From Paragordius varius (Eukaryota > Animalia > Nematomorpha), in contig OZ176051.1 of assembly GCA_964247055.1 (NCBI GenBank), positions 7,936,001 to 8,000,000 on the forward strand: a stretch of DNA of 64,000 nucleotides. Reading direction: 5' to 3'. Shown one piece after another: positions 1 through 64,000 of this stretch. Both the position numbers and the translations under genes were made by a program. The notes below the pieces were generated by a model, which was not told where the DNA came from, did not search any database, and saw only the letters and a program-made list of their open reading frames with translations. How positions within the stretch are numbered: the stretch's first letter is position 1; the number at the start of each line of letters is the position of its first letter.

Positions 1-116
1 GCGATTTTTCACCTTTGTATATATGTACATTTTTATACAACGTTAAGGTAAATAAATAGATTGACTTTTTTTCCTCCAAATATTTTCCGCATCCTTCATT
101 TATTTTTCTACTTTAG

Positions 117-589
117 ATCGATATTCCCAAACCCTGCTTCCATCAAGTAAATCTATGACTTCCTTTAGGGGTGGAGTGTCTCCCCTTGTGACTGGCGATG
201 CTGCCTTTCAACCCCTGTTAGTTTCAGAAGTAGCATCAACTGATGAACATCAAATTTATGCTTGTGCCTTGGAATATATTGCACGGGCCTGGGATGGTCA
301 AATGTTATTAGCCTTGGCTTGTTGTATCAAACAAGCCCTCGTATATGTCAAATATGAATTGGGTGCAGCTTTACACACCATCACCACTTCTGTGGGACAA
401 ATTCAATCACTCGATGAATCGACGCAAAAAAACGCAATTACTCTTACATTAGATAATTCTAATAAAGAACATGCTGGCGAAGATGATGAGACTCAACAGT
501 ATATGATTGTTAAATATGAATTAAATTCATTGGGCCGATGGCAAATGGTGGTTGAAAATAATGTCATATATCAAGGGACAACCATATAA
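117..589 (+). CDS. Terminal coding exon of an unidentified gene that starts before the window
   Basis: Pyrimidine-rich acceptor (tttttctactttag) ends at 116. The open frame continues through the listed ORF 155..589 (RYSQTLLPSSKSMTSF...YQGTTI*), and the region is GC-richer than its flanks. No family recognised. Confidence 0.6.
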
Positions 590-3059
590 TCCAATAACAG
601 ATCTATTATTATTTGCTACTTTTTAATTGCAGTAAAGCAGCCATATTATTAATTACATGGATCGTATGTTGCTAATAGAGATAACTTAAATGCGTAAAGG
701 AGCATAATTTTTTGTGTTTTTAGAAATTGCATGTTTAAAATTTAAGCAGGAAAAAGCTAAAAAATATTTTCTCGCAAAAATCTAAACTTTTATCCTTGAT
801 AATAGTTTTAAATACCCATGTAAACAATAATATAGCTGCTTACGGTATTATATCCATTATTTATCCAAAGTTTACATGCCAAAAACATATTAGCCATTTA
901 TTTTAAATTTTTAAAAAAGTTATATTGTGCAATATAGTTATTTTTTATGATAACGCATTCTTCCAAATATAAAACCATTAGTCATTCATATTATATTATT
1001 TTAATACTCAGGTTTTTTTCATATATTTTTCAAGTGCAATCTATACTTATTATTTAATTATCAATTATTTAATAAATATTTTTTCAAATCTATTTATCAA
1101 ACCTCTTATTTTTGGATCAAAATACATTATGAAATTGGATAGAAAATTAAATATTTTTTATAAAATAAATTTTATCTGCTAAAATTATTCTTAGGGCGAT
1201 CAACTTGTAAAACATAATTAAAATCCGATAATAGTAATATATATTTGATTAAGGAATACTCCCATATTTAAACCACTGTTTAAAACCCTTTAAAATTAAT
1301 CGCTATTTTTAGCCATACCCTAGTAAAAATATTAAAGTTAATTAATGTACTATAAAAATCCAAGATTTTTATAATATTAACACTTTCAAGATGATTAAAG
1401 AGTATTGGTAAAATTGTTAAATCATTTTATTGAAAAAGATTTTTAAATTTAATATATTCACCAAACATGATCGCGCATTTTTGATACCTTGCGTGATCAG
1501 GCACACACTCCTGAATGGCATTATTATAAATACAAGTTATTTAATGTGCAAATTAAGGTCCCTCCCCGTACAAATGAAAGGTAAATTCTTAAATTAGTTA
1601 TTTATCTTATTTTTATATTAATTTATTTATGAGTAGGTTTATATATTTAGTATTATAGTGATTATGTATAGATTTAAAAATAGATTTATTCGATAAGGGA
1701 TAGGATTGTTTTTTTAGTTGGCTTTAATTTTAAATTTATTTTTTTTGATTTTATTATTTTTTTATTAATTTTTTAATTTTAATATTTTTATTTTTTTTAA
1801 GAGAGAATAAAGAAACGGTGGTAAATGATACCGCCGTTAATATTAATTTCTTACAATTAGTTGATTATTAGAAGCCGATTAAAATCCAAATTTATTTTAA
1901 AAAAGAGACAGCAATACGGACTGATTAAAATTTCTATCAAATATTAAATCCATTACTATATACATTCTAAAATTGTATCTAGATTCTCATGGTGCCTTGT
2001 TGTACTGGTAATAATATCTCTACTTTAATGGTTATTGCTTTAAATAAAAAATCGTAAAATACGCGCAAATTATTTAATATTAAATTGATAGCGAAAATGA
2101 CAACAAAATTTTTTTTAATATACTGGTTAGTAAATAATGCCTAAACATGTTTTCACCCACTAAAATGAAATAGTATAGGCAAAATGTTCGTAATCGTTCA
2201 ATTATAAAAAATTTAATATAAGGGTAAGCACATACACGGGCCTTATGCGGCACCCGAGATTCTCTACGGTAGATATATATTAAATAAATGGGAATTTCAT
2301 TTGCTATATATTTACTCATATTTCTAAATTCATTTTAATAATTGGCAACGTAGCAATAATTGGTGTAAAATTAAATTAGTTTTGTACCTGAGAGCTGATT
2401 AAATAAGCTTTTTTGTTAAGATTGTTTTGGTAAATATTTTATCAAACATTGTTCTGATTTAATACAGATATTTAGCAATTTAACTTTTGGAATCCTATAA
2501 ATAACTCCAAACGATTATAATAAACAGTTAAATTAAATCATTAATTATAAAAAATTTGCGTAAATGTGTCTGAAAGCTTTAGAAAGTTAATATGGACTTT
2601 TTAACCATAAAATACATTTGCGTGTTGCATTAGCGAATAAAAATTAAAGTAAATTGGCGGCGAAAAAAATTGAAATGAGGATATTTTTTACAATTTTTAT
2701 ATTTTAAAAAAAATATATGGTTCATAAGATTAAATAAATCCTCTTTTAAATTTAAGCAATATGTATTTTATAGAATTTATGTTATCTGCAAAACTAACTA
2801 AAAAGCGATTGAAAGGAAGATCTTTAGGCTCAGAATAAACAAGATTTTGCTGGTAAAATGTAGCCTGAAAGCTACTTAAAGTTTTTGCATTTTCCAACCA
2901 TATACCTTAATTTTGTTTGCATTAGCGATTAAAATTAGAGAAAAAAATGACGGCGAGAAAAGTTTGATATGAAGATTTTACAGTTTACATTTCTTACAAA
3001 AGATATTTGTATAACACATTATGCACAAAAATATTATAATAAAATATTTACATAGTAAA

Positions 3060-4130
3060 ATATATCAAAAATCACATGATGCTTTTGGTTTTAAAGCTAC
3101 GAGTGATAATAACAAGTTATACACTTTTGTGATAAGTGATCCATAAAATAGTAACTTCGACCACATTTTTTTAAAAAAATTTTTTTGATGAAAGTAAATG
3201 TTTCATTCCAATAATTTCACTAAAATATCTTCCAAACTACTTATAAAAAATAAAACAATAATTTTATAATATTATTTTTAAATGTGGGCTCCGAAAATTT
3301 ATTTTTTTGCTCTTCAAAACGGGATAGTTTAAAAAACGCAAGTTGTCGGAATTTAGCAACAAATTTTTTCTATATATGCAAAATTTTGACATCATTTTTT
3401 AAGAAATGCATACTTTTAGAAAAATTCAAAATTTATTGAAGCATAAATTCTATTATTTTTAGCCATGATGGAAACGGTATAAAAACGCTTTTACGTATTC
3501 TATAAAATTTGTTGATGCTGAACATTTCCATCGCTTCATAAATTTAATTAAGGTTCGTTTTAAATAAAAACACAATTTATATCAAAACAAAGAATCTTTA
3601 AATAAAAATTTTTAGGTGATACAAATGGTCAATATCATCAGAAAGAAAACGTGTTTTTGTAATATCTAAAAGCGTTTTAATATCGTTTTCATCATGCCTA
3701 AAAAAGGTGGGAGTATGCTTCAATATATTTTTGCTAAAAATAAAATATTAAATTATGTATTTTTTTAAAAAAATGATGTCAAAATTTGCCATATATTTAA
3801 AATTTTTAAAGCAAGATTTTGGCATTTTTGCATTTATTATAAAGAAGCCCGTTTTAAATGAACAAAAAATTTGAGATTTTTAGAGCCCACATCTAAAAAT
3901 TAAAATATAAACAAAATATTGTTAAGCTTTTTCAAAGTATTTTATAATATATTTTAGAGAAATTTTTCGGAATGAAGCATTCAGCTTTCATCAAAATTTT
4001 TGCAAAAAAACGGTCTTTCGCCATTTTCTGATATGGAACACTTAGTACAAGAGTGTAAATAATTATCACTTGTGAGGGCCAAACCCACTATGATAATTCT
4101 TTTTTTTATCAGAATTTATTTATTTCATCA
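3060..4130. repeat. Long imperfect palindromic (foldback) repeat, copy of a dispersed family
   Basis: Mirror pairs: gggctccgaaaattt (~3287) vs tttagagcccacat (~3882); aaaattttgacatcatt (~3381) vs aatgatgtcaaaattt (~3772); catgatggaaacggtataaaaacgctttta (~3465) vs aaaagcgttttaatatcgttttcatcatg (~3668). Centre near 3590; ends approximate. Confidence 0.7.
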
Positions 4131-4871
4131 AGATATTTTTTGATGACCCGCGATTTTGTACACAGTGAAATGCGCCTAGAAGTTAAATAAGGCATATTTT
4201 TCAAATTTTAATTCCCTTTAGGATTAAAACTACCCCATGATGGAGTGTTAATCGCGTTTTGGAGAAATTTAAATTTAAGTCTATAATTAAAAACCTATGA
4301 TTTTAATTTTTTCCATTGATACACGAGAAGAGGGTTTTATATTTAAATTTGAGCTAACAAATTCCAAACCAGTAGTTATTTTGCTACTCTGCGGTAAAAT
4401 TATCCTATGCCATCGCCTATCTAAAAAACAACGTAATTAAGCGTTAAAAATCATATAATACTGGCTACATAAAGCCTTATAATTAAACTCTCCCATGCAT
4501 ATATGCATTAATGAAATGGTAAGGGAGTGATACTTTTTAGTTATTGAATATTTTATTTTTATAAAAATTTGACCGAATATCGTATTGTATCAAGGTGTAT
4601 AGAAAATGGTGTAACCCATGTCGCCACTGTCCACAAACGACGTCCCTTGCTGCCCTTCCATACACCAGTCAATGGTGGTTCAGTGACAGCCGTCTAGCTG
4701 CGTCAGGGGTCGGGTTGACTTTTAGGTATATAATGATAAATTTTGTATAAAGACATGTATAAAATAAAATGAAGATATAATTGGCATTTTACAGGTAAAA
4801 TATTTGATACATTTTTATAAAATGTTGGTATCTTAGCAAGCAATTTTTGCACCTTTTTGTCAAAGGTCAGC

Positions 4872-7800
4872 ATGTATTTTAAAATTTTAAACTATATAGG
4901 TCTCACAATCTATATGTTAATTTATACTCTTTTCTCAAATACTCTTTACATTCCAAATAATATATCAGGACAGTTAGTACACTATATTATTCTCTCTATA
5001 TTAATCTCCTTTATAATATCTTGGTGGGGATATAAAAAGAAACATATATTATTTGATGCTGCGATTTTCGGTTGATTTTAAATGTTAATCTTTAGTTTTT
5101 TGGTTCGGATTTCTAATAAGTTTGTATTCGACATCAATCATGATGGCTTTAAGTACCTTTTTTATATGTGGTTCTATAGCTACTAAATTTAAATCAAGAT
5201 ACAAACTGCAATTTGATCCTGACTATCTAGGTAAAAACACTAAATAAAAATCTATTTGAAAAATATTAACTCAAATATACTATCAAACAAATACATAAGC
5301 ATTTTTTTATTTTTTTAAGAGATTATAATTTATCAAGAGTATCTAATTTTAACATTGAAAATATGAGACCAAATTTAGTATTATTTATTATCAAAGATAA
5401 TATATCCTTCCTTTCATTATGTGCTAGCGATCTATTTATGCTATAAGCTAATAGGTTACACCCTTAAATACCTAATTATTATAATGTATCGTGTTGGTAA
5501 TACATCAAATATTTAACTTCAATCCAACCATTCTACCGATATAAATCTGCCTGCGAAAATATAATATAATAAAAACTCTCAGTTGAAATAAAACTATGTT
5601 GGTTAAAAATACTAGCTCCCGAATTTTCTTAAATTTGTAACGATTTTTAATATCCGTTTTTAAACCAAATTTTAATCTTAATGTTAACACCTTAAAATTA
5701 AAAGTTTATAATATTAGGTGTAAAGGTAAAATTTAATTTTTTGCGGTCTTTTAGAAATAAAAATAACATAAGCAAACATATAAACTCTATTTTAAATATG
5801 CATTATGATAAATTATATGCAAAGATAAGGTTTGTAAAGCTAATGAACCGATTTATATTTTTTGAAACAAATCTATTTTCAGCCCTTTATAGGAAAATAA
5901 TCAATTGCTAGTGTTAAACTTAATAATTGAGGCGACAGATACATAAGCGTCCAATCAAAAATATTAATTAATAAGAAATAAGAAGGTAGACATGGCTAAA
6001 ATTAATAATTTTAACTCTTAATAATATCTTAATTTTTTAGCATATTCCATTAATATATCACAATTTCATAAATAAAATACATTGCTTGACCCATTGTTTG
6101 CTCTATTTTGCTTGAAAGTATTTGTTCATATATGACTTACTATCGTTCGGCAATCGAAACAATTTTATATAAGCATCAAAGGTAATTTCATCTTTATGCA
6201 AAAATTAAAGCGAATATAAGAGAGATAATAAGATTCGGATTTAAATTTTAAAAACCGGTTTCGGATGATCATTTCAATTTTTGACAAAACCGAAGACTGT
6301 TACATTTTTCTAAAAGCACCCTATCTATTTTCGAATTATAAGCTACAGTGTTACCTCTACTCTTTTTGGTTTAAAGCTCAAGTTGATACTTACGTGCATA
6401 TATTGTTTTGTTTTTAAAAAAATTGATAAGATATAATTGCCTTTTTTATAATTTTTACATTTATTTGGCAGATAAAAAACAACATAACGGACGCAATCTT
6501 GATCAAGTCTTATGTAATGGCGGTGTACCCGCTTTAATATCTCTCTATCAGCTCTTACGATACTTTTATTATCGTTCCAATTCATCTAGTGATCCTAATT
6601 ATGGCTACCAGTCAAGCGATAGTTTTTATGAATCAATCAAAAACCACAATAATAATAATAATGATAATATAAAAGCATTGATGATAAATGACTATCTATT
6701 TGCCATAATACCTATTGCATCTTACGTTGCTGCGTGTTGTGGTGATACATTGGCCTCCGAGTTGGCACCTATAACTTCCGTTTTTAACATTTTTTGCAAT
6801 GTTCAATTACGCAAAAATATCTTAAAAAATAAAGGGAATAATGACCTCCTTCTGTTAAATACTGAGAATAATGCAATCTATAATAAAGATGATGATAATA
6901 TTAGCAACAAAGTTTCCCTAGATACTCATAATTCTGTCGTTAATGGCCCCATTTTAATTACCACTGGTCAACCTGTACCATGCGGTATTTTAACTTTTTG
7001 GATAAATTTTGGATTATTTTGCAAAAAAAGGTAAAAGGCTATAAAAAAATTTCAAATTTTACAAAGACAGTAAGTAGTACGTTTAAACATTAATCAATGA
7101 TATTAAAGACGGACAGAAAATTAATCCTTAGCCTTATTTTTGTGTCCATTTTAAAATTTTAGCATTTGTTTAGTTGGATGGCGCTTAATTTTTGATAAAT
7201 AGTAGAGCAAGGATTAACAATAACGGGTGGGGTTGGTTTGATTATAAAATTTAGAAGTAAACGAGTCTGTTTTGTTCAATCAGCATAATTGAATCACAAA
7301 TTAAAATTTAAATATTTTGCGTTTATTTTAATTTTATGTCAATTGAGGTTCAGTACTAATTTGCGATTGTTAAATGATGTATAAATATGCAATATATATT
7401 TATGAGTATTGCATCATAAATCTCAAGAATTTTAACATTGGTAAATAAATTGTATCCTCATTAATAGGATTTTTTAATTAATTTATCTTAAAACAACTTT
7501 TTTTTCCAAAAGTTTCCCAATTAAATATAGGGTTCGGAAATTGTAACTCATTTTTGTAGGTCGAAATACATTGTCCGCTACATTTTGCGATCAATACAAT
7601 AAATCAAATATTAGATTTAGTTAGCAATTTTCTGATTGATTTTCTTTTTAATCGATAAGTGATAAATGATCAAAATACATAAAACGTATATTGGTCGATT
7701 TTTCTGGTTATATTTTGTTGCTTGTAAATGTAGTATAAAATTTTATTATATTGATTGCCGTATGAATATACTTTTTTTCCGGCAATTGTTTAGTAATTAT

Positions 7801-9202
7801 TAAATAAACGCAATAAAGAATAGTTTTTAAATTTATGATGTACTTTGTAATAAGTATGCTTATAATCACAAATATTGATATTTTAAAGATAGAGATCCTA
7901 TAATTTTACTTTAAAACCATAAAGAAAAGGTAAGAACTTAAATTTATTACCTTTAAACTTTTAACAATTATTTTTTTATCATAAATTAATTTTTAGGAAC
8001 TAATGGCGGTGTAACAGTTATAGGTTTGGCATACAGTGCCCTAAGTGGGTTGATTATAGGGTTTGCCCTAGTGTTGGGTGCTTACTTAAATTCAGAATGG
8101 AGTTTGTTTAGTACACAATCTGACCAAATAGACGGGATTTATTCACATTTTACATCCGCATTTTCAGGCAAACTAATTGGATTAATGACGTATTGTGGAC
8201 TTTTAGGGTCAATTATGGATTCGATTTTGGGTTCCTTGTTTCAATTTTCAGGTATTTTCAACGATATCAACTATTTTTTTTTGGTTTTTTTGTAATAAAT
8301 TATATGTGCTTACATTATAGAGTGAAACAAGAGGTTACCATAGATTGGTGTTAATATATATATGTACTTGTTTTATATTAATAATTTTTTGGCCCAATAT
8401 CTAATTTTTTCATGGCATTAAAATATTTAAAAAATAATACTAAAGCCTAATAATAGTTGTTTCCTCTCGTGCTTAAACTACACTTTATAAGAATTTTTCA
8501 TTTATTTAACCCTGAATGCTACTTCCTCCATTTTTCTTACCAGTTCGTTATACTATCAAATCAAAGCCATCCATGTTTTTAATAACCAAAAAAATAAACT
8601 TGTACATGATTTTTCCTATTAAAGAAAAAAAATAGACAGATAAAAATTATAGGACAAATATTTTTTAAAATAAACTATATTTTCAAATGTTAATTTTAAT
8701 AACTCGTCATTCCGTGTTGCAAAATAGGATTGTTAAACACTATATAATTTAAAGTTATTAAAATTTGGTATGGTTGTCTTTTTAAAAATATTTTTACGTT
8801 TTGTCTGTTTTTACTGTATATATATGGTGTTAAATTACATGTGCTTATACAAAAATCCGGAATATATAGGAAATATAAGTTTTAATTTTTTTGATAATTA
8901 ATTACTTTTTTATATTTATAGGAATAAATACAGAGACTGGAAATATGGTTAATTTTTACTCCGAGGAAGTCTCAAAAGATCCATCATTATCCATCTATCA
9001 AAATAATGATAAAATTAACAAAAATAATAGAAATTTTAAGACTGATAAATTGAGTTCTTGTCACGGACACATGAATAAATCTAATGATAAAGTTTTAGTT
9101 TTAACCAATAGCTTACCCATCCTCGATAATAATAATGTAAATCTTATTTCAGCCAGTATAACATCTTTCATCGGTTTAGCCATAGCCTATACAATATTTT
9201 AA
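4872..9202 (+). CDS. TMEM19: Transmembrane protein 19 (DUF92 family), 5 exons, ~460 aa
   Basis: Exons 4872-5070, 5096-5230, 6472-6984, 7997-8251, 8922-9202, all GT-AG and in frame (1383 nt). Motifs GRNLDQVLCNGG, GDTLASE, PCGTNGGVT, GLLGSIMDSILGS and PILDNNNVNL match TMEM19. First intron is 25 nt. Confidence 0.9.
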
Positions 9203-9699
9203 CAAATTATCTATTCTATTCTTTTTTATGATTTTTATGTCATTTTATTTATTAATTTTTCTCATTTACCACACAACGCACTCATCATTAATTTTATTTA
9301 GCATAGTTTAGTTCAAATAATACCGTATATTTAACAGTATCCGTTTATTTTTTTTAATCTCTTTTTAAACGGATTATGATATGTGTAAGTTTATGATGCC
9401 TGATATTTTTAAATTTATATTGAAATTGTAAAATAAACTGCTGTGTGATCATAAATTTTACATTTATTCTGTGTTTCTTTATCTTAATTTATAATATAAA
9501 TTGGTTGTTCATGCGCTTTTCTGTGATTGTAAAAAATAAAATTATAGAAAAACTAAACTTAAATAGTAGGTAAGCAGGAGGGTTTAGACTTAGTCTTTAC
9601 CCTTTAACAAACCAGGTAAGGTTACTTTAATTATAAACTCTTTTATTTAAATTCTAACATTATCCACGTTAAATGGGTATTTCGCCCCAAACGTCAACC

Positions 9700-10014
9700 T
9701 TAATGCCATTTTGGGCAGACTGATTTACATATCGTACAGTTTTGTAATGAAAAAAAAAATTGATAGCCAAAATAAATTATTAACATTTAGTATCATTATG
9801 TTCAAAATAATTTATAATTTTTATGCATAAATCATTCTTAACTCATATATAATTTATGTTTAATTCGAAAGTTTTGATTTTTATAGGCCCAAATTTGCCT
9901 CTCTGTCAAACGAAAAGAAGTTAAAAGCACAAATGCATAAATGCCAAAATTAAATTTTGAGATGCCATAATTAAAATCTGTAAATGACATGTAAATATAA
10001 AATCATCCGCATAA

Positions 10015-10075
<61 letters not shown>

Positions 10076-10990
10076 TCGTAGCTAGAAAGAGGTCATTGTT
10101 TACAAATTGGAATTGCGGCCGATTGCTTGGGATTATATCCATTTCAAAATACGTTTGAAAAGCAAGTTCATATGAAATTTTTTTACAATATTCATATACA
10201 TCATTTTCATATACGGTATGATTAAGGCGATTGTTTTACAATTTGCATGCCTTTGCAAATCAAGAGACTATTTCGGTGTCCCTGACCTATGGAATTGCCT
10301 TTCTGGGCTTACGGAGTTCCATCCCCGCTTACATATATTACAAATTGGTTGTTTCTAGCAACTGGTTATAGCGCCAGATAAACCCGCTTTATCATCTGTG
10401 TGAATGCAGGTATTGTGGTATTTTATAGGAAAAAATTATGGTAATTATCTTTTTCCACCACACCCCACACAGATGATTTCTTTCCTTGCCGCTCCCGTTG
10501 GTATTAACCAGGGTGCACCACGCGGAGGTGGTCGGACTTTAATAAACACATATCAGCAAAAAACAAAGGTTTGATTTACAAAGCCGGCATACGTCCCATA
10601 CTCCTGTATGGTTGCGAAACGTGGCCGATGACAGATTCAATCGAGAAAAAACTAATGAACTTAGAAAAACGGATTCTAAATTTATTCCAACTCAATAAGT
10701 CAAATTCAAATTTACATCAACTCTACCAAATTGAACCTTTAAATGTCATGCTCAGAAAAAATAGGCTTAGATATTTCGGACACATCAAACGTGCTCCAGA
10801 ACAATGGACAAATAAAATTTTATCCCTACATCCCGAAGGTAACAATCGCAGGGGCAGACCAACATTCAACTGGGAAAAAACAATAAATAATGATTTAAGT
10901 GTTGCCAACATTGATGATGACGCCTGGCAGGATCGCAAATATTACAGACAGCTTCTATACGGATACAATGGCTAGCCATTGCACAAAGAC
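9700..10990. mobile_element. Degenerate RTE-like non-LTR retrotransposon with an inverted 5' part
   Basis: Plus-strand ORF 10571..10975 (RPILLYGCETW...RLRYFGHIKR...RRGRP..W) is the RTE C-terminal region. The minus strand at ~10250-9950 reads NCKTIALIIPYMK and DYADDFIF (RT motifs). Ends approximate. Confidence 0.75.
10017..10070. repeat. (TA)27 microsatellite
   Basis: Perfect TA run interrupting the RT remnant. Shorter TA runs lie near 12890, 21560, 23760, 36980 and 37640. Confidence 0.98.
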
Positions 10991-12088
10991 GATACGAATA
11001 TTCATATACATCAATACATTTTGCACATTTATCTGTAAAGAAATAAAACGGTATATTGTGGTGGTGAGGGAGGTGGAAACTGTTAATTAAACCAACAATT
11101 TTGAATTAGCTAAAATGGCTAATATTTAATCAAATCTTAGGTAATTCTTTTAAATAAAGGCCTAGAATAGAAACTACTTAATTATTCCTTCTTTAAGAAA
11201 AAATATCTTATCATAAGGCCAAACTGGCAAAGAAAATCCATAATAAAGCTTCAAACCAGCATTTAATCATAACTTCTACTCTGTTATAGCTATCATTATT
11301 ACATTAATACGCATATTAAATTAATTATGCAAATATGTATAATTTCAGCAATTGCAAAATTGTTAGATTTTGACACAAAAAAACAGTTATTGGTGAAGCA
11401 TTCACACAGAAATGATTATATGAAATGTGAGGGATTATTACATTTGTCAATTATATGAAGTAACTTTTCATTACTACTTATAGATATCTTATCATATTAT
11501 ATATGTTTTGCATAAGAAATCAATCAAACTTCTAAAAAAATAAATGGGGGGGGGGGGGATATTTAGTTTAATGCTTCCGGATTCTCAAATAGCTCACGAC
11601 TCTCTTTGCATTTACAATTTGCCTTAATCTAAAAAAAATTTTTTATAAATGCCTTAAAATGTTAAAAATAAAATTCTCTTTTGCAACGGAAATTGATAAG
11701 TAATGTACCAAATAGGTACTATTCCATTAAAATGTATCAAATATATATGTATGTTGTATGTAATTAGTATATATTAGTGTCTAAATAATTTCTAATAGAA
11801 GTAAATATATACAAATGCACCTTTCATCGATAAATATTTCGAAATAAAAAGGTCTATATTACATGACTACATTAAGCTCTGTAATCATATATAACTAGAT
11901 AATGTAAACCAGTTATGAGACAAAAAATTTTATGTTTTTTATGTTTTATAACATTTGAAAGACAAACTGTGCAGCCATATAAATATTTTCATTCTTTAAA
12001 ATTTTCATTCAAATATATAAAAAAATATAAATCAAACAATATTTATCACTAATTTATTTCTAAAATTTATATTTCATAATAATTGAAC

Positions 12089-12883
12089 ATGATATCGAAT
12101 TGTCTCTTTTGGTTGCTCGCATTTCTTTCTTTCGTGTCGGTTATTCAAGTTGCAGAAGGTAAATTTAAAAGCTAATATATATTTAACCCAATTAATTTGG
12201 TCATTTATTTACACTTACTATTTTTTAAAAAATTATTCTCTTGGTTTAAATTATTAAATTTTTGGCATGAAATAGATATCCCATGGCCTGATTTTTCAAG
12301 TAAAAATTACTTTATAACCCAAATAGAGCACTATATATTGATATAAAAATTAAATATTCATAATACCATTTCTTAAATTCAAGGAATCTGTATATATTTA
12401 AATAAACTCCCCAATATAAAAGTAAAATTTACGATTTAAATTTGGCTGAGAAGGTTTCACTGGAACTAAAATTGAAAAATTTATTTATGAATTTTCTGTA
12501 AGTGTGATGGTATAAAATAGGTAAGGCGCCATATACTATGCATGTGACAGAGTTTATATATTGAAATTATACATTTTTCTAACAGTGTCCGCCATGTGCA
12601 GTCGGGTCATTAAGTTTTCAAAAGTCCTGAATGACACAACTCAAGTTTCATAAAAGAAAAAGAATAAAGAGACTTTAATTAATATTTTTATTATAAATTT
12701 TCCATATTTATAACAAATAATACCTATTTTGCTCTATCTTAAAAAACATAGTTAAGATTCGTCTATGAAATCGGGGCTTGTTACATGAAAAACCCTGCAT
12801 CAAATTTGTTTGAATTGCGTGAATGATTATCCTGGGTTTTCAACACAAACGGCGCCGCATTTTGACTCAAAAAATTCGGCGGA

Positions 12884-12915
<32 letters not shown>

Positions 12916-13892
12916 GGCTTCTATGATTAATATTATTTCACGCTAAGATGAGCTATATAAAGCACACTTTAAAACTAATCAATTACCTTAAATTAATTTA
13001 TTGTTTCCTATTATTAATTTCAAGAAATTCAAAATATAATGGTGCCCATTTCGCCTATATAAATTAAATATGAATCTTTACAAAAATTATCGCATAAAAC
13101 TATTATACTTAATTTAAAAAACTTAGGTGATGAATTATATCAAGTAATATTTCACGTCTGGAAAATTAATGTATAAATATAGAAAAAATAAATGGGATTT
13201 TCGCGCATATTTATGATCCCCTTTGGAATCAAAAAATCTGACAGATATTTTAAAATTTTTTACATATTTTCTGACAAAATTATCATAATTATGTGTTTTT
13301 TGACCAAATTTACATTTATATGAAAAATATTTAATTTTAAGGTTCAAAAACCCTTAGATCAAGGAAGTTATTGTATAAAATTAAAAAAAGAATATATAAA
13401 TTTATATATATATTATATATATGTTTAGGATCTAAAATAAAAATAAATTAATTTTATGGTTGAAAATATCTACTCTGGGATAGTAAAGCCTTAACCTTTA
13501 TTAGTTAATAAAATTTATACAATACATTTATCGCAGGTAATACAAAATATAGCTCATCCTAATTATTTTATAGTAACTATTCTACCAACTGTAATTTTTA
13601 AAATACCTAATTAACTTTTCCAACATTTTACCTGATGATCTATAATTATAAAAACAGATATAAATTTTAAATTCATGAATTTTATTATGCATTAAACTTT
13701 TCGTTAGGGAGGAACAATTGTGAAAAATATGGCCTTTCCTGTTTAGGTGGTTGGAAACGAAGCGGTAATAATGGTTATCAGGAATCTTTTCGTCAAAGAA
13801 GAAAATTTATGCCAAATTTGGAACGTTTTTCCAACGCAAGAGATAATATGGATTATCCTGGATGGATGGCACCACCGTACTATGAACGTTAA
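12089..13892 (+). CDS. Neuropeptide precursor, CCHamide/excitatory-peptide-like, 84 aa, 2 exons
   Basis: Exon 12089-12158 encodes a hydrophobic signal peptide (MISNCLFWLLAFLSFVSVIQVAE). A phase-1 GT-AG intron leads to exon 13708-13892 (GRNNCEKYGLSCLGGW-KR-SGNNG...YYER*). C-x6-C ring with YGxSCxGG followed by KR; AATAAA near 14026. Confidence 0.75.
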
Positions 13893-15169
13893 TCAAATAA
13901 TTGATATTTTACTATTATACTAATTTATTTAAAATACAATTAATAAGCCATTTCATGATATCGATATTATTATATTTACATTTGTAATTCTGTTTTTCAT
14001 GCTGTACATATTACACTTAGTAATCAATAAATAAATGCGTCTTTTAAATATCTATAGTGATTAAAAAATTAGAGTGATTAATATTATAACTACTCAAATA
14101 TAGGATTAGCTTTTCATGTGAAATAACCGGTCAGAATGTTTATGAATATAGTAACTAGTGCTCATGACCATTATTTACTTTGGACTTGGTGAAGTAACTA
14201 AATAAAATACTACATCCTATTAAATTCTTTTTAATAATGGTAATTAAAAATTTAGTTTTAAATTTTTTAAAGAAAATTTCACCTGTTTTCATAGTCTAAA
14301 AAATCAAGGTCACCTTAAGGGAAAAAACTCAGAAAGTGTCTCCCCCCTTAACTCACTATATAGAATGCTTGTAAAATTTCAAAATGAGTAAAACATTGAG
14401 AAAGATTATTGTTTTATAAAAAAATTTATAGCTTACGCATATATGAGCTCGCGTAGGGCGTTAAAAAATGACAGATTTTTAATAATCAAAAGTACTAATA
14501 AAATTTTATGGTAATTAATGTAAGTTTTTAATTGGCTCCTTTACTATTTGTATTAAAAACACATATTCCAATTATATGGATAAATCATGACATACAAATA
14601 TTATTAAAATTAGACCTAATATTTTATTATTTTGCTACAAATACTAATTAGTGATCAGTGTTTAGCGTATTTTACACAAAATTAAAAATTTTCAAAATTG
14701 TAAACACCCTCTTAAGCTAATTTTAGGAAGCACATTTTTAGTTTTATTTAAAGACAAGCTGGTCCTGTCACGCCTCGCTGTGATGTAATATCACTGATAA
14801 TTATTCTTAATAATTTGCAATAAATAGAGGTAATGGAGATAAAAAAATAATAAAAACATATTAAATAAAAAAATGTCTTTAATTATTCTTTTACGGGTTT
14901 TTGCATAGGCTTAAATATTGTGTACTTGAAATTGACCATATTTAAACGTGCCTTATTAAAGTTAATATTCAACCATCATTGGATTTATTTTAACATTTTT
15001 GTTTCACGAAATCGTGGCTAAAAGTTTTATTCTGAAATTGTGTTCACACTGGGATCAAGGGATATATAAAGTAATTTGGGGTTCCACATGTAGAAGAATG
15101 ATATTATACAAATTCCCTAGAAATGTTTAACTGAACTCGTATAGCTACTTAAGTTTTTTAAAATAAGCT

Positions 15170-16860
15170 CCAAAACTACTCCATTTTTGCATTGCGTGTC
15201 AGTTTTAAACCAACAGACCCCTTCCCATAGACCTCTATGGAGAGAGCGCTGAATTAATTTTTTGCCTTTATAGGCCAAACATTTGAAGTCATCTTTGATA
15301 CCATCGTCTCATGGGTTATTCGGAAAATTCCTCAACAATAAATAATCGTTGTATTTTTAGGGCATAAAGGCCACATATTAACGATTAATAAAAAACGCCT
15401 GACCCTTTTTATTCTAGTTAAGGGAAATATTTCAAGCTGTTAATAAGCTCAGATGGCTTCAATTTTCTGTAAATTAACTCCAAAACAACGCAATTTCTAT
15501 ATAGTGGCGCAGTTTTTGGCGGGTAGCTCCTAACCCAGGGGCAGATATAAAAAAAGCGTTGGGCAAAATTTTTACCTTTATATGGGAAATATCTGAAATT
15601 ATCATGGATTCCATATGTTCCTATTAGACTCATAGGTTTTCTGAAATTTGGCTCCAAAGGCATGCTGTATCGATATGATGACCCAGTTTTAGCCGGGTAT
15701 CCCCCTAACCAGGGGCTAAACAAAAAAACGCTCGATTAAAATTTTTGCCTTAATTCGGCCTACCCAGCCGAAAAAAAAGACGTTCGATAAAAAATTTTTG
15801 CCTATATAGGGGAATACCTGGAATCATCCTTACGTTCCATATGTTCTTAATGGTTTTTGGAAAGGCTCCAAAACTAAATAATGGCAATGATAGTGCATTT
15901 TTTAGGGCGTAAAGGGCCTAATTAACGGCTAATTTAAAGAAACCGCTCGACTTAAATTTTTGTCTTTTTACGGGTAATATTTCAGCCTTATTAAACTTAT
16001 GTGGCCTGATAGTTTTCTGAAAATTAAATCCTAAACAACGCAATTTCAATATGGTGGCAGAGTTTTAGGGGGGTAGCTCCCTACCCAGAGGCTGATACAA
16101 AAGAGCGCTTGATTAAAATTTTTGCCTTTTTCCGGAGAAAACCTGGAATCTGCTTGATTCAATATGCTCTCATTAGTTTTTAGAAAAATTGCCTCAAAAC
16201 TAAATAATAGTTCATAATCGCATTTTTAGGGCGTAAAGGGCCTATTTAACCGCTAATTTAAAAAATCCGCTCGACTTAAATTTTTGACTTTTTACGGGTA
16301 ATATTTTAAGCAGGGATTGAACTCATATGGCCTGATAGGTTGTCTGAAATTTAGCCCCAAAGGCACACTATTTCGATATTACGGAACAGTTTTAGCGGGT
16401 AGAACCTTACCCGACAGCCAATATAAGAAAACGCACTACTAAAGTTTTTGCGTTTTAATAGGGAATACCTGGAATCCTTATTGAAATTTTACGGTCTCAT
16501 ACCATGGGCGAAAAATAGATTCAAAAAATTATTTTTGTGGCCCTAGTTTTTTTGAAAAAAATGACATTTTCCGGGGTAGCAGATAAAAAGAGGGCCTAAA
16601 TTACTAAAGCGAGCCGACTATGTTCGGCGCAATCGAAAATAAGTAAAAAAAATCATATTTGAAATCGAATGCTTCAACACGTTTTCGGGAAAATTGTCTC
16701 AAAGAAACGATTTTTGTGGACTTTTGTTTTCAAACTGTTTTTTACACGAGGTGGGCTTGAACTGGGGGCCTAATTCAAAAAAAGCGCTAAGCAATTGTCG
16801 GGGCATTCATTGATGATTATATTTTTTCGACATTTAGTTTGAATGGGTCTACCGGTTTTC
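15170..16860. repeat. Degenerate tandem array, ~160-170 bp monomer with alternating A/B variants
   Basis: Anchors: ttttagggcataaagg (~15356), tttttggcgggtagctcc (~15513), ttttagccgggtatcc (~15687), tttttagggcgtaaagggcc (~15898 and ~16222), ttttaggggggtagctcc (~16063), ttttagcgggtagaacc (~16390). Each is followed by an aaaatttttgcct-like motif. Confidence 0.8.
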
Positions 16861-17898
16861 CAACAGATCACAAAGCCACCACCTTCCATTTTTATAAATA
16901 TATAGATTTCATATATAAATATTATATATTAATTTAAAAGTTTTGGCCATTTTGATTTTATTTATATATATTAAAACGCAACAACATTTATTTTTCGATA
17001 ACAGCTAATATATATTTTGGGGTTATTTTTTGCAAAATGCGTCAAGCAGCGGAATCAATATTTTCGCTATAAATTTAGCCCAATTATAATCATGACAATA
17101 ATATAAGATCGGATTATATAAAAAAGCACCCAATAAAGTTAATTTTCGAGGGCTATCCCATATTAAATCCTTAAAAAAAACATGAACCCAAAAATCATTC
17201 TTGGAAGTAGGGTTCAGAATCAGTCAATGGGCAAAAGCTTAAGGGTTACCAAATATTGTTATATAATTTTTAAAAAAACCAAAATATCGCGTTCTTATCT
17301 TATTAGAATCCTGCAATTTATCCAAAAAATAGAATAATGAAATCCGTTTGCGCATTGGGGCGCTCTATGTACATTTTGACCAATATCTCTTTAGCTTAAA
17401 TTAACTCAAACCGCTTTAGTGCAGTAGGAAATCTTTTTTGTACAAACTATTTGCTATTCTCACGGATTATTCCTAAATAAATAATCGCGAGTGACAAGGT
17501 ACTGTTAGTATATTATAACATTAAAAGTTCGATTTTACATACATTTATATTAATTAATATAAAGCGAAAAAACTTTTTGTGGCTTCCGCGCACATATTTC
17601 ATTAAAGTTATCAAAAATTTTATAATGGCTAAAGTATCATATTTTTAGGGTATATATATTTATCCGGACTATCTTATGAAATGTTTTGTCATCGCTGACA
17701 TATTGTCAAAAGATATTTTATATGCTATTAAAAATCAATCAAATAAATGACATTTGTATGTTGTGCGTTTTATATGACTTTACACATTATATGATGATAA
17801 TATTTAAAACCAACCAGATAAAGTACAAAAAAATGTATAGTTTTTTCGGGAATTTAATCATATCAAAGGACAAAGAGAAAGAGAGAGACAAAACGGCA

Positions 17899-20820
17899 TT
17901 ATAATTCTTCGTTAGGTCTGAAAGTGCGTTTGTGAAAACCAAAGTCACCAAATTTTTGCATGTCATATATTGGTTCAGGATCTGTTATATCTTCCACCTA
18001 AAAACCATTACACAGACATATATATATGTAAAAATGGAACGCGATAAAATATAAATTAATTAAAAATTATGTGTGTAAATTATGAAAATATTTTTTTAAT
18101 TAAAATTAATCTGAGTAACAATAAAATAAAATATAACCAAATGACTTTCATTAATACAATTACACTTTATATAGATATATATATATGTGTGTGTGTTAAA
18201 TTACTTCATAGCGATTTTTTTGTCCCATGACCACATCAAAACCCAACAGACCGTCATCCCAAAACTATTAATTAAAAAATAAAATTAATTATTTTTTCTG
18301 AAATTATTAAATATCCATTACCTACATTTTAACAATTACATAAGTTTGCATATATATTTATTGATAAAAAAATTGCTTAAATTTTTTTAGTTGACATTAA
18401 GCAATAAATATTCTATGTTAAATCTTTTTTTAAATCTAAATTTAATTTTATTATATTTTAAAAAAATATATTTTTTAAATTATACCCAATGTCCATGAGA
18501 CAACATATATACCATTAAAAGAATGCCAAAATAGACGTGTAGAGTGGCAGACACGATCATTCTTATGTTTTGGGCGACAGTAACACCCTAGTTAATAGCA
18601 ATAAAATTTTCAACAATGAAAATACAAATATATATAAAGAGTTAAATCAATTCATTATGGTAAATATTTTAGAGTAAAACCAATTAGAATTCAACGTTAA
18701 TTTTGGCGAAATATAAGATTTACAGTTGAGGGGTTATTATTAGTTTAAGTTGATATTATTGAATGATCAATAATCATTATTACTTGTTTAAAAGTAAAGT
18801 AGCCCCTCTATTACTTAACTTTTTAAAACAGCGCCTCTAAACTATCCTTACATTAAATTCTTAAAGTTGACACAAAAGTGGTATGTTTTCAAATTTAAAA
18901 AATAGGGGATCATTATAAGGGGGTAATGGATAAACTTTTAATTTTAACTGGATTAATGGATACGCCAAATAAGCGTATTATATCATTTCAAAAACCATAT
19001 TTGCAATCTTTAAATTTTTACCGATTCGAAACTTTAAATTCTCACGGTCAGCTTTATAATTTTTGACATAATTACTTTAACTATGTTAACAAATAATTAA
19101 TTAATTTATAGTAACGATATATGTAGAAAATTCGTTTGACCCATGCCCAAAAATAGGAATGGGAGTCGAAAATTTCACCTGTTTTTATTTTGTGGTTGAA
19201 ATTAATATGTATTGTCTAAACTCTACCTGCCAAAATCACAATTAAGTCAAATGCTTTTTTTACAAGGTCCAAATTTTAAACAGTCAAATATCTAATGACT
19301 CTACTAATCAATAAAAAGTACCGATTTTACAACCTTTATGCCACATTTATCGTTTATATTGTCAATCCTCCGTTATGGTTTTTTTAGTAAATATTTTTAG
19401 TCCATATCTTCCCCAACCCTAGGTCAAGAATTACTGCATTTAGCAAATATGTACCAAATGGTAAAAAATATTTTATTTTAGCGAATTGGAATTATTATTT
19501 ATTCTTAATCTAAATCGCGAAATAACAAAAAGTGACGGTTTAAAACCGCGGTTTATTTTCTTTAAAACTTTATTTAACTTTTATAAACTTATCCTTATAA
19601 AAATTAATGGCTAATGTATAATATCGTTGGTTGTCAAATGTTATCAACAAATAAAATGATCTAATCAACTTTTCTAACCATGTCAAATTTATATCATAAA
19701 AAATTAAAAAATATTCCCAAATTTCTTTTAGTATATCTACGGTTTTAATTGCATTAAAAGTAATTGTTATCAAAAATATAGTAAGGTGAAGATGGTATAG
19801 GAACCAGAACTACCTCAGATTTTAAGAGGAAACGGTCATAGAATAAAGCCAGTTAGATCTGGCATACTATTTCAAGAATTACGTTGGATGCAAAAACCAA
19901 ATTATTTTCGGACATGCTTAAAGTCTACTAATTAATTCTTTTTACTATTATGATATTATTTTTTTTAATTTTTTTTGAACCTAGTTGTAAAACTTTGGTA
20001 GTTACTTATAAAGTTTAATGACACAATGTTGTTTCGTTTTAACTCCATATATTTTTTATGATTATAAATGTTATGTTTAAATATTTGCAATTAATTATTC
20101 CGGTTAAGCCAAATTTTTCATTCTCTAAAAATTATGCATCTTCCTTGCTTTTGGAGAGAAAAAACGGTTAATATTACAAATGGTGCAACGATTATTATTT
20201 TGTGCCTATTTTTCTGCTAGCAAATACTTAACGTTGAGAAAAATGAGCCATATTTTATCTTAAATACCTAATTAGAACAAAATTATAACCACATTTACAA
20301 CTATAACATATAATTAGTTTTACCACAATAGGAGCGATGGATGCTGCTAATAGATTCAAAGGAAATTTGTATATTCTACGAAAAATGTTGGTATAAAATT
20401 TGTGTAATTCTGGAACCATAACTGGTTCGAAATCTTTTAATTCTTGATCCTTTTGCCATTGAAGTCGCCATTTACGTTCAGCCTCGGTCATACCTACGTT
20501 ATTACGTTATATAAACCTAAAACACGCTCCCTTTCATACATATGACGTCCTTGTAAAGTCATTGAAAGATCAGTTCTGTAACTAGGAAGTCGTTTATATA
20601 ATGGATCAAGTGGATCCTTAACTTCCATCTCATTGTTTTCATTTATTTTGACATTTGGATGATTCTTCCATTTTTCAATATCAAAACAGTCAGATGAATT
20701 AATCTTTGGAATTTTAGGATCTTTTTCTTTATTTAACAAAGAAAATAAATCCGGTTTTGCCTGCGGTTTGTTAGTGTAATGCCTTAAATTTGTTTTTAAG
20801 AGAGCAAGCCTGAACCACAT
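17899..20820 (-). CDS. NDUFB6: NADH:ubiquinone oxidoreductase subunit B6 (B17), 5 exons, ~244 aa
   Basis: Exons 20820-20517, 20493-20324, 18587-18486, 18264-18205, 17997-17899 (735 nt, in frame). ERERVLG/MTEAERKWRLQWQKDQEL...EPV, NIFRRIYKFPL, a single TM helix and C-terminal KFGDFGFHKRTF match invertebrate B17. Intron 1 is 23 nt. Confidence 0.88.
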
Positions 20821-20869
20821 GGAAAGTCATATGCTATCTTGTTTATATGCTAAACATGTCCCTAAATAA

Positions 20870-21445
20870 TTAACACTTCGATTCAAATTGGGGTATCTAA
20901 ATACCCCAGACAAATTTGAGTTAGGATTTTTAAAAACTGCTGAAGGAAACGGTGCCCATTTAAATTTATGCTTCTATCCTAATTAAAATTATATAAATAT
21001 GGCAAAATTCGAAACAAATTTTTTTTTGAAAAATTCCATGTCAAACTACTTCGACGCCATTTTTATTTTACAAAATATTTGAAAAATATCGTCCAATTAA
21101 TTTTAAGGGTAAAATTAAAGTTAATTTTTTATTAAAATTATATCTAACATTGATAGAAATAAAAAAAGCGGTTTATTATGTATTTTTCAATTTTACCATT
21201 GCATACATATTAAGTTGACTAATTTTTTACCTTTCGGTTTTAGCTTAAAATTAGTAATATCAAGTATTTTTGAATAATTTTTTCATATATTTTTGTTTAT
21301 CAATGTTATTTAAATGCAACATTTTGCCATGGTTTAAATTCCTTCCATATTTTTTAAATAATTTAATTTTAAACAGGCCTGGGGTATTTAACTACCCCAA
21401 TTTGAATCGAAGGACTAAAATGAATGTGTTGTATCCAAGTGTTAA
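20870..21445. mobile_element. piggyBac-like MITE, copy 1 (TTAA-flanked)
   Basis: TTAA-CACTT...AAGTG-TTAA ends. The subterminal inverted repeat cgattcaaattggggta is placed asymmetrically at the two ends. Core aaaaatggcgtcgaagtagtttgacatggaa (reverse complement here) is shared with the other copies. Confidence 0.85.
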
Positions 21446-22422
21446 TTATAATAATTAGCTTCTTGGCCGATTAATTTCCCAAATTTTAACAGAATACTTC
21501 GTGTTCTTTGGATTAATTTTCTTTTGATTTTAAAGCATTTGTTCGAGAACGAAGTAATATATATATATATATATATATACGTAAATAGCATATATACAAC
21601 TTTAATAAAATTCTATTTAATCACTTCATGATGTTGCACCTTTATATATTGAAAGTAATGGACTTAATAATAAATATCATTTTCCAGTCTTTTAGCGACT
21701 GGAACTTTTTAAAAAATAACTTAGCTTTTTCGCTGCCGTTATTTATAAATTTATATAGCTAATAAAAAACAGGCAAATAAATGTATATTAGAATATAAAT
21801 CAACTCTGTAAACAGTTTAATTACAATTTACCAGCAAACTTTTGATATTTATTAATTATCAGGGGTTCTTTTTTTATGTTTTGGACCTATCCGGAAATCG
21901 GACTAATTAAACTGTAAAAGATTAATTTTTTTCTAGTAGAGAATAAAAGAGTTCGATGAATATATTTTCACCAAAATTTTTAAAACATAGTTTATACCCT
22001 ACTTTGAGCTCTGTGGTAAAAAACTGCCCTAAATCACGGTACAAAAGATAAAAATGTAAAGAAAAAGAATCATATATAAAAAAAAATAATTAATAAATAT
22101 AAATACCACGGCGTTTGAAATCGGGAGATTTAAATAAATAAAACAGTTCACTTGGCAAAAATGTTATAAAATAAGAATGGGATCGTATATGATATGTATC
22201 TTTCTTTCAAAACTAAATTTACTTTAATATTTTGAAGCTAAATAATAATTATTATGATTTAGACATAAATTTAAATAGAAACCGTCCAGCAGTTTTTAAT
22301 AATATAAAATTAAATATATTTCGGTGTTAGTTGCTCCAATTATCAAACTGTTGTTGATTTTAAATTTTTGGCGTTTGGTAAAGCGAGTGACGTATTTGAA
22401 TGCATCATGGAAAAGGTGATAA

Positions 22423-22540
22423 CTAGGGCTTCGAACCGGTTCGAAAAAGTGTAACCGGAACCAGGCTGGTTCCTGGGCGGTTAGACCGTAACTGGGCTGG
22501 GTCCTGAAGTTCATGAACCGGAACCGAAATCGGACTTAAA
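22423..22540. mobile_element. Isolated GC-rich hAT-like terminus fragment
   Basis: Begins tagggcttcgaaccggttcg and carries several aaccgg/gaaccg motifs typical of hAT subterminal repeats; no matching other end found. Confidence 0.35.
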
Positions 22541-23753
22541 ATATTATGAAAAAAAATTATATAACTCGACGAACAACATTTCTATTCACTGGGGTTGTGA
22601 TTTAAAAATGAGTATGTAGATGATTTTTATATCATTTTTCGGTAAAAAGAACTTATATATGACTAACATTTTTTTAACAAATCTCTTAATTAATCTGAGA
22701 GGATAGAAATAGAATGATTAAATTAAATATAGAAGTATTTTATAATATCTTTAAGTGTTTTACCATACTATTTTGCGATTTACCTAAAATCTCGACCAAA
22801 ATTTGTTATAAATTAAATTAGAAAAAATATTTATAATTTGGTAAAAAACTTTTGATTCCAAAATTTAGCATATACTTTTATATTTGATTCACAATATCGG
22901 GATTTATGCCTTAATTCAATATAACCGGTTCATTTTAGATGCCAAAAGATTCAAACTTTAGGAGCCGACATCTAAGATAATAATATAGAAAATCATTTTT
23001 TCTTTTTATAAATACTCATAAATTTTAGTAATTCTTTTTGGAATCAACCCATAAGCTTTAACTAATAATATTTTATTCAACAAAATGTGCGCAAATTGCC
23101 ATTTTCTGTTATAGTTACCTCAAAAGTGTAAATAACTTTCTACTCTAAGGGCCAGAAGCATCATATAAAACATATTACAACTTTCTATCAGAATATTATT
23201 TTATCAGGTTATTTTTTGTGCAGTGTGTACATTATTTTTATCGCAAGTTTTGCGCAAAGTACAAATTTTCGTTCATTGAAGATAAGAACTTTTTTTATCA
23301 TTATATAACTGTTTTTTAGTGTTTTTAAAAAACTATAGTTATGTTTGGAACAATTTATCAAAGCCCACATTTTCTTTGTAGATCACATTTGATTATTATT
23401 AATTCTATTCTTTAAATGAAGATTTTTGATTCTACCAAAAAAATTATGGATAAGATCAAATCAAAAAATATGTAATTCACTGAATATTCCTTTGTATACA
23501 CTGAGCATATATTCAGAAAGTAATAAGATTTTAATGGTGTTGTTAATTTCGGGTTTAACGATTTATTTGGAGAAAAAAAAGCCAAATTTATGCTAAAATA
23601 AATGATGGTAATATGCACATACTGCAAAATTATTGTGAAAACACTGTTTACTATTTTATCATTTTGTTTAATCCGATCCATTATTGTGCCTTGTTAATAT
23701 AGGCTACCTCATAACAATGGCATGGTTGAAAAAAAATTTAAAAAATATCCTGA

Positions 23754-23784
<31 letters not shown>

Positions 23785-23953
23785 TCTAATAGGAAAATGT
23801 ATCAAGATAATCATGGTGCTTTTGGTTTTGGCTTTACGGGTGATAAAAAAGTTAACAATTTTGTGGTAAGTGCTCTATATCAGAAAATGGCATTTCTGCA
23901 TATTTTACAATTTTTTTGGTGAAAGCTAAATGCTATATTTTGAAATATTTCAT

Positions 23954-24533
23954 TTAACACTTGGATACAACACACTCATTTTAGTCCTTCGATTCAAATT
24001 GGGGTAGTTGGATACCCCAGGCCTGTTTAAAATCAAATACTTTAAAAAGTATGGAAGCAATCGAAACCATGGAAAAATTTTGCACTTACATAACATTAAT
24101 AAACCGAAATATATAAAAAATTTTATTCAAAAATACTTGATATTAGTTATTTTGAGCTAAAACTGAAAGGTGAAAATTTAGTCAACGTGACATGTGTCAA
24201 ATTGCAAAATTAAATAATAATACAAAATAAACCGCCTTTTTTATTTCTATCAATGTTAGTAATTTATATAAAAAATAAGCTTTATTTTTACCCTTAAAAT
24301 CAAATGAAGACGATATTTTGCAAAATTTTTGTAAAATAAAAATGGCGTCGAAGTAGTTTGACATGGAACTTTTTCAAAACAAAATTTTATATATTTTGGC
24401 ATATTTATATAATATTTATCAAGATAGAAGCATAAATTTAAATTGGGACCGTTTCCTTCAATATTTTATTAAAAATTTTCATTTAAATTTAGTCTGGGGT
24501 ATTTATATACCCCAATTTGAATCGAAGTGTTAA
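23954..24533. mobile_element. piggyBac-like MITE, copy 2 (inverted relative to copy 1)
   Basis: TTAA at 23954-57 and 24530-33; CACTTGGATAC... and ...AATCGAAGTG ends; same internal core as copy 1. Confidence 0.85.
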
Positions 24534-24539
24534 ATATAT

Positions 24540-25330
24540 TATAAAATAAATCAAAAACAAAACAATTTAAACATTTTAGTTTATATGTGGGCTCCGTAAG
24601 TACAAATTTTTTCGCTCTTTTTTGAACTGGTTTTCTTAAAATAAACGCAGCCGATATTATGTGATAAAACTTTAAATATATGCTATATTTTGATATCAAC
24701 TAAAAATATTTTTAAATATTTAATCCTTAATAGTTTGTTTTGAAGCGCACTTCATACTGTTTTGAGACATGATGGAAACATATATAATAACACCTTTACT
24801 ATTAATTGGATGATGCTCAACATTTCTAACCCTCATTACTCTGATTACAATATTCCTTCGTGTTCATATTCATGTTATATATAAATTGTGTTTTTACATA
24901 TATTTAATAAAATTTAAAACGAACATATCAAAATTCTGAAACGATAGAAATGTTCAGCATATCACCGAATTATTAGAATAGTATTTTTATTATATCAGAT
25001 TTTTTATACCCTTTCTCTATTTTATTGTTTTGCATTTTATATCTATTATGCATATTTTAGTGATGTTTTTCGGAATAAAGCATATAACTTTCCCAAAATT
25101 TTGTTCAACAAAATATGCGCAAATCTTGCCATTTTCAGATATGGAGTTACTACAAAAGGATAATACCTTTCTTACATCACATATAAGGCCCATCAAAAGC
25201 ACTATGATTCTGATACATTTTTCTCTCAAAAGTATATTTCAACTTGATTTTAATGCTAAAATTAGGTTTATTTCTATAAAAATCACATCTTACACAGAAA
25301 AAGTGGTTTGTTCATTATTTTTAAATTTTA
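24540..25330. repeat. Foldback-family repeat copy
   Basis: Shares gggctccg, catgatggaaac and gatgatgctcaacatttc with 3060-4130. Internal mirror gaaatgttcagcat at ~24947. Further fragments lie at ~23050-23500 and ~25560-26340. Ends approximate. Confidence 0.55.
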
Positions 25331-28300
25331 CCAGCACATATGTCATGATGGCTAAAATTTTACCTACAGGTTTATGCATGAAATAACAAATTTTAAGTTT
25401 TTTCGCATAAATTTTCTATTTCGGTGCATCATTGTTATTGGGGTACCATTTGCAATGGTTTTAATTTATTCACGCATTTTTTATGTATATTTGAATTAAA
25501 GGACTGAAAGGAATGTGTAGTATCTAAGTGTAAAGCAAACTCATTTTTCGAGAACTTTTTAGGTGTCAAAGATTTTTATCGCGTAATATCATCATTTTTG
25601 CGTTTCATTGTTAAAAAATCTCAGACTTTCGGATCCGACATCTATAATTTTTAAAATATTGTTATTTATGATTAGTTTAACATATTAGCGATATTTTTAG
25701 GAATAAAGCATTTAGCTTTGGAATAAATATTTTTATTCTAAAAATGTGCAATATAGATATATTTTGATTATGGAGCAATTAGCAAAGCTTCTGATATTAC
25801 TCGTAAAATTCAAAAGTAAATGCACCATGATAATAGTTTCCATCAGAATGTACAGAATATTTTTTATCCTCCGATTTTGTGCGCATGTTATGACATCTGA
25901 AAATATTTTAAAAATGCACACTTTGTAAAAAATTTAATTTTATCAAAGTTTTGATAAACCGTCAGTATTTCGGGCATGGTGAAAACGCTCTAAAAACAGT
26001 TTGAGATATTAAACATTTCTATATATAATGCGAGGATGCCTAATATTCACTACAGAATTTTGATTTTATGATTATCATTTTTCATAACAAAAATTCTGAG
26101 GTGATTTAAATGTCAGCGACATGAAATTATATCGAAAAAGTTTTTTTATTATATTTAGTTTTACCGTTTTTACCATCTTAATAAATTACATAATATATGA
26201 TCAAAATTTTAATAAAAATATTTTTTTAACAAAGCATTTTTTTTCCTGATATCATAATCTACCATATATTATTCTTATCACAAATTCTAGGCTTTTTGGG
26301 ATGAAAAAATTAGTCTGTTTTAAAGAGGGTCAAAAATTTAAGACTTTGGGAGTTCACGTGTATTAAATTTAAATTCTATAAAATTTGCTCATTAAATTTA
26401 GTAGTATATTCTTTCATTAATTTAATTTAGCATAATGTGGGTAAATTATTCGATCTTTCGATACGGACTTGTTACCACAGAAGGTAAATAATTTTTCTTA
26501 AATTAGTCGTAAGACCAAAAGTAATAGCAACATAACAATCCTGATACATTTTTTCTATTAGAATATATATTTCATCAAAACATTTTTTATTTCCCCCGAA
26601 AAAATCACTAACGTTTGCTTTCAAAGTTAAATTAATTAATCGCAATATTAAATTTTAGCTCGGTTTTTAAGCCTTCAAGGTAGGTTTTCCAAAGATCTCT
26701 TCTTTTAAATTTAATTATAAAAATATTTATTATTATGGACGACATTTATATTTGCCGCCAATTTTTTAATTTGTCGCTGAAAAAACTGGAATAATTAAGC
26801 ATACTATAATATTCATTGGTTACTGTGTAGCTATCAATCTTAATTCAGTGAGAACGCACACCTCACTAATTTCGACAAAATGCTTTTTAACCAAATCGAT
26901 CACTTTTTTTGTACTAAGAAATCTTATTTAAAGAAGCTGGTTTAAAATACATGGACCATCTGAAAATAGTAATTAATACCAAATGTGTTATTACCCATAA
27001 AGATTGAATAGAAACACCAGGCTAGACACACTACTAAAAGAATATCCATATAAGAATTTTCCATTCATATTGCTAAAACAATCGAAATTCCCTTTGTCAC
27101 AAATATTGTCACCAAAACGACTTTTTGAGACGCAAAAGTCCAATAAATTATATTAGTTGCTAAAACTATATAATAAAAACAAAAGTCGCCGTACATAATA
27201 AAAGCGGTGATTCTACAAAACTTCAAGCGTAAAGGCCTAAAAGTCCAAAAAATACTTAAAGTTTAACTGAATTTCAAGGCAAGTAGTTTATGGAATAATG
27301 ATAAAATTTATAAAAATAGCTGATACGGTGTAAGCTAAACCTGTATGTCTGTTCTCAATATATTTAAAAGTATATTACTTACAATAAAAGTTTTAACGAA
27401 AAATAAATTTAAAAATAATAATTTGGTATTTAAACCGTTTATTACGCTATTGAGTTGTTACCGAAATTTATTTAATAACTTGGTTCTGTGTCAATATATA
27501 AATATAGATAAGAAAATAGAAATAAGTGACCTTTTATAGATATTTTGATTTTATCAAAGAATAACACATCTAAACATGTTAAAGAAAAATGAATTTTGTT
27601 CAGATTTTCTTTGCATTAAGTTTATGTTTGTGGAAGTTGAGGATTTGGAAATCATATCGGAATTTTGGGTTTGAGTTTTCGATAATTTCTAAAAACATAA
27701 AAATTAAATTTTATTTATATTAATCTTCTTAACATTAATACAATAGTTAAATAAAAAAAACATACGGATCATCAGTGAACAACATTAAATATAATACAAA
27801 AAGCTATTTTTCGATAATTTATGACGCATAAAATATTTTATGTTAATCTTTGTGGTAATTCATTTAAATATTTAATTGGATTCGTTCATCTTATAATAAA
27901 ATTTTTTATGTATTAAATAAAATGTATGCAGGAGAGTCAACATGCGGTGCACGAATGGAAAATAAATAGGCAAATAAGTTTTTTCTGACAATTAATAAAC
28001 AAAAAATGGTGAAATAAAATTGCCTTTATATTGTGTTCGTATTTTTACAGATTTATGTTCAAAATTTGATAAAATATTATAATGCCCATAACTTTTAAAT
28101 ACAAACCCCCGTAAAATTGAGATAAATTTTAGAGATGACATACTCCTAACTAAACCCAAATATTAGAAAATAAACGTCGCACAAGACCGATGCTTCTGGA
28201 AAGAGCTATTAAAAATATGTTTACCTCTTTGTTAAAGCTAAAGCGTTTAAAAGAAAAAACATTTCTTATGTACCTCCATAAAATATCCATGTTCATTGCT

Positions 28301-28717
28301 TATAAAGTTGATTAAAGTTATATCCATTAATAATTTGTATAATTTGAAAAAACAAAATAAGCGGTTAGTAGTCAAAAGTAATATAAAAGCTGGGTGAGTT
28401 AAATAAGAGAAAAAATGTGTCTCCCGCATGAGAGAAAACTGTATAATTTAAGCATGCACACCTTTTATGTGAAATGGGTAACCCTCACATACTTATGCAA
28501 GATAATTATCTGGTTTCAAACTCAATCCTTCCTTAGAGAATTGCCCGAATTATTTACGCTTAAATAATTTTAATTAGTCTTTATAATCCTGTAATTTTTT
28601 AAACGATAATTAACAATCAGTTGAAATATTATGAAAATAAGTAGGGATAACATTAAAATATGATTGATTAACCAATTTTATGGTTAAATAAACAAATTAT
28701 TCAGATAAAATACTAAC

Positions 28718-29427
28718 CATTCTTTCATCAGCTTTGTCCTTAATATTTTTCGCAAGTGTGTAAAAGGCTAACTCAACATTGATTCCGGATTTGGCACTGG
28801 TTTCCAGAAAAGCTACATTTTGTTCATCGGCTAACTTTAATATAAAATATAACATACCTTTTGTCCCCTTTCTTTTGATATTTTTCTGAGTTGGGGAGGG
28901 ATATCACATTTATTGCCACAAATTATTTTTTCAACACCCGTATTGGAACTTCCAACTTGTTGTTTGGTATGAGGAGAAATGGTGTTTGTATGTTCTTCTA
29001 TATTACGAATCCAATTGGAGATGTTTTCAAAAGATTTTTCATTTGTTATATCATACACTAATATAATTCCCTAAAACAAAGTAATTTGAAACAAATACCA
29101 TTGCTCCTCTATAATATGCTGTCGTTATAGTTCTAAATCTTTCGTGGCCTGCCGTATCCCTATAAAAAGTTTTTTTATTTAAATAAACCATATTTGCAAT
29201 TTGACACGTTTACCATCCACATCAATAGTTTTTATTTTGAAATCAATGCCTATAATGTTTATGATCACGAAAATACCTATTGTAGCAATAAACGTTGTGT
29301 TAAATGCATCATCTGAAAACCTAAAAAGTAGACAAGTTTTTCCAACACCAGAATCACCGATTAACAAAATTTTAAATAGGTAATCATAGGGGACTTTAAC
29401 AGCAGTAACAGATGCTGAAACCATCAT
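28718..29427 (-). CDS. RAB8: Rab8/Rab10-family small GTPase; last exon not resolved
   Basis: Exons 29427-29277, 29249-29189, 29159-29099, 29070-28858, 28834-28718. [41 protein letters not shown] and ETSAK motifs. Four introns of 27, 29, 28 and 23 nt. A phase-0 donor follows ...KADERM. Confidence 0.88.
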
Positions 29428-29553
29428 ACATAATAAATAACACACATTGCCGAACGCAATGTACCGAATCAAAGCTGATTAAATAAGTATAAATATCGTG
29501 TTGGTGTGACGGTAATTTTAAATATATATATTTTCAGACTTTGTGATAACATA
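29428..29553. promoter_or_regulatory. Very short head-to-head interval between Rab8 and the claudin-like gene
   Basis: Only 126 nt separate the two divergent ATGs (29427 minus, 29554 plus). A probable 26-nt 5' UTR intron lies at 29512-29537. Confidence 0.5.
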
Positions 29554-32500
29554 ATGCTCCCTACTTCTGCCAAAGTTTCTGTGCTAAGTCTTTTTTTAAC
29601 TACAATACTCAGTGGTGTTGGGATTTTTTCCAATTTTTGGGCCCTTTGCTATTTTGGAACTTTTGGTCTTTGGCAATTTTGCTCAGTCAATCAGTGTTAT
29701 TATACATGGGATCGATTCGAGATGTTCACGAAAAGTGCGGACCAATTTCCTGGTATGAAAATATTCAAATATTTATTTAACCCATATCCATTAAAAATTT
29801 AATATTTTTAATTAACATTACACCTGCATGTCGTTATGCGCGTACAAAAGGGAGGAATAAAATATATTTTAATGGATGTAATTTGTATTATAACTGTCAA
29901 TCCATAAAAGTATTAGAAATTAATTATCATTATTATACTACCGTTGTTTATTATGTGAATGAAAAGGGTAAGTGTTTAACCTTAACCCCAATTTAATCAA
30001 TACGCGGTGTATAAATAATTTATAACTTTCGCTTTAGATAATGGTAATATGAATGTTAATAGGAATGCAAGCTATTCTTACCTGATATAATTAAACAAAT
30101 TTTATATAAACATATGTGTTATAAGTATTGATTTCAACACCTTCCATCTTGGATTTAAAAGCTATTATATTTGTTCTCAATAATTTTTTACTTCAGTTCA
30201 ATGGATCAATAAACTTTATTTAACCTGCCATCATGCGTGAAATAGCATTCCTGTGCCAATAAATAGGTTTTTCCCTTTTGAGCAGTGTTAATTCTCTCTA
30301 TACCTGAGAGCCATATGTGAGCTTATTTTTTTCCACTCTAAAAACCTATAAACGGCTTGCTTGGTTTAATTTAGCGTTAGCATTGCTTTCACGAAATGCA
30401 TGGTGAGAAAAAATTTTATATATGTTATTAAAATTACCAGGCCATAATTTTTTTGTAGCCGCATATTAAAGATATATCCCAGCTTGCCTAAATACATCAA
30501 AATTAGCTAAAATTGATATAATTTATTTCAAATCTCCTAATCATATCTATAGAGAGAAGCAGGAAGTGGATAAGTTTTTTTTGGTTGAGCGAAATATAAA
30601 TAAATTTACACACTTTCATATATGTTTATGAGAATTTATTTTATATATATCATATATACAAAATGTATAATTAACGGTTAAAATAACATTGAGTGGCCTA
30701 TATATCACAGGTATGTGAAAAATAACTCCATTATACGTAATTTGCACACAGAAAATTATATACATGTACACATATATTTGCAATGAAAAAAAAAAGTTTA
30801 AAAAAAGCATTTTCTCTACACCTTAAAATGACCTAAACCATTCTTTCAAAAACGAGGTTCGAACGAAATTCAAGCAATTTTTAATTACAATGCACATTGG
30901 CTTTATGGCCTAGCTTGCATTCCGTGATTCTTTTTTCACGCTCGTGGAAATTTAATTTAAATAAATTTATGTTTAAATTATAAAAATGTATATAATAAAC
31001 ACGTTATAACTTATTGATTTTAAATTATACTACATTAAATTATTTGCTGTAAAAATACCTGGTTATTGTTTTATTATACAGTATTATTTGATGTAATAAA
31101 AATTAAATAAATATATATTGTGTGTTTCTTCTTTCATTCCATTTTTTCGCATACAGTTATAACTATCACTCGTTATTTATGGCTCTGTTTTTATTTCATA
31201 TATTTATAATCGCGTAAATAATACTTAATATTATTATTTGAATACCTGTGCTCTTTTACCTCAAAAATATTTTAAACCATCCCTATCATTATCACAATAT
31301 ATATACACTTTGCAAAAACTTCTATAAAACATATCAATTTATTTCTTTTTTTGTATTCAAAGATTGGTATTTTTGGTAATAATTTTATATAAATATATTT
31401 TTGTCATCAATTAAATATTTATTTTGTTAATATTTCTTAATTTTTTTATGCATCAATTACGTACTCCACATATATGTGATTTTTGATTAAACACTAAAAA
31501 CAAAAGTTAAAATAGGGCGTGTGGCGTACCTGATTTATTGATAATTTATTTATTATTAATTGTAAATTATAAAATTTAACCTTTCCAATACAAACATTTT
31601 TGAAGCATAAAAAATTGTTTATTTTACGCAATTTTACTTTATTCCATATTAAATGAGTTTATTGCCGATCACTTAAAACACTAATAATTTATTTTTAATA
31701 TCTCTTTTTAGCTTCCGGTGTCATTTATATCGATTACTACGATCTATTCTTTAAATGACATAATCTGTTTAAGGAGGATATCCTGAAATTTACACCTCTA
31801 AGTGTTTTCAATCCTTTATCAGTATTATAAGTAGTATTTCGCGGTTTTAGTCATCAGTTTATAGAATCCCAACTTTTTCCTTTTTCCCCCCCTCTAAAAA
31901 ATGTTTCGGTCCGGTGAAAAGGTGTTGGAAAGGGAACGTGACATTGAACGCGTATATTATCCGAATGAACCAATGACCTATCCTGTTGTGGGAACGACTA
32001 TGCAAGGTGGCGGAGCTGCTGGTAACACTATACGTTATTCTGGTTATCCTAATGTTATTACAAACACCACCCTAAACACTGCTGCTGGACCAAATCAACA
32101 ACAGCAACAGCAGCAGCAAACTCAACAAATGCCTGCCCAATTTTTCGCTACAACACAAATGCAACCGGGCCAAGCTCCCATGCAATTGCCCCAAACCACG
32201 GTTAACACATATGTGGGGGGTGGAGGAGGAAACACACTCCCACGAGGCGAAACTAATGTTATTGGTCGACAATCTATGCGAAGAAATGGAGGTGGTGGGA
32301 CACTTCAAAGAGGAGATATTGCCGCCGCTAATAACAATGGGGACAATGTTAGTGAATGTCGATCCTGTTCCATATGTTCATCAGAACGCTCAGTAGCTGA
32401 AGATGCTTATAGGCAAAAAAAGAAACGACGCATGTTGGGTAAATCATTTCCCCTTGCAGCTTTGTTAATTGGTTTACTCATCTGCGTGAGTTTTATCAAT

Positions 32501-35500
32501 TGGATTGGTATATGGAGTCCTTTTTGGGCACTGGCAAGGAATCCGTTCCTTATATATCCCGTTACATCGACCACCACTGTGAACACAGGGGTCCGGGGTG
32601 TCGGTGGCTCCGGCGTTGGAGGAGCCGGTGATATTCCTGTACTTTTGAATCCACAAACAGTTCAACCGCCAGGCGGCCGCATTGGTATCGGGAATCCCAT
32701 TTTTGGACACTTGGGTATATGGGCCTATTGTGCACCAAGAAGTTTTTGTGTGACATACCCGTATGGCAGGGCCAGACCTTATGGATTTTTTTCAGCTGCA
32801 GCCTTTTCCCTGTCATTAGCCGGGCTTGGAGGCTTTTTTACCCAACTTTTTGGTGGTCCCTTGTTGGGTAACTTGGTGGGTGGGCTAGGGTTCGGCGGTG
32901 GTTTACCAGGTGCCCTGGGTCCCGGATTCGCTGGTTTAGGTGGTTTTGGGGGAACGGGTGTCCTAGTCAAAAAGCGAAGTTTACGCGACGACACCATGGA
33001 TGATAGCAACAATGCAATTTTTAATAGTCAAAACAATTTTTATTCCTATAAATTGCCAATTCACTCACAACATAAACGTGATATATCTCCTTCATCATCT
33101 GATCCCTTTTTACGTCGCTCTGGACGCCGACAAATACAGCCTCAATCTCACATTTCAGCATACGGTATAAATCCACAAGCCTACCACCAGCCTGCGTTTG
33201 GCATGAATACGGGTGTACCCCGTTCACTCGCATCAGTATTACCCAGTAATATAACGCACCCATTCTTTTTTTATGATGTGAAAAGCCCGGATGGAATAAA
33301 TCCCAAATTGAAAGACATTGTCAGTTTCGTTAAACACTACAAGGAAAAATTGGAGAACCCCAAGAACAGGGGAGGAACTGCTACCGGTAATGCAAATTCA
33401 TCCCCTACCTTCCAACGAGCTGGTAATGTGAATGATCTTGATGGTAATCGATCCATTCGTCGTCAAATGGACTCCTCCCCATACAACGCCGGTAAGGATG
33501 GTTCGGTCAAAGAAACCGATCCTGATTCTTCCCTATCCCGTAACAATCGACAGCTCATAAATCAACCTTTGATGGATATGGGTGCAGGTATAGGGGGCGG
33601 TTCACTCATGAACAGTGGCTGGGGTCTTGGCAATTTGGGGTTAGGTGGATTGGGTGCCTTAGGCTTGGGCGCTTTCGGAAATCGATTTGGGGGTCTTAAC
33701 GGTCTCCTTGGGTCTCAACAAGCCCTAGTGGCGTTTGCTTTGTTACAACCCGGCCCCGAGGGTATACCTTTGCCTGAAAATTTTTTGTTCTCCCTTCCGG
33801 GTAGCATAAGTCCTTTCGCTTACTTCCGGAATCGTGTGCGGGAAAATGTTGGTACGCTATTAATATAACTATTTACATTTAGTTTTGGGATTAATATGTT
33901 TCTAAATTATTAGATCTTAATAATTTTTAGTATCTATGGATTATTTATAAAATTATATTCCATACTAATTGAATCCTACCTAATACACTGCATTAAATGT
34001 TTTAAAGTTAATATTTATTGCTGTTATTGTTTACACGAAAAAAGATTAATTAAAAATATTTAATTTACATTTTTTCCTTAAGGCTAACTAAACATCAAAC
34101 TACTATGATAACAAACATATAAGGTCATTTATGACTCATTGTAAAAGAGAGCTAAAAACTTTACATAAAATTTTTGAAAAAAATTTACAATCTAAATTTT
34201 AGCCATAACATTGATTGAAATTGATACATGTAATAATATACTTACAACATTGTAAAATTTTATTTTTACTCTAATCTAATGGTTAGAACAAGCTTGTTCA
34301 CATCTTTTTTACCTTAAAACATACATACGCGCATGTTATAATTTAGCTGAAAAATTAAACATAAAACCTTATACACAAAATATTTTATCGATCTAAAATT
34401 CGAAGGACATTTTTGTTTTTTAATATGTTTTATATATATATTAATATGTTGTAAAATTTACCTGTTTAAATGCTAAAAAAATTATATTAACTTAAAGCTA
34501 TAGGAAATCATCCATAGTTAATAAAAACAATAATTGGGGTATTTTCCAATACTTTGTTCTCTATTGGTAATGACACACATGTGACAAAACTAATCAATAC
34601 CTATATCATAATTGTGTTAATGTTCTCAAGGACAATTTTTTTAAATAAAATTTTTTAATATAACTCTTGCCTTAATAATAATGAACTCTGTAGCATGAAT
34701 GTCTTTTGTATTCATGACATAGTTTGTTTTACAAATATTGATTTTGGTTCATAGAATATATTATTTGATATCCGACCTTATTAATTATTTAATTGAGTCT
34801 GTATTTCGATTTTTCGCAATAATTTTTCGGCTATTTCTGTCTTTTATAATTTAAAAGTTTTGTCGAAAATTTAACGAATTAATTAGGGTTTTTAATTGTT
34901 TCTTATATGTTATATTTATATAATTTAAAAATTTTAAGCCTTTTTAGATATACACAAATTTTTCGCATGTTTAATCCTTCAATACTGTTAAGCTAATATA
35001 CGAAAGCCGCCACCCCTTAAAGTGATTCCATCATTGTTTAGCGCCTATTTCCGATTTTTAAATACAGATATAGTGCTTAAAAATACTACGGTTCGAAAAT
35101 GTGGTTTATTTGAAGGATTATTTTGACATATCACGGTGATGATGGATATCTCTTAGTTTGAATACAAACTTTGGGGCATTTGAGGCAGCTTGGACTATAA
35201 CGTTCTGTTGCTACGTATCTGTGCGAGGAATCGATTCTGCTGTAATTTTTTTGATCCTAGGGCAGTTTAGGTGCATTCCATGTTTTCCAGATCCTTCTAC
35301 TGAGTCCAACATAAAAAGCCTTTTCTATTATCAGCTCTCCACACATAATTGAAGAATTTTAGTTGAAGTTATTAAGGTAGGATTTGTTTGTTTCATCATT
35401 TTGCTTAGTTCTCATTATGTATATAAAACATTACCTATAGGACCAAAATTTAAATGCGTTAAATTTATTGCAATCGGTAATGAGGGTCCACCTGGAAAAC

Positions 35501-38052
35501 CATTGTTTCTGTTTCTCGCTTGTTGATGGAGGTCGGAAATTTTTTTGTAGAATCGATTTAAGTTTAATTGATTGACATTGCTATTTTTCTGTTAATGTCT
35601 ACCATAGAGGTACCATTTATTCATATAGGTAATTATGAATTTGTGACAGTATTTCTGTTTACCTCAGTTGAATTGATAAGCCGTTTGTATTTGTCATGTA
35701 TTGAATTTTCTTGGGTGTAGTTTTCAGACCCCATTCGATGCTTTATTTTTTATTATATTTAAAAGTCATAATAGGTCTTCTTTTGTTTCGCTGATTCTAA
35801 TTTCGTCGGCCAAGTGTAAATCGATGATCTTGCCTCCTATTCTGATACTAAGTGAGTCTTCTACTATCATTTTTATTATATTTTTAGAATATAAATTGAA
35901 CAATGATAGGGAGATAGGATCCAGTGTCTAACCTTTCTATATTTATCTTATTGCTGCTTTTTGATTTGTTTAAAGATTGTTGAAATTTATATTTAGTGGA
36001 ATGCCTACCTTTGTTATATTGTTTCCCATAGTTTTGTAGGATCCACTCTACATAGGCCTGTGAAAAATCCAGGCATATATTATTCTTGATGTAGTCGTTG
36101 GATTGTTTATTAGGTTTAATATGGAGTCTCTATAACTATATAACGCTGAAATCAGCCTGTTTATTATATATGAAGTTATTGTACCAATCTATACCCACTT
36201 ATATTACTTTGAATAATATTTTGATAATATGGGGTATGAACGCTATTATTCTGTAATTCTCTAATTTTTTCCTGATTCTTTATTATTATGGTATAAAGAT
36301 TTCAATCTTTTGCGCACTGGCTTTTTAACAGAATCGTTTGGCAAAAATTTATTTTGATTTTATTGGTACTAGCACCTCTCCCGGGATTCGGCTATCTCGG
36401 GGGTTTGTTGGAAGTTCTACAAGCGCGTTTTCAATTTCTGCTTGTGTCTAGGATCTGTTTTATAAATATTTTTTATTGTATTTGTTATATTTGTAAATTT
36501 TACCGATACCTATTTTTCCCATTTGGTTGAAATTTGTTGGTTAGCAGGTTTCCTTCATTGTTGTTTATTGCTATGTTTTGGATTTTTTCAGGGGAGGAGA
36601 GTTTCGGATACTTCCCGCAGTTTTTGGTGACATTGCTTACGCAAAGCTGATATTTAAGCTAAAATGTATGAGTGGTTTTAATATATTTCCCATCCTGTTA
36701 GTGTTTTGGCTATAGTAAATGATGATAGGTAGTGGTTTTATATTGATAACAAGTTGTGTATAGTGAATTCTGGTTTAATTAAACTAAAATCGAAGACTTA
36801 CTTAATAAAACCTAAGAATGTTGCGAGAAATTAAATCATTAGTAACTATGGCCAAAAGAATTCCAAGATCGACATATCAAACCATAACCTACTCACAACT
36901 TTTTTTACAGATCAAAACAAAAGAATATTGTATGTATTGATCATTACTTCTTAAAAAGCACTAGAATAATATCGGAAATTATATATATATATATATAATT
37001 TAAATTTAAAAGAAAAATTAATGGGATCTTGGGGTTACCCTGATAGAATATATATTTGAAAATTACGCAACAATTAGTATTTATATTTTATTTGGCGACT
37101 AATTTATGTATAACTAGTTAAACTTTACTAATAATGACTTTATTTTTCTATAAAAAAATGGAGTATTTGAATTTTTTATTTATTTTAATAAGACATCCGT
37201 TCAAAAATTCCAAACATACCTATCTTGTTTACTAGTTATTTTATATAAATTTTCACATTTTAATTGTCGACCATAATATAGCCTGGTTCATTAGTGTTCA
37301 AACATTGGTTGGTGTGGGTTTCGCCCTTAATCTGTTGGGCTTCATCCTGGGTATCCTTTATCTATGCACATACTATTCCAAAGCTGGTCGGATTTTGGGA
37401 CGTCTCGCTGGCATACTTATATTTTTAGCAGGTTAATTTGTATATCTGTTATTTTGTATCATCGAATATAACTTTACATCTTTTATGTTTTTTTACAATA
37501 TTATACCTTATCACCAAAATAAAAAAGTATTTATATTAAATAAAATCGTGCCATTGAAATTATTAACAAAAATTATTAGGTAAATGTGATTTTGAAATTG
37601 ACCACCAAAATTTATAGTTATTAATTTATTTTTGATATATATATATATATATATACAGTATGAATAAGTATACATTACTAGTTTTTCATATTGCCAAATA
37701 GCATATGCGGAAAAGAGAAATTATTGGCTTATAATAGTAAAAAGTGAAAAAATACTATATGCCAATAATATATATTAATTTGTAATAATTTATGAAAAAA
37801 GTAGCAATGTATACTTACTTATACTGTATATCAATTATTTGTGTATGCGTAGCCATTTTGGAATTGATTGGGATTTGTGTGTTCATTGCCAAAGTTCGCT
37901 TAGACCGTAATGCATTTTTCCATATTGATCCGGCATTTACCATACATTCAGGCGTGGGTTGGGCCTATTACGTTTCATTGTCTGGAGCCTTGTTGCTTCT
38001 AATATTGGGTCTGTTTATGATGTGGGAATCGAGTTTTGAAAATCGAGCATAA
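29554..38052 (+). CDS. Claudin/PMP22/EMP-like tetraspan protein, short isoform (182 aa)
   Basis: Exons 29554-29752, 37282-37431, 37853-38052 (549 nt). TM1, then FW..GLWQFC....C; PAWFISVQ-TM2; TM3; GWAYY-TM4. All phases are compatible. Confidence 0.75.
31901..38052 (+). CDS. Claudin-like tetraspan protein, long isoform (766 aa) with giant first exon
   Basis: Exon 31901-33851 ends in phase 1 (GTT G|gtacgc) and joins the same exons 37282-37431 and 37853-38052 (2301 nt). It contains TM1 and the IGIWSPFWAL and HLGIWAYC...C motifs. Confidence 0.75.
35150..36500 (-). mobile_element. Degenerate RTE-like LINE reverse transcriptase remnant in the claudin-like intron
   Basis: Minus strand reads ENYRIIAFIPHIIKILFKVII (~36270), QADF and ICLDFSQAY (~36150-36060), LHLADEI (decayed YADD, ~35810) and EWGLKTTPKKIQYMT (~35730), with stops and frameshifts. 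Confidence 0.75.
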
Positions 38053-38699
38053 ATCAACCAATTGCAAACTCCGAAACAAATCAAACACATTTTACAAAGT
38101 CACCATTGTTTCACACCGCATTTTTACCCAAACTTATGAAGCATTTAATGAATGCGAAATAGATTACAAAATAATTTTTTTAACAATTGAGTAGTTGATC
38201 TCTCTATCCTTAATCCTAACCATTATTTTAATCGTCAGATAAGTTTTATTCATTTTAAAAAGGAAGTTATTTTCCAAGTTACAATATATTTTAAAACATT
38301 CCATTATCATTTTTATATCTCATCAACCTTATTTAAAATACTTAATAAATTATTGTTTTAAAAATTTAAACTTTTATCATAACTATGGATTTTAATAATT
38401 TGCACATCATATTTTTACCCATTACATATTTTATATAAAATTTTTATGTATATTTATTTTTATATATTATGTATAATTTTAATATTATCATTCTAGTAAT
38501 AAATGTTCAATTATCATAATCATTTACGATTGGATAAAATTTTAGTAAAAACAAGAAATATACAAGGTACATTGGTAAAACCAAATTTTGAAAACTTAAC
38601 CTAAAATTTGGTCCATATTAATGTTTTTTAACACGGATATTTTCAAAAGAATAATAATCCTGTGCACAATATCGGGAGGTATAAAAAATCCTGATGAAA

Positions 38700-39620
38700 T
38701 ATATATTCTGATAGATACATGAATGAGGTTTTTCTCATTTTCCTTTTGGTTTTGAGTGATGTAAGAAAAATATTCAGACTTTTATGGTTTGCTCCATATC
38801 GAAACGCAAAATTTGTGCACATTATGCTAAATTAATTTTTTATGGTAATATTTAAATACTTCATTCCAATATCATATAATCAGATACTATATTTAAAAAG
38901 CAAAACAATATTATATTAAACAAAAAATTTTATTCAGGCTCCAAAAGTTGCAAGTTTCAAACCCCTCCAAAATGAATTAGTTTTCTTAAAATAAACGCAA
39001 TAATGCAGAGATTAAATAAACAATTTCTAAGATATGATAGATTTTGACAAAAAAAAGTTTTTTTGACAAAATGTAGACTTTTATCTAAATTTTTGCAAAA
39101 TTATGTAGCAACGTAAAACCACATTTAATCAAAATTCTGTGGTGACAAAAATGTTTAGTATCATGTTATTAAATAAAGGGGTGTGTCTAATATCTCAAAA
39201 CAATTTTATACCGTCACCATGCTAAATACCATTACGTTTCTACACAATTCATCGAAATTCTAGTTTTAACGAAAAGCATGCATTTTTTCAACTTTTTTGA
39301 TGTCATAGTCTAGTAACGTATAATAAAAATTGTTTTCATGTTGGCATTTTTGCATTTATTTTAAGAAAACTGGCCCATTTTAGAGCTGTACATCGGAAAT
39401 TTAAATATTGTTTTGCTTTTAAATATAATATATGATAGAAAAATGATATTTTTTGATTAAAGCATTGAGCTTTCACAAAAAATTTATTAGATGTGCGTTA
39501 ATTTTGCGATTTTTCAGTGAGCAACTACAAAATTTCATATTGTCTATTATCACTCAGCAGCATAATCAAAATATATATTTCATCAAGATCTTTTTTCACA
39601 CCTCTCGACTTCTCGTATAT
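38700..39620. repeat. Foldback-family repeat copy
   Basis: Mirror pair gttttcttaaaataaacgca (~38980) vs tgcatttattttaagaaaac (~39351); shares motifs with 3060-4130. Ends approximate. Confidence 0.6.
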
Positions 39621-40253
39621 AAAATACATTGCATATAAAGTGGGATCATATAAAGCATTCTGATATAATATATAAATTTGTTAGAAAATCATCGGGATTT
39701 TTATGATAATTTTGGATCTTACGAGTCGAATGGGATGGTTATTTTTAATTTTGTCGTAATTCCTTTATATCGAATAAAATTCGAGCACATTTTAAAACAT
39801 AGATGATAATATAAAATTCCAAAACATATATATGAAAGCAAAACAATATTTTGAATAAATTTTTAGACGTGTAGTCTGAAAGTTTTATATTATATGGTCT
39901 CCTTTTTTGAAAAAAAAACGCCATGCCGAAATTGGATAAAAAAAATTTAATATATGCTAGAGTATGAAAATATCAAAATGCATACATTGATATATTTATC
40001 TGGTAACACACACAACATGTGGTTGAAATCAAACGATTTTTCCTATGTTTTAAGATTGATTTTGTGTATTAATTTTCTGACAAACTTTTCTTTGTCCCGT
40101 ACGCTCCTGTATTTTGCGAAACTTTATTAAGAGATATAATACATGTGTTATGGTTATAGCCTATTTTTGCAATTAGAAGTTTCTTCCTATCAAGCAATAG
40201 GTGGCTTTATGAAACGAAAATTTTAAGATGACAGTGTTTACCCCGTGTCATAG

Positions 40254-40293
40254 TGTGAGACGCGTTTCGTCTTTATTGTGGACTCATAACACA
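40254..40293 (-). ncRNA. Degenerate minimal hammerhead ribozyme motif (Penelope-like element type)
   Basis: Minus strand: tgtg-TTATGA-GTC-cacaataaa-GAC-GAAAC-GC-GTC-tcaca. Stem II, GAAA, a palindromic stem III and the GTC site are intact; the CTGATGA box is mutated. Confidence 0.4.
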
Positions 40294-42043
40294 TAATGAA
40301 CACAGGATACACGGTCAGTTGGAAGTTTTTATATATACTGAGTATTTAAGTTTTTAAGACTAAATGTAGTTGATTAAGTGAAACAGGAGAACTTAAAGCC
40401 CAGAAGGGGTACCGATTGTACTAATATCAAACCAAGATAATTTGAAACATGAAAGAACATTGTGGTGTGATATTAACAAAACACTAAAAAATTGGTTAAA
40501 GATTTATATCTTAGAATTTTGATTAAATTATTTAGTCTTTGAATTAAAATAAATAATTTTTAAATCCTCTTAAATTTGAATGTTAATGAATATAATTTGA
40601 AAAATGCCATGAATATCTTCAAGGGCATCAAAATTAGGAAAAATAATGTTTACTAATAATATAAAGTGTTTTATACCGTTTCATCATGCTAAAATACCAC
40701 ACTTCAGCAAAATTTTGGGTAATCGTATTTTCTATTAAATATCCAAATGTCATTTAGCAATTTTTTTAACGTGGGATCTAGACCTTGCATCGATTTAAAA
40801 ACTAGCCTATTTTAAAATCATAATAAAATTTCGGATACATCTGAGATAATATGAACAATGTTTGTTTGGTTAAATATATTTTAATTAAAATAAGAGTTTA
40901 TAGAAAAACATAAGTCAAAACACTAATTTTTGATTGTCAGCTTTTTAATAGTTTTTTTTATAAAAAATGAATCGAAAACTAATTTTGAAACGATAGATAA
41001 TAGTATATTCATTAAAACATAAGTAATCCCGTTTTGGTACCTGAGATGAAGAAATAAAATATATTTTTAACTAAATTTTATATTTACCAAATCTATATAT
41101 AAAATAATCTTTATAACTAAGTTTTAAAATTTGATTTAGTGTTAGAACATGTATTATCTCGTCTCAGATACCGAGCAGGCAATCACATGTTTTCAAAATT
41201 TAAGGAGCCAATGTCTTAACAATAAGTTTTTTTGGTGGTTTGGTTTATTTTTTACATTTCACCCATACAATAACCTGATTTTGCATTTTAGACGGATATT
41301 GACGCTTAGATACTTATAAAATTACGGATAGATTAATTTGAACGAAATCACTTTTGAACAATTCAAATTCACCCTAAAAATAATTTGTGTTTTCAGGCTT
41401 ATATCATCATTATAATATGAAATATATCTTTATATAGTTTATTATTTTTTTAGTATTATTTTGATTTAAATCAAAATTTTATTTTTAAAAATATATAGGT
41501 CATTTTTTATCTTAAAAACAAACACAATTTATTTTAAGGTGAATTCGAATTTAAGGGTAAATTTGAACTATAAATGGTATATCATGAATATTCTTAAACA
41601 GCATCTGTTTTTCTATATTCTTTCCATGTCAATTTTTCTGGATTATAAAGATGCTGTTTCCTATCCAGAAAAAAGAATTTTATATTTGCTATCTTATGAT
41701 AATATCTATTTTAATATTTTTTTAGAAAAATTGGCCAATTGCTTATTTTTAATGTAATTTTATGAATAGTACTTCTAAAAATAAAGCTTTTTGTATTGTG
41801 AATCAAAAAGGTGCCTAAAATTTTATGTCATTACATATACCCAAATTATAAGGGTCTTAAATTAATAATCTTCTGTAAAAACTAAGGCATTTTAAAGAAA
41901 TTTTATTTAAATTTACAGCTTTGAAAACTTTATTTTTCCAATAATTTATATTTTAGTTATTATAATAAATAAATAATGATTTCCCGAAATTTAAAAACAG
42001 CTGAATAATCAGTTTTTGGGTTATTTTTCTTATAGTTCAGAAT

Positions 42044-42531
42044 TTAACATCAGGATACAACCATTTATTTCAATTCACCGATTAAAATAGGGGTGTTTGG
42101 GGACCCAGGCCTGTTTATATCAAATATTTTTAAAAATATGGAACAAATTGAAACCATTGCAATTTGCAATTATATAACGTTGATGCACCGAAATTGATAT
42201 TACTCATTTTATGGATAAACTTGAAGATTAAAATTTATCCAACATGTGTGAATCAGCTATATATAAAAATAATGCAAAATTAACCACTTTTTCTGTTTAT
42301 ATCAATGTTGTGAATTAAAGCGTTAAAATAAAATAAACACGATATTCTGCAAAAATGTGTAAAATAAAAATGGCGTCGAAGTAGTTTGATATGGAACTTT
42401 TTATTTCAAAACTAATTTTTATTCTTATTATAATAGAGGCATCGCTAAATGAAACCCTTTCTAAGTAGTTTTTAAAATTATCAAATATAGTCTGGGGTCA
42501 CTAGATACCCCAATTCGAATTGAAGTGTTAA
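42044..42531. mobile_element. piggyBac-like MITE, copy 3 (more diverged)
   Basis: TTAA-CATCAGGATAC... to ...GAAGTG-TTAA; core aaaaatggcgtcgaagtagtttg at ~42368. Confidence 0.75.
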
Positions 42532-43548
42532 AAGTTAAGTATCTCTATCCAAAAATACCAATATTCAAAAAACATTTTTAAAGCTAAATTTACACAGTAT
42601 GACTAACATTTGTGCATTTTAAAATGATTCTATCATTATTTGGAACGTGCGCATATAAACAATGAAAACGATGCTTCGTTGGACACTACACTATTAGATT
42701 TACTTTAATGGAGCCGATAATTAATTTATTAATTTTTGAATGCCAATATGTCTGAACAAAGTATTAAGTTGGCTCAAAACACAAACATAATAAAAATGAC
42801 ATTAAAAATTATATTTTAACCATTTTTTGTATAAAATCTAAATTTTTTACATAATATAAAATTGACTCTGGCCTGTTTGTTGTTTTAGGGAAAATAATGA
42901 GTCATTATCATTCAATTAAAAAAATGAACAATACGGGGGTTTTTGTTTCACAAAATATTTAATGATTATTATATATAATAAAATATTAATTATAAGCTCT
43001 ATCACGTATTGATTTGCTTAATATAAAAAATATTGATGAGATTCCCTTCCATATGTCATCTCATTATTATCATCGAAAGAAACATGGGAAATATAAACCA
43101 ATATTTTTAGCTTGCGAAAATTGCGTAAGCGTGTAAAAAAACAGAATCTCAAAAATGTTTTTATGATTTTATTTACATATATATATTTTTTTATTTGTTT
43201 TGGTTCCAACAATTAGGGAATATAATATCATATATAATACTGATAATAAATCACATTACATAACAACAAAGATTAAAGGGGAATTCGGAATTCGATATTT
43301 ACATATTTAAATTGTAACATATATAATAATACACTAATTTCTTTATATTGAAAAATTGCATAAATTACTTTAATGACTTAATTATATTTTAAACGGTTTA
43401 ACTTACTACTTATGATTTTTGTGATAACAAAAAAAAACATTTCACAATATCCTATATGATTATTTTATATTCCACATTCTTACATTTAACAGGAAACCCA
43501 ATAATTATTCTACATTGTGATTAAAAAGTTAGCATATACTGTTTTGTT

Positions 43549-46500
43549 ATGGCCAATATATCACCGTTCCTTAAAGATATCGAAAATTTTTCCAAAAACC
43601 GTTTGCGAAAAGTCCAAACCAAAGTCATTACGGCTAATGGACAACGATTGGTTGAAACGAAAGATGCACAGTATGTTTCCTAATTACCTTAATTTTATTG
43701 GATTTATAAACATGTCTGAATATGAATATTTACAAAGCATAATATTTGTTTTTATATTTATTTTTCCATTGTTACATGAGTGGGAAAACTTGGTTAAACT
43801 ACACCACCCATTATTGAGAAGAGCTTATATGTCATTGCTTTAAAAAATTTTTATCCCAGTAATAGCTTGAATTTATCAGTGGGCAAAGCGCTAAACCAGG
43901 GGTGTTCAACAACCTGCGAGAAATTTTGCAAAATTTTACAAAAACTTGGAAAAAATTAACAAATTTTTTGAATGTCCTTATTTGGCAATGAACTAGCAAA
44001 AATTGTAAAATAAATTGTAATTTTTACAATTGATAAAATCTAATTAAATATTTGTTAATTCCCATATATTTTTTAAATGGAGCCCGCAAAGCCATTTGTG
44101 TTGACCCCTGCTCTAAACATATATGAGAGCAATACAAAAGGTGTGTTTATATAAGAAATATTTAATGTTAAATCCATATTTACAGTATACGTAATTGATT
44201 TAGATGACCATTTAACAAGACTAATCATCTTATAAAAACATATATATATTTTACTCTAATTCAGGATGTTTAACACAGATTTCGCATGCTGCTTATAATT
44301 TTTGTTTATTAATTTTAAGCTCAACTTCGGATGATATATTTAATATATAGTAAACTTTTGATTGAAATTCAATTTTTTTTTAACATTTTTTATAGCACTT
44401 CGGTCTCGTTTTCTTTCCTCTTTTGCGTTTGACATTATTGTGTTTCTCTAAGGAATCGGACCGATTATGCTAAAATATGTAAACACCTCTAAGATATATT
44501 GGGAGTTATTTGTATTAATTATAAGATACTACGAAAATCAGTTTTAAATTTACCAATATATGTTGTAATAAGAAGCTACCACAAATGCTATGAAAAGAAA
44601 AGCATAATGCTAAATATCGAGCCCATGATATATAATTCTGTGAGATATTTTTAAATCGATAATTATATCGTAAACATAATTTTCGCAATTATAAATATAT
44701 ATTTTTGGCGTTATAGGTAAATGCATAATTCCGGGAGTGCACCGTTATTTACTAGTCTTATAGCGCGAAGGCTTTAGGTGTTTGCTTATATTTTGGATTT
44801 GTATTTTTAACAGTTAAAAATTTAGTGATTTAAGAATTTACATAGAAAAATACCAATTAAGGTTTATTATTTTAATATTTTCACTTAATTATTGCGTTCG
44901 AGATAAAACCGGCAACTCATGGACTTGAAATTGGAGATAATGTTTTAGCATCAGCATAAGTATTTATCACTTTCTAAAAGATAATTGTATACTCGTATAA
45001 ACTTGCACAGTTGTAGTAAATCAATATTAAATATTTTTTTTCTATTTTAATATAGAGGCAATATCATTGTGAAAACAGAGGATGGAAAAATCGTACCGAG
45101 TCAAGAATCTCCGCCAGATAAAGTGTCGGCCCCTAAACCCAAACAGTCGACCATAAATGGGACACAACCTGTTAACACGAATGAAACGGTCGGCGAAGAT
45201 AATGAAGAATTAAATACTATTAAATCTGGCCTTGCGCGTAGTCGATTAGATCGTCAGGCCAGCATTGATGCAATAAAATCTAGCACAAGTATAAAAAATA
45301 AATTGGGCGCTTTTGCAGGAGGTGGAACCCCAACACCTGAAAAATCGGCTTCTGCGACATTTCGCAAATCTCCGGGTGAGCGGACCAAATAACATATAAA
45401 TTTGGTTTTCTTAAAACTAGATATTAGGTTTGATTAAACTCAAGTATTTTATAACTTAAAAAATAATCTATATATCCATATCTAAATTTACGTATTATCC
45501 AAGCACTAATTTAATATTTGATTTTGATTACAGGAAATTTGCCTAAACCTGATCAATCTTCAGGTTCACAAAATTCTGATAAAGCACCCCCACCTCCTCC
45601 AATAATAAAAGCTCCAATTAAATCGAACATTCAAACTACCATTGCAAGTTCCTCTAAACCCACTCAGGAATCAGATCAAAGTTCGACAGATATCATAACT
45701 CAACGTTTACAAAGTGGAAAACAAATTGTTGAAATACTTCCTGGCATCGTTATGGGTAATTCTTCCTAAACTTACTCTAATTGGGAAAAAAATATTGAAT
45801 TTATTAATTTTTGCTAATAATTTTTATTATTTAGGATTCAAAGATTTGAAAGAACGGTTGCCAGATCTGTCTGGGATCGGAGTTACGCATGTTCTAAATT
45901 TCCTTCCCAGATTAACGTTAGATAATAGCAGTCAAAAGAGTTTTTTTTATAAAAAGGTTGGATTAGTTAATATATTTTTTACGATGATTAATCATTTATG
46001 ATTTATGCATTTAATTTTTCCCATGTTAATACATACCAATTAATCATTCGGTTTTATTAAGGTTGATATCGCTGATACACCTCTCACTGATATTCGGCAA
46101 TATTTTCAAGAATGTTTTGATTTTATTGATGAAGCAAAGAAATATAAAGGAGCCGACGGAGCGAACGGGAAAGTGCTGTTATTTTGTAACGAAAACGAAT
46201 CCATATCATCTTGTATTCTGCTAGGTTAATATAATATATTTATTGTTTTCGAAGAATAATTATATCAATTTATTATATAAAATGGTGCGTAATTAATAAT
46301 ATATATATTATTATTTGAAATCGTGTTAAAAGAAAGATTTCGAATATTTTTATATGGATTGTATGTTTACATTTTAACAAAATTTTAATTCAAAGCCTTA
46401 TTTTTCAAAGCCTAATTAATTATTCTGTCATACTTTCGATGATATTTCGAAATATTAGAATTACAGCTTAAATATTACTTGATTTATGCTAAACAATGGC

Positions 46501-49500
46501 TCTAAATTTTCGGAAGTAATCAATGGTTAATTAAAGATAACTCGAATAATTAATTATATGTTAAATTGATTTCTCAATAATTTTTTATATGGTTTCAATG
46601 TGAAATTTCTGATTGGACTGTTATATTTAAATGGTATCATTATTTAATCGCTATAATATTATAAAGCTATCCAAAAACGATATTGAACTGTTTATAATAA
46701 ATCCTAAACTGCTGAAAAATTTTTGTTATTTTTATCTCTTTCAAATATATTCTATTTAAGTTAGAATATATTTACTCAATTTAGAGCACACTTTCAATTA
46801 TCTTGTTTGAAATAAAGTGCCGTAATTAGAAATATTATTAGGTTAAATAATAATATACTCGGCATTTTATTCGAATTGCTTTATAAGTTGTGTAAACGGT
46901 AATGAAAAAATACACGGTTTCGATATCAATTCCTACCTTTTTCATTTATAGGTTATCTAATCAAAGTGTTAGGGAAAAGTTATTCGGACGCTTACAATCT
47001 CTTGCACGAAAAACGGCCAGGGGCTAAACCAAGCGAAAATTTTCTTCGACGTCTCAAACATTTCGAAAAAGATTTAGAGGAAGATGAACTCTTCACAAAC
47101 CTTGGAGATGATGATCTTGAAGCTTTAGCCAAAGAATTAGATTCTGACTTGGATACAAGTGAAAAATCATCGAAATCGCCTAGTCCCTCAGCCACAAAAT
47201 TTAAACCACCACCTAATACAACAAATACGAAAACTGCTTTTGTACCTAAATCTAATGCAGGTATTATACTATAATACAGTAAAAAACAAAAAAATATTTG
47301 CTTTAAAGTCTCCTTAAATTATAAATGGTTTAATAGGTATACAAATAACGTTTTCATACATCCTTTTAACCAATATTCTTAATAAACGCACCCATAATAT
47401 GCTCCTGCTGATCATCATCTGATAGTTTATGACTATTTTCGAGTTTTTATAATCATCAATTTCATTTTATTAAATATTTTTCAATATAATCAATTTGTTT
47501 ATTATGAAAATGTAAATATTAATTTAAAGTGGATTCAAAAAAATAAATTACCTCCTTACTTAAAGGGTTATGATGCGGATATTTACATGTTTTTTCACAA
47601 TCGACCTTTATTATCCGAGAAGGTTTTTAATATAGATAGATATAATTTATATTGCCTAATTCCAATAAAATCACGGTTTTAAGCATCGATATTTTTCGAA
47701 CGTGTCCTTCATTTTGATAAAAATTGATCTAGGGACTGTACAATCATCACCAATCCCAGCACCACCACCTCCCCCACCCCTTCCTAAATCGAGAACACCG
47801 TCACCCACATTCAAAAAGGGTCTGACCACTGAAAAATCTAATACAATCACTTCTGTTGCTCAATCTAAACCAAATACACCGGCTTCAAATGTAACTGCAA
47901 ACACAACAAGCTCAGTGTCAAAACCACAAGAAAATCTTATCAAAAAACCAGAAGAAGATTCTAAAAAGAAACGACTTTCACAGGTTTTATACATTACATT
48001 TTCTTAAGCGAAGTTACTAATGTATATATTGCATGAATGTTATTAACTCTTGAGTAAATCTTAAGACTCTTATCAAAATTTATTATTTAGATAAATAAAT
48101 AAGTCGTTTATCGCATGTGATATATCTTTGGTTATTGAAAATCGTGCTCAGTTGAAAATGAATGCCTCTCATAAATTTAAAAGATTTTATAGAGCTACAT
48201 AAAAGTCATAGGTTCTATTTAATTGTGTTTATAATAAAATAAATGTTTCTAAAATGATTCTAAAGGGTTCTAAAAAATGATTTTCAAGTTTCGAATGGGA
48301 AAAGTTAATACTTAAATTGATAACCCGAACCGCTTTACAAGATTTTTAATAAGCATATAAACTATAAAATATTGTTGTATGCTTTATTATAAAATAAAGG
48401 TAAATAATAAATGAATTTATAAAATATTGCTTGAGCCCATTTATACCGCAGTTCCACTAAAAGAATAATTTGCTTTAAAATTAAATTTTAATCCCTGTAT
48501 TTAGTTATGTACATTAAAAAAATATTATGCGCCAAATTCAGAGTCAAACATAGTTTTTTTTCGTATTTTTGGATACAGAAACTACCACCTTTTAGATATG
48601 TAAAATTTGGGGTCATGTTTCAAATTTGGAAAATAAATAAATGAAATTTCTAATAGTCAACTGTTTTTAAGAAAAATTTGCTATAAAATTTTTATTTATA
48701 AATCAAAATATCTTATAAGTTAGTTTTTGAAAATCTTAACTTCATATATTACTAAGGTGACCAGACGTCCCGCTTTTGGCGGGACAGTCCCGCTTTTTCA
48801 CACTTTGTCCCGCGTCCCGCTACGTTTTTGAAATGTCCCGCTTTTTCACGATTATATAAAAAAAATTTTTTTAATACAAATAAAGTTTTTTTATCCGTTT
48901 AAATTTTTTATCATTAAATATCTTTAAAATCTATATAAATTTTAAACTAAAATTTTTTATTTTTAGATAAAAATATTTATTTTTTTTCGAATTTATATCA
49001 TATGATTATACACTTTCCTTCCTACTACTACTGTGATCATTATCAAAAAGATAAATTTTTACCATAAATCGGTACCTTACACGTTTATTCCAGAAATTTA
49101 AGGTAACATAATATTTATTATACCAATTTTTTAGTTTTATTACTTCCCAACATTAGCCAAATTGATACCACAAATCGGTAGCTTATAAGACAAATTGATA
49201 CCACAAATCGGTACCTTACACGTTTATTCCAGAAAATTATGGTAATATAATATTTATATAATAGTTGTTTATAAATATGAGTACAAAAAGAGGTTGTAAC
49301 AACGATGAATTAATGAAAGATTTTCTTTTCATCAAAAAACGAAGAATGAATCATCTGTTATATGTCTTATATGCGAGGGGGAATTCACCCTAGCACATGG
49401 CGGCAAGCATGATATTACAAAGCATATGGAAACACAGAAACAGAAAAAATGTTTAGATATGGCGGCATCATTATACAAAATGAGCGATTTATATCGAAAA

Positions 49501-52500
49501 ACCGCTTTTGGAGAGGAAGAAAAGAATTTGGCACTAGCTGAGGGCGTGTTATCTTTTCACGCCGTTAATCACAATCATTCCTTTAGATCTATGGACTGTA
49601 CCTCACAGGTTATTCACACGGTATTCCATAAAAAATTTAATGTGCCCGTACAAAGGCTGAAGCCATTGTGTGCAATGTCCTTTCGCCACATGCATTTTCT
49701 GAAATACAAAAAGATTTGCTAAAAATTAATTTCTTATCTTTAACTGATGCATCAAATCACCATGAAACAAAATTACTTTAATAAGATATTTTGATTCAGC
49801 AACCGGAGTAAAAATTAAAATTTTAGATTTAATTTATCTAACTGAAAATTCCGAAATAATATTTACTTCAATATTGCATATTCTAAAAAAAAATAATTTA
49901 AAAGACAAAATTATCGCATGTTGAGCTGACAACACACCAATACGAACTTTTTTGGAAAAGCAAGAAGGGGAACAAAAAATATTTTTCACAAATTAACAAA
50001 GAATCTTAATCAAAACATTATTGGCGTTGGGTGTGTACAACGCTTACCCTTAGATGTGGAAAATGTAGTTGTTAAAATATATTCCTATTATTATATATAC
50101 ACGGTACGTGTTGAAACGCTTAAAGAATTCTGTGAAAATGCAGAAGTTCAATATCAAAAAATGCTTGGATATTGTAAAACTCGTTGGTTAGCTTTTATGC
50201 CAGCTATCGAAAGAATTATAAAAATGTATGATCCTTTAAAATCTTTTTTATCACAGGACAAATGTCATACAACTTTAAAAAATATTTTGAAAGTGATTCT
50301 TCAAAAATATGGTTAGAATTCTTGCATAATCAAGCTTCTCTCTTTCAAAATGATATTAAATTAATAGAAGGTGACAAAATTTCGGCAATCGGAGTAGCCA
50401 ATGAAGTTAGTAACCTAAAATTCCAATGTCAAGAACGGTTAAAAAATAATTTTATACCATATTCGCAATATAATAATTTAGAAAAACAAGGCTTAATAAA
50501 TCGCCAAGATATCCTATACCATATAAAAATGTTTTATACAAACTGTAAAGATTATTTGGAAGACTGGACGACGCAATACAATGAAATTGATCATTTTCAT
50601 TGGATAACATTAAAATCAGAATTTAATTGGTGCGATGTTCAAAAATCGTTTGATTATATCTGCTCCCAAAAATTTTCAAAAAACAATCTTTCAGAAAATG
50701 ATCTTTTTTCTGAAGTATCATTAGTTTAAAGATATATTAATAATGAAAAACTTATGTGGACAAAAGAAAAATATACAGCAGAAAAGAAATGGTTGGAAAT
50801 ATTTCATCATTTTGAAGCCAACTATATATACAATAATATTTTAATTGTGGAATTTGCCCTATCTTTCCTGGAACCAACGCTGCTACTGAGCGCGTTCAAA
50901 TTTAAATGTTGAAACTTTGAAGGCCGTTTTATCTGTCAAATATAATTTGAGAAATTCTTGTGAAGACTTCTACAATATTTTAAAAAATGATGACAATCTG
51001 CTAAAGCATTAACTCAAACAAAAAATATATCAAAGAATAAAATATTTTCTTTAAAGTTTTTATGTTACAAAATAAACAAAATTACTTAAAATATTGTATA
51101 AGTCTTCATAATTTGTCAAATTATATTGGAACACATAAAATTGCTTTTATTCAACATTTAAATTTGATTCCGTGTCCTTACTTAATTTACTGTGAAAAAA
51201 CGCGTTCAATAGCAGTGGTTCAGGTAAAGATAATGCAAATTCTACAATTAAAATATTATTGTATGGAACATAATTTGTTTAAAAATGATTATTTTAACCA
51301 TTTCTACCCTACGTATTTTTTTCTGTTGTCCATAATATAAGTTTTCATTCAATATATTTATTTAATAATGAGACTTCATAAAAAAGTGTCATTGTCCACC
51401 GTCTTGTCTTCCATATAATCGTTTCTGTTTGTATAAAACATTATAATTTGGCTATTCACTGAGCCTTGTTTTTCTGGATGCATAATATTGCGATTAGGTA
51501 ATGGTACAAAATTATCTAACTTTTTTGACTTAGAATTTTGACCTTTGTCCTGTGATAAAAAATAGGATTCTAGGAGATCACATTTTTATAAATATTTCAA
51601 TCGCTGGCAAAAGAGCTAACCACAGTTCTACAATATCCAAGCATTTTAACATCTATATTTTCCACATCCAGGGGTAACAAATCAGTAGCTGTTTGAATAG
51701 CGTTGTGTATCTGCCAATAATGTTTTGATTAAAATTATTCGCTAAATTGTTAAAAATATTTTTTGTGCCGCTTCTTCTATCACCCAGCGCACTTTGTGAT
51801 GATTTCGTCTTTATTATTTTTTTCTAGATTATTTCAATCACTTCACCCTTTGTTCGAGCACATGTAAATTTATTGAATAAGATACAAACGACCTGTGAAG
51901 TACAAATTTTTTTACATTTATAATGTATTTGTGTTAAAAATAAATAAATATTACAATAAATTTTTTGTATAAAAATTTTTGGTTATACCCCCCAATGACC
52001 CCCCTCTCAGATTTGTCCCGCTTTTTCCTTCAAAAAATCTGGTCACCTTATATATTACATATGTGAATAATCGATCGGTATCCTATGAAATAAATCATAA
52101 GAGAGAATTTATAACAAAATTTTAAAATATTTTATATTTTGAATCTAAAATATACATTTAAATATAAAAAAGGCTTCCATTAAAAGTCTTATTTTTGCAT
52201 TTCATGAGTTGGAAGGGTCGGGTCGATCACGGTTTTACCTCAAAAAGTTCAGAAACTAGGACAAAAATCAAGCGTTTTCTGATGCTTTATATAGATTTTT
52301 ATATTTTAAAATTTCCATATAAAATATAAATTTTTGAGGTCTTTTTTGATTTTTCCATTTTAGACGTTTTATTTTATAGATGTCGAATATCGACACAAGT
52401 TTATGTATTATGGAGTTTACAATCAACTAAAGTTTTGTCAATTTGATTTACCAATAAATTTTATAACATTGTTAAAAAAAGGCTTTTGCCTAAATTCAGT

Positions 52501-53024
52501 TTTGTATATTATTCTCCTATTATTCAACGTTTCTAAGTAGGTCTTTCTAAAAGACGAAAATTAGTTGTGGACTCTAAATTAGGCTAATTAAAAAACTATC
52601 ATAAAAACTATCTTTTTATGACTAATACAATAACCTTCACACCTAACCTATTAATTGTTCCATAAATTTTTGTTATTAACCATCTATCATTAACCGACAT
52701 TAACATGTATGTATCAATTGATAAATTTTGCACATAAAGCTTACACCATCTAACATCAAACCCACTAACACATCTGCATCGTATGCTGCAACAAATAAAT
52801 TTAACCAAAATAAAAACTTAACAACATATAATAATAATCCTTCTACAGCTCGGGGGCTACAAACCAGCTTGGGGCTGAATAAAGCAGGACAAAAAGACAA
52901 TACAAAATCTATCAAAAGATCTAATTCTTCATCTAGTTCCTCGTCAAGCTCTGATACATCATCAACAACATCGAATTCAAGTAGTTCATCATCCACCTCA
53001 ATATCTAGCAATAGTTCAAAATAA
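43549..53024 (+). CDS. DUSP19: DUSP19-like atypical dual-specificity (pseudo)phosphatase, 8 exons, ~597 aa
   Basis: Exons 43549-43670, 45056-45375, 45534-45755, 45835-45956, 46062-46224, 46952-47260, 47733-47983, 52740-53024 (1794 nt, in frame). The N-terminus FLKDIENFSKNRLRKVQTKVIT resembles DUSP19; DSP fold motifs are VTHVLN, YFQECFDFIDEA and KRPGAKPSENF. The last exon is less certain. Confidence 0.72.
43897..44110. mobile_element. hAT/Charlie-like MITE (214 bp) in DUSP19-like intron 1
   Basis: CAGGGGTGTTCAAC...GTTGACCCCTG ends; 8-bp TSD cgctaaac/ctctaaac (7 of 8 match). Confidence 0.75.
48753..52050 (+). mobile_element. hAT DNA transposon (Blackjack-like ends), 3298 bp, transposase disrupted
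   Basis: Perfect 13-bp TIR TAAGGTGACCAGA and perfect 8-bp TSD TATATTAC (48745-52, 52051-58); subterminal gtcccgcttttt repeats. Frameshifted transposase pieces at 49426-50729 (FRSMDCTS, CKTRWLAFMPAIER). Confidence 0.93.
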
Positions 53025-53579
53025 TTGATCCTACTTTTTTTTCCTACATACTAACTAACTACAATTACGATTGATTTGACGAATAAAATGCAATACTGTT
53101 GTGTGATATACATTTTTTTAGACATAAGTCCATATCTTTTGAAAATTTATCACAATCTTGAATACATTAGTAATCATACATTGCTAGTTTTTATTTAAAT
53201 ATTGCCACATAGCATATGGAGCTAAGAGCCTTATTAATAGCAGTAAAAAGCGAAAAATATTTTTAAGCCAATTTTACTGACCTTTTTTATATATGCTATT
53301 AGTTAATAATTAATGAAAAACTAGCAATGTATCCTCCAGTGATGAATATAATATTTTTAAAAAGTTTAAAATTCGGTGCTAAAAGTCCCAACTTATTACA
53401 TATTATCTTAGAAAAATATTATTAATAATTAGTATATAATTTATTAATGTACTTTTGAAGCATCACAACAAACACAATCATGTATAAACTAGCTCATTGA
53501 ATATAAATACGCAATATTTCTATGCAATACTTTTTGGTAAAAATTAAATAAATGAATGACTCAATAATAATCAAACATT

Positions 53580-56500
53580 TTAATGAAGGGGATGTGTAGT
53601 AACCAATTGTTCATTCTCCGTAACATGATCAGATATCTAAAATGTACAAATATTAATTTTTTCAAATATAATTTTCATTGCATAAAATTATATATTGAAA
53701 TCGTAGGGTAAACCAAATTATACTTGCTTATAGAGAAAAAATTTCCCTCCATCATCACTTTTTATTGATTTATCAATGGCATTTTCTTTAATTTGTAATA
53801 ATGCGCGTTGTATATCTTCATGAGCATCCATACAAAAAACTTGAACCAATTTTAATTCCAGCGGTGCTGTTGGATAATTTTTTTGTAAGCCTAATATGTT
53901 TGGAATAGATTAAAATACTTGTATAATTTTAAGAAAAGAGTAATAAAAATAGAATAAAATTTTATATCACAATATTTCTTCAAAAGCTAAAAGACAAAAA
54001 GGATGTATTAAAACCTAGTCTCGTCGTTGTACTCATTCCTTTCCATTTTTTAAAAAAGTGTTCTTTATATATTTCTGATGGAATTACATTCCAAAATATA
54101 TTTTTACATAAATGGAAAACAAAATTATTTTCTTCTAAATAAAGCGTTTAAAACAGTTTTTAGAAATCGATAAATCGTGATCACAAGATGCAATGTTTGA
54201 ACAGCACTGTAGTATAACCATTTGACTTAAAAGACTCTGTAAATATTTTCTTTCTATTCAAAACGTTTTCAACTCAATATAAACTCAATTGCATCAATCG
54301 TACTAAAAGTGTGGTACAAAGTTACACCACATCTATGAAACAAAGTGCTACACAATAATATAATGCCTTATTACAATCAAAGTGTTTTTTATGGCTTACA
54401 TATAATTTATATTTTTTTTGAAACTTACAATAAACTTCCATATTTTATTACGTTAACAAAAAATTTCGATTTTTTTCCTGATATTTAGACAGTTTTTTCT
54501 TTTAAAGTCTAATTATTTCTCGAACGAGTCTAATTTTTAAAATATATATCATCATTTTATTTGAAATGGCAAAAATGATATTGTTAATCGTAAAAATTAA
54601 TAAGAAATTAGTTAAACATTTGCTGTCCAACATTTAAAGCTTTCAATAATAATTATACCTTCTCTAAAGACATATCGTCAAGATAATGCGAATCATGCCT
54701 TTAATATATATTTAACATATAACAAATGCTTATCTGTTCAAAGTTTTTTTAGTTTATTCGAATATATAGGGTTTATTAAGAACTAGACCATTACACTCAA
54801 TATATTATCTTATAAAATAAGGCTATACTTAGATTTTTAATCATAAAATTTCAAATGTCTATAAAGTAAAAACCCTTTTATGTAATACATATTATATATT
54901 TACTCATAACTAATCGAGACAAACAAGTAGTGGCTGTGAATAGGAGTGAAGCGGCTTCAGCAAACCTAATTAAGGAAAATTCATCATGTGTAAAAGGTTC
55001 CTTAACAAGGGCACGTCCATTCCCCTTAACCAACAAGTAATATTGAGCAAAAAAAGCAAATTGTGTAGCATCTCGTAGCAAGGTGCGTTGACATTGGCGG
55101 ACAATATTTATGGCTTATCAAAGATAATGTATGTAAAATAGTATTGCATATGTGATGGATTGAATTTTTTTGGAAAAGTATTATATAAGAAAGCACCTTA
55201 TCCACAATCAAATTAGTATTGAAACTAGGGTTGTGCATTTGACTGCTTTTTCAAAAAAGGCCAGACCCAGTCAGACCATGGTCATGACCAGTCATGACCA
55301 CTTTTTACATAAATAAATATCATGCATTGGATTGTGATTGTTCTAGATTGCGTATCACTAATGTCATTTTTTTCTTAAAAGTTTGTATTAATTTTTTTGA
55401 TATTTCTTACAAAAATTTTAAATCGAATTTAATCAGGAACTTGTTTGCAAATAAATTTTGCCACATGTTTGTGGTCTTTTAAATCTTCAATACATAGCTT
55501 TTAATACTGTATATTTCAAATAAAATTTTGCCTATTTTGTTTTACTCTTTCTTTCAATTAAATATCCAATTAGTTTTTCATTTTAATGGTTTAGGTATAT
55601 GGAATAATTGCATATTTTGCAAAGTGGATTGTTTTGTTTTTCGAAATAACTGGATATGCCTAAATGCTAATGTTATAAGGATGCATGTTTAACAAATTTA
55701 TATTGTTAAATAAGCATATTTAAAAATTTTATTTATATTTTTTATAAAATATAAAAAACAATAAAATCTTACTATCTCTCTTCCAAAAAAATTTACCAGC
55801 AATTTTCCAAACAACAGCTGTTTTTTAAATTACCATGGTCAAAATAAATAGTCACTGACCTGGTCATGACCCGGTCAAATGACTGGGTCATGACTTTGTC
55901 AGCACAACCCTAAGACCCGGTCAAATGACTGGGTCATGACTTTGTCAGCACAACCCTAATTTGTAACGTTGTGTAAGTAAAAGAGACAAACTAAAATTCC
56001 AAAAAAATATGTAAAAGCTAAAAATATTTAAGTGCATGTGGTTATCAAAACACTACCAATCTTGCATGTTTAAAAATATATATAAAAATTTAAAGTTACA
56101 GAAAAAGCGTCTATCAATATAAATTTAATGTTTTATGTCGTCTTCATGCATAATTTATCAAAAAATTATTTAAATAAAAACATTACCATTTTGTGGTAGA
56201 GATGTAAAGTTTTCATGTAACAATGATACATGCACTTTGTTGAAAGAATCTTGGAATGGCTGCAATGGTAAATTCATTGGACTAAACATAAAAATATATT
56301 TTTTAAAAATTACATAAATTTAATAATAATAATTGAATAAAAAATAAAATTTAAAATAAATCTTACTATCTTAGCCATTTCTTTAGTTCAGGCAATAGAA
56401 GGCTAAAATTACCAAAAGGATTTTTCATACTTTTTTGCATGTTCATAAGATATGTTCCAGCATACTAGGAATCAAAGGGAATAAAGGTATATAATAAAAA

Positions 56501-59500
56501 CTATAATCAATTTGCTTTTGTATAAAATATATAAATATAACCATAAAAAACGATTAATAGATTCCAATATAAGAATATTGTGCTCAAGATCGTATACAAA
56601 ATCTGAGATAATTTAATAATCATATATAAGCGTTAAAAAATGCAAATTGTACATATTTAATCATACTTGTAGGCCACCCAAACCAATAAAAACTTTAAGA
56701 ATTTCGGAAGTTCCTTCAAAAATACGGAAAATGCGCAAATCTCTAAGTACTCTTTCCAAACCAGTGGAAGTCATAAATCCGTTTCCACCATGAATCTGAA
56801 TGGCCTCATCAACGATATACCAAGCAAACTCCTATGATAATTAGTGTATTTATGTATGCAGGAACTAAAATCTTTTAATTATATATGTGTTTAGAATATT
56901 AACACTCTTTACAACATTTCAATACTCTCGTTTTATCAAAATTAGGGGTAGTACGCATGAATACAAATACTAAATCTAATCAGGTGAAAATAAAAAGGTA
57001 ATAAAAATAATTTAACTTAGGGTAATATCTTTTATAAACTAAAACTATTCATATTTCATTAGGAAGTTTGTAAACAATTTGTAATCTCATATATATATAT
57101 TCGCTTTGTAGCATTTAAACCCCAAATATTATAATGTTATTATACCGAGGCTAACATCTTAACCACGGCCGCTTCCAATTGATAATCTCCAGTATTTTCG
57201 GCCGTCGTCATTTTAGTAGCGTTAGATGATTTCTCCCCCAATTTTTCTTGGTCCATAATACCTGCAAGGGCATAGGAAATACTTTCAAGCGCATATTGTT
57301 TAGCTGACATTCGAGCCAATTTTTCTTGTATGGCCCCATAACTAGCTATGGGTTTGCCCTCAAACTGAACGCGATTCCGGGCAAATTGTGCACTGGCGGT
57401 TATAACGGCTCGACTGAGTCCAGCTAAGGCAGCACCCATCCCAAAACGCCCATTGTTCAATACGCTCATGGCTATTTTGAAGCCCTGTCCAGGGCGTCCG
57501 ATTAAATTTTCAACGGGTACCTGGGTGAATATGTAGCATAGTATTAACATCTAAAAAAACCACCTATTATATGAGGCGTAAGATTCAAACCCCCTTTTTT
57601 GCATAAACATTTAAAGAATACAGGTTCCTCATCATCAGTAATTAGAGCCTTTTTATATGCACTTAGCTTTGTACTGATAAATTTTCGACCCCTATATGAA
57701 TGTGTGTAATAATAACAATTTTAAAAAATCCAATTTAGAGGCACATTTAATTTTTGTTAATAGGGCTGGACCTAATATATGCAAACATGTCGTTTAAAAG
57801 TATCCCTTCTTTTTTGCATCGTTTGAAATTTAATAAACACGCACTTTTTACCAGTCGGCGTAAGGGGGCTGATGCACCGGGTGCCATAGGCGAAGCGCCG
57901 AATTTTAATAATTTTAATTTTATTTCAAAAAAATAGGTATTTTAATTATTATTTTAAATGAGCATAAAATAATTCATTTATAATTGGTTATGACCACGGT
58001 TTGAATTTGATTATTATTTTAAAAATGCAAGCGGTTGCATGTAAAGGGAGGGGCGAAATGCAAGCTAAGCCTCTGTTATCGATAGAGCTCTTTTTACAAT
58101 AAATTAAATTATTTATAAAAAAATCATAAATGTCTTGGTAATTTAACTCTAACTCAGCATTAACTATACAAAAATTGAAAAAATATTGTTTTAAATAAAA
58201 AAAGCTGATATAAAGAATATTATTACGATAACATCGTCAAAGTAAACTTCTGCAGTGTTCGATGCTTTAATACCCATTTTCTTTTCTGGTTTCCCATTCG
58301 TGACACCACCAAATTTTCGTTCCACAATAAAAGCGCATATATCTTTGTAACTATTTGTGACATTTTTTTCTATTGATTTTAACAATTTATTATAATAGAT
58401 AGGGTGTAAAGCCGTTAAATATATGTTTATTATGAAATGTTATTAAATTTTGAAAATTTATTACGTAAAAGATATATAAAATTAGCAATCTGGACTTGAT
58501 ATATACCATTTACGATTCAAATTCACTCTTTAATTCAAATGGCATAATTTATTATTTTTCGGTTTCATATTAATTTTAAACGTAATTACTTTTTTTAAAA
58601 CATAAAAAAATATAGGTGATTTTTAATCTAATACATAATTTATTTTAGGGTCAATTTGTTGTTCAAGGATGAATTTGAATTGTTTAATGGTGAATTTGAA
58701 TTGTTTAAGGGAGAATTTAAACGGTAAATAGTTTATATGAATAAGTACTCACTCGTTCTAAATTTTTGAATAATGCACCAAGTCATGCAAAATAGTATAT
58801 GAAATTTCTGGTAAATGCAACAAATTTTAATATAACTAATTGTGCTTTTTATCGGGTTAAGTACAACAACATCTCTTATATATTATTAAAATAAAGCATT
58901 TTTTTATCTATTTATAATAAGTCAATGATTAAACATATTCAACAAGAATAAAATTACCTTCAGCAAGATTCGTAGGTTGTTTATGATTCAAAAAATTATC
59001 TTTTGCTGTTGAACATCCTGGTACACGTGCAAAAACAGTAAATATTTCAGCAATGCCCCCATTACTTATCCATATTTTAGAACCTTTAAGTCTAAATGAT
59101 GTAATGTGTCCTGAATCATCGTTGCGTATAGGAGTGGCTATGGTTTGAATGCTAGCCGCATCAGATCCAGACCCAGGTTCCGTCAAACAAAATGCTGCAA
59201 TAGTTTTACCCTGTGCTAAATCAGGGAGGTATTTAGCTTTTTGTTCGTCTGTCCCATATAGGAGGATGGCTTTAAAACCTAGTGGGTAATATATATAAGT
59301 GGGTTAAAACTAGAAATTTTTAAGGAAGCATTTTTTGGTCCATAATTTTATTTATGTAATGCAATGATGAAAAGTAGCTCAATCACCTTTCTTCCTTATT
59401 TTGAATCAAAATAATAAGTTATAATTTAATAAAATATATGTCCATAAAAATTTTAAATTTGTAAGTGTCTCTTAATTATTGTAATAGCATTAAAACTTGG

Positions 59501-60208
59501 AAATTATTAATGCTTTCTTAATTTACATGAATATCAAAGATAGCATTAATTAGTATAATTTGAATTTCAAGCGCATTATTGAAAAAACGTTATTGAAACG
59601 TGAAAAAATTAACTGACCATGACTTGCATTCTAATTGAAACTAATCACAGTTATTTAACATGCGCTACAGTTACATATACAATACTTAACATATTGATGA
59701 ATTTATTTTGAGTAAAAATAAACTAAATGGTTAACTAATTACCTATGGACTGATGAGCACCAAGAGTTATACCGACTCCCATATCTAGACCCTCACCAAC
59801 ACACTCAACCATTCGGGCATATTGACTATTTGTCAAACCCAATCCATTCAAATTTTCCGGGACTTGAAGTCCAAACGCACCCATGCTCTTCAAATCATTC
59901 ATAACTCTATCTTCTACTTTTTCCAATTTATCATTTAAAGCTGGATTATTTATTTCCTAAATTCTAATAAAATATACTTTAAAAAACTTTTGTGTAGGCG
60001 TTACCAAAGCGTGTAGGACGTCTTTTTGTTCATTATTAAGTACTATTAATAAATTATATAACACTATACTTTGTGGGTAAGGATATATTTGCGAGGTTTT
60101 GACTCGGCCAATAAATAAATTTTTAATAAAAGATTCACTCTCCTAGAATATAAATAATTTACATACCTTAAAGCTTTTGGAATAATTACGATATATAAAT
60201 TTTTGCAT
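53580..60208 (-). CDS. ACADVL: Very-long-chain acyl-CoA dehydrogenase, 13 exons, ~674 aa
   Basis: Exons 60208-60167, 60142-60070, 60042-59978, 59956-59743, 59278-58958, 58369-58227, 57520-57146, 56831-56667, 56464-56367, 56281-56187, 55113-54904, 53890-53724, 53636-53580 (2025 nt). Motifs [53 protein letters not shown] and C-terminal TTHPL. ACAD9 is the alternative call. Confidence 0.88.
55226..55958. mobile_element. hAT-like MITE with a duplicated right end, in an ACADVL intron
   Basis: TAGGGTTGTGC...GCACAACCCTA TIR; gtcatgacc subterminal repeats. The right terminus occurs twice (ending 55912 and 55958). Flanks attgaaac/atttgtaac resemble a decayed TSD. Confidence 0.8.
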
Positions 60209-61078
60209 TATTATATCACATGGTTAAGGCGTCATTCACGCTACCACATCGAAAGCATTCATTATTATGATTTCATGGATATTGTTTAACCGTAGGAAGG
60301 CGGTACGGGTCGTCCTGTGCGGACAGTGAGGTAAGGAGGAAGCCTGTCACACCCTTTTCTGAATACCTGGATTGTTTAACCGAGGGTTTCTGCCCAATTG
60401 TTAATAGACTCCAAATTTATTTTATTTAAACCACTTATGAATATAATTATTAGGATAAGATTGAACATTTCTGTCTACGATATGATATATATTTAACAGT
60501 ATCCACAAAACCTAAAAACTTGATAACATGAGATATTTAGATCAGACTTTTATAAAATTTTAACTATATATTATAATTAGAAAACACAAAAAATATTAAA
60601 AAGAGTGAAGTATATCTTTAATAAATGCACTTGTTCTTTTAAAATAATATATGTAGCTCATTAAATTTCGCAAAATATCTATCTAAAACAGAAATCAATT
60701 TTGGACAATTAAATTTCATATCTTTAAGGCAGTGGTTCTAATTTTGTTCACGCACCACCAAAATAAAAAAAATTCTTGCGCCACCCCGTTCCTCCGGTCG
60801 CAGAAAAAAACAGATAAATTCATTTTTTTATATTATAAAATTGCAATTATTGATATATTTTTTCGATATCGGGGACAAATCTTTAAAAGAATTTAAGGTA
60901 TTTATCCAAATTTGGCGCCCCGCCTAGAATTTTCTATGCCCTCTTTTGAGGTATCCTTAGGAATAAATACCCTAATATTATTATAGAATTAATAGGTTTA
61001 TGTAAATATAAATAGAAATTTTATAAAAATATTTATATCACAAAAATTAGGGCTATAATTATTATATAATAATCCGTT

Positions 61079-61666
61079 TCATAATAATTTAAGATGTTTT
61101 GTTATAGTATCAATCATTATGACAGGTGCCGGGCCTATTCCTACAACGGTGTTAGTTCCAGGCGCTAATTGCGTTCTACCAGCGTCAGAAATGATAGATG
61201 TGACTAAGGGACATATTGAATTGGCACTATCTGGTGGAAAATTTATTTTAAATTTATTCGCTTCGGCATATATTTGTTGTAGTTCGGATTCTGACTCAAC
61301 TTTTAGAACGACTTTTGGTTGCCCATGTTTAAACCAATGATGTTGGAAAGTTGAAAAAAGAATTGCAGACGATTGTAACTCCTTAGATTTTCGAGAAATT
61401 GTATCGTAACAATCGACAGCTGCATGGCAGCATTGAGCAGCAATTTTTCCTTTACCCATATTTAAATCGTTTCTTACAACAATAACCATTTTATAATCCG
61501 CAAACCCCAGTGACTTGATGTAATCTACATTTATATTTAATGCACCTAAATTTATAGAATTCAATATATCCATGCTGCGATGTGGCTTTAATTTTTTAAA
61601 TAAAATTCCGATTAAAATCCCTGTTGTTAAAGAGGTGCTCACGAGCAATACATTTGAATCCCACAT
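61079..61666 (-). CDS. PTRH2: Peptidyl-tRNA hydrolase 2, single exon, 195 aa
   Basis: N-terminal hydrophobic anchor; KMVIVVRNDLNMGKGKIAAQCCHA, GQPKVVLK and DAGRTQLAPGTNTVVGIGP motifs. Confidence 0.95.
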   Translation of the reverse strand: MWDSNVLLVSTSLTTGILIGILFKKLKPHRSMDILNSINLGALNINVDYIKSLGFADYKMVIVVRNDLNMGKGKIAAQCCHAAVDCYDTISRKSKELQSSAILFSTFQHHWFKHGQPKVVLKVESESELQQIYAEANKFKINFPPDSANSICPLVTSIISDAGRTQLAPGTNTVVGIGPAPVIMIDTITKHLKLL

Positions 61667-62124
61667 GTAAAAACCAAATCAAAAAGGTTTTGTTTTTTAT
61701 AGTAATCTAATATACAGTATATACAATTTTTTTTAAAAGGGGTATTCATTTTTAAAGCTTAATATTAGCAAATAAACTGTTTAATTAAAAATTTAATTGA
61801 TATAATTCAGTGTATTAACTAAGGATTTATCCTAATTCTACAACCCAAAAATAGTTGTTTTGTTATAAAAATTTTGTTTTGTAGTTTTTCATGATTTGTT
61901 AAATTTTTAATGTAACTATGCTGAAAAAATTATAAATAAAACGGTGTCGACTATTAGTCTGAATATACGTGTACACTATTATTATGTAGCAAACTTAAAT
62001 GTTTTTGGTTTCTAACCTTAATGTTTAAGAGTCTATTTGGACTTTTGTGCTTATTAAGTTAATAAATAATCCCTAAATTTTGCCGCTTTAACAAAAATTT
62101 ATATGTTTTTCTAATTAACCCTCC

Positions 62125-62204
62125 ATGGCCTTTTGGGATCTTGTTCGAGAGCGTTTTGATTTGAATATCGATACCTTTTCTCTTTGTCCTAGTTTACATT
62201 TTGG
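62125..62204 (+). CDS. Possible first coding exon of a gene divergent from PTRH2
   Basis: ATG...MAFWDLVRERFDLNIDTFSLCPSLHF followed by GG|gtag; GC-richer patch; no further exon found in the window. Confidence 0.25.
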
Positions 62205-62679
62205 GTAGTTTTATATCTATTGGTAAATTTAATTATCAAACATTGTTTTATATATTAGTTAATAAGCTTATAATTTTTACAGTTTTGTGACTTCTACCGG
62301 GACAATCCTAAACACAATTGATAGCTGATATTAAAAATATTTATCAAGTATTTGCCGGTAAAATGTAGCCTAAAAGCTTAATGTCAATTATTTAAGTGTC
62401 CCAACCTAATTAGCGATTTAGCGATTATTGAAAATAATACGGCAAAAAAGTTTGAGATAGTGTTTTTTTCAATATTACATTTTAAAAAATTTATTTTGCA
62501 TATTGTGCCTAGAATATTAAGAAACAATCATAATAAAACTACCCCAAATGATATGGTAAGGTATTAAGCCGAATTAAAATGCTTTCTTTGACTTTAGGCG
62601 CATTTTGTAATAAATTAAAAAAAAATGTAAAAAACCCTCATTCTCAAACTTTTTCGCCGCCATTTTTTTCTTTATTATT

Positions 62680-63242
62680 TTAATACTCTACAACACATTT
62701 ATTTTAGTCTTTCGATTTAAATTGGGGTAGTTAAATACATCAGGCCTGTTTAAAATTAAATTCTTTTAAAAATATGGAAGGAATCAAAACCATGGCAAAA
62801 TCTTGCACTTATATAACATTAATAACCAAAATATACAAAAAAAATACTTGATATTACTTATTTTAAGCTAAAACCGAAAGGTTAAAATTTAGTCAACGAG
62901 ACATGCGTGCAATGGTAAAAATAAAAAATAATACAAAATAAACAGCTTTTTCTATTTCTATCAATGTTAGATGTAATAAAATAAAAAAGCTTTAGTTTTC
63001 CTTAAAGTTAAATGAAGACGATATTTTGCAAAAATTTTGTAAAATAAAAATGGCGTCAAAGTAGTTTGACATATAACTTTTTTTTCAAAACAAATTTTTT
63101 TAGATATCTTGGCATATTTATATAATTTTTATTAGGATAAAGGCATAAATTTAAATTGGGACCGTTTTCTTTAGTAGTTTTTTAAAAACCCTAACTCAAA
63201 TTTAGTCTGGGTTATTTAGATACCTTTGAGTCGAAGTGTTAA
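62680..63242. mobile_element. piggyBac-like MITE, copy 4
   Basis: Left end slightly deleted (ttaatactctacaacacattt...cgatttaaattggggtag); right end ...tcgaagtg-TTAA; core aaaaatggcgtcaaagtagtttgac at ~63046. Confidence 0.75.
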
Positions 63243-63249
63243 TCGCTAA

Positions 63250-64000
63250 TTCAATTATTACAATAGATATTATCAAAAATTCAGGCTATATTCTACCAGC
63301 AAAAACTTGATAAATTTTGGTATTGATCACGTTTCAATTGTGTTTTAGAGCCCAATTTTAGACTCTAAGTCACAAACCTGTAAGGAATAAAATTTATATC
63401 TTACACACTGTGCACAAAAAAATATCATGAAGGTAAATGCTATATATAAAAAAATGAAATCTAACCACATATTTTGCAATAAATTTTTTGGTGAAAGTTC
63501 TTTATTTCAAAAAATATCAATAAAATATATTAAATATTTATAAAAAGCAAGACAATATTTTTATAATATTTTAATTTTTAGACTTGAACTCCGAGAGTCT
63601 TATTTTGAGCGATTTTAAAACAGGCTAGTTTTTTAATATAAGCAAAAATTCCGGAATTGCGCGATATAATCCTTAAATATTTTTTATGAAAAAATATATA
63701 TATAAAATACATACTTTATACAAAAAATTAATTTTTAGCAAAATTTTATTGCAACGTATTTCATTCTTTTTTAGGCATCATGGACATGATAAAAACCCCA
63801 TAAAATATTAAAATTATTTTTTATATATAATTTGATGATGCTCAACATTTCCCTTACTTAAAAATTATGATTAAAATATTCCTTTGTCTTCCAATTTAAG
63901 TCAAATAATTGGGTTTTTATATAATTTACCAAATTTGTAAGTAAACGAAGCATTAAATTAAAACCAAATTATATTAAAATGTTTTTACAATATTAAAAAG
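63250..64000. repeat. Foldback-family repeat, left arm truncated by the window end
   Basis: gaactccgag, catcatggacatgataaaaac and gatgatgctcaacatttc match the 3060-3600 and 24540-24900 arms. Confidence 0.5.

Follow-up and report, generated by a model that had tools for sequence, protein, structure and literature searches.

We report here a small two-exon gene in a very AT-rich nematomorph genome. It is probably genuine, occurs in one copy, and codes for a prepropeptide of 84 residues in the EP/CCHamide (excitatory peptide/CCHamide) family, with a product that would be processed and received as outlined below. The gene lies in a window of 64,000 nucleotides (the whole stretch of DNA analyzed) and belongs, as an unusual member, to the known CCHamide/excitatory-peptide system; it is not a new signaling system. 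A preliminary description of this DNA had proposed a signal peptide followed by (G)RNNCEKYGLSCLGGW-KR, and we read exactly this in the sequence, with its coordinates exact. The translation likewise shows the ring size and the YG, SC, and GG elements that were described as kept, as well as the Leu that takes the place of the ring His. What sets the predicted peptide apart is the combination of Leu at the ring position otherwise held by His, Gln, or Asn with an apparent free-acid Trp end, while lack of the His by itself has precedents. The coordinates of all features are collected in Table 1.

Table 1. Features of the EP/CCHamide-type precursor gene (positions in the window) and of the putative receptor gene elsewhere in the genome
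Feature	Position	Strand	Basis or remark
Exon 1	12089..12158	+	ATG and signal peptide, covering M1-E23 and base 1 of the Gly24 codon; translated
Phase-1 intron, 1549 bp	12159..13707	+	GTAAAT donor, ttttcgttAG acceptor
Exon 2	13708..13892	+	Last 2 bases of the Gly24 codon, mature peptide, processing sites, C-terminal propeptide, stop
Predicted mature peptide RNNCEKYGLSCLGGW (R25-W39)	13710..13754	+	Translation and EP/CCHamide motif match
Cys28 and Cys35	13719-21 and 13740-42	+	Predicted C-x6-C disulfide ring
Dibasic Lys-Arg prohormone-convertase site, without Gly before it	13755..13760	+	tgg aaa cga; no amidation signal
C-terminal propeptide S42-R84, 43 residues	13761..13889	+	Internal multibasic R-Q-R-R-K at 13791-13805
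Two overlapping AATAAA hexamers	14026..14035	+	About 135 nt past the stop; possible polyadenylation signal, weak evidence
CCHamide-type receptor, 817 aa, intact ORF	G000:C5:8832562-8835015	-	TM7 motif search

The first exon opens with an ATG at 12089-12091, with A at -3, and encodes MISNCLFWLLAFLSFVSVIQVAE plus one further base (g, 12158). The hydrophobic core of the signal peptide is CLFWLLAFLSFVSVI, and its A-E-G end would fit the -3/-1 rule for cleavage after Gly24. After the exonic G, the donor GTAAAT begins with GT at 12159-12160, and the acceptor AG at 13706-13707 is preceded by ttttcgtt. In exon 2, the leading gg completes the Gly codon, after which the frame continues as RNNCEKYGLSCLGGW-KR-SGNNGYQESFRQRRKF...YYER (in the longer reading, RNNCEKYGLSCLGGWKRSGNNGYQESFRQRRKF...PPYYER) up to the stop at 13890-13892, so that the two exons joined in frame give a precursor of 84 residues. 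The junction 12158/13708 suggested earlier stands: it delimits a GT...AG phase-1 intron and is the sole join that keeps the frame, with the next AG (13710-11) leading to an early stop. Within the intron we observe a (TA)n run at about 12888-12916 and one weak repeat match (70%) elsewhere in the genome, and an Rfam search of the intron gave no match. Exon 2 is present as a single copy in the genome. It had also been said that the open reading frame track misses this gene, and indeed the standard list holds over exon 2 only an out-of-frame ORF at 13747..13923. The hexamers downstream of the stop are weak evidence for a polyadenylation signal because such hexamers are common in DNA of about 25% G+C. 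The upstream neighbor gene is TMEM19/DUF92-like, and its sole relatives in a word search are two Gordionus proteins with 33% identity.

On the reading that we propose, the signal peptide would be removed after Gly24, and a prohormone convertase would cut after Lys40-Arg41, with a carboxypeptidase then trimming both basic residues. A disulfide between Cys28 and Cys35 would close a six-residue ring. The resulting 15-residue product, RNNCEKYGLSCLGGW, would not be amidated, its terminal Trp retaining a free alpha-carboxylate. This free-acid end, already predicted in the preliminary description, follows from the absence of a Gly before the dibasic site. Signaling would most likely proceed through the single CCHamide/EP-type class A G protein-coupled receptor (GPCR) listed in Table 1. 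The gene structure, the motif and its uniqueness in the genome, and the receptor and PHM genes are read directly in the DNA, and from these we infer the splicing, the processing, the disulfide, the ligand-receptor pairing, and a physiological role of the peptide; among its relatives, insect CCHamides are brain-gut peptides and spiralian EPs excite gut muscle or cilia, according to the literature.

The EP/CCHamide family has been surveyed across protostomes, one nematomorph included (Thiel et al. 2019, PMC6617912). As defined there, its members have two Cys residues and a C terminus that is usually amidated, and their precursors contain the peptide once, immediately behind the signal peptide. 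Inside the ring lies an aromatic residue, often accompanied by a His, and the stretch from the second Cys to the C terminus includes GG or GA; precursor tails are not conserved across the family. In the gene presented here, the two Cys residues stand six apart, the spacing seen in ecdysozoans (C28-EKYGLS-C35), and, with the exons spliced as predicted, the single copy sits right after the signal peptide with the basic KR site adjoining it. The ring holds an aromatic residue in Tyr31-Gly32, and Gly37-Gly38 follow Cys35. The ring His is absent, with Leu33 in its place; this His is described as occurring "often" only, and Gln or Asn is found there in priapulids, a tardigrade, and Daphnia (PMC6617912). 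The amidation signal is absent as well, since Trp39 is followed directly by Lys-Arg. One EP/CCHamide-type (bombesin/endothelin-related) GPCR is encoded in the same genome. The CCHamide-like character claimed in the preliminary description is thus supported, as architecture and motif match the published definition and a single receptor of CCHamide type is present.

Membership in the family is supported by the 13-residue motif and by the architecture, both compared by eye with published sequences, and it rests on these because sequence searches gave no true relative. Exon 2 found no match in a Pfam scan or in a word-based protein search, and an exhaustive HMMER search returned only two matches, the repeat proteins P0001 and P0002. 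We regard these two as spurious, as many weak repeat matches (RCLGGWERH..., CQRFGMKVLGEWK...) sum up in them. All scores in a search of the ESM Atlas were below 0.9 and fell in unrelated families, a metagenome scan with exon 2 gave 220 pattern matches with none confirmed, and a literature search for the peptide string found none. The C-terminal propeptide likewise shows no similarity to other precursors in the Pfam, word, HMMER, and Atlas searches. Such null results for the precursor are expected because the conserved core comprises 13 residues and the tails are unconserved.

Published peptides from supplement 1 of the survey provide the closest comparisons, namely Paragordius ...KNKCTMFGHSCLGGF-GKR, Halicryptus SCEAYGQSCLGGF-GKR, Priapulus SCAAYGQSCLGGF-GKR, Armorloricus DCLSYGHACLGGL-GKR, and Milnesium GCALWGQSCLGGHF-KKR (PMC6617912). 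By eye, the best matches to the peptide described here are SCEAYGQSCLGGF from a priapulid and NKCTMFGHSCLGGF from the nematomorph Paragordius. With the precursor of Paragordius varius (Pvar.Gene.19198; PMC6617912) it shares a signal peptide followed by one peptide, the C-x6-C spacing, a ring aromatic residue with Gly, an Asn two residues before the first Cys, and S-C-L-G-G with first an aromatic residue and then a dibasic site behind it, so that G-x-S-C-L-G-G plus an aromatic residue is common to both by eye. Unlike our gene, which has Leu in the ring and ends in Trp-Lys-Arg without Gly, Pvar.Gene.19198 keeps the ring His, ends in Phe-Gly-Lys-Arg (a predicted Phe-amide), and has a longer, unrelated tail. 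A strict-motif search of the present genome found no copy of this published Paragordius-type peptide. The priapulid paralogues Halicryptus spinulosus 03 and Priapulus caudatus 02 read SC(E/A)AYGQSCLGGF-amide, and NCEKYGLSCLGGW-KR aligned by eye with Halicryptus 03 is identical at 9/12 positions, as C-E-x-Y-G-x-S-C-L-G-G. These paralogues also lack the ring His, having Gln instead, but they differ in their Gly amidation signal and their Phe end.

With regard to amidation, the nearest precedent is Milnesium tardigradum GCALWGQSCLGGHF-KKR, the only other ecdysozoan member reported without the C-terminal amidation Gly (PMC6617912). It resembles our peptide in this respect and in its S-C-L-G-G core and missing ring His, but has five residues after the second Cys, a Phe end, and a spacer between signal peptide and peptide. 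All published members except this one taxon have G-K-R at the dibasic site (PMC6617912). According to a 2026 paper, purified earthworm (GGNG) peptides are non-amidated, amidation being otherwise highly conserved in the family. In view of these exceptions, amidation is typical of the family but not strictly defining. Arthropod CCHamide-1 and -2 have a ring of equal size that likewise contains Y-G, G-[GA] also comes after their second Cys, and their precursors are laid out in the same way; they differ from our peptide in their ring His and C-terminal His-amide. The preliminary description had measured the gene against this arthropod His pattern. The sequence differences are real, but the baseline was too narrow, since only arthropods and onychophorans have a His at the C terminus, and the EP/CCHamide peptides known from nematomorphs, priapulids, and loriciferans end in F, M, or L (PMC6617912). 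The novelty is thus smaller than was implied there, because F, M, and L ends, Gln or Asn in the ring, and Milnesium without Gly were already known.

A search of the genome for a CCHamide/BRS3-type GPCR, proposed earlier as a check, was carried out with the TM7 motif N-S-C-x-N-P-x-x-L-Y, taken from the receptor alignment in the survey's supplement (PMC6617912). This motif has a single open-frame match in the genome, within a single-exon ORF of 817 aa. Among PDB structures, its TM1-4 part is nearest to BRS3, GRPR, and NMBR; among named proteins, the top matches are CCHamide-1 receptors from Blattella (cockroach), Schistocerca, and Tetranychus, with 51% identity to the Blattella receptor over TM1-4 (E 6e-44). 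It is also close to the Priapulus receptor printed in PMC6617912, and two relatives of the receptor lie on metagenome contigs. DRY, CWLP, NPxxY (as NSCINPIALY), and the TM3-ECL2 Cys pair are intact, and there are loop inserts of roughly 90 aa in ECL2 and roughly 250 aa in ICL3. The next-best paralogues in the genome show 41% and 36% identity; by motif, they look galanin/allatostatin-A-like in our reading, which would make the CCHamide-type receptor single-copy. A TM3 motif, CK[LIV][LIV]PF[LIV]Q, proved unsuitable as a probe for CCHamide receptors, leading to a CCK/sulfakinin-type receptor and, in its second match, to a chance occurrence in retrotransposon DNA. The genome therefore presents one candidate ligand and one receptor of CCHamide type.

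Amidation itself is probably available in the animal. While PF01082 gave no match in the genome, a search with PF03712 recovered two copper monooxygenase genes. One of these (C4:12375554-12376655) has only PAM/PHM among its PDB matches, and the second matches dopamine beta-hydroxylase. Because a PHM gene exists, the missing Gly appears to be specific to the CCHamide-type precursor, with no genome-wide loss of amidation.

Could the gene be a chance open frame, in which a motif, a hydrophobic ATG exon, and splice sites happen to coincide in AT-rich DNA? The failure of every sequence search to find a homologue would fit this, and at this composition neither signal-like exons nor AATAAA hexamers are rare. 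Under a crude hydrophobicity rule, signal-peptide-like ATG exons ending in a phase-1 GT occur about five times per 64-kb strand; the exon at 12089 is the sole one between 9000 and 13708, and the chance of finding one in the 1.6 kb upstream of exon 2 is p ~0.1. The joint probability of all features is, however, very low. The pattern C-x2-[YF]-G-x2-C-x-G-[GA] has two matches at the DNA level in the 110.6-Mb genome, with an open frame in one of the two, which is this gene; in the other, the second codon is TAA. We estimate from base composition about 0.2 matches per genome for this strict motif, and a reversed-pattern control in the same genome gave 0. A looser motif without the aromatic requirement performs at chance level (10 genome matches versus 11 in the control), and none of its matches had a precursor-like context. 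An aromatic residue and KR stand directly after the motif, an in-phase acceptor directly before it, and a signal-peptide exon no more than 1.6 kb upstream. The G+C content of exon 1 (38.6%) and exon 2 (38.4%) is 15 points above that of the intron (23.4%), with values of 29-31% in the 2-kb flanks and about 26% in the window. The frame of exon 2 runs through 73 codons without a stop, against a median length of 8 codons for open segments in the window, and only 6% of codon positions in the window fall in open segments of that length. In addition, a gene for a cognate-type receptor exists. On these combined features, an origin of the gene by chance is very unlikely.

A real secreted peptide of another C-x6-C family, or a lineage-specific one, could also have come to resemble CCHamides by convergence. 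Allatostatin-C peptides have a six-residue ring with the core C-[YA]-F-N-x-x-[ST]-C-F, a single residue after the second Cys, and a C-terminal position in their precursor. The ring size is shared with our peptide, no separate allatostatin-C gene was recognized by pattern search (the matches being chance-like or in repeats only), and a peptide of this length is too short for sequence searches to prove homology. Nevertheless, the features specific to allatostatin-C, which the preliminary description had named as the family to check against, are all missing: the ring EKYGLS lacks the F-N core, the four residues L-G-G-W follow the second Cys instead of a single Phe, and the peptide is N-terminal in its precursor, directly after the signal peptide, and shows the CCHamide/EP features. 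Moreover, the CCHamide-type receptor would then be left with no candidate ligand in the genome. We consider convergence from another family highly improbable, and assignment to the EP/CCHamide family is the reading that we follow.

If the gene belongs to this family, its missing amidation signal could also be a mark of decay. A former amidated CCHamide gene could be decaying under relaxed selection in a parasite with reduced signaling needs, with loss of the Gly codon and the ring His as early steps of degeneration and a weak or inactive product. Both changes do strike features described in the literature as highly conserved or frequent. The receptor, for its part, deviates from six relatives at 19 of the 87 aligned positions that are invariant among them, and its loops contain large inserts. 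Yet the start codon, signal peptide, splice sites, both Cys residues, YG/SC/GG core, and dibasic site are all intact, and the receptor keeps DRY, CWLP, and NPxxY as well as an open frame of 817 codons where the median open segment has 8. Non-amidated members of the family also occur in other taxa, and we regard decay as unlikely. A role in host mimicry, with the parasite's peptide acting on insect CCHamide receptors, was set aside, as the peptide, with neither His nor amide, has diverged from what is typical of arthropods.

The preliminary description had also supposed a co-evolved receptor. The 19 differences were obtained by aligning this receptor with six CCHamide-type receptors, in which 87 gap-free columns are invariant among the other six. 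With Arg146 numbered as 3.50, they include Glu3.29 to Gln and Asp3.33 to Thr, and C-Y-P-F-P directly after the ECL2 Cys has become C-H-P-H-P, with two new His residues. Arthropod, priapulid, and chelicerate CCHamide receptors, in contrast, have Glu3.29, Asp3.33, and C-Y-P-[FY]-P in ECL2. Neutralization of Glu3.29 and Asp3.33 would fit co-evolution because both would repel a negatively charged ligand C terminus; if changes fell at random, both named positions would be hit with p ~0.05. A parallel, and not a sign of membership, is offered by the vertebrate endothelins and their receptors ETA and ETB, a sister branch in the same receptor group. Endothelins, too, are disulfide-constrained peptides ending in a free-acid Trp, but they have four Cys residues, 21 residues, and a different precursor processed via big-endothelin. 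The compound IRL2500 mimics the C terminus of ET-1. In ETB, its Trp moiety contacts Pro3.29 among others, and Lys3.33 and Arg6.55 bind its carboxylate, which on superposition coincides with the carboxylate of ET-1 Trp21; positions 3.29 and 3.33 are among those changed in our receptor. At positions 3.33 and 6.55, the receptor described here has gained no Lys or Arg. The receptor changes, including those at 3.29 and 3.33 and the ECL2 His residues, are thus only suggestive: they fit co-evolution but do not prove it. That ligand and receptor switched together from amide to carboxylate recognition, through loss of Gly, a free-acid Trp, neutralized 3.29 and 3.33, and two His residues in ECL2, is a tentative and rather doubtful proposal. 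If true, it would represent a natural experiment on how amidated (bombesin/CCHamide) and free-acid (endothelin) ligand chemistries are interconverted within this receptor superfamily.

Neuropeptide repertoires of Nematomorpha are almost unknown. Our literature search gave one hairworm CCHamide-type peptide, that of Paragordius, to which this gene adds a second, and it illustrates how small spliced peptide genes escape ORF-based annotation in this genome. Together, the ligand and its single receptor form a compact pair for testing how essential C-terminal amidation is in the CCHamide/bombesin/endothelin superfamily.

Compared with its insect, mite, and metagenome relatives, the CCHamide-type receptor found in the ~110-Mb genome carries an insert of ~90 aa in ECL2 and another of ~250 aa in ICL3; its TM core is intact. 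Long loops are also present in two further GPCRs, with open frames of at least 573 and at least 785 aa, which look galanin/allatostatin-A-like as judged from their TM2-TM3 motifs. In another receptor gene, of CCK/sulfakinin type, the top PDB matches for the TM1-3 exon are the CCK-A and CCK-B receptors. Immediately upstream of it, on the same strand, lies a 515-aa ORF rich in Pro/Gln/Val with a signal-like start. Two copper type II monooxygenase genes were also located, and the one matching solely PAM/PHM structures likely encodes the peptide-amidating enzyme.

Features located in the window and in the ~110-Mb genome (G000; C1, C4, C5, and C6 are contigs; L044 and L048 are single DNA stretches)
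Feature	Location	Strand	Structure or basis
CCHamide-type receptor	G000:C5:8832562-8835015 (L048:2562-5015)	-	one exon, 817 codons
CCK/sulfakinin-type receptor	G000:C1:9943217-9947541 (L044)	-	multi-exon; PDB matches
Pro/Gln/Val-rich ORF	G000:C1:9947881-9949425	-	
Long-ORF GPCR	G000:C5:2320608-2321000	+	TM2-TM3 motifs
Long-ORF GPCR	G000:C5:12872901-12873386	-	TM2-TM3 motifs
Copper type II monooxygenase 1	G000:C4:12375554-12376655	+	PAM/PHM structures
Copper type II monooxygenase 2	G000:C4:4195718-4195876	-	matches dopamine beta-hydroxylase
TMEM19/DUF92-family gene	window 6408-9202	+	at least two or three exons
Reverse-transcriptase-like ORF	window 10571-10975	+	
Intron island	window 12500-12900		G+C-richer
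(TA)n run	window ~12888-12916		
Exon of an NDUFB6 (complex I subunit) homologue	window 20255-20491	-	
108-aa ORF	window 20494-20820		

Within the intron of the CCHamide-like gene, the G+C-richer island, adjoined by the (TA)n run, is probably an old repeat; it has one 140-nt match at 70% identity on another contig (C6:2924366-2924506) and matched no Rfam family. The TMEM19/DUF92-family gene contains an Asn-rich insert, and its sole relatives in a word search were Gordionus proteins (33% identity). The ORF resembling the reverse-transcriptase C-terminus of a non-LTR retrotransposon had no Pfam match, nor did the 108-aa ORF adjoining the NDUFB6 exon; retroelement ORFs similar to the former occur on another stretch, L045.

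When the 60-aa exon 2 product was searched with HMMER, P0001, a 2550-aa protein of the representative library, scored E 8e-12. It comprises ~30 tandem copies of an ~85-residue unit containing …RCLGGWERHRRQEEKETF…, and the score arises solely because repeat matches add up, a warning for short queries in this type of search.

Follow-up and report, generated by a model that had tools for sequence, protein, structure and literature searches.

Two putative alternative first coding exons before a shared TM2–TM4 body in a claudin-superfamily gene of horsehair worms

A 64,000-nucleotide stretch of the genome of the horsehair worm Paragordius varius (GCA_964247055.1 OZ176051.1:7936001-8000000; hereafter the window, numbered from its first letter) carries two coding exons that each encode a first transmembrane helix (TM1), followed by a single set of exons for TM2–TM4. 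The arrangement raises the question of whether one locus produces two four-pass membrane proteins that differ in their outer face. The reading that we consider likely is a single gene of the claudin superfamily in which two mutually exclusive 5′ coding exons precede a common two-exon TM2–TM4 body. The gene probably makes proteins of 182 and 766 residues, the outside support gathered so far being for the long form only.

Exon structure in the window and in Gordionus

All four exons lie on the plus strand. Of the two alternative first coding exons, the short one, exon 1a (29554-29752, 199 nt, delimited from sequence and frame), starts with ATG and ends in phase 1 at CCTG/GTATGA. Exon 1b, the long alternative (31901-33851, 1951 nt), also starts with ATG and ends in phase 1 at GTTG/GTACGC; it consists of 650 codons and one base, and its frame, left unspliced, stops at 33868. 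Shared exon 2 (37282-37431, 150 nt) begins at ATATAG/CC, ends at GCAG/GTTAAT and is in phase 1 at either end, and shared exon 3 (37853-38052) begins at GCGTAG/CC and contains the TAA stop codon (38050-38052). As the first-pass annotation had stated, both first exons can be read in frame into the exon at 37282: the last G of either and the CC of exon 2 form an Ala codon, which is followed by WFISVQ. The predicted short protein thus has 66+1+49+1+65 = 182 residues and the predicted long protein 650+1+49+1+65 = 766.

Exons 2 and 3 have no further copy in the window or in the 110.6-Mb genome, where exon 1a and the core of exon 1b are each single-copy as well. The earlier claim that neither first exon has TM2–4 exons of its own also held, since none was detected in the introns, the window or the genome. 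Splicing of 1a into 1b was ruled out; the lone in-frame acceptor 5′ of the 1b ATG (exon start 31851) leads to TAG after four codons. The 1a ATG is 126 nt away from the ATG of a divergent Rab gene, and an Rfam scan of the entire window returned no match.

The comparison with a related genome, Gordionus sp. m RMFG-2023, revealed the same exon order. At the Gordionus locus (L003), the counterparts of 1a, 1b, exon 2 and exon 3 lie at 5042-5239, 10001-11881, 22527-22673 and 22782-22973. In a tblastx comparison of 20 kb of the window with 33 kb of L003, the matches above 40 bits were these four exons only, and no other conserved sequence was detected in the introns. Junctions and layout are the same, including a 1a exon that is unannotated in Gordionus, and identity ranges from 46 to 89% by region. 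The Gordionus introns are longer, with 10.6 kb between 1b and exon 2 compared with 3.4 kb in the window.

The ortholog of the long isoform is the product of Gordionus LOC135931496 (P0003, 742 aa; CAK9293394.1, XP_065324724-26), which is named merely 'uncharacterized protein' and is listed by both the submitters and RefSeq. The annotation that contains it was guided by stranded RNA-seq. Its sequence reads ...FAYFRNRVRENI-A-WFISVQ..., such that the junction between a 1b-type exon and the body (RENI-A-WFISVQ) is exactly as predicted. Exon 2 is 73% identical to residues 629-677 of this protein and exon 3 is 75% identical to residues 679-738. The proposal that one locus gives a 182-aa or a 766-aa protein is therefore borne out in part: the junction of 1b with exon 2 is exact in P0003, and that of 1a with exon 2 is predicted from the conserved phase.

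Exon 1a and the predicted short form

Exon 1a encodes a 7-residue N-terminus, TM1 (hydropathy peak 1.95) and a compact first loop with W29, G38-L39-W40, C43, C48 and F55-x-x-F58, and thus carries the first-loop signature W...G-L-W...C...C. It matched Pfam TMEM37 weakly (E=0.004). Joined to the body it would give a compact four-pass protein of 182 aa, whose first outer loop would measure about 40 residues. A complex prediction for the Gordionus 1a peptide with the Gordionus TM2–4 body gave a score of 0.23 (mark, 0.34), which speaks neither way.

The Gordionus ortholog of 1a (L003:5042-5239) is absent from the annotation. It is 56% identical to the window exon over 66 of 66 codons without a gap, and it has the same ATG and the same phase-1 donor (A/GTAATT in Gordionus); W29, G38-L39-W40, C43 and C48 are all invariant. 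Among 5.8 billion proteins, none of 63-201 aa containing the body of the gene was found, and the short isoform therefore appears to be unannotated in Gordionus. Indeed, it is not among the proteins listed for LOC135931496, and a 1a-type isoform is seemingly present in neither the RNA-seq-guided annotation of the Gordionus authors nor RefSeq.

This silence of the databases, together with Gordionus gene models that start at 1b, would fit an exon 1a that is conserved and coding but lies outside this gene, either as a small membrane-protein gene of its own or as the first exon of a transcript with a different end or splice partner, leaving the claudin-like gene with its long form only. An acceptor-like site 16 nt 5′ of the 1a ATG points the same way; such a site precedes the 1a ATG in Gordionus too, and the transcript containing 1a may hence start with a more upstream exon. 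We nevertheless regard assignment to another gene as unlikely. The phase-1 GT donor marks the exact point at which conservation halts, and beyond it the in-frame read-through tails of the two species differ in length and are unrelated in sequence. TM1 followed by a claudin-type loop (W, GLW, C, C) is half a fold that needs TM2–4, and the atlas clusters nearest to the exon 1a features are claudin-type N-terminal fragments. Downstream, conservation is confined to exons 1b, 2 and 3, and the in-frame route into 1b runs straight into a stop codon. The conserved phase and the lack of any other partner exon suggest that 1a may be spliced to exon 2.

A second alternative is that 1a is an abandoned ancestral first exon, unused and decaying since 1b took over. 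Its conservation of 56%, compared with 73-75% for the body and 83-100% for the core of 1b, is in line with such decay, as is its absence from annotations. The pattern of substitution speaks against it. Identity to Gordionus at codon positions 1, 2 and 3 is 0.70, 0.74 and 0.42, with saturation at synonymous sites, and the flanks of the exon cannot be aligned. The ATG, 66 codons without a stop or an indel, the donor and the phase have been kept while third positions and introns were randomised, and the probability that 66 codons stay open by chance is about 0.007 in the AT-rich DNA here. We consider abandonment more doubtful than membership in another gene. These substitutions mark exon 1a as coding sequence that is conserved and under purifying selection.

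Exon 1b, the shared body and family membership

Exon 1b is colinear with the Gordionus proteins P0001 and P0003 along its full length and would give the 766-aa protein the same membrane core, preceded by about 185 additional cytoplasmic residues at the N-terminus, and a first loop about 445 residues long. Its segments, all on the plus strand, differ in conservation. The N-terminal motif of the long isoform (M-x-R-...-KVLERERDIERVYYPNE; 31901..31969) is 83% identical to Gordionus. A Cys cluster on the cytoplasmic side, SECRSCSxCSS (32345..32398, 78% identity), stands before the basic KKKRR and TM1. TM1 itself, with its exit motif GIWSPFWAL (GIFSNFWAL in 1a), maps to 32432..32536 by hydropathy, BLASTP and hhalign, with a Kyte-Doolittle peak of 2.36 at residues 186-204. 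Between the FWAL and GIW motifs lies a first insertion of about 55 residues that is rich in Gly, Pro, Val and Thr (32537..32701, 89% identity). The counterpart of the claudin GLW-C...C motif, FGHLGIWAYC-x5-C (32702..32749), is 100% identical in Gordionus. A conserved Gly/Leu/Phe-rich block follows (32750..32980, 87% identity, 30% Gly) and ends in a conserved K-R-S site. The hydrophilic middle of the giant loop (32981..33580), rich in Ser, Asn, Asp and Pro, is poorly conserved (26% identity), and the Gly/Leu-rich end of the loop (33581..33851) is conserved again (81% identity) and has the F-x-x-F at −13/−10 from the junction that is also seen in 1a. Overall, the long loop resembles the 1a loop with two large insertions, which we estimate at about 55 and 350 residues.

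The authors' annotation of Gordionus also contains a read-through of the 1b donor (P0001, 637 aa), and an unspliced 1b product may exist too. That the 655-aa frame (31901-33868) is instead a gene in its own right, with a single exon lying inside the first intron of the gene for the 182-aa protein and with 33851 unused as a donor, is the least probable of the alternatives in spite of this annotated read-through product, given that P0003, listed by submitters and RefSeq, connects the same exon to the body, that the GT donor and its phase are conserved and similarity ends exactly there (the read-through tails being TLLI-stop and KLFSPFEFN-stop), and that 1b has a claudin-type TM1 and loop motifs with no TM2–4 of its own. 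The donor placed at 33851 in the first-pass annotation is supported by the orthologous junction.

In the shared body, exon 2 runs from TM2 (hydropathy peak 2.2) through a short, basic loop on the cytoplasmic side to the middle of TM3; exon 3 completes TM3 and adds the second loop, TM4 (peak 2.06) and an 8-residue tail. TM3 (LAGILIFLA-A-ILELIGICVFIA), identified by eye, is divided by the junction of exons 2 and 3. Basic residues precede TM1 (KKKRR) and sit in the TM2–TM3 loop (K, R, R). The predicted topology has four TM helices, with both termini and the short middle loop in the cytoplasm. A moderately hydrophobic stretch within the Gly/Leu/Phe-rich block (1b residues 295-317, hydropathy 1.5) could upset this topology if it crosses the membrane once. 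An AlphaFold2 model of P0003 from a 4-row alignment had a mean pLDDT of 38.5, with values of 70-80 in TM2–4 only, a quality too low for a fold search.

For profile searches P0003 was used as a stand-in for the joined long form, and the window exons were searched singly. Of the two Pfam families suggested in the first-pass annotation, Claudin_2 (PF13903) was passed by P0003 with 45.6 bits (cut-off 29.1, E=9e-12), residues 625-734 aligning to profile positions 83-191 of 192, but PMP22_Claudin (PF00822) gave 21.0 bits, below its cut-off of 26.7. The single window exons stayed below the Pfam cut-offs, with 14.7 bits (E=0.028) for exon 3 against Claudin_2. The loop signature of 1b consists of W209, G-I-W at 272-274 (GIW replacing GLW), C277 and C283, all 100% conserved. 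Classical claudins carry a C-terminal PDZ-binding tail (-YV); this motif is absent here, the proteins ending in ...ESSFENRA in the window and ...EASTGYR in Gordionus. By its profile match in Gordionus, the body is a member of the claudin superfamily of the Pfam Claudin_2 type, and the protein is a very divergent tetraspan. Named Claudin_2 members (TARP/calcium-channel gamma subunits, TMEM37, TMEM114) share its four-pass layout and a first loop of the GLW-C...C type, but the gene has no significant similarity to any single one of them. Elsewhere in the same genome, on another contig, the 3′ part of the Claudin_2 profile was matched at two adjoining sites (G000:C1:14224633 and 14225424).

The gene appears to be lineage-restricted, with matches confined to horsehair worms in the database searches run. 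A phmmer search of 1.84 billion representatives with exon 3 returned a 90-aa ENA fragment (P0002, E=3.8e-4) as its sole match. Word-index searches with the whole of 1b, the 1b core and the Gordionus body found the Gordionus cluster only, or nothing; no contigs encoding P0001 or the 655-aa frame of the window are on record. NCBIfam and an atlas search with the 1b core gave no match, and a sequence search of the PDB gave nothing significant, with a weak match to TARP gamma-8 (PDB 7lep, E=0.65).

Relation of the two first exons and comparison with vertebrate claudins

The motif pairs on which homology of the two first exons had been proposed are present as quoted: VGIFSNFWAL and FGLWQFC-x4-C in 1a, IGIWSPFWAL and LGIWAYC-x5-C in 1b. 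The exons have three colinear motifs in common, and F-x-x-F stands at −13/−10 from the junction in 4 of 4 sequences (1a and 1b of the window and of Gordionus). BLASTP gave two colinear matches (E=0.004 each). The local alignment score of 46 compares with 28.3 ± 4.3 for shuffled sequences and was reached in 2 of 500, and the chained alignment score of 87 compares with 60 ± 7.4 and was reached in 0 of 300; profile–profile comparison with hhalign gave E=6e-4 with a probability of only 28%. The similarity, resting on short motifs, is modest yet above chance. Among the claudin-type first exons of the genome, 1a and 1b are reciprocal best matches (z of 5.0 and 4.3 compared with at most 3.5), which fits the exon duplication proposed earlier.

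Tandem duplication of the first coding exon, before the two worm genera split, is the most likely origin of 1a and 1b; one copy would then have expanded. Under the favoured reading of one gene with two 5′ coding exons, the choice of first exon would swap TM1 and the first loop and keep the rest constant, the long form also gaining a cytoplasmic head. Separate promoters for 1a and 1b are presumed, as is a role of the protein at the cell surface or at junctions. More tentatively, horsehair worms may have evolved a swappable TM1/first-loop cassette independently of vertebrates, with one core that either stands alone as a minimal tetraspan or anchors a large and possibly processed domain at the surface or facing the matrix, perhaps according to parasite life stage. 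One cassette would then have expanded to a Gly-rich ectodomain (about 445 residues) that contains the conserved K-R-S site, plus a cytoplasmic head of about 185 residues.

The analysis also brings to light a conserved coding exon, 1a, that is missing from the sole annotated relative, and a claudin-type protein whose first loop is exceptionally long, from a phylum in which molecular cell biology is almost absent. In practical terms the gain is modest: improved nematomorph gene models and a defined isoform pair for the larval, parasitic and free-living stages.

The closest known designs are vertebrate. CLDN10 (claudin-10a/10b) and CLDN18 (18.1/18.2) each have two alternative first exons, 1a and 1b, that are spliced onto a common exon 2; each first exon supplies the N-terminus, TM1 and first extracellular loop, and exchanging the exons alters properties that depend on the loop (PMC7642450; PMC12317400). 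The horsehair-worm gene has this layout, in the window and in Gordionus alike, with a shared exon 2 preceded by two first coding exons for the N-terminus, TM1 and loop 1, and the 66 residues of exon 1a are close to the 69 of the variable region in CLDN18. It differs in that no orthology with CLDN10 or CLDN18 is detectable, that one cassette is ten times longer and adds the cytoplasmic head and the giant loop, and that use of the short cassette is predicted. If both isoforms are made, the gene would be an invertebrate parallel to the CLDN10/CLDN18 design, reached independently, and would suggest that evolution has repeatedly used first-exon swapping to modify the outer face of claudin-type proteins.

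Exon anatomy and the long isoform

The claudin-like gene has four coding exons in the window, at 29554-29752 (exon 1a, 199 nt), 31901-33851 (exon 1b, 1951 nt), 37282-37431 (exon 2, 150 nt) and 37853-38052 (exon 3, 200 nt, ending in a TAA stop), within very AT-rich animal DNA (about 27% G+C, but 45% across 32-34 kb; G000:C2:7936001-8000000 of a 110.6-Mb assembly with 44 contigs). Exons 1a and 1b each begin with ATG and end in phase 1, at CCTG/GTATGA and GTTG/GTACGC, respectively. Exon 2 is bounded by ATATAG/CC and GCAG/GTTAAT, and exon 3 opens at GCGTAG/CC. Joining either first exon to exon 2 forms a GCC (Ala) codon followed in frame by WFISVQ; the predicted products are 182 aa via exon 1a and 766 aa via exon 1b, and the introns measure 7529, 3430 and 421 nt. 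Coordinates, start codons, phases and the common splice are exactly as the first-pass annotation described them. Its statement that neither first exon has its own TM2-TM4 exons also held, as no second copy of exon 2 or 3 was found in the window or the 110.6-Mb genome, and the introns of the gene contained no plausible open frames. By hydropathy, exons 1a and 1b both contain TM1, exon 2 contains TM2 and exon 3 contains TM4; the exon 2/3 junction divides TM3.

A search of 5.8 billion proteins with the 650-aa translation of exon 1b returned a single cluster, consisting of two proteins, P0001 and P0003, from the horsehair worm Gordionus sp. m RMFG-2023, the annotation of which was guided by stranded RNA-seq. 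P0003 (742 aa; CAK9293394.1 and three RefSeq accessions) runs ...RENI-A-WFISVQ... into the TM2-TM4 body, with 73% identity to exon 2 and 75% to exon 3. Searched singly against Pfam, window exons 1a and 3 gave weak matches to TMEM37 (E=0.004) and Claudin_2 (E=0.028), respectively; P0003 scored 45.6 bits against Claudin_2 (cut-off 29.1; E=9e-12), the alignment covering only profile positions 83-191, since the expanded first loop prevents the rest from aligning. The junction in P0003 and this score therefore identify 1b-2-3 as a real claudin-superfamily protein and 33851 as a conserved donor, and we regard the long isoform as very likely. The 637-aa P0001 is colinear with all of exon 1b, and its frame continues past the donor, similarity stopping precisely at ...RVRENV-G/...RVRENI-G. 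The Gordionus submitters list this read-through into the intron (positions 11882-11915 of L003, the orthologous locus), and its counterpart in the window is a 655-aa open frame (tail 33852-33868). Since the two tails are not conserved, such a product may represent intron retention or a prediction artefact.

Conservation and probable use of exon 1a

In Gordionus, L003 holds all four exons in the order of the window: 1a at 5042-5239, 1b at 10001-11881, 2 at 22527-22673 and 3 at 22782-22973. The ATG of Gordionus exon 1a aligns with that of the window, and the 66 codons are ungapped and 56% identical. The exon ends in ...CCA A/GTAATT, again in phase 1, and joining it to exon 2 (AAAG/CT...) gives A+CT, a Thr codon, followed by WFISVQ. 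Beyond the donor the frames of the two species are unrelated and end after 8 and 16 codons. Identity at codon positions 1, 2 and 3 is 0.70, 0.74 and 0.42 in exon 1a and 0.67-0.78, 0.88-0.95 and 0.28-0.33 in the body, with synonymous sites saturated; the 60 nt flanking exon 1a on each side are at background level. In comparisons of 20 kb of the window with 33 kb of L003, the only tblastx matches above 40 bits were exons 1a, 1b, 2 and 3, and blastn aligned only coding blocks. The aligned ATG, ungapped codons, codon-position pattern and background flanks point to a coding exon that is kept by purifying selection and whose phase-1 donor is conserved, and exon 1a is very likely functional. Exon 2 is the only conserved phase-1 acceptor downstream, and exon 1a probably joins it. 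The whole model, with both isoforms from one locus, is fairly likely. A search with the Gordionus body found no protein of 63-201 aa, so neither Gordionus annotation seems to include the short isoform, a gap that low expression, or expression confined to certain stages, could explain.

Pyrimidine-rich acceptor-like sites precede the 1a ATG by 16 nt in the window (TTTTCAG/, 29531-29538) and by 4 nt in Gordionus (TTTTTTAG/, L003 5031-5038). Their presence in both species hints that 1a may follow a non-coding exon, or that a trans-splice acceptor is located here; the literature searched contained no mention of spliced leaders in Nematomorpha. A Rab8/10-like GTPase gene (28780-29427, minus strand) is head-to-head with exon 1a, the ATGs being 126 nt apart. 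It is broken by four ultra-short GT..AG introns (29276-29250, 29188-29160, 29098-29071 and 28857-28835, minus strand; 27, 29, 28 and 23 nt), removal of which restores the Rab frame. Downstream of the claudin-like gene, Gordionus has a PA28 proteasome-activator gene (L003 29245-32973). Weak tblastx matches suggest this neighbor also at about 41000-43900 in the window, and local gene order may therefore be conserved.

Origin of the first exons and the giant loop

The first-pass annotation attributed 1a and 1b to exon duplication. The two exons have three colinear motifs in common, each invariant between the species: GIFSNFWAL (1a) or GIWSPFWAL (1b) at the TM1 exit, GLWQFC-x4-C or GIWAYC-x5-C in the loop, and F-x-x-F, with its phenylalanines at −13 and −10 relative to the splice junction. 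Within the set of claudin-type first exons found in the genome, 1a and the core of 1b each have the other as best match (z of 5.0 and 4.3; others at most 3.5). The statistics are modest: BLASTP gave two matches (E=0.004), shuffle z-scores were about 4, and hhalign returned E=6e-4 at 28% probability. The simplest reading is that the first coding exon was duplicated in tandem before the two genera split. Three additions to exon 1b would then have followed: a cytoplasmic head (about 185 residues) and two insertions, one of roughly 55 residues (89% conserved) and one of roughly 350.

In the larger insertion, the Gly-rich ends are conserved, the middle only poorly so (26% identity to Gordionus). 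Two Gly/Leu/Phe-rich blocks in the giant loop (32750-32980 and 33581-33851; 24-30% Gly) are 81-87% identical to Gordionus, the 200 residues separating them only 26%; a conserved K-R-S site directly follows the first block. No family match was found for the blocks, spacer or K-R-S site. The topology of the long isoform is assumed, and a fully conserved, moderately hydrophobic Gly-rich stretch at exon 1b residues 295-317 makes it uncertain. The AlphaFold2 model of P0003 has a mean pLDDT of 38.5.

Family placement and comparison with vertebrate claudins

Protein database searches detected no relatives outside horsehair worms. P0003 scored 21.0 bits against the classical-claudin profile (cut-off 26.7), and the claudin-like protein has no PDZ-type tail. 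In another Claudin_2-type gene elsewhere in the genome (G000:C1:14221331-14225570), the 5' part of the profile is matched once and the same 3' part twice, at neighboring sites (14224633-14224800 and 14225424-14225570), which looks like a duplicated last exon. More claudin-type exons are at C5:8106005 and at C5:2718583 and 2724310.

In vertebrate CLDN10a/b and CLDN18.1/18.2, alternative first exons 1a and 1b join a common exon 2, exchanging the N-terminal region and first loop (69 residues in CLDN18) (PMC7642450; PMC12317400). The worm gene likewise has two alternative first exons before a common exon 2, the 1a splice being predicted. It is not an ortholog of CLDN10 or CLDN18, and the resemblance is therefore one of design. 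What is unusual in the worm gene is the tenfold difference in cassette size and a first loop of about 445 residues.

Follow-up and report, generated by a model that had tools for sequence, protein, structure and literature searches.

A predicted claudin-type membrane protein of horsehair worms in which an alternative first exon would encode a giant, glycine-rich first extracellular loop

Proteins of the claudin superfamily form paracellular barriers and modulate channels by means of a compact first extracellular loop (ECL1). In claudins this loop carries the motif W(X>8)GLWxxC(8-10X)C (PMC3879130), and the loops of occludin are glycine/tyrosine-rich according to the text quoted in PMC2132999. 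In this work, we analyzed a 64,000-nucleotide stretch of Paragordius varius DNA (the window), in which an alternative first exon would exchange the compact TM1-ECL1 unit of a tetraspan for a TM1 that is preceded by a disordered cytoplasmic tail of 182 aa and followed by an enlarged ECL1 (Table 1). The exons of the window were searched one by one, and whole-protein tests were performed on the annotated Gordionus protein P0002.

Table 1. Predicted features of the locus, in window positions and in residues of the long isoform.
Feature	Residues	Positions	Strand	Content
Short alternative first exon		29554-29752	+	TM1 and compact claudin-type ECL1 (FWAL ... GLWQFC-x4-C)
Long first exon		31901-33851	+	cytoplasmic tail, TM1, ~445 residues before shared TM2
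Cytoplasmic N-tail of the long exon	1-182	31901-32446	+	mostly fast-evolving, Q/G/N-rich
TM1 of the long isoform	183-205	32447-32515	+	FPLAALLIGLLICVSFINWIGIW
Claudin-type ECL1 core	206-295	32516-32785	+	SPFWAL, ~55-aa conserved insert, GHLGIWAYC-x5-C
Gly/Leu/Phe hydrophobic block A	296-355	32786-32965	+	first 22 residues a marginal helix, GGP turn, 56% Gly segment
Polar disordered spacer	356-560	32966-33580	+	contains all five basic motifs
Gly/Leu-rich hydrophobic block B	561-616	33581-33748	+	
Pro/aromatic tail into TM2		33749-33851	+	PGPEGIPLPENFLFSLPGSISPFAYFRNRVRENV; G↓GT exon end, phase 1
Shared exon 2		37282-37431	+	TM2, short basic inner loop, start of TM3
Shared exon 3		37853-38052	+	remaining TM3, ECL2, TM4, short C-tail, stop (coding to 38049, then TAA)

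The + strand open reading frame at 31901-33868 (655 aa) contains all the strings that the original prediction had quoted. As an exon it ends at 33851 in a G↓GT donor in phase 1 (arrows mark exon ends and, below, putative cleavage points), which is compatible with the acceptor of shared exon 2 at 37282. The short first exon ends in a GT donor at 29753, also in phase 1; it gives a weak Pfam match to TMEM37 (E 0.004), and the two motifs of the short and long first exons are colinear. When the long exon is joined to shared exons 2 and 3, a model of 766 codons in total with consistent exon phases is obtained, in which ~445 residues (aa 206-651) separate TM1 from the shared TM2. The joined product is probably the long isoform of the tetraspan; the runs that contain the long exon are all DNA contigs, in which no splice joint was seen. 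The 766-aa model of the original prediction fits these splice sites and phases, and the loop of about 440 aa with Gly/Leu/Phe blocks that it described is real, with ~445 residues and both blocks as described.

The gene structure is conserved. The sole homologue that we found is P0002, a 742-aa protein of the horsehair worm Gordionus with an identical junction (RENI-A-WFISVQ), and its locus likewise has a short exon, a long exon, and two shared exons in this order. The Gordionus counterpart of the short exon (L005:5042-5239) is 56% identical, that of shared exon 2 (L005:22527-22673) 73%, and that of shared exon 3 (L005:22782-22973) 72-75%, all identity and dN comparisons in this work being between these two species only. 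Conservation ends precisely at the donor, which reads G↓GTACGC in the window and G↓GTAAGC in Gordionus. This bears on the possibility that the long exon forms a single-exon gene of its own, or that its loop is cut by unannotated introns, in which case the tetraspan would have no giant loop. A 637-aa Gordionus model (P0001) that ends by read-through a few codons past the donor speaks for it, but the read-through tails of the two species are unrelated, and the donor at which conservation stops is canonical and in phase 1. Moreover, what the exon codes for amounts to just one quarter of a claudin fold (TM1-ECL1), and its phase matches that of the short first exon; the joined 742-aa form is present in ENA and RefSeq, where Gordionus models are RNA-seq-guided predictions and not verified transcripts; and the spacer stays open over ~200 codons at raised GC in two AT-rich genomes. 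We regard a separate or interrupted gene as very improbable.

By its sequence properties, the whole long-exon stretch is coding and not intron, because it keeps an open frame, with 42-54% GC in DNA of 26% GC, is colinear with the Gordionus ORF, has 5 synonymous changes among the 7 variants that DNA runs list, and has no DNA tandem repeats beneath the Gly blocks. This speaks against unannotated introns that remove these segments, a possibility considered in the original prediction. A microsatellite origin of the Gly blocks was rejected for lack of tandem repeats.

The family of the protein was assigned through its orthologue. P0002 matched the Pfam Claudin_2 profile (PF13903) with 45.6 bits against a cut-off of 29.1 (E 9e-12), its residues 625-734 aligning to profile positions 83-191 (TM2-TM4). 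Because P0002 exceeds the cut-off, family membership holds in the orthologue, to which the shared exons of the window are 72-73% identical. Shared exon 3 alone gave a sub-threshold match to Claudin_2 (E 0.028), and Pfam profiles did not recognize either first exon above threshold. An exon-by-exon Claudin_2 scan of the worm's own genome produced matches elsewhere but not at the window locus, and scans with Claudin_2, PMP22_Claudin, TMEM37, and L_HMGIC_fpl likewise matched other loci and not this one. AlphaFold modelled P0002:131-742 with a pLDDT of 70-83 for TM2-4 and near 60 for TM1. In a structural search with the P0002 model, most of the top 13 matches were claudin-fold proteins (Z 9.4-12.2), including Cav gamma-1 (Z 12.2), TARP gamma-7 (10.8), claudin-15 (10.4), MP20 (10.2), and claudin-19, and these matches span TM1 to TM4; since Z values of this size are singly not decisive for helical bundles, the weight lies on the claudin-fold majority of the top 13. 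The ESM Atlas model best matched GSG1L (TM 0.78). The extracellular sheet was modelled at low confidence, with strands predicted around the Cys pair.

Both first exons contain the W, G[LI]W, and two Cys of the ECL1 motif, as W209 ... G272-I-W-A-Y-C277-x5-C283 in the long exon and W ... G-L-W-Q-F-C-x4-C in the short one, with a Cys spacing of 4-5 and not 8-10. Four hydrophobic segments are strong (Kyte-Doolittle 2.0-2.4, insertion energy -0.1 to -2.9), among them TM1 of the long isoform (2.36 and -1.07), which AlphaFold models as a helix, and the loop between TM2 and TM3 is basic. The tetraspan body of the original prediction was supported, and the Pfam and structural matches of P0002 identify it as claudin-type. 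Sequence and models together make a claudin-type four-pass membrane protein with a giant ECL1 the likelier architecture. An exhaustive profile search with the TM1-ECL1-block A core among 1.84 billion representatives and a word-index search with the whole long exon recovered Gordionus alone. The same type of word-index search with the short first exon returned no homologue, and a search with P0002:560-742, in which Gly-rich words probably swamped the query, returned no match. We detected neither a paralogue of any exon in the window's own genome nor synteny of the locus flanks with Gordionus. The protein appears, with reasonable likelihood, to be a nematomorph-restricted variant of the claudin-superfamily tetraspan, so far seen only in horsehair worms.

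Within the long exon, constraint is distributed unevenly. With synonymous sites saturated between the window and Gordionus, the ECL1 core is 92% identical (dN 0.068), block A has a dN of 0.088, the Pro/aromatic tail is 91% identical (dN 0.053), and block B takes an intermediate position (75% identical, dN 0.207), while the TM1-TM4 body has a dN of 0.17-0.23. Hence, the transmembrane body is less conserved than the core, block A, and the tail (dN 0.05-0.09). The core, both blocks, and the tail are under selection, and the Gly blocks clearly exceed chance, being near-invariant despite saturated synonymous divergence. The sequence of the spacer is unconstrained and changes at a nearly neutral rate, with 27% amino acid identity and a dN of 0.90 (1.06 for the N-tail); its pLDDT is 25-35, its net charge is +9 in both species, it contains small conserved islands (YG[IL]NPQAY and F[FY]YD..SP.GI), and no Pfam family was found in it. 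The N-tail has 2 conserved islands, KVLERERDIERVYYPNE and SECRSCSICSS, and the residues KKKRR immediately ahead of TM1.

Block A is part of an uncharged run of 64 residues and contains the Gly-rich string GGLGFGGGLPGALGPGFAGLGGFGG (aa 327-351, 32879-32953, 56% Gly). Its Kyte-Doolittle value is 1.51 and its insertion energy +2.45, and AlphaFold models it as a helix-turn-helix with a pLDDT of 31-47. Block B contains the string GLGNLGLGGLGALGLGAFG (aa 575-593, 33623-33679), and its insertion energy is +4.9 or more, so that it is not transmembrane on its own. Given these energies (+2.45 for block A, +4.9 to +6.4 for block B), compared with -0.1 to -1.1 for TM1-TM4 of the long isoform itself, both blocks are too weakly hydrophobic to be autonomous transmembrane helices. 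The caveat in the original prediction that the Gly blocks might be membrane segments was supported. The Pro/aromatic tail extends the TM2 helix N-terminally in the AlphaFold model. Blocks A and B are unalike beyond composition, which gives no sign of an internal duplication. Pfam scans of the loop pieces and PDB sequence searches gave no match, a weak Lamprin hit (E 3.5) being the only Pfam echo, and the ESM Atlas contained no usable match to the loop by its features.

The original prediction had read 5 basic motifs of the loop as convertase sites of a proprotein: VKKR↓S (aa 356-360), HKR↓D (391-394), RRSGRR↓Q (405-411), RSIRR↓Q (517-522), and RNNR↓Q (547-551). The KR and RxxR motifs are present, but dibasic pairs are not enriched (6 vs 3.6 expected, p 0.14; 6 vs 3.4 in Gordionus, p 0.10) and a canonical furin site (R-x-K/R-R) is absent. 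RxxR is modestly over-represented in both species (4 vs 0.9 expected, p 0.008; 3 vs 0.7 in Gordionus, p 0.02). The basic motifs are only weakly beyond chance. Conservation of the sites in orthologues, which had been proposed as a check, extends to 2 of the 5 in Gordionus: VKKR↓S, which is VFKR↓S there, and RNNR. These 2 motifs mark the ends of the spacer (VKKRS at 32966-32980 and RNNR at 33539-33550), and their conservation includes the flanking residues (V-x-K-R-S-[LI] and RNNR-x-L..LIN.P..D); HKR, RRSGRR, and RSIRR are lost. The Gln with which 3 predicted products would start is present in the window but is not conserved, the one after RNNR being Asn in Gordionus.

The proposal that the protein sheds structural or signalling peptides was not supported, because the segments between the sites are the fastest-evolving of the loop and the Gly blocks have no conserved site that would free them. 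Peptide precursors show the opposite pattern, with conserved products. Since both conserved sites bracket the spacer, cutting would free the spacer and leave the Gly blocks tethered to TM1 and TM2. Near-invariant blocks around an almost freely evolving inter-site stretch thus point to an odd junction-type protein and not to a peptide precursor.

A narrower version of processing can be formulated, in which a lumenal loop is cut at KR↓S and RNNR↓ and the spacer is removed in the manner of a connecting peptide, which would produce a two-chain claudin with free ends on its Gly-rich blocks. It would account for the 2 bracketing sites conserved with their flanks and for the excess of RxxR, retention of nothing but length and polarity would be expected of an excised linker that evolves freely, and insertion energy makes the four-pass topology, which would expose the loop, the more parsimonious choice. 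However, 3 of the 5 sites and the Gln starts are not conserved, no peptide product is conserved, the furin consensus and a dibasic excess are missing, and basic residues beside hydrophobic stretches have a simpler explanation. We hold this version to be decidedly unlikely. The basic residues at the spacer ends are most simply explained as charged boundaries of the hydrophobic blocks, and cleavage there, releasing only the spacer, is possible but unproven. It is very doubtful that the protein is a claudin scaffold with 2 invariant Gly modules and a disposable linker, in which cuts generate a two-chain claudin with freed membrane-active or self-assembling ends. If true, horsehair worms would have invented a device that is activated by cleavage and works as an adhesive, as a seal, or in the manner of a fusion peptide, at the epidermal junction or at the interface with the cuticle.

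The topology of the loop was considered from the same data. AlphaFold gave the loop a pLDDT below 40 in both models, from only 2-4 sequences. A six-pass protein is conceivable, in which the first part of block A (FFSAAAFSLSLAGLGGFFTQLF) crosses at the claudin TM2 position after beta-4, block B returns, and the spacer is cytoplasmic; the spacer would then be disordered in the cytosol, possibly phosphorylated at its KRS or SP motifs, and could not meet secretory-pathway convertases. In both species AlphaFold places a helix of 24-33 residues directly after the Cys-pair strands, but with a pLDDT of only 31-47, and in the Pfam alignment the TM2 of the profile falls on the shared exon and not on block A, which has no similarity to the shared TM2. 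The Kyte-Doolittle value of block A is near the usual threshold, but the return pass is very weak, the best windows of block B requiring +4.9 to +6.5 kcal/mol compared with -0.1 to -2.9 kcal/mol for true TM segments. The KKR/KR after block A, the RNNR before block B, and the positive charge of the spacer in both species fit the positive-inside rule. Exact conservation of the Gly-rich sequence suits Gly-mediated helix packing, but the GGP break in the middle of the uncharged run agrees equally well with a hairpin that enters and leaves on one side. Early claudin work likewise could not exclude an extra pass in the hydrophobic ECL1. On balance, we consider six passes unlikely. Three Arg directly ahead of TM2 and the KKR directly after block A also fit cytoplasmic flanks, and this counts against a loop on the outside.

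We favour, on sequence, models, and analogy, a four-pass claudin variant with a hydrophobic collar as the explanation that is rather probable. Its loop would run from the core (W...GIWxxC-x5-C) through block A, the ~200-aa spacer, and block B to the Pro/aromatic tail, and both blocks would be anchored no more than a few dozen residues away from the membrane. They may lie together, as an interfacial or re-entrant hairpin, on or within the outer leaflet and, by analogy with occludin loops, could form a greasy collar that associates with itself on the extracellular side of the claudin. Such a collar would alter how the isoform packs side by side or across a cell-cell or cell-cuticle gap, and the spacer would serve as a flexible loop of which the length and polarity matter but not the sequence. 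Gly-rich sequence that is invariant residue by residue is a trait of tightly packed membrane helices more than of loose, adhesive regions of low complexity, which counts against a collar.

With a loop about 9 times larger, which comes with an alternative first exon, the protein would serve as a natural experiment on the cargo that an ECL1 can carry, and this interest is strengthened by low-complexity Gly-rich parts that are more conserved than the TM body. The protein could reveal how the epidermis is sealed or anchored in a little-studied phylum of parasites with a cuticle, and it offers a clean case of residue-level purifying selection on low-complexity sequence beside a freely drifting spacer. 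It adds no new peptide-hormone or cuticle-peptide precursor.

Among known systems, elastomeric GGLG proteins (lamprin, elastin, chorion, and cuticular Gly-rich proteins) resemble the blocks in their alternation of Gly with Leu, Phe, and Ala and in being uncharged and moderately hydrophobic. They differ in that the blocks have no significant match to them and no tandem repeat, are anchored on both sides to a membrane protein, and are exactly conserved, which is unusual for elastomeric repeats. Similar marginally hydrophobic Gly-rich segments occur in viral fusion peptides and the PrP hydrophobic core. Convertase precursors and type I/II membrane proproteins share with the long isoform basic pairs and RxxR motifs in a possibly lumenal region, 2 of them conserved. 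In contrast to these precursors, the sites here bracket a linker and not peptides, the products and most sites are unconserved, no signal peptide is present, so that entry into the secretory pathway would need TM1 as a signal anchor, and the long-isoform sequence contains no amidation or other maturation signals. The occludin loop is far shorter, and Gly/Tyr- rather than Gly/Leu/Phe-rich. Occludin, a MARVEL tetraspan of tight junctions, has four passes and Gly-enriched extracellular loops, which makes it a precedent for exposing low-complexity Gly-rich sequence to the paracellular space. Its family is unrelated and it has no disordered spacer, and a MARVEL domain was absent from all our Pfam scans; the resemblance is in working principle only. 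In architecture the likeness is to the claudin/PMP22/EMP/MP20/calcium-channel gamma superfamily, with which the predicted protein shares 4 strong putative TM helices and, apart from the Cys spacing, the ECL1 motif W...G[LI]WxxC...C. GSG1L likewise has an enlarged ECL1. The horsehair-worm protein differs from the superfamily in an ECL1 of ~445 residues instead of ~50, and in the 2 Gly-rich blocks and 200-aa disordered spacer that it carries between the Cys pair and TM2.

Within the AT-rich window (~26% GC), a single GC-rich island at 32-34 kb corresponds to a 655-codon open frame. Both first exons end in the same phase and fit the same acceptor, so that joining the long one to the two shared exons, which encode TM2-TM4, gives a long form of 766 codons (exon sum) and places ~445 residues between TM1 and the shared TM2 (see table). 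The original prediction described a tetraspan with a giant Gly-rich first extracellular loop, and each feature that it named was found in this model, including TM1, the Gly/Leu/Phe blocks, and five basic motifs (VKKR/S, HKR/D, RRSGRR/Q, RSIRR/Q, and RNNR/Q; the slash marks the proposed cut). The 5 runs containing the long exon were DNA contigs with evenly covered introns and no splice joints; the exon was less variable than the introns, with synonymous changes making up 5 of its 7 listed variants. In run X5, contigs diverged by ~1.8% in the exon and >4% in the introns. Run X3, in which the long exon was present at 0.55 of sampled words, carries a different organism code (B) and study label from X1, X2, and X5 (organism A), where the exon is chiefly found; it may derive from a sister species or from a sample that was relabelled. 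In each of the four DNA runs, read depth over the intron between shared exons 2 and 3 (deep region in the table) was 20-100x that of the flanking sequence; the region looks like a high-copy MITE-like repeat.

Features of the locus, with dN (Nei-Gojobori) between the window and Gordionus (two species)
Feature	Nucleotides (strand)	Residues	dN	Remarks
Short first exon	29554-29752 (+)		0.35	upstream of long exon; phase 1
Open frame	31901-33868 (+)
Long first exon	31901-33851 (+)			GT next; phase 1
N-tail, unconstrained		24-147	1.06
N-tail island 1	31919-31969			KVLERERDIERVYYPNE; conserved with Gordionus
Poly-Gln (CAA/CAG run)	32096-32119			in N-tail; not conserved in Gordionus
N-tail island 2	32351-32383			Cys-rich SECRSCS[IV]CSS; conserved with Gordionus; ~20 residues before TM1
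TM1		183-205	0.168	strong
Claudin-type core		206-295	0.068
Block A		296-355	0.088	Gly/Leu/Phe at 327-351
Spacer		356-560	0.90	five basic motifs within 356-551
Spacer island 1	33161-33184			YG[IL]NPQAY; kept in Gordionus
Spacer island 2	33266-33298			F[FY]YD..SP.GI; kept in Gordionus
Block B		561-616	0.207	Gly/Leu/Phe at 575-593
Tail before TM2		617-650	0.053
Shared exon 2	37282-37431 (+)		0.18-0.23 (TM2-4 exons)	acceptor at 37282
Shared exon 3	37853-38049 (+)		0.18-0.23 (TM2-4 exons)
Deep region	37523-37920
Short inverted arms	37651-37690; 37791-37831			within deep region

A word-index search of 5.8 billion proteins returned a protein of the horsehair worm Gordionus as the sole homologue, and a profile of the conserved core again found this protein alone among 1.84 billion representatives. 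The second member of its 90% cluster, P0002 (742 aa; ENA and RefSeq), joins the long exon to TM2-TM4 through the junction RENI-A-WFISVQ, identical to that inferred for the window. At the Gordionus locus, the annotation of which was RNA-seq guided, the exon arrangement is that of the window (short first exon, long exon, two shared exons); the short first exon is 56% identical to the window's, and the long exon lies ~5 kb downstream of it and ends at G/GTAAGC in phase 1. Similarity between the two species ends exactly at the long-exon donor; beyond it, the read-through tails bear no relation to each other. By this comparison the window gene model is well supported by the orthologue. Synonymous sites are saturated, so the divergence is deep. 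The long-loop claudin is apparently restricted to Nematomorpha. The assemblies measure 110.5 Mb (window's genome) and 288 Mb (Gordionus).

Window exons were used singly in searches and folds, and whole-protein tests were performed on P0002. Across TM2-TM4 this protein scored 45.6 bits against Pfam Claudin_2, above the cut-off of 29.1; PMP22_Claudin ranked second. The AlphaFold model of P0002:131-742 had pLDDT 70-83 in TM2-4, and its top 13 structural matches (Z 9.4-12.2) included Cav gamma-1, DUOXA1, TARPs, claudin-15, MP20, a designed claudin fold, and claudin-19; the Atlas's own model matched GSG1L with a TM score of 0.78. Both first exons carry the W...G[LI]WxxC...C motif of the claudin-superfamily first extracellular loop (ECL1), although 4-5 residues separate the cysteines instead of 8-10. 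Altogether, these results assign the tetraspan to the claudin superfamily as a divergent member, an identity well supported by the orthologue. A Claudin_2 family scan of the window's genome found more canonical loci (C1:14221331-14225570, C5:8106005-8106298, and C5:2718583-2724450) and did not pick up the locus studied here.

By dN, constraint across the whole protein is strongest in the loop core, block A, and the tail. Unusually, their conservation exceeds that of the transmembrane body, which block B roughly equals in constraint. Neither block is a duplicate of the other or resembles the shared TM2, and no DNA-level repeats underlie them. In contrast to the blocks, the spacer between them drifts almost freely, keeping only its length, its polarity, and a few short islands, two of which look like linear motifs. 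In the cytoplasmic N-tail, which otherwise evolves almost neutrally, the two conserved islands may act as a binding motif and as a site of palmitoylation or metal binding. N-x-S/T sequons numbered 0 in the Gordionus loop (P0002 aa 167-627; 3.4-5 expected), despite 12-20% Asn, and 3 in the window's loop (3-3.6 expected), with 0 conserved.

This pattern bears on the proposal that the protein is a membrane-anchored proprotein shedding peptides at convertase sites. Only VKKR/S (VFKR/S in Gordionus) and RNNR are kept, at opposite ends of the spacer and adjoining the hydrophobic blocks; Gordionus has Asn in place of the Gln that follows RNNR. There is no enrichment of dibasic pairs (6 observed, 3.6 expected, p 0.14), RxxR is modestly enriched (4 observed, 0.9 expected, p 0.008), and no R-x-K/R-R site occurs. 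Cuts at the conserved sites would release the unconserved spacer and leave the Gly-rich blocks attached to TM1 and TM2. On these grounds, a role as precursor to conserved peptides, whether signalling or structural, is largely unsupported; the narrower reading, excision of the spacer alone at the two conserved sites, has a low probability.

The true TM segments of the long isoform have Kyte-Doolittle scores of 2.0-2.4; on an additive biological insertion scale (no positional terms; indicative only) they reach -0.1 to -2.9 kcal/mol. The start of block A reached 1.51 and +2.45, and the remaining Gly-rich windows +4.9 to +6.5 for insertion; AlphaFold gave block A a helix-turn-helix and block B a short helix, but at pLDDT 31-47. 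The claudin body makes one additional pass topologically impossible, and a return pass through the membrane would be very weak; the protein therefore probably has four passes, with interfacial or re-entrant blocks and the spacer outside. An alternative with six passes, which would put the spacer in the cytoplasm, is unlikely, though it would agree with the conserved basic flanks, the spacer net charge of +9, and the residue-by-residue conservation typically seen in packed Gly-rich helices. The hydrophobic ECL1 posed the same topological ambiguity in the original paper on claudins.

Because block A begins 12 residues past the second Cys and block B ends 35 residues ahead of TM2, the four-pass arrangement would hold the blocks near the outer leaflet and each other, with the spacer looping out. 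We propose that together they make up a greasy, self-associating collar at the protein's extracellular face, which would alter lateral or trans assembly of the long isoform at junctions or the cuticle interface. By analogy, the nearest functional precedent is the Gly/Tyr-rich loops of occludin.
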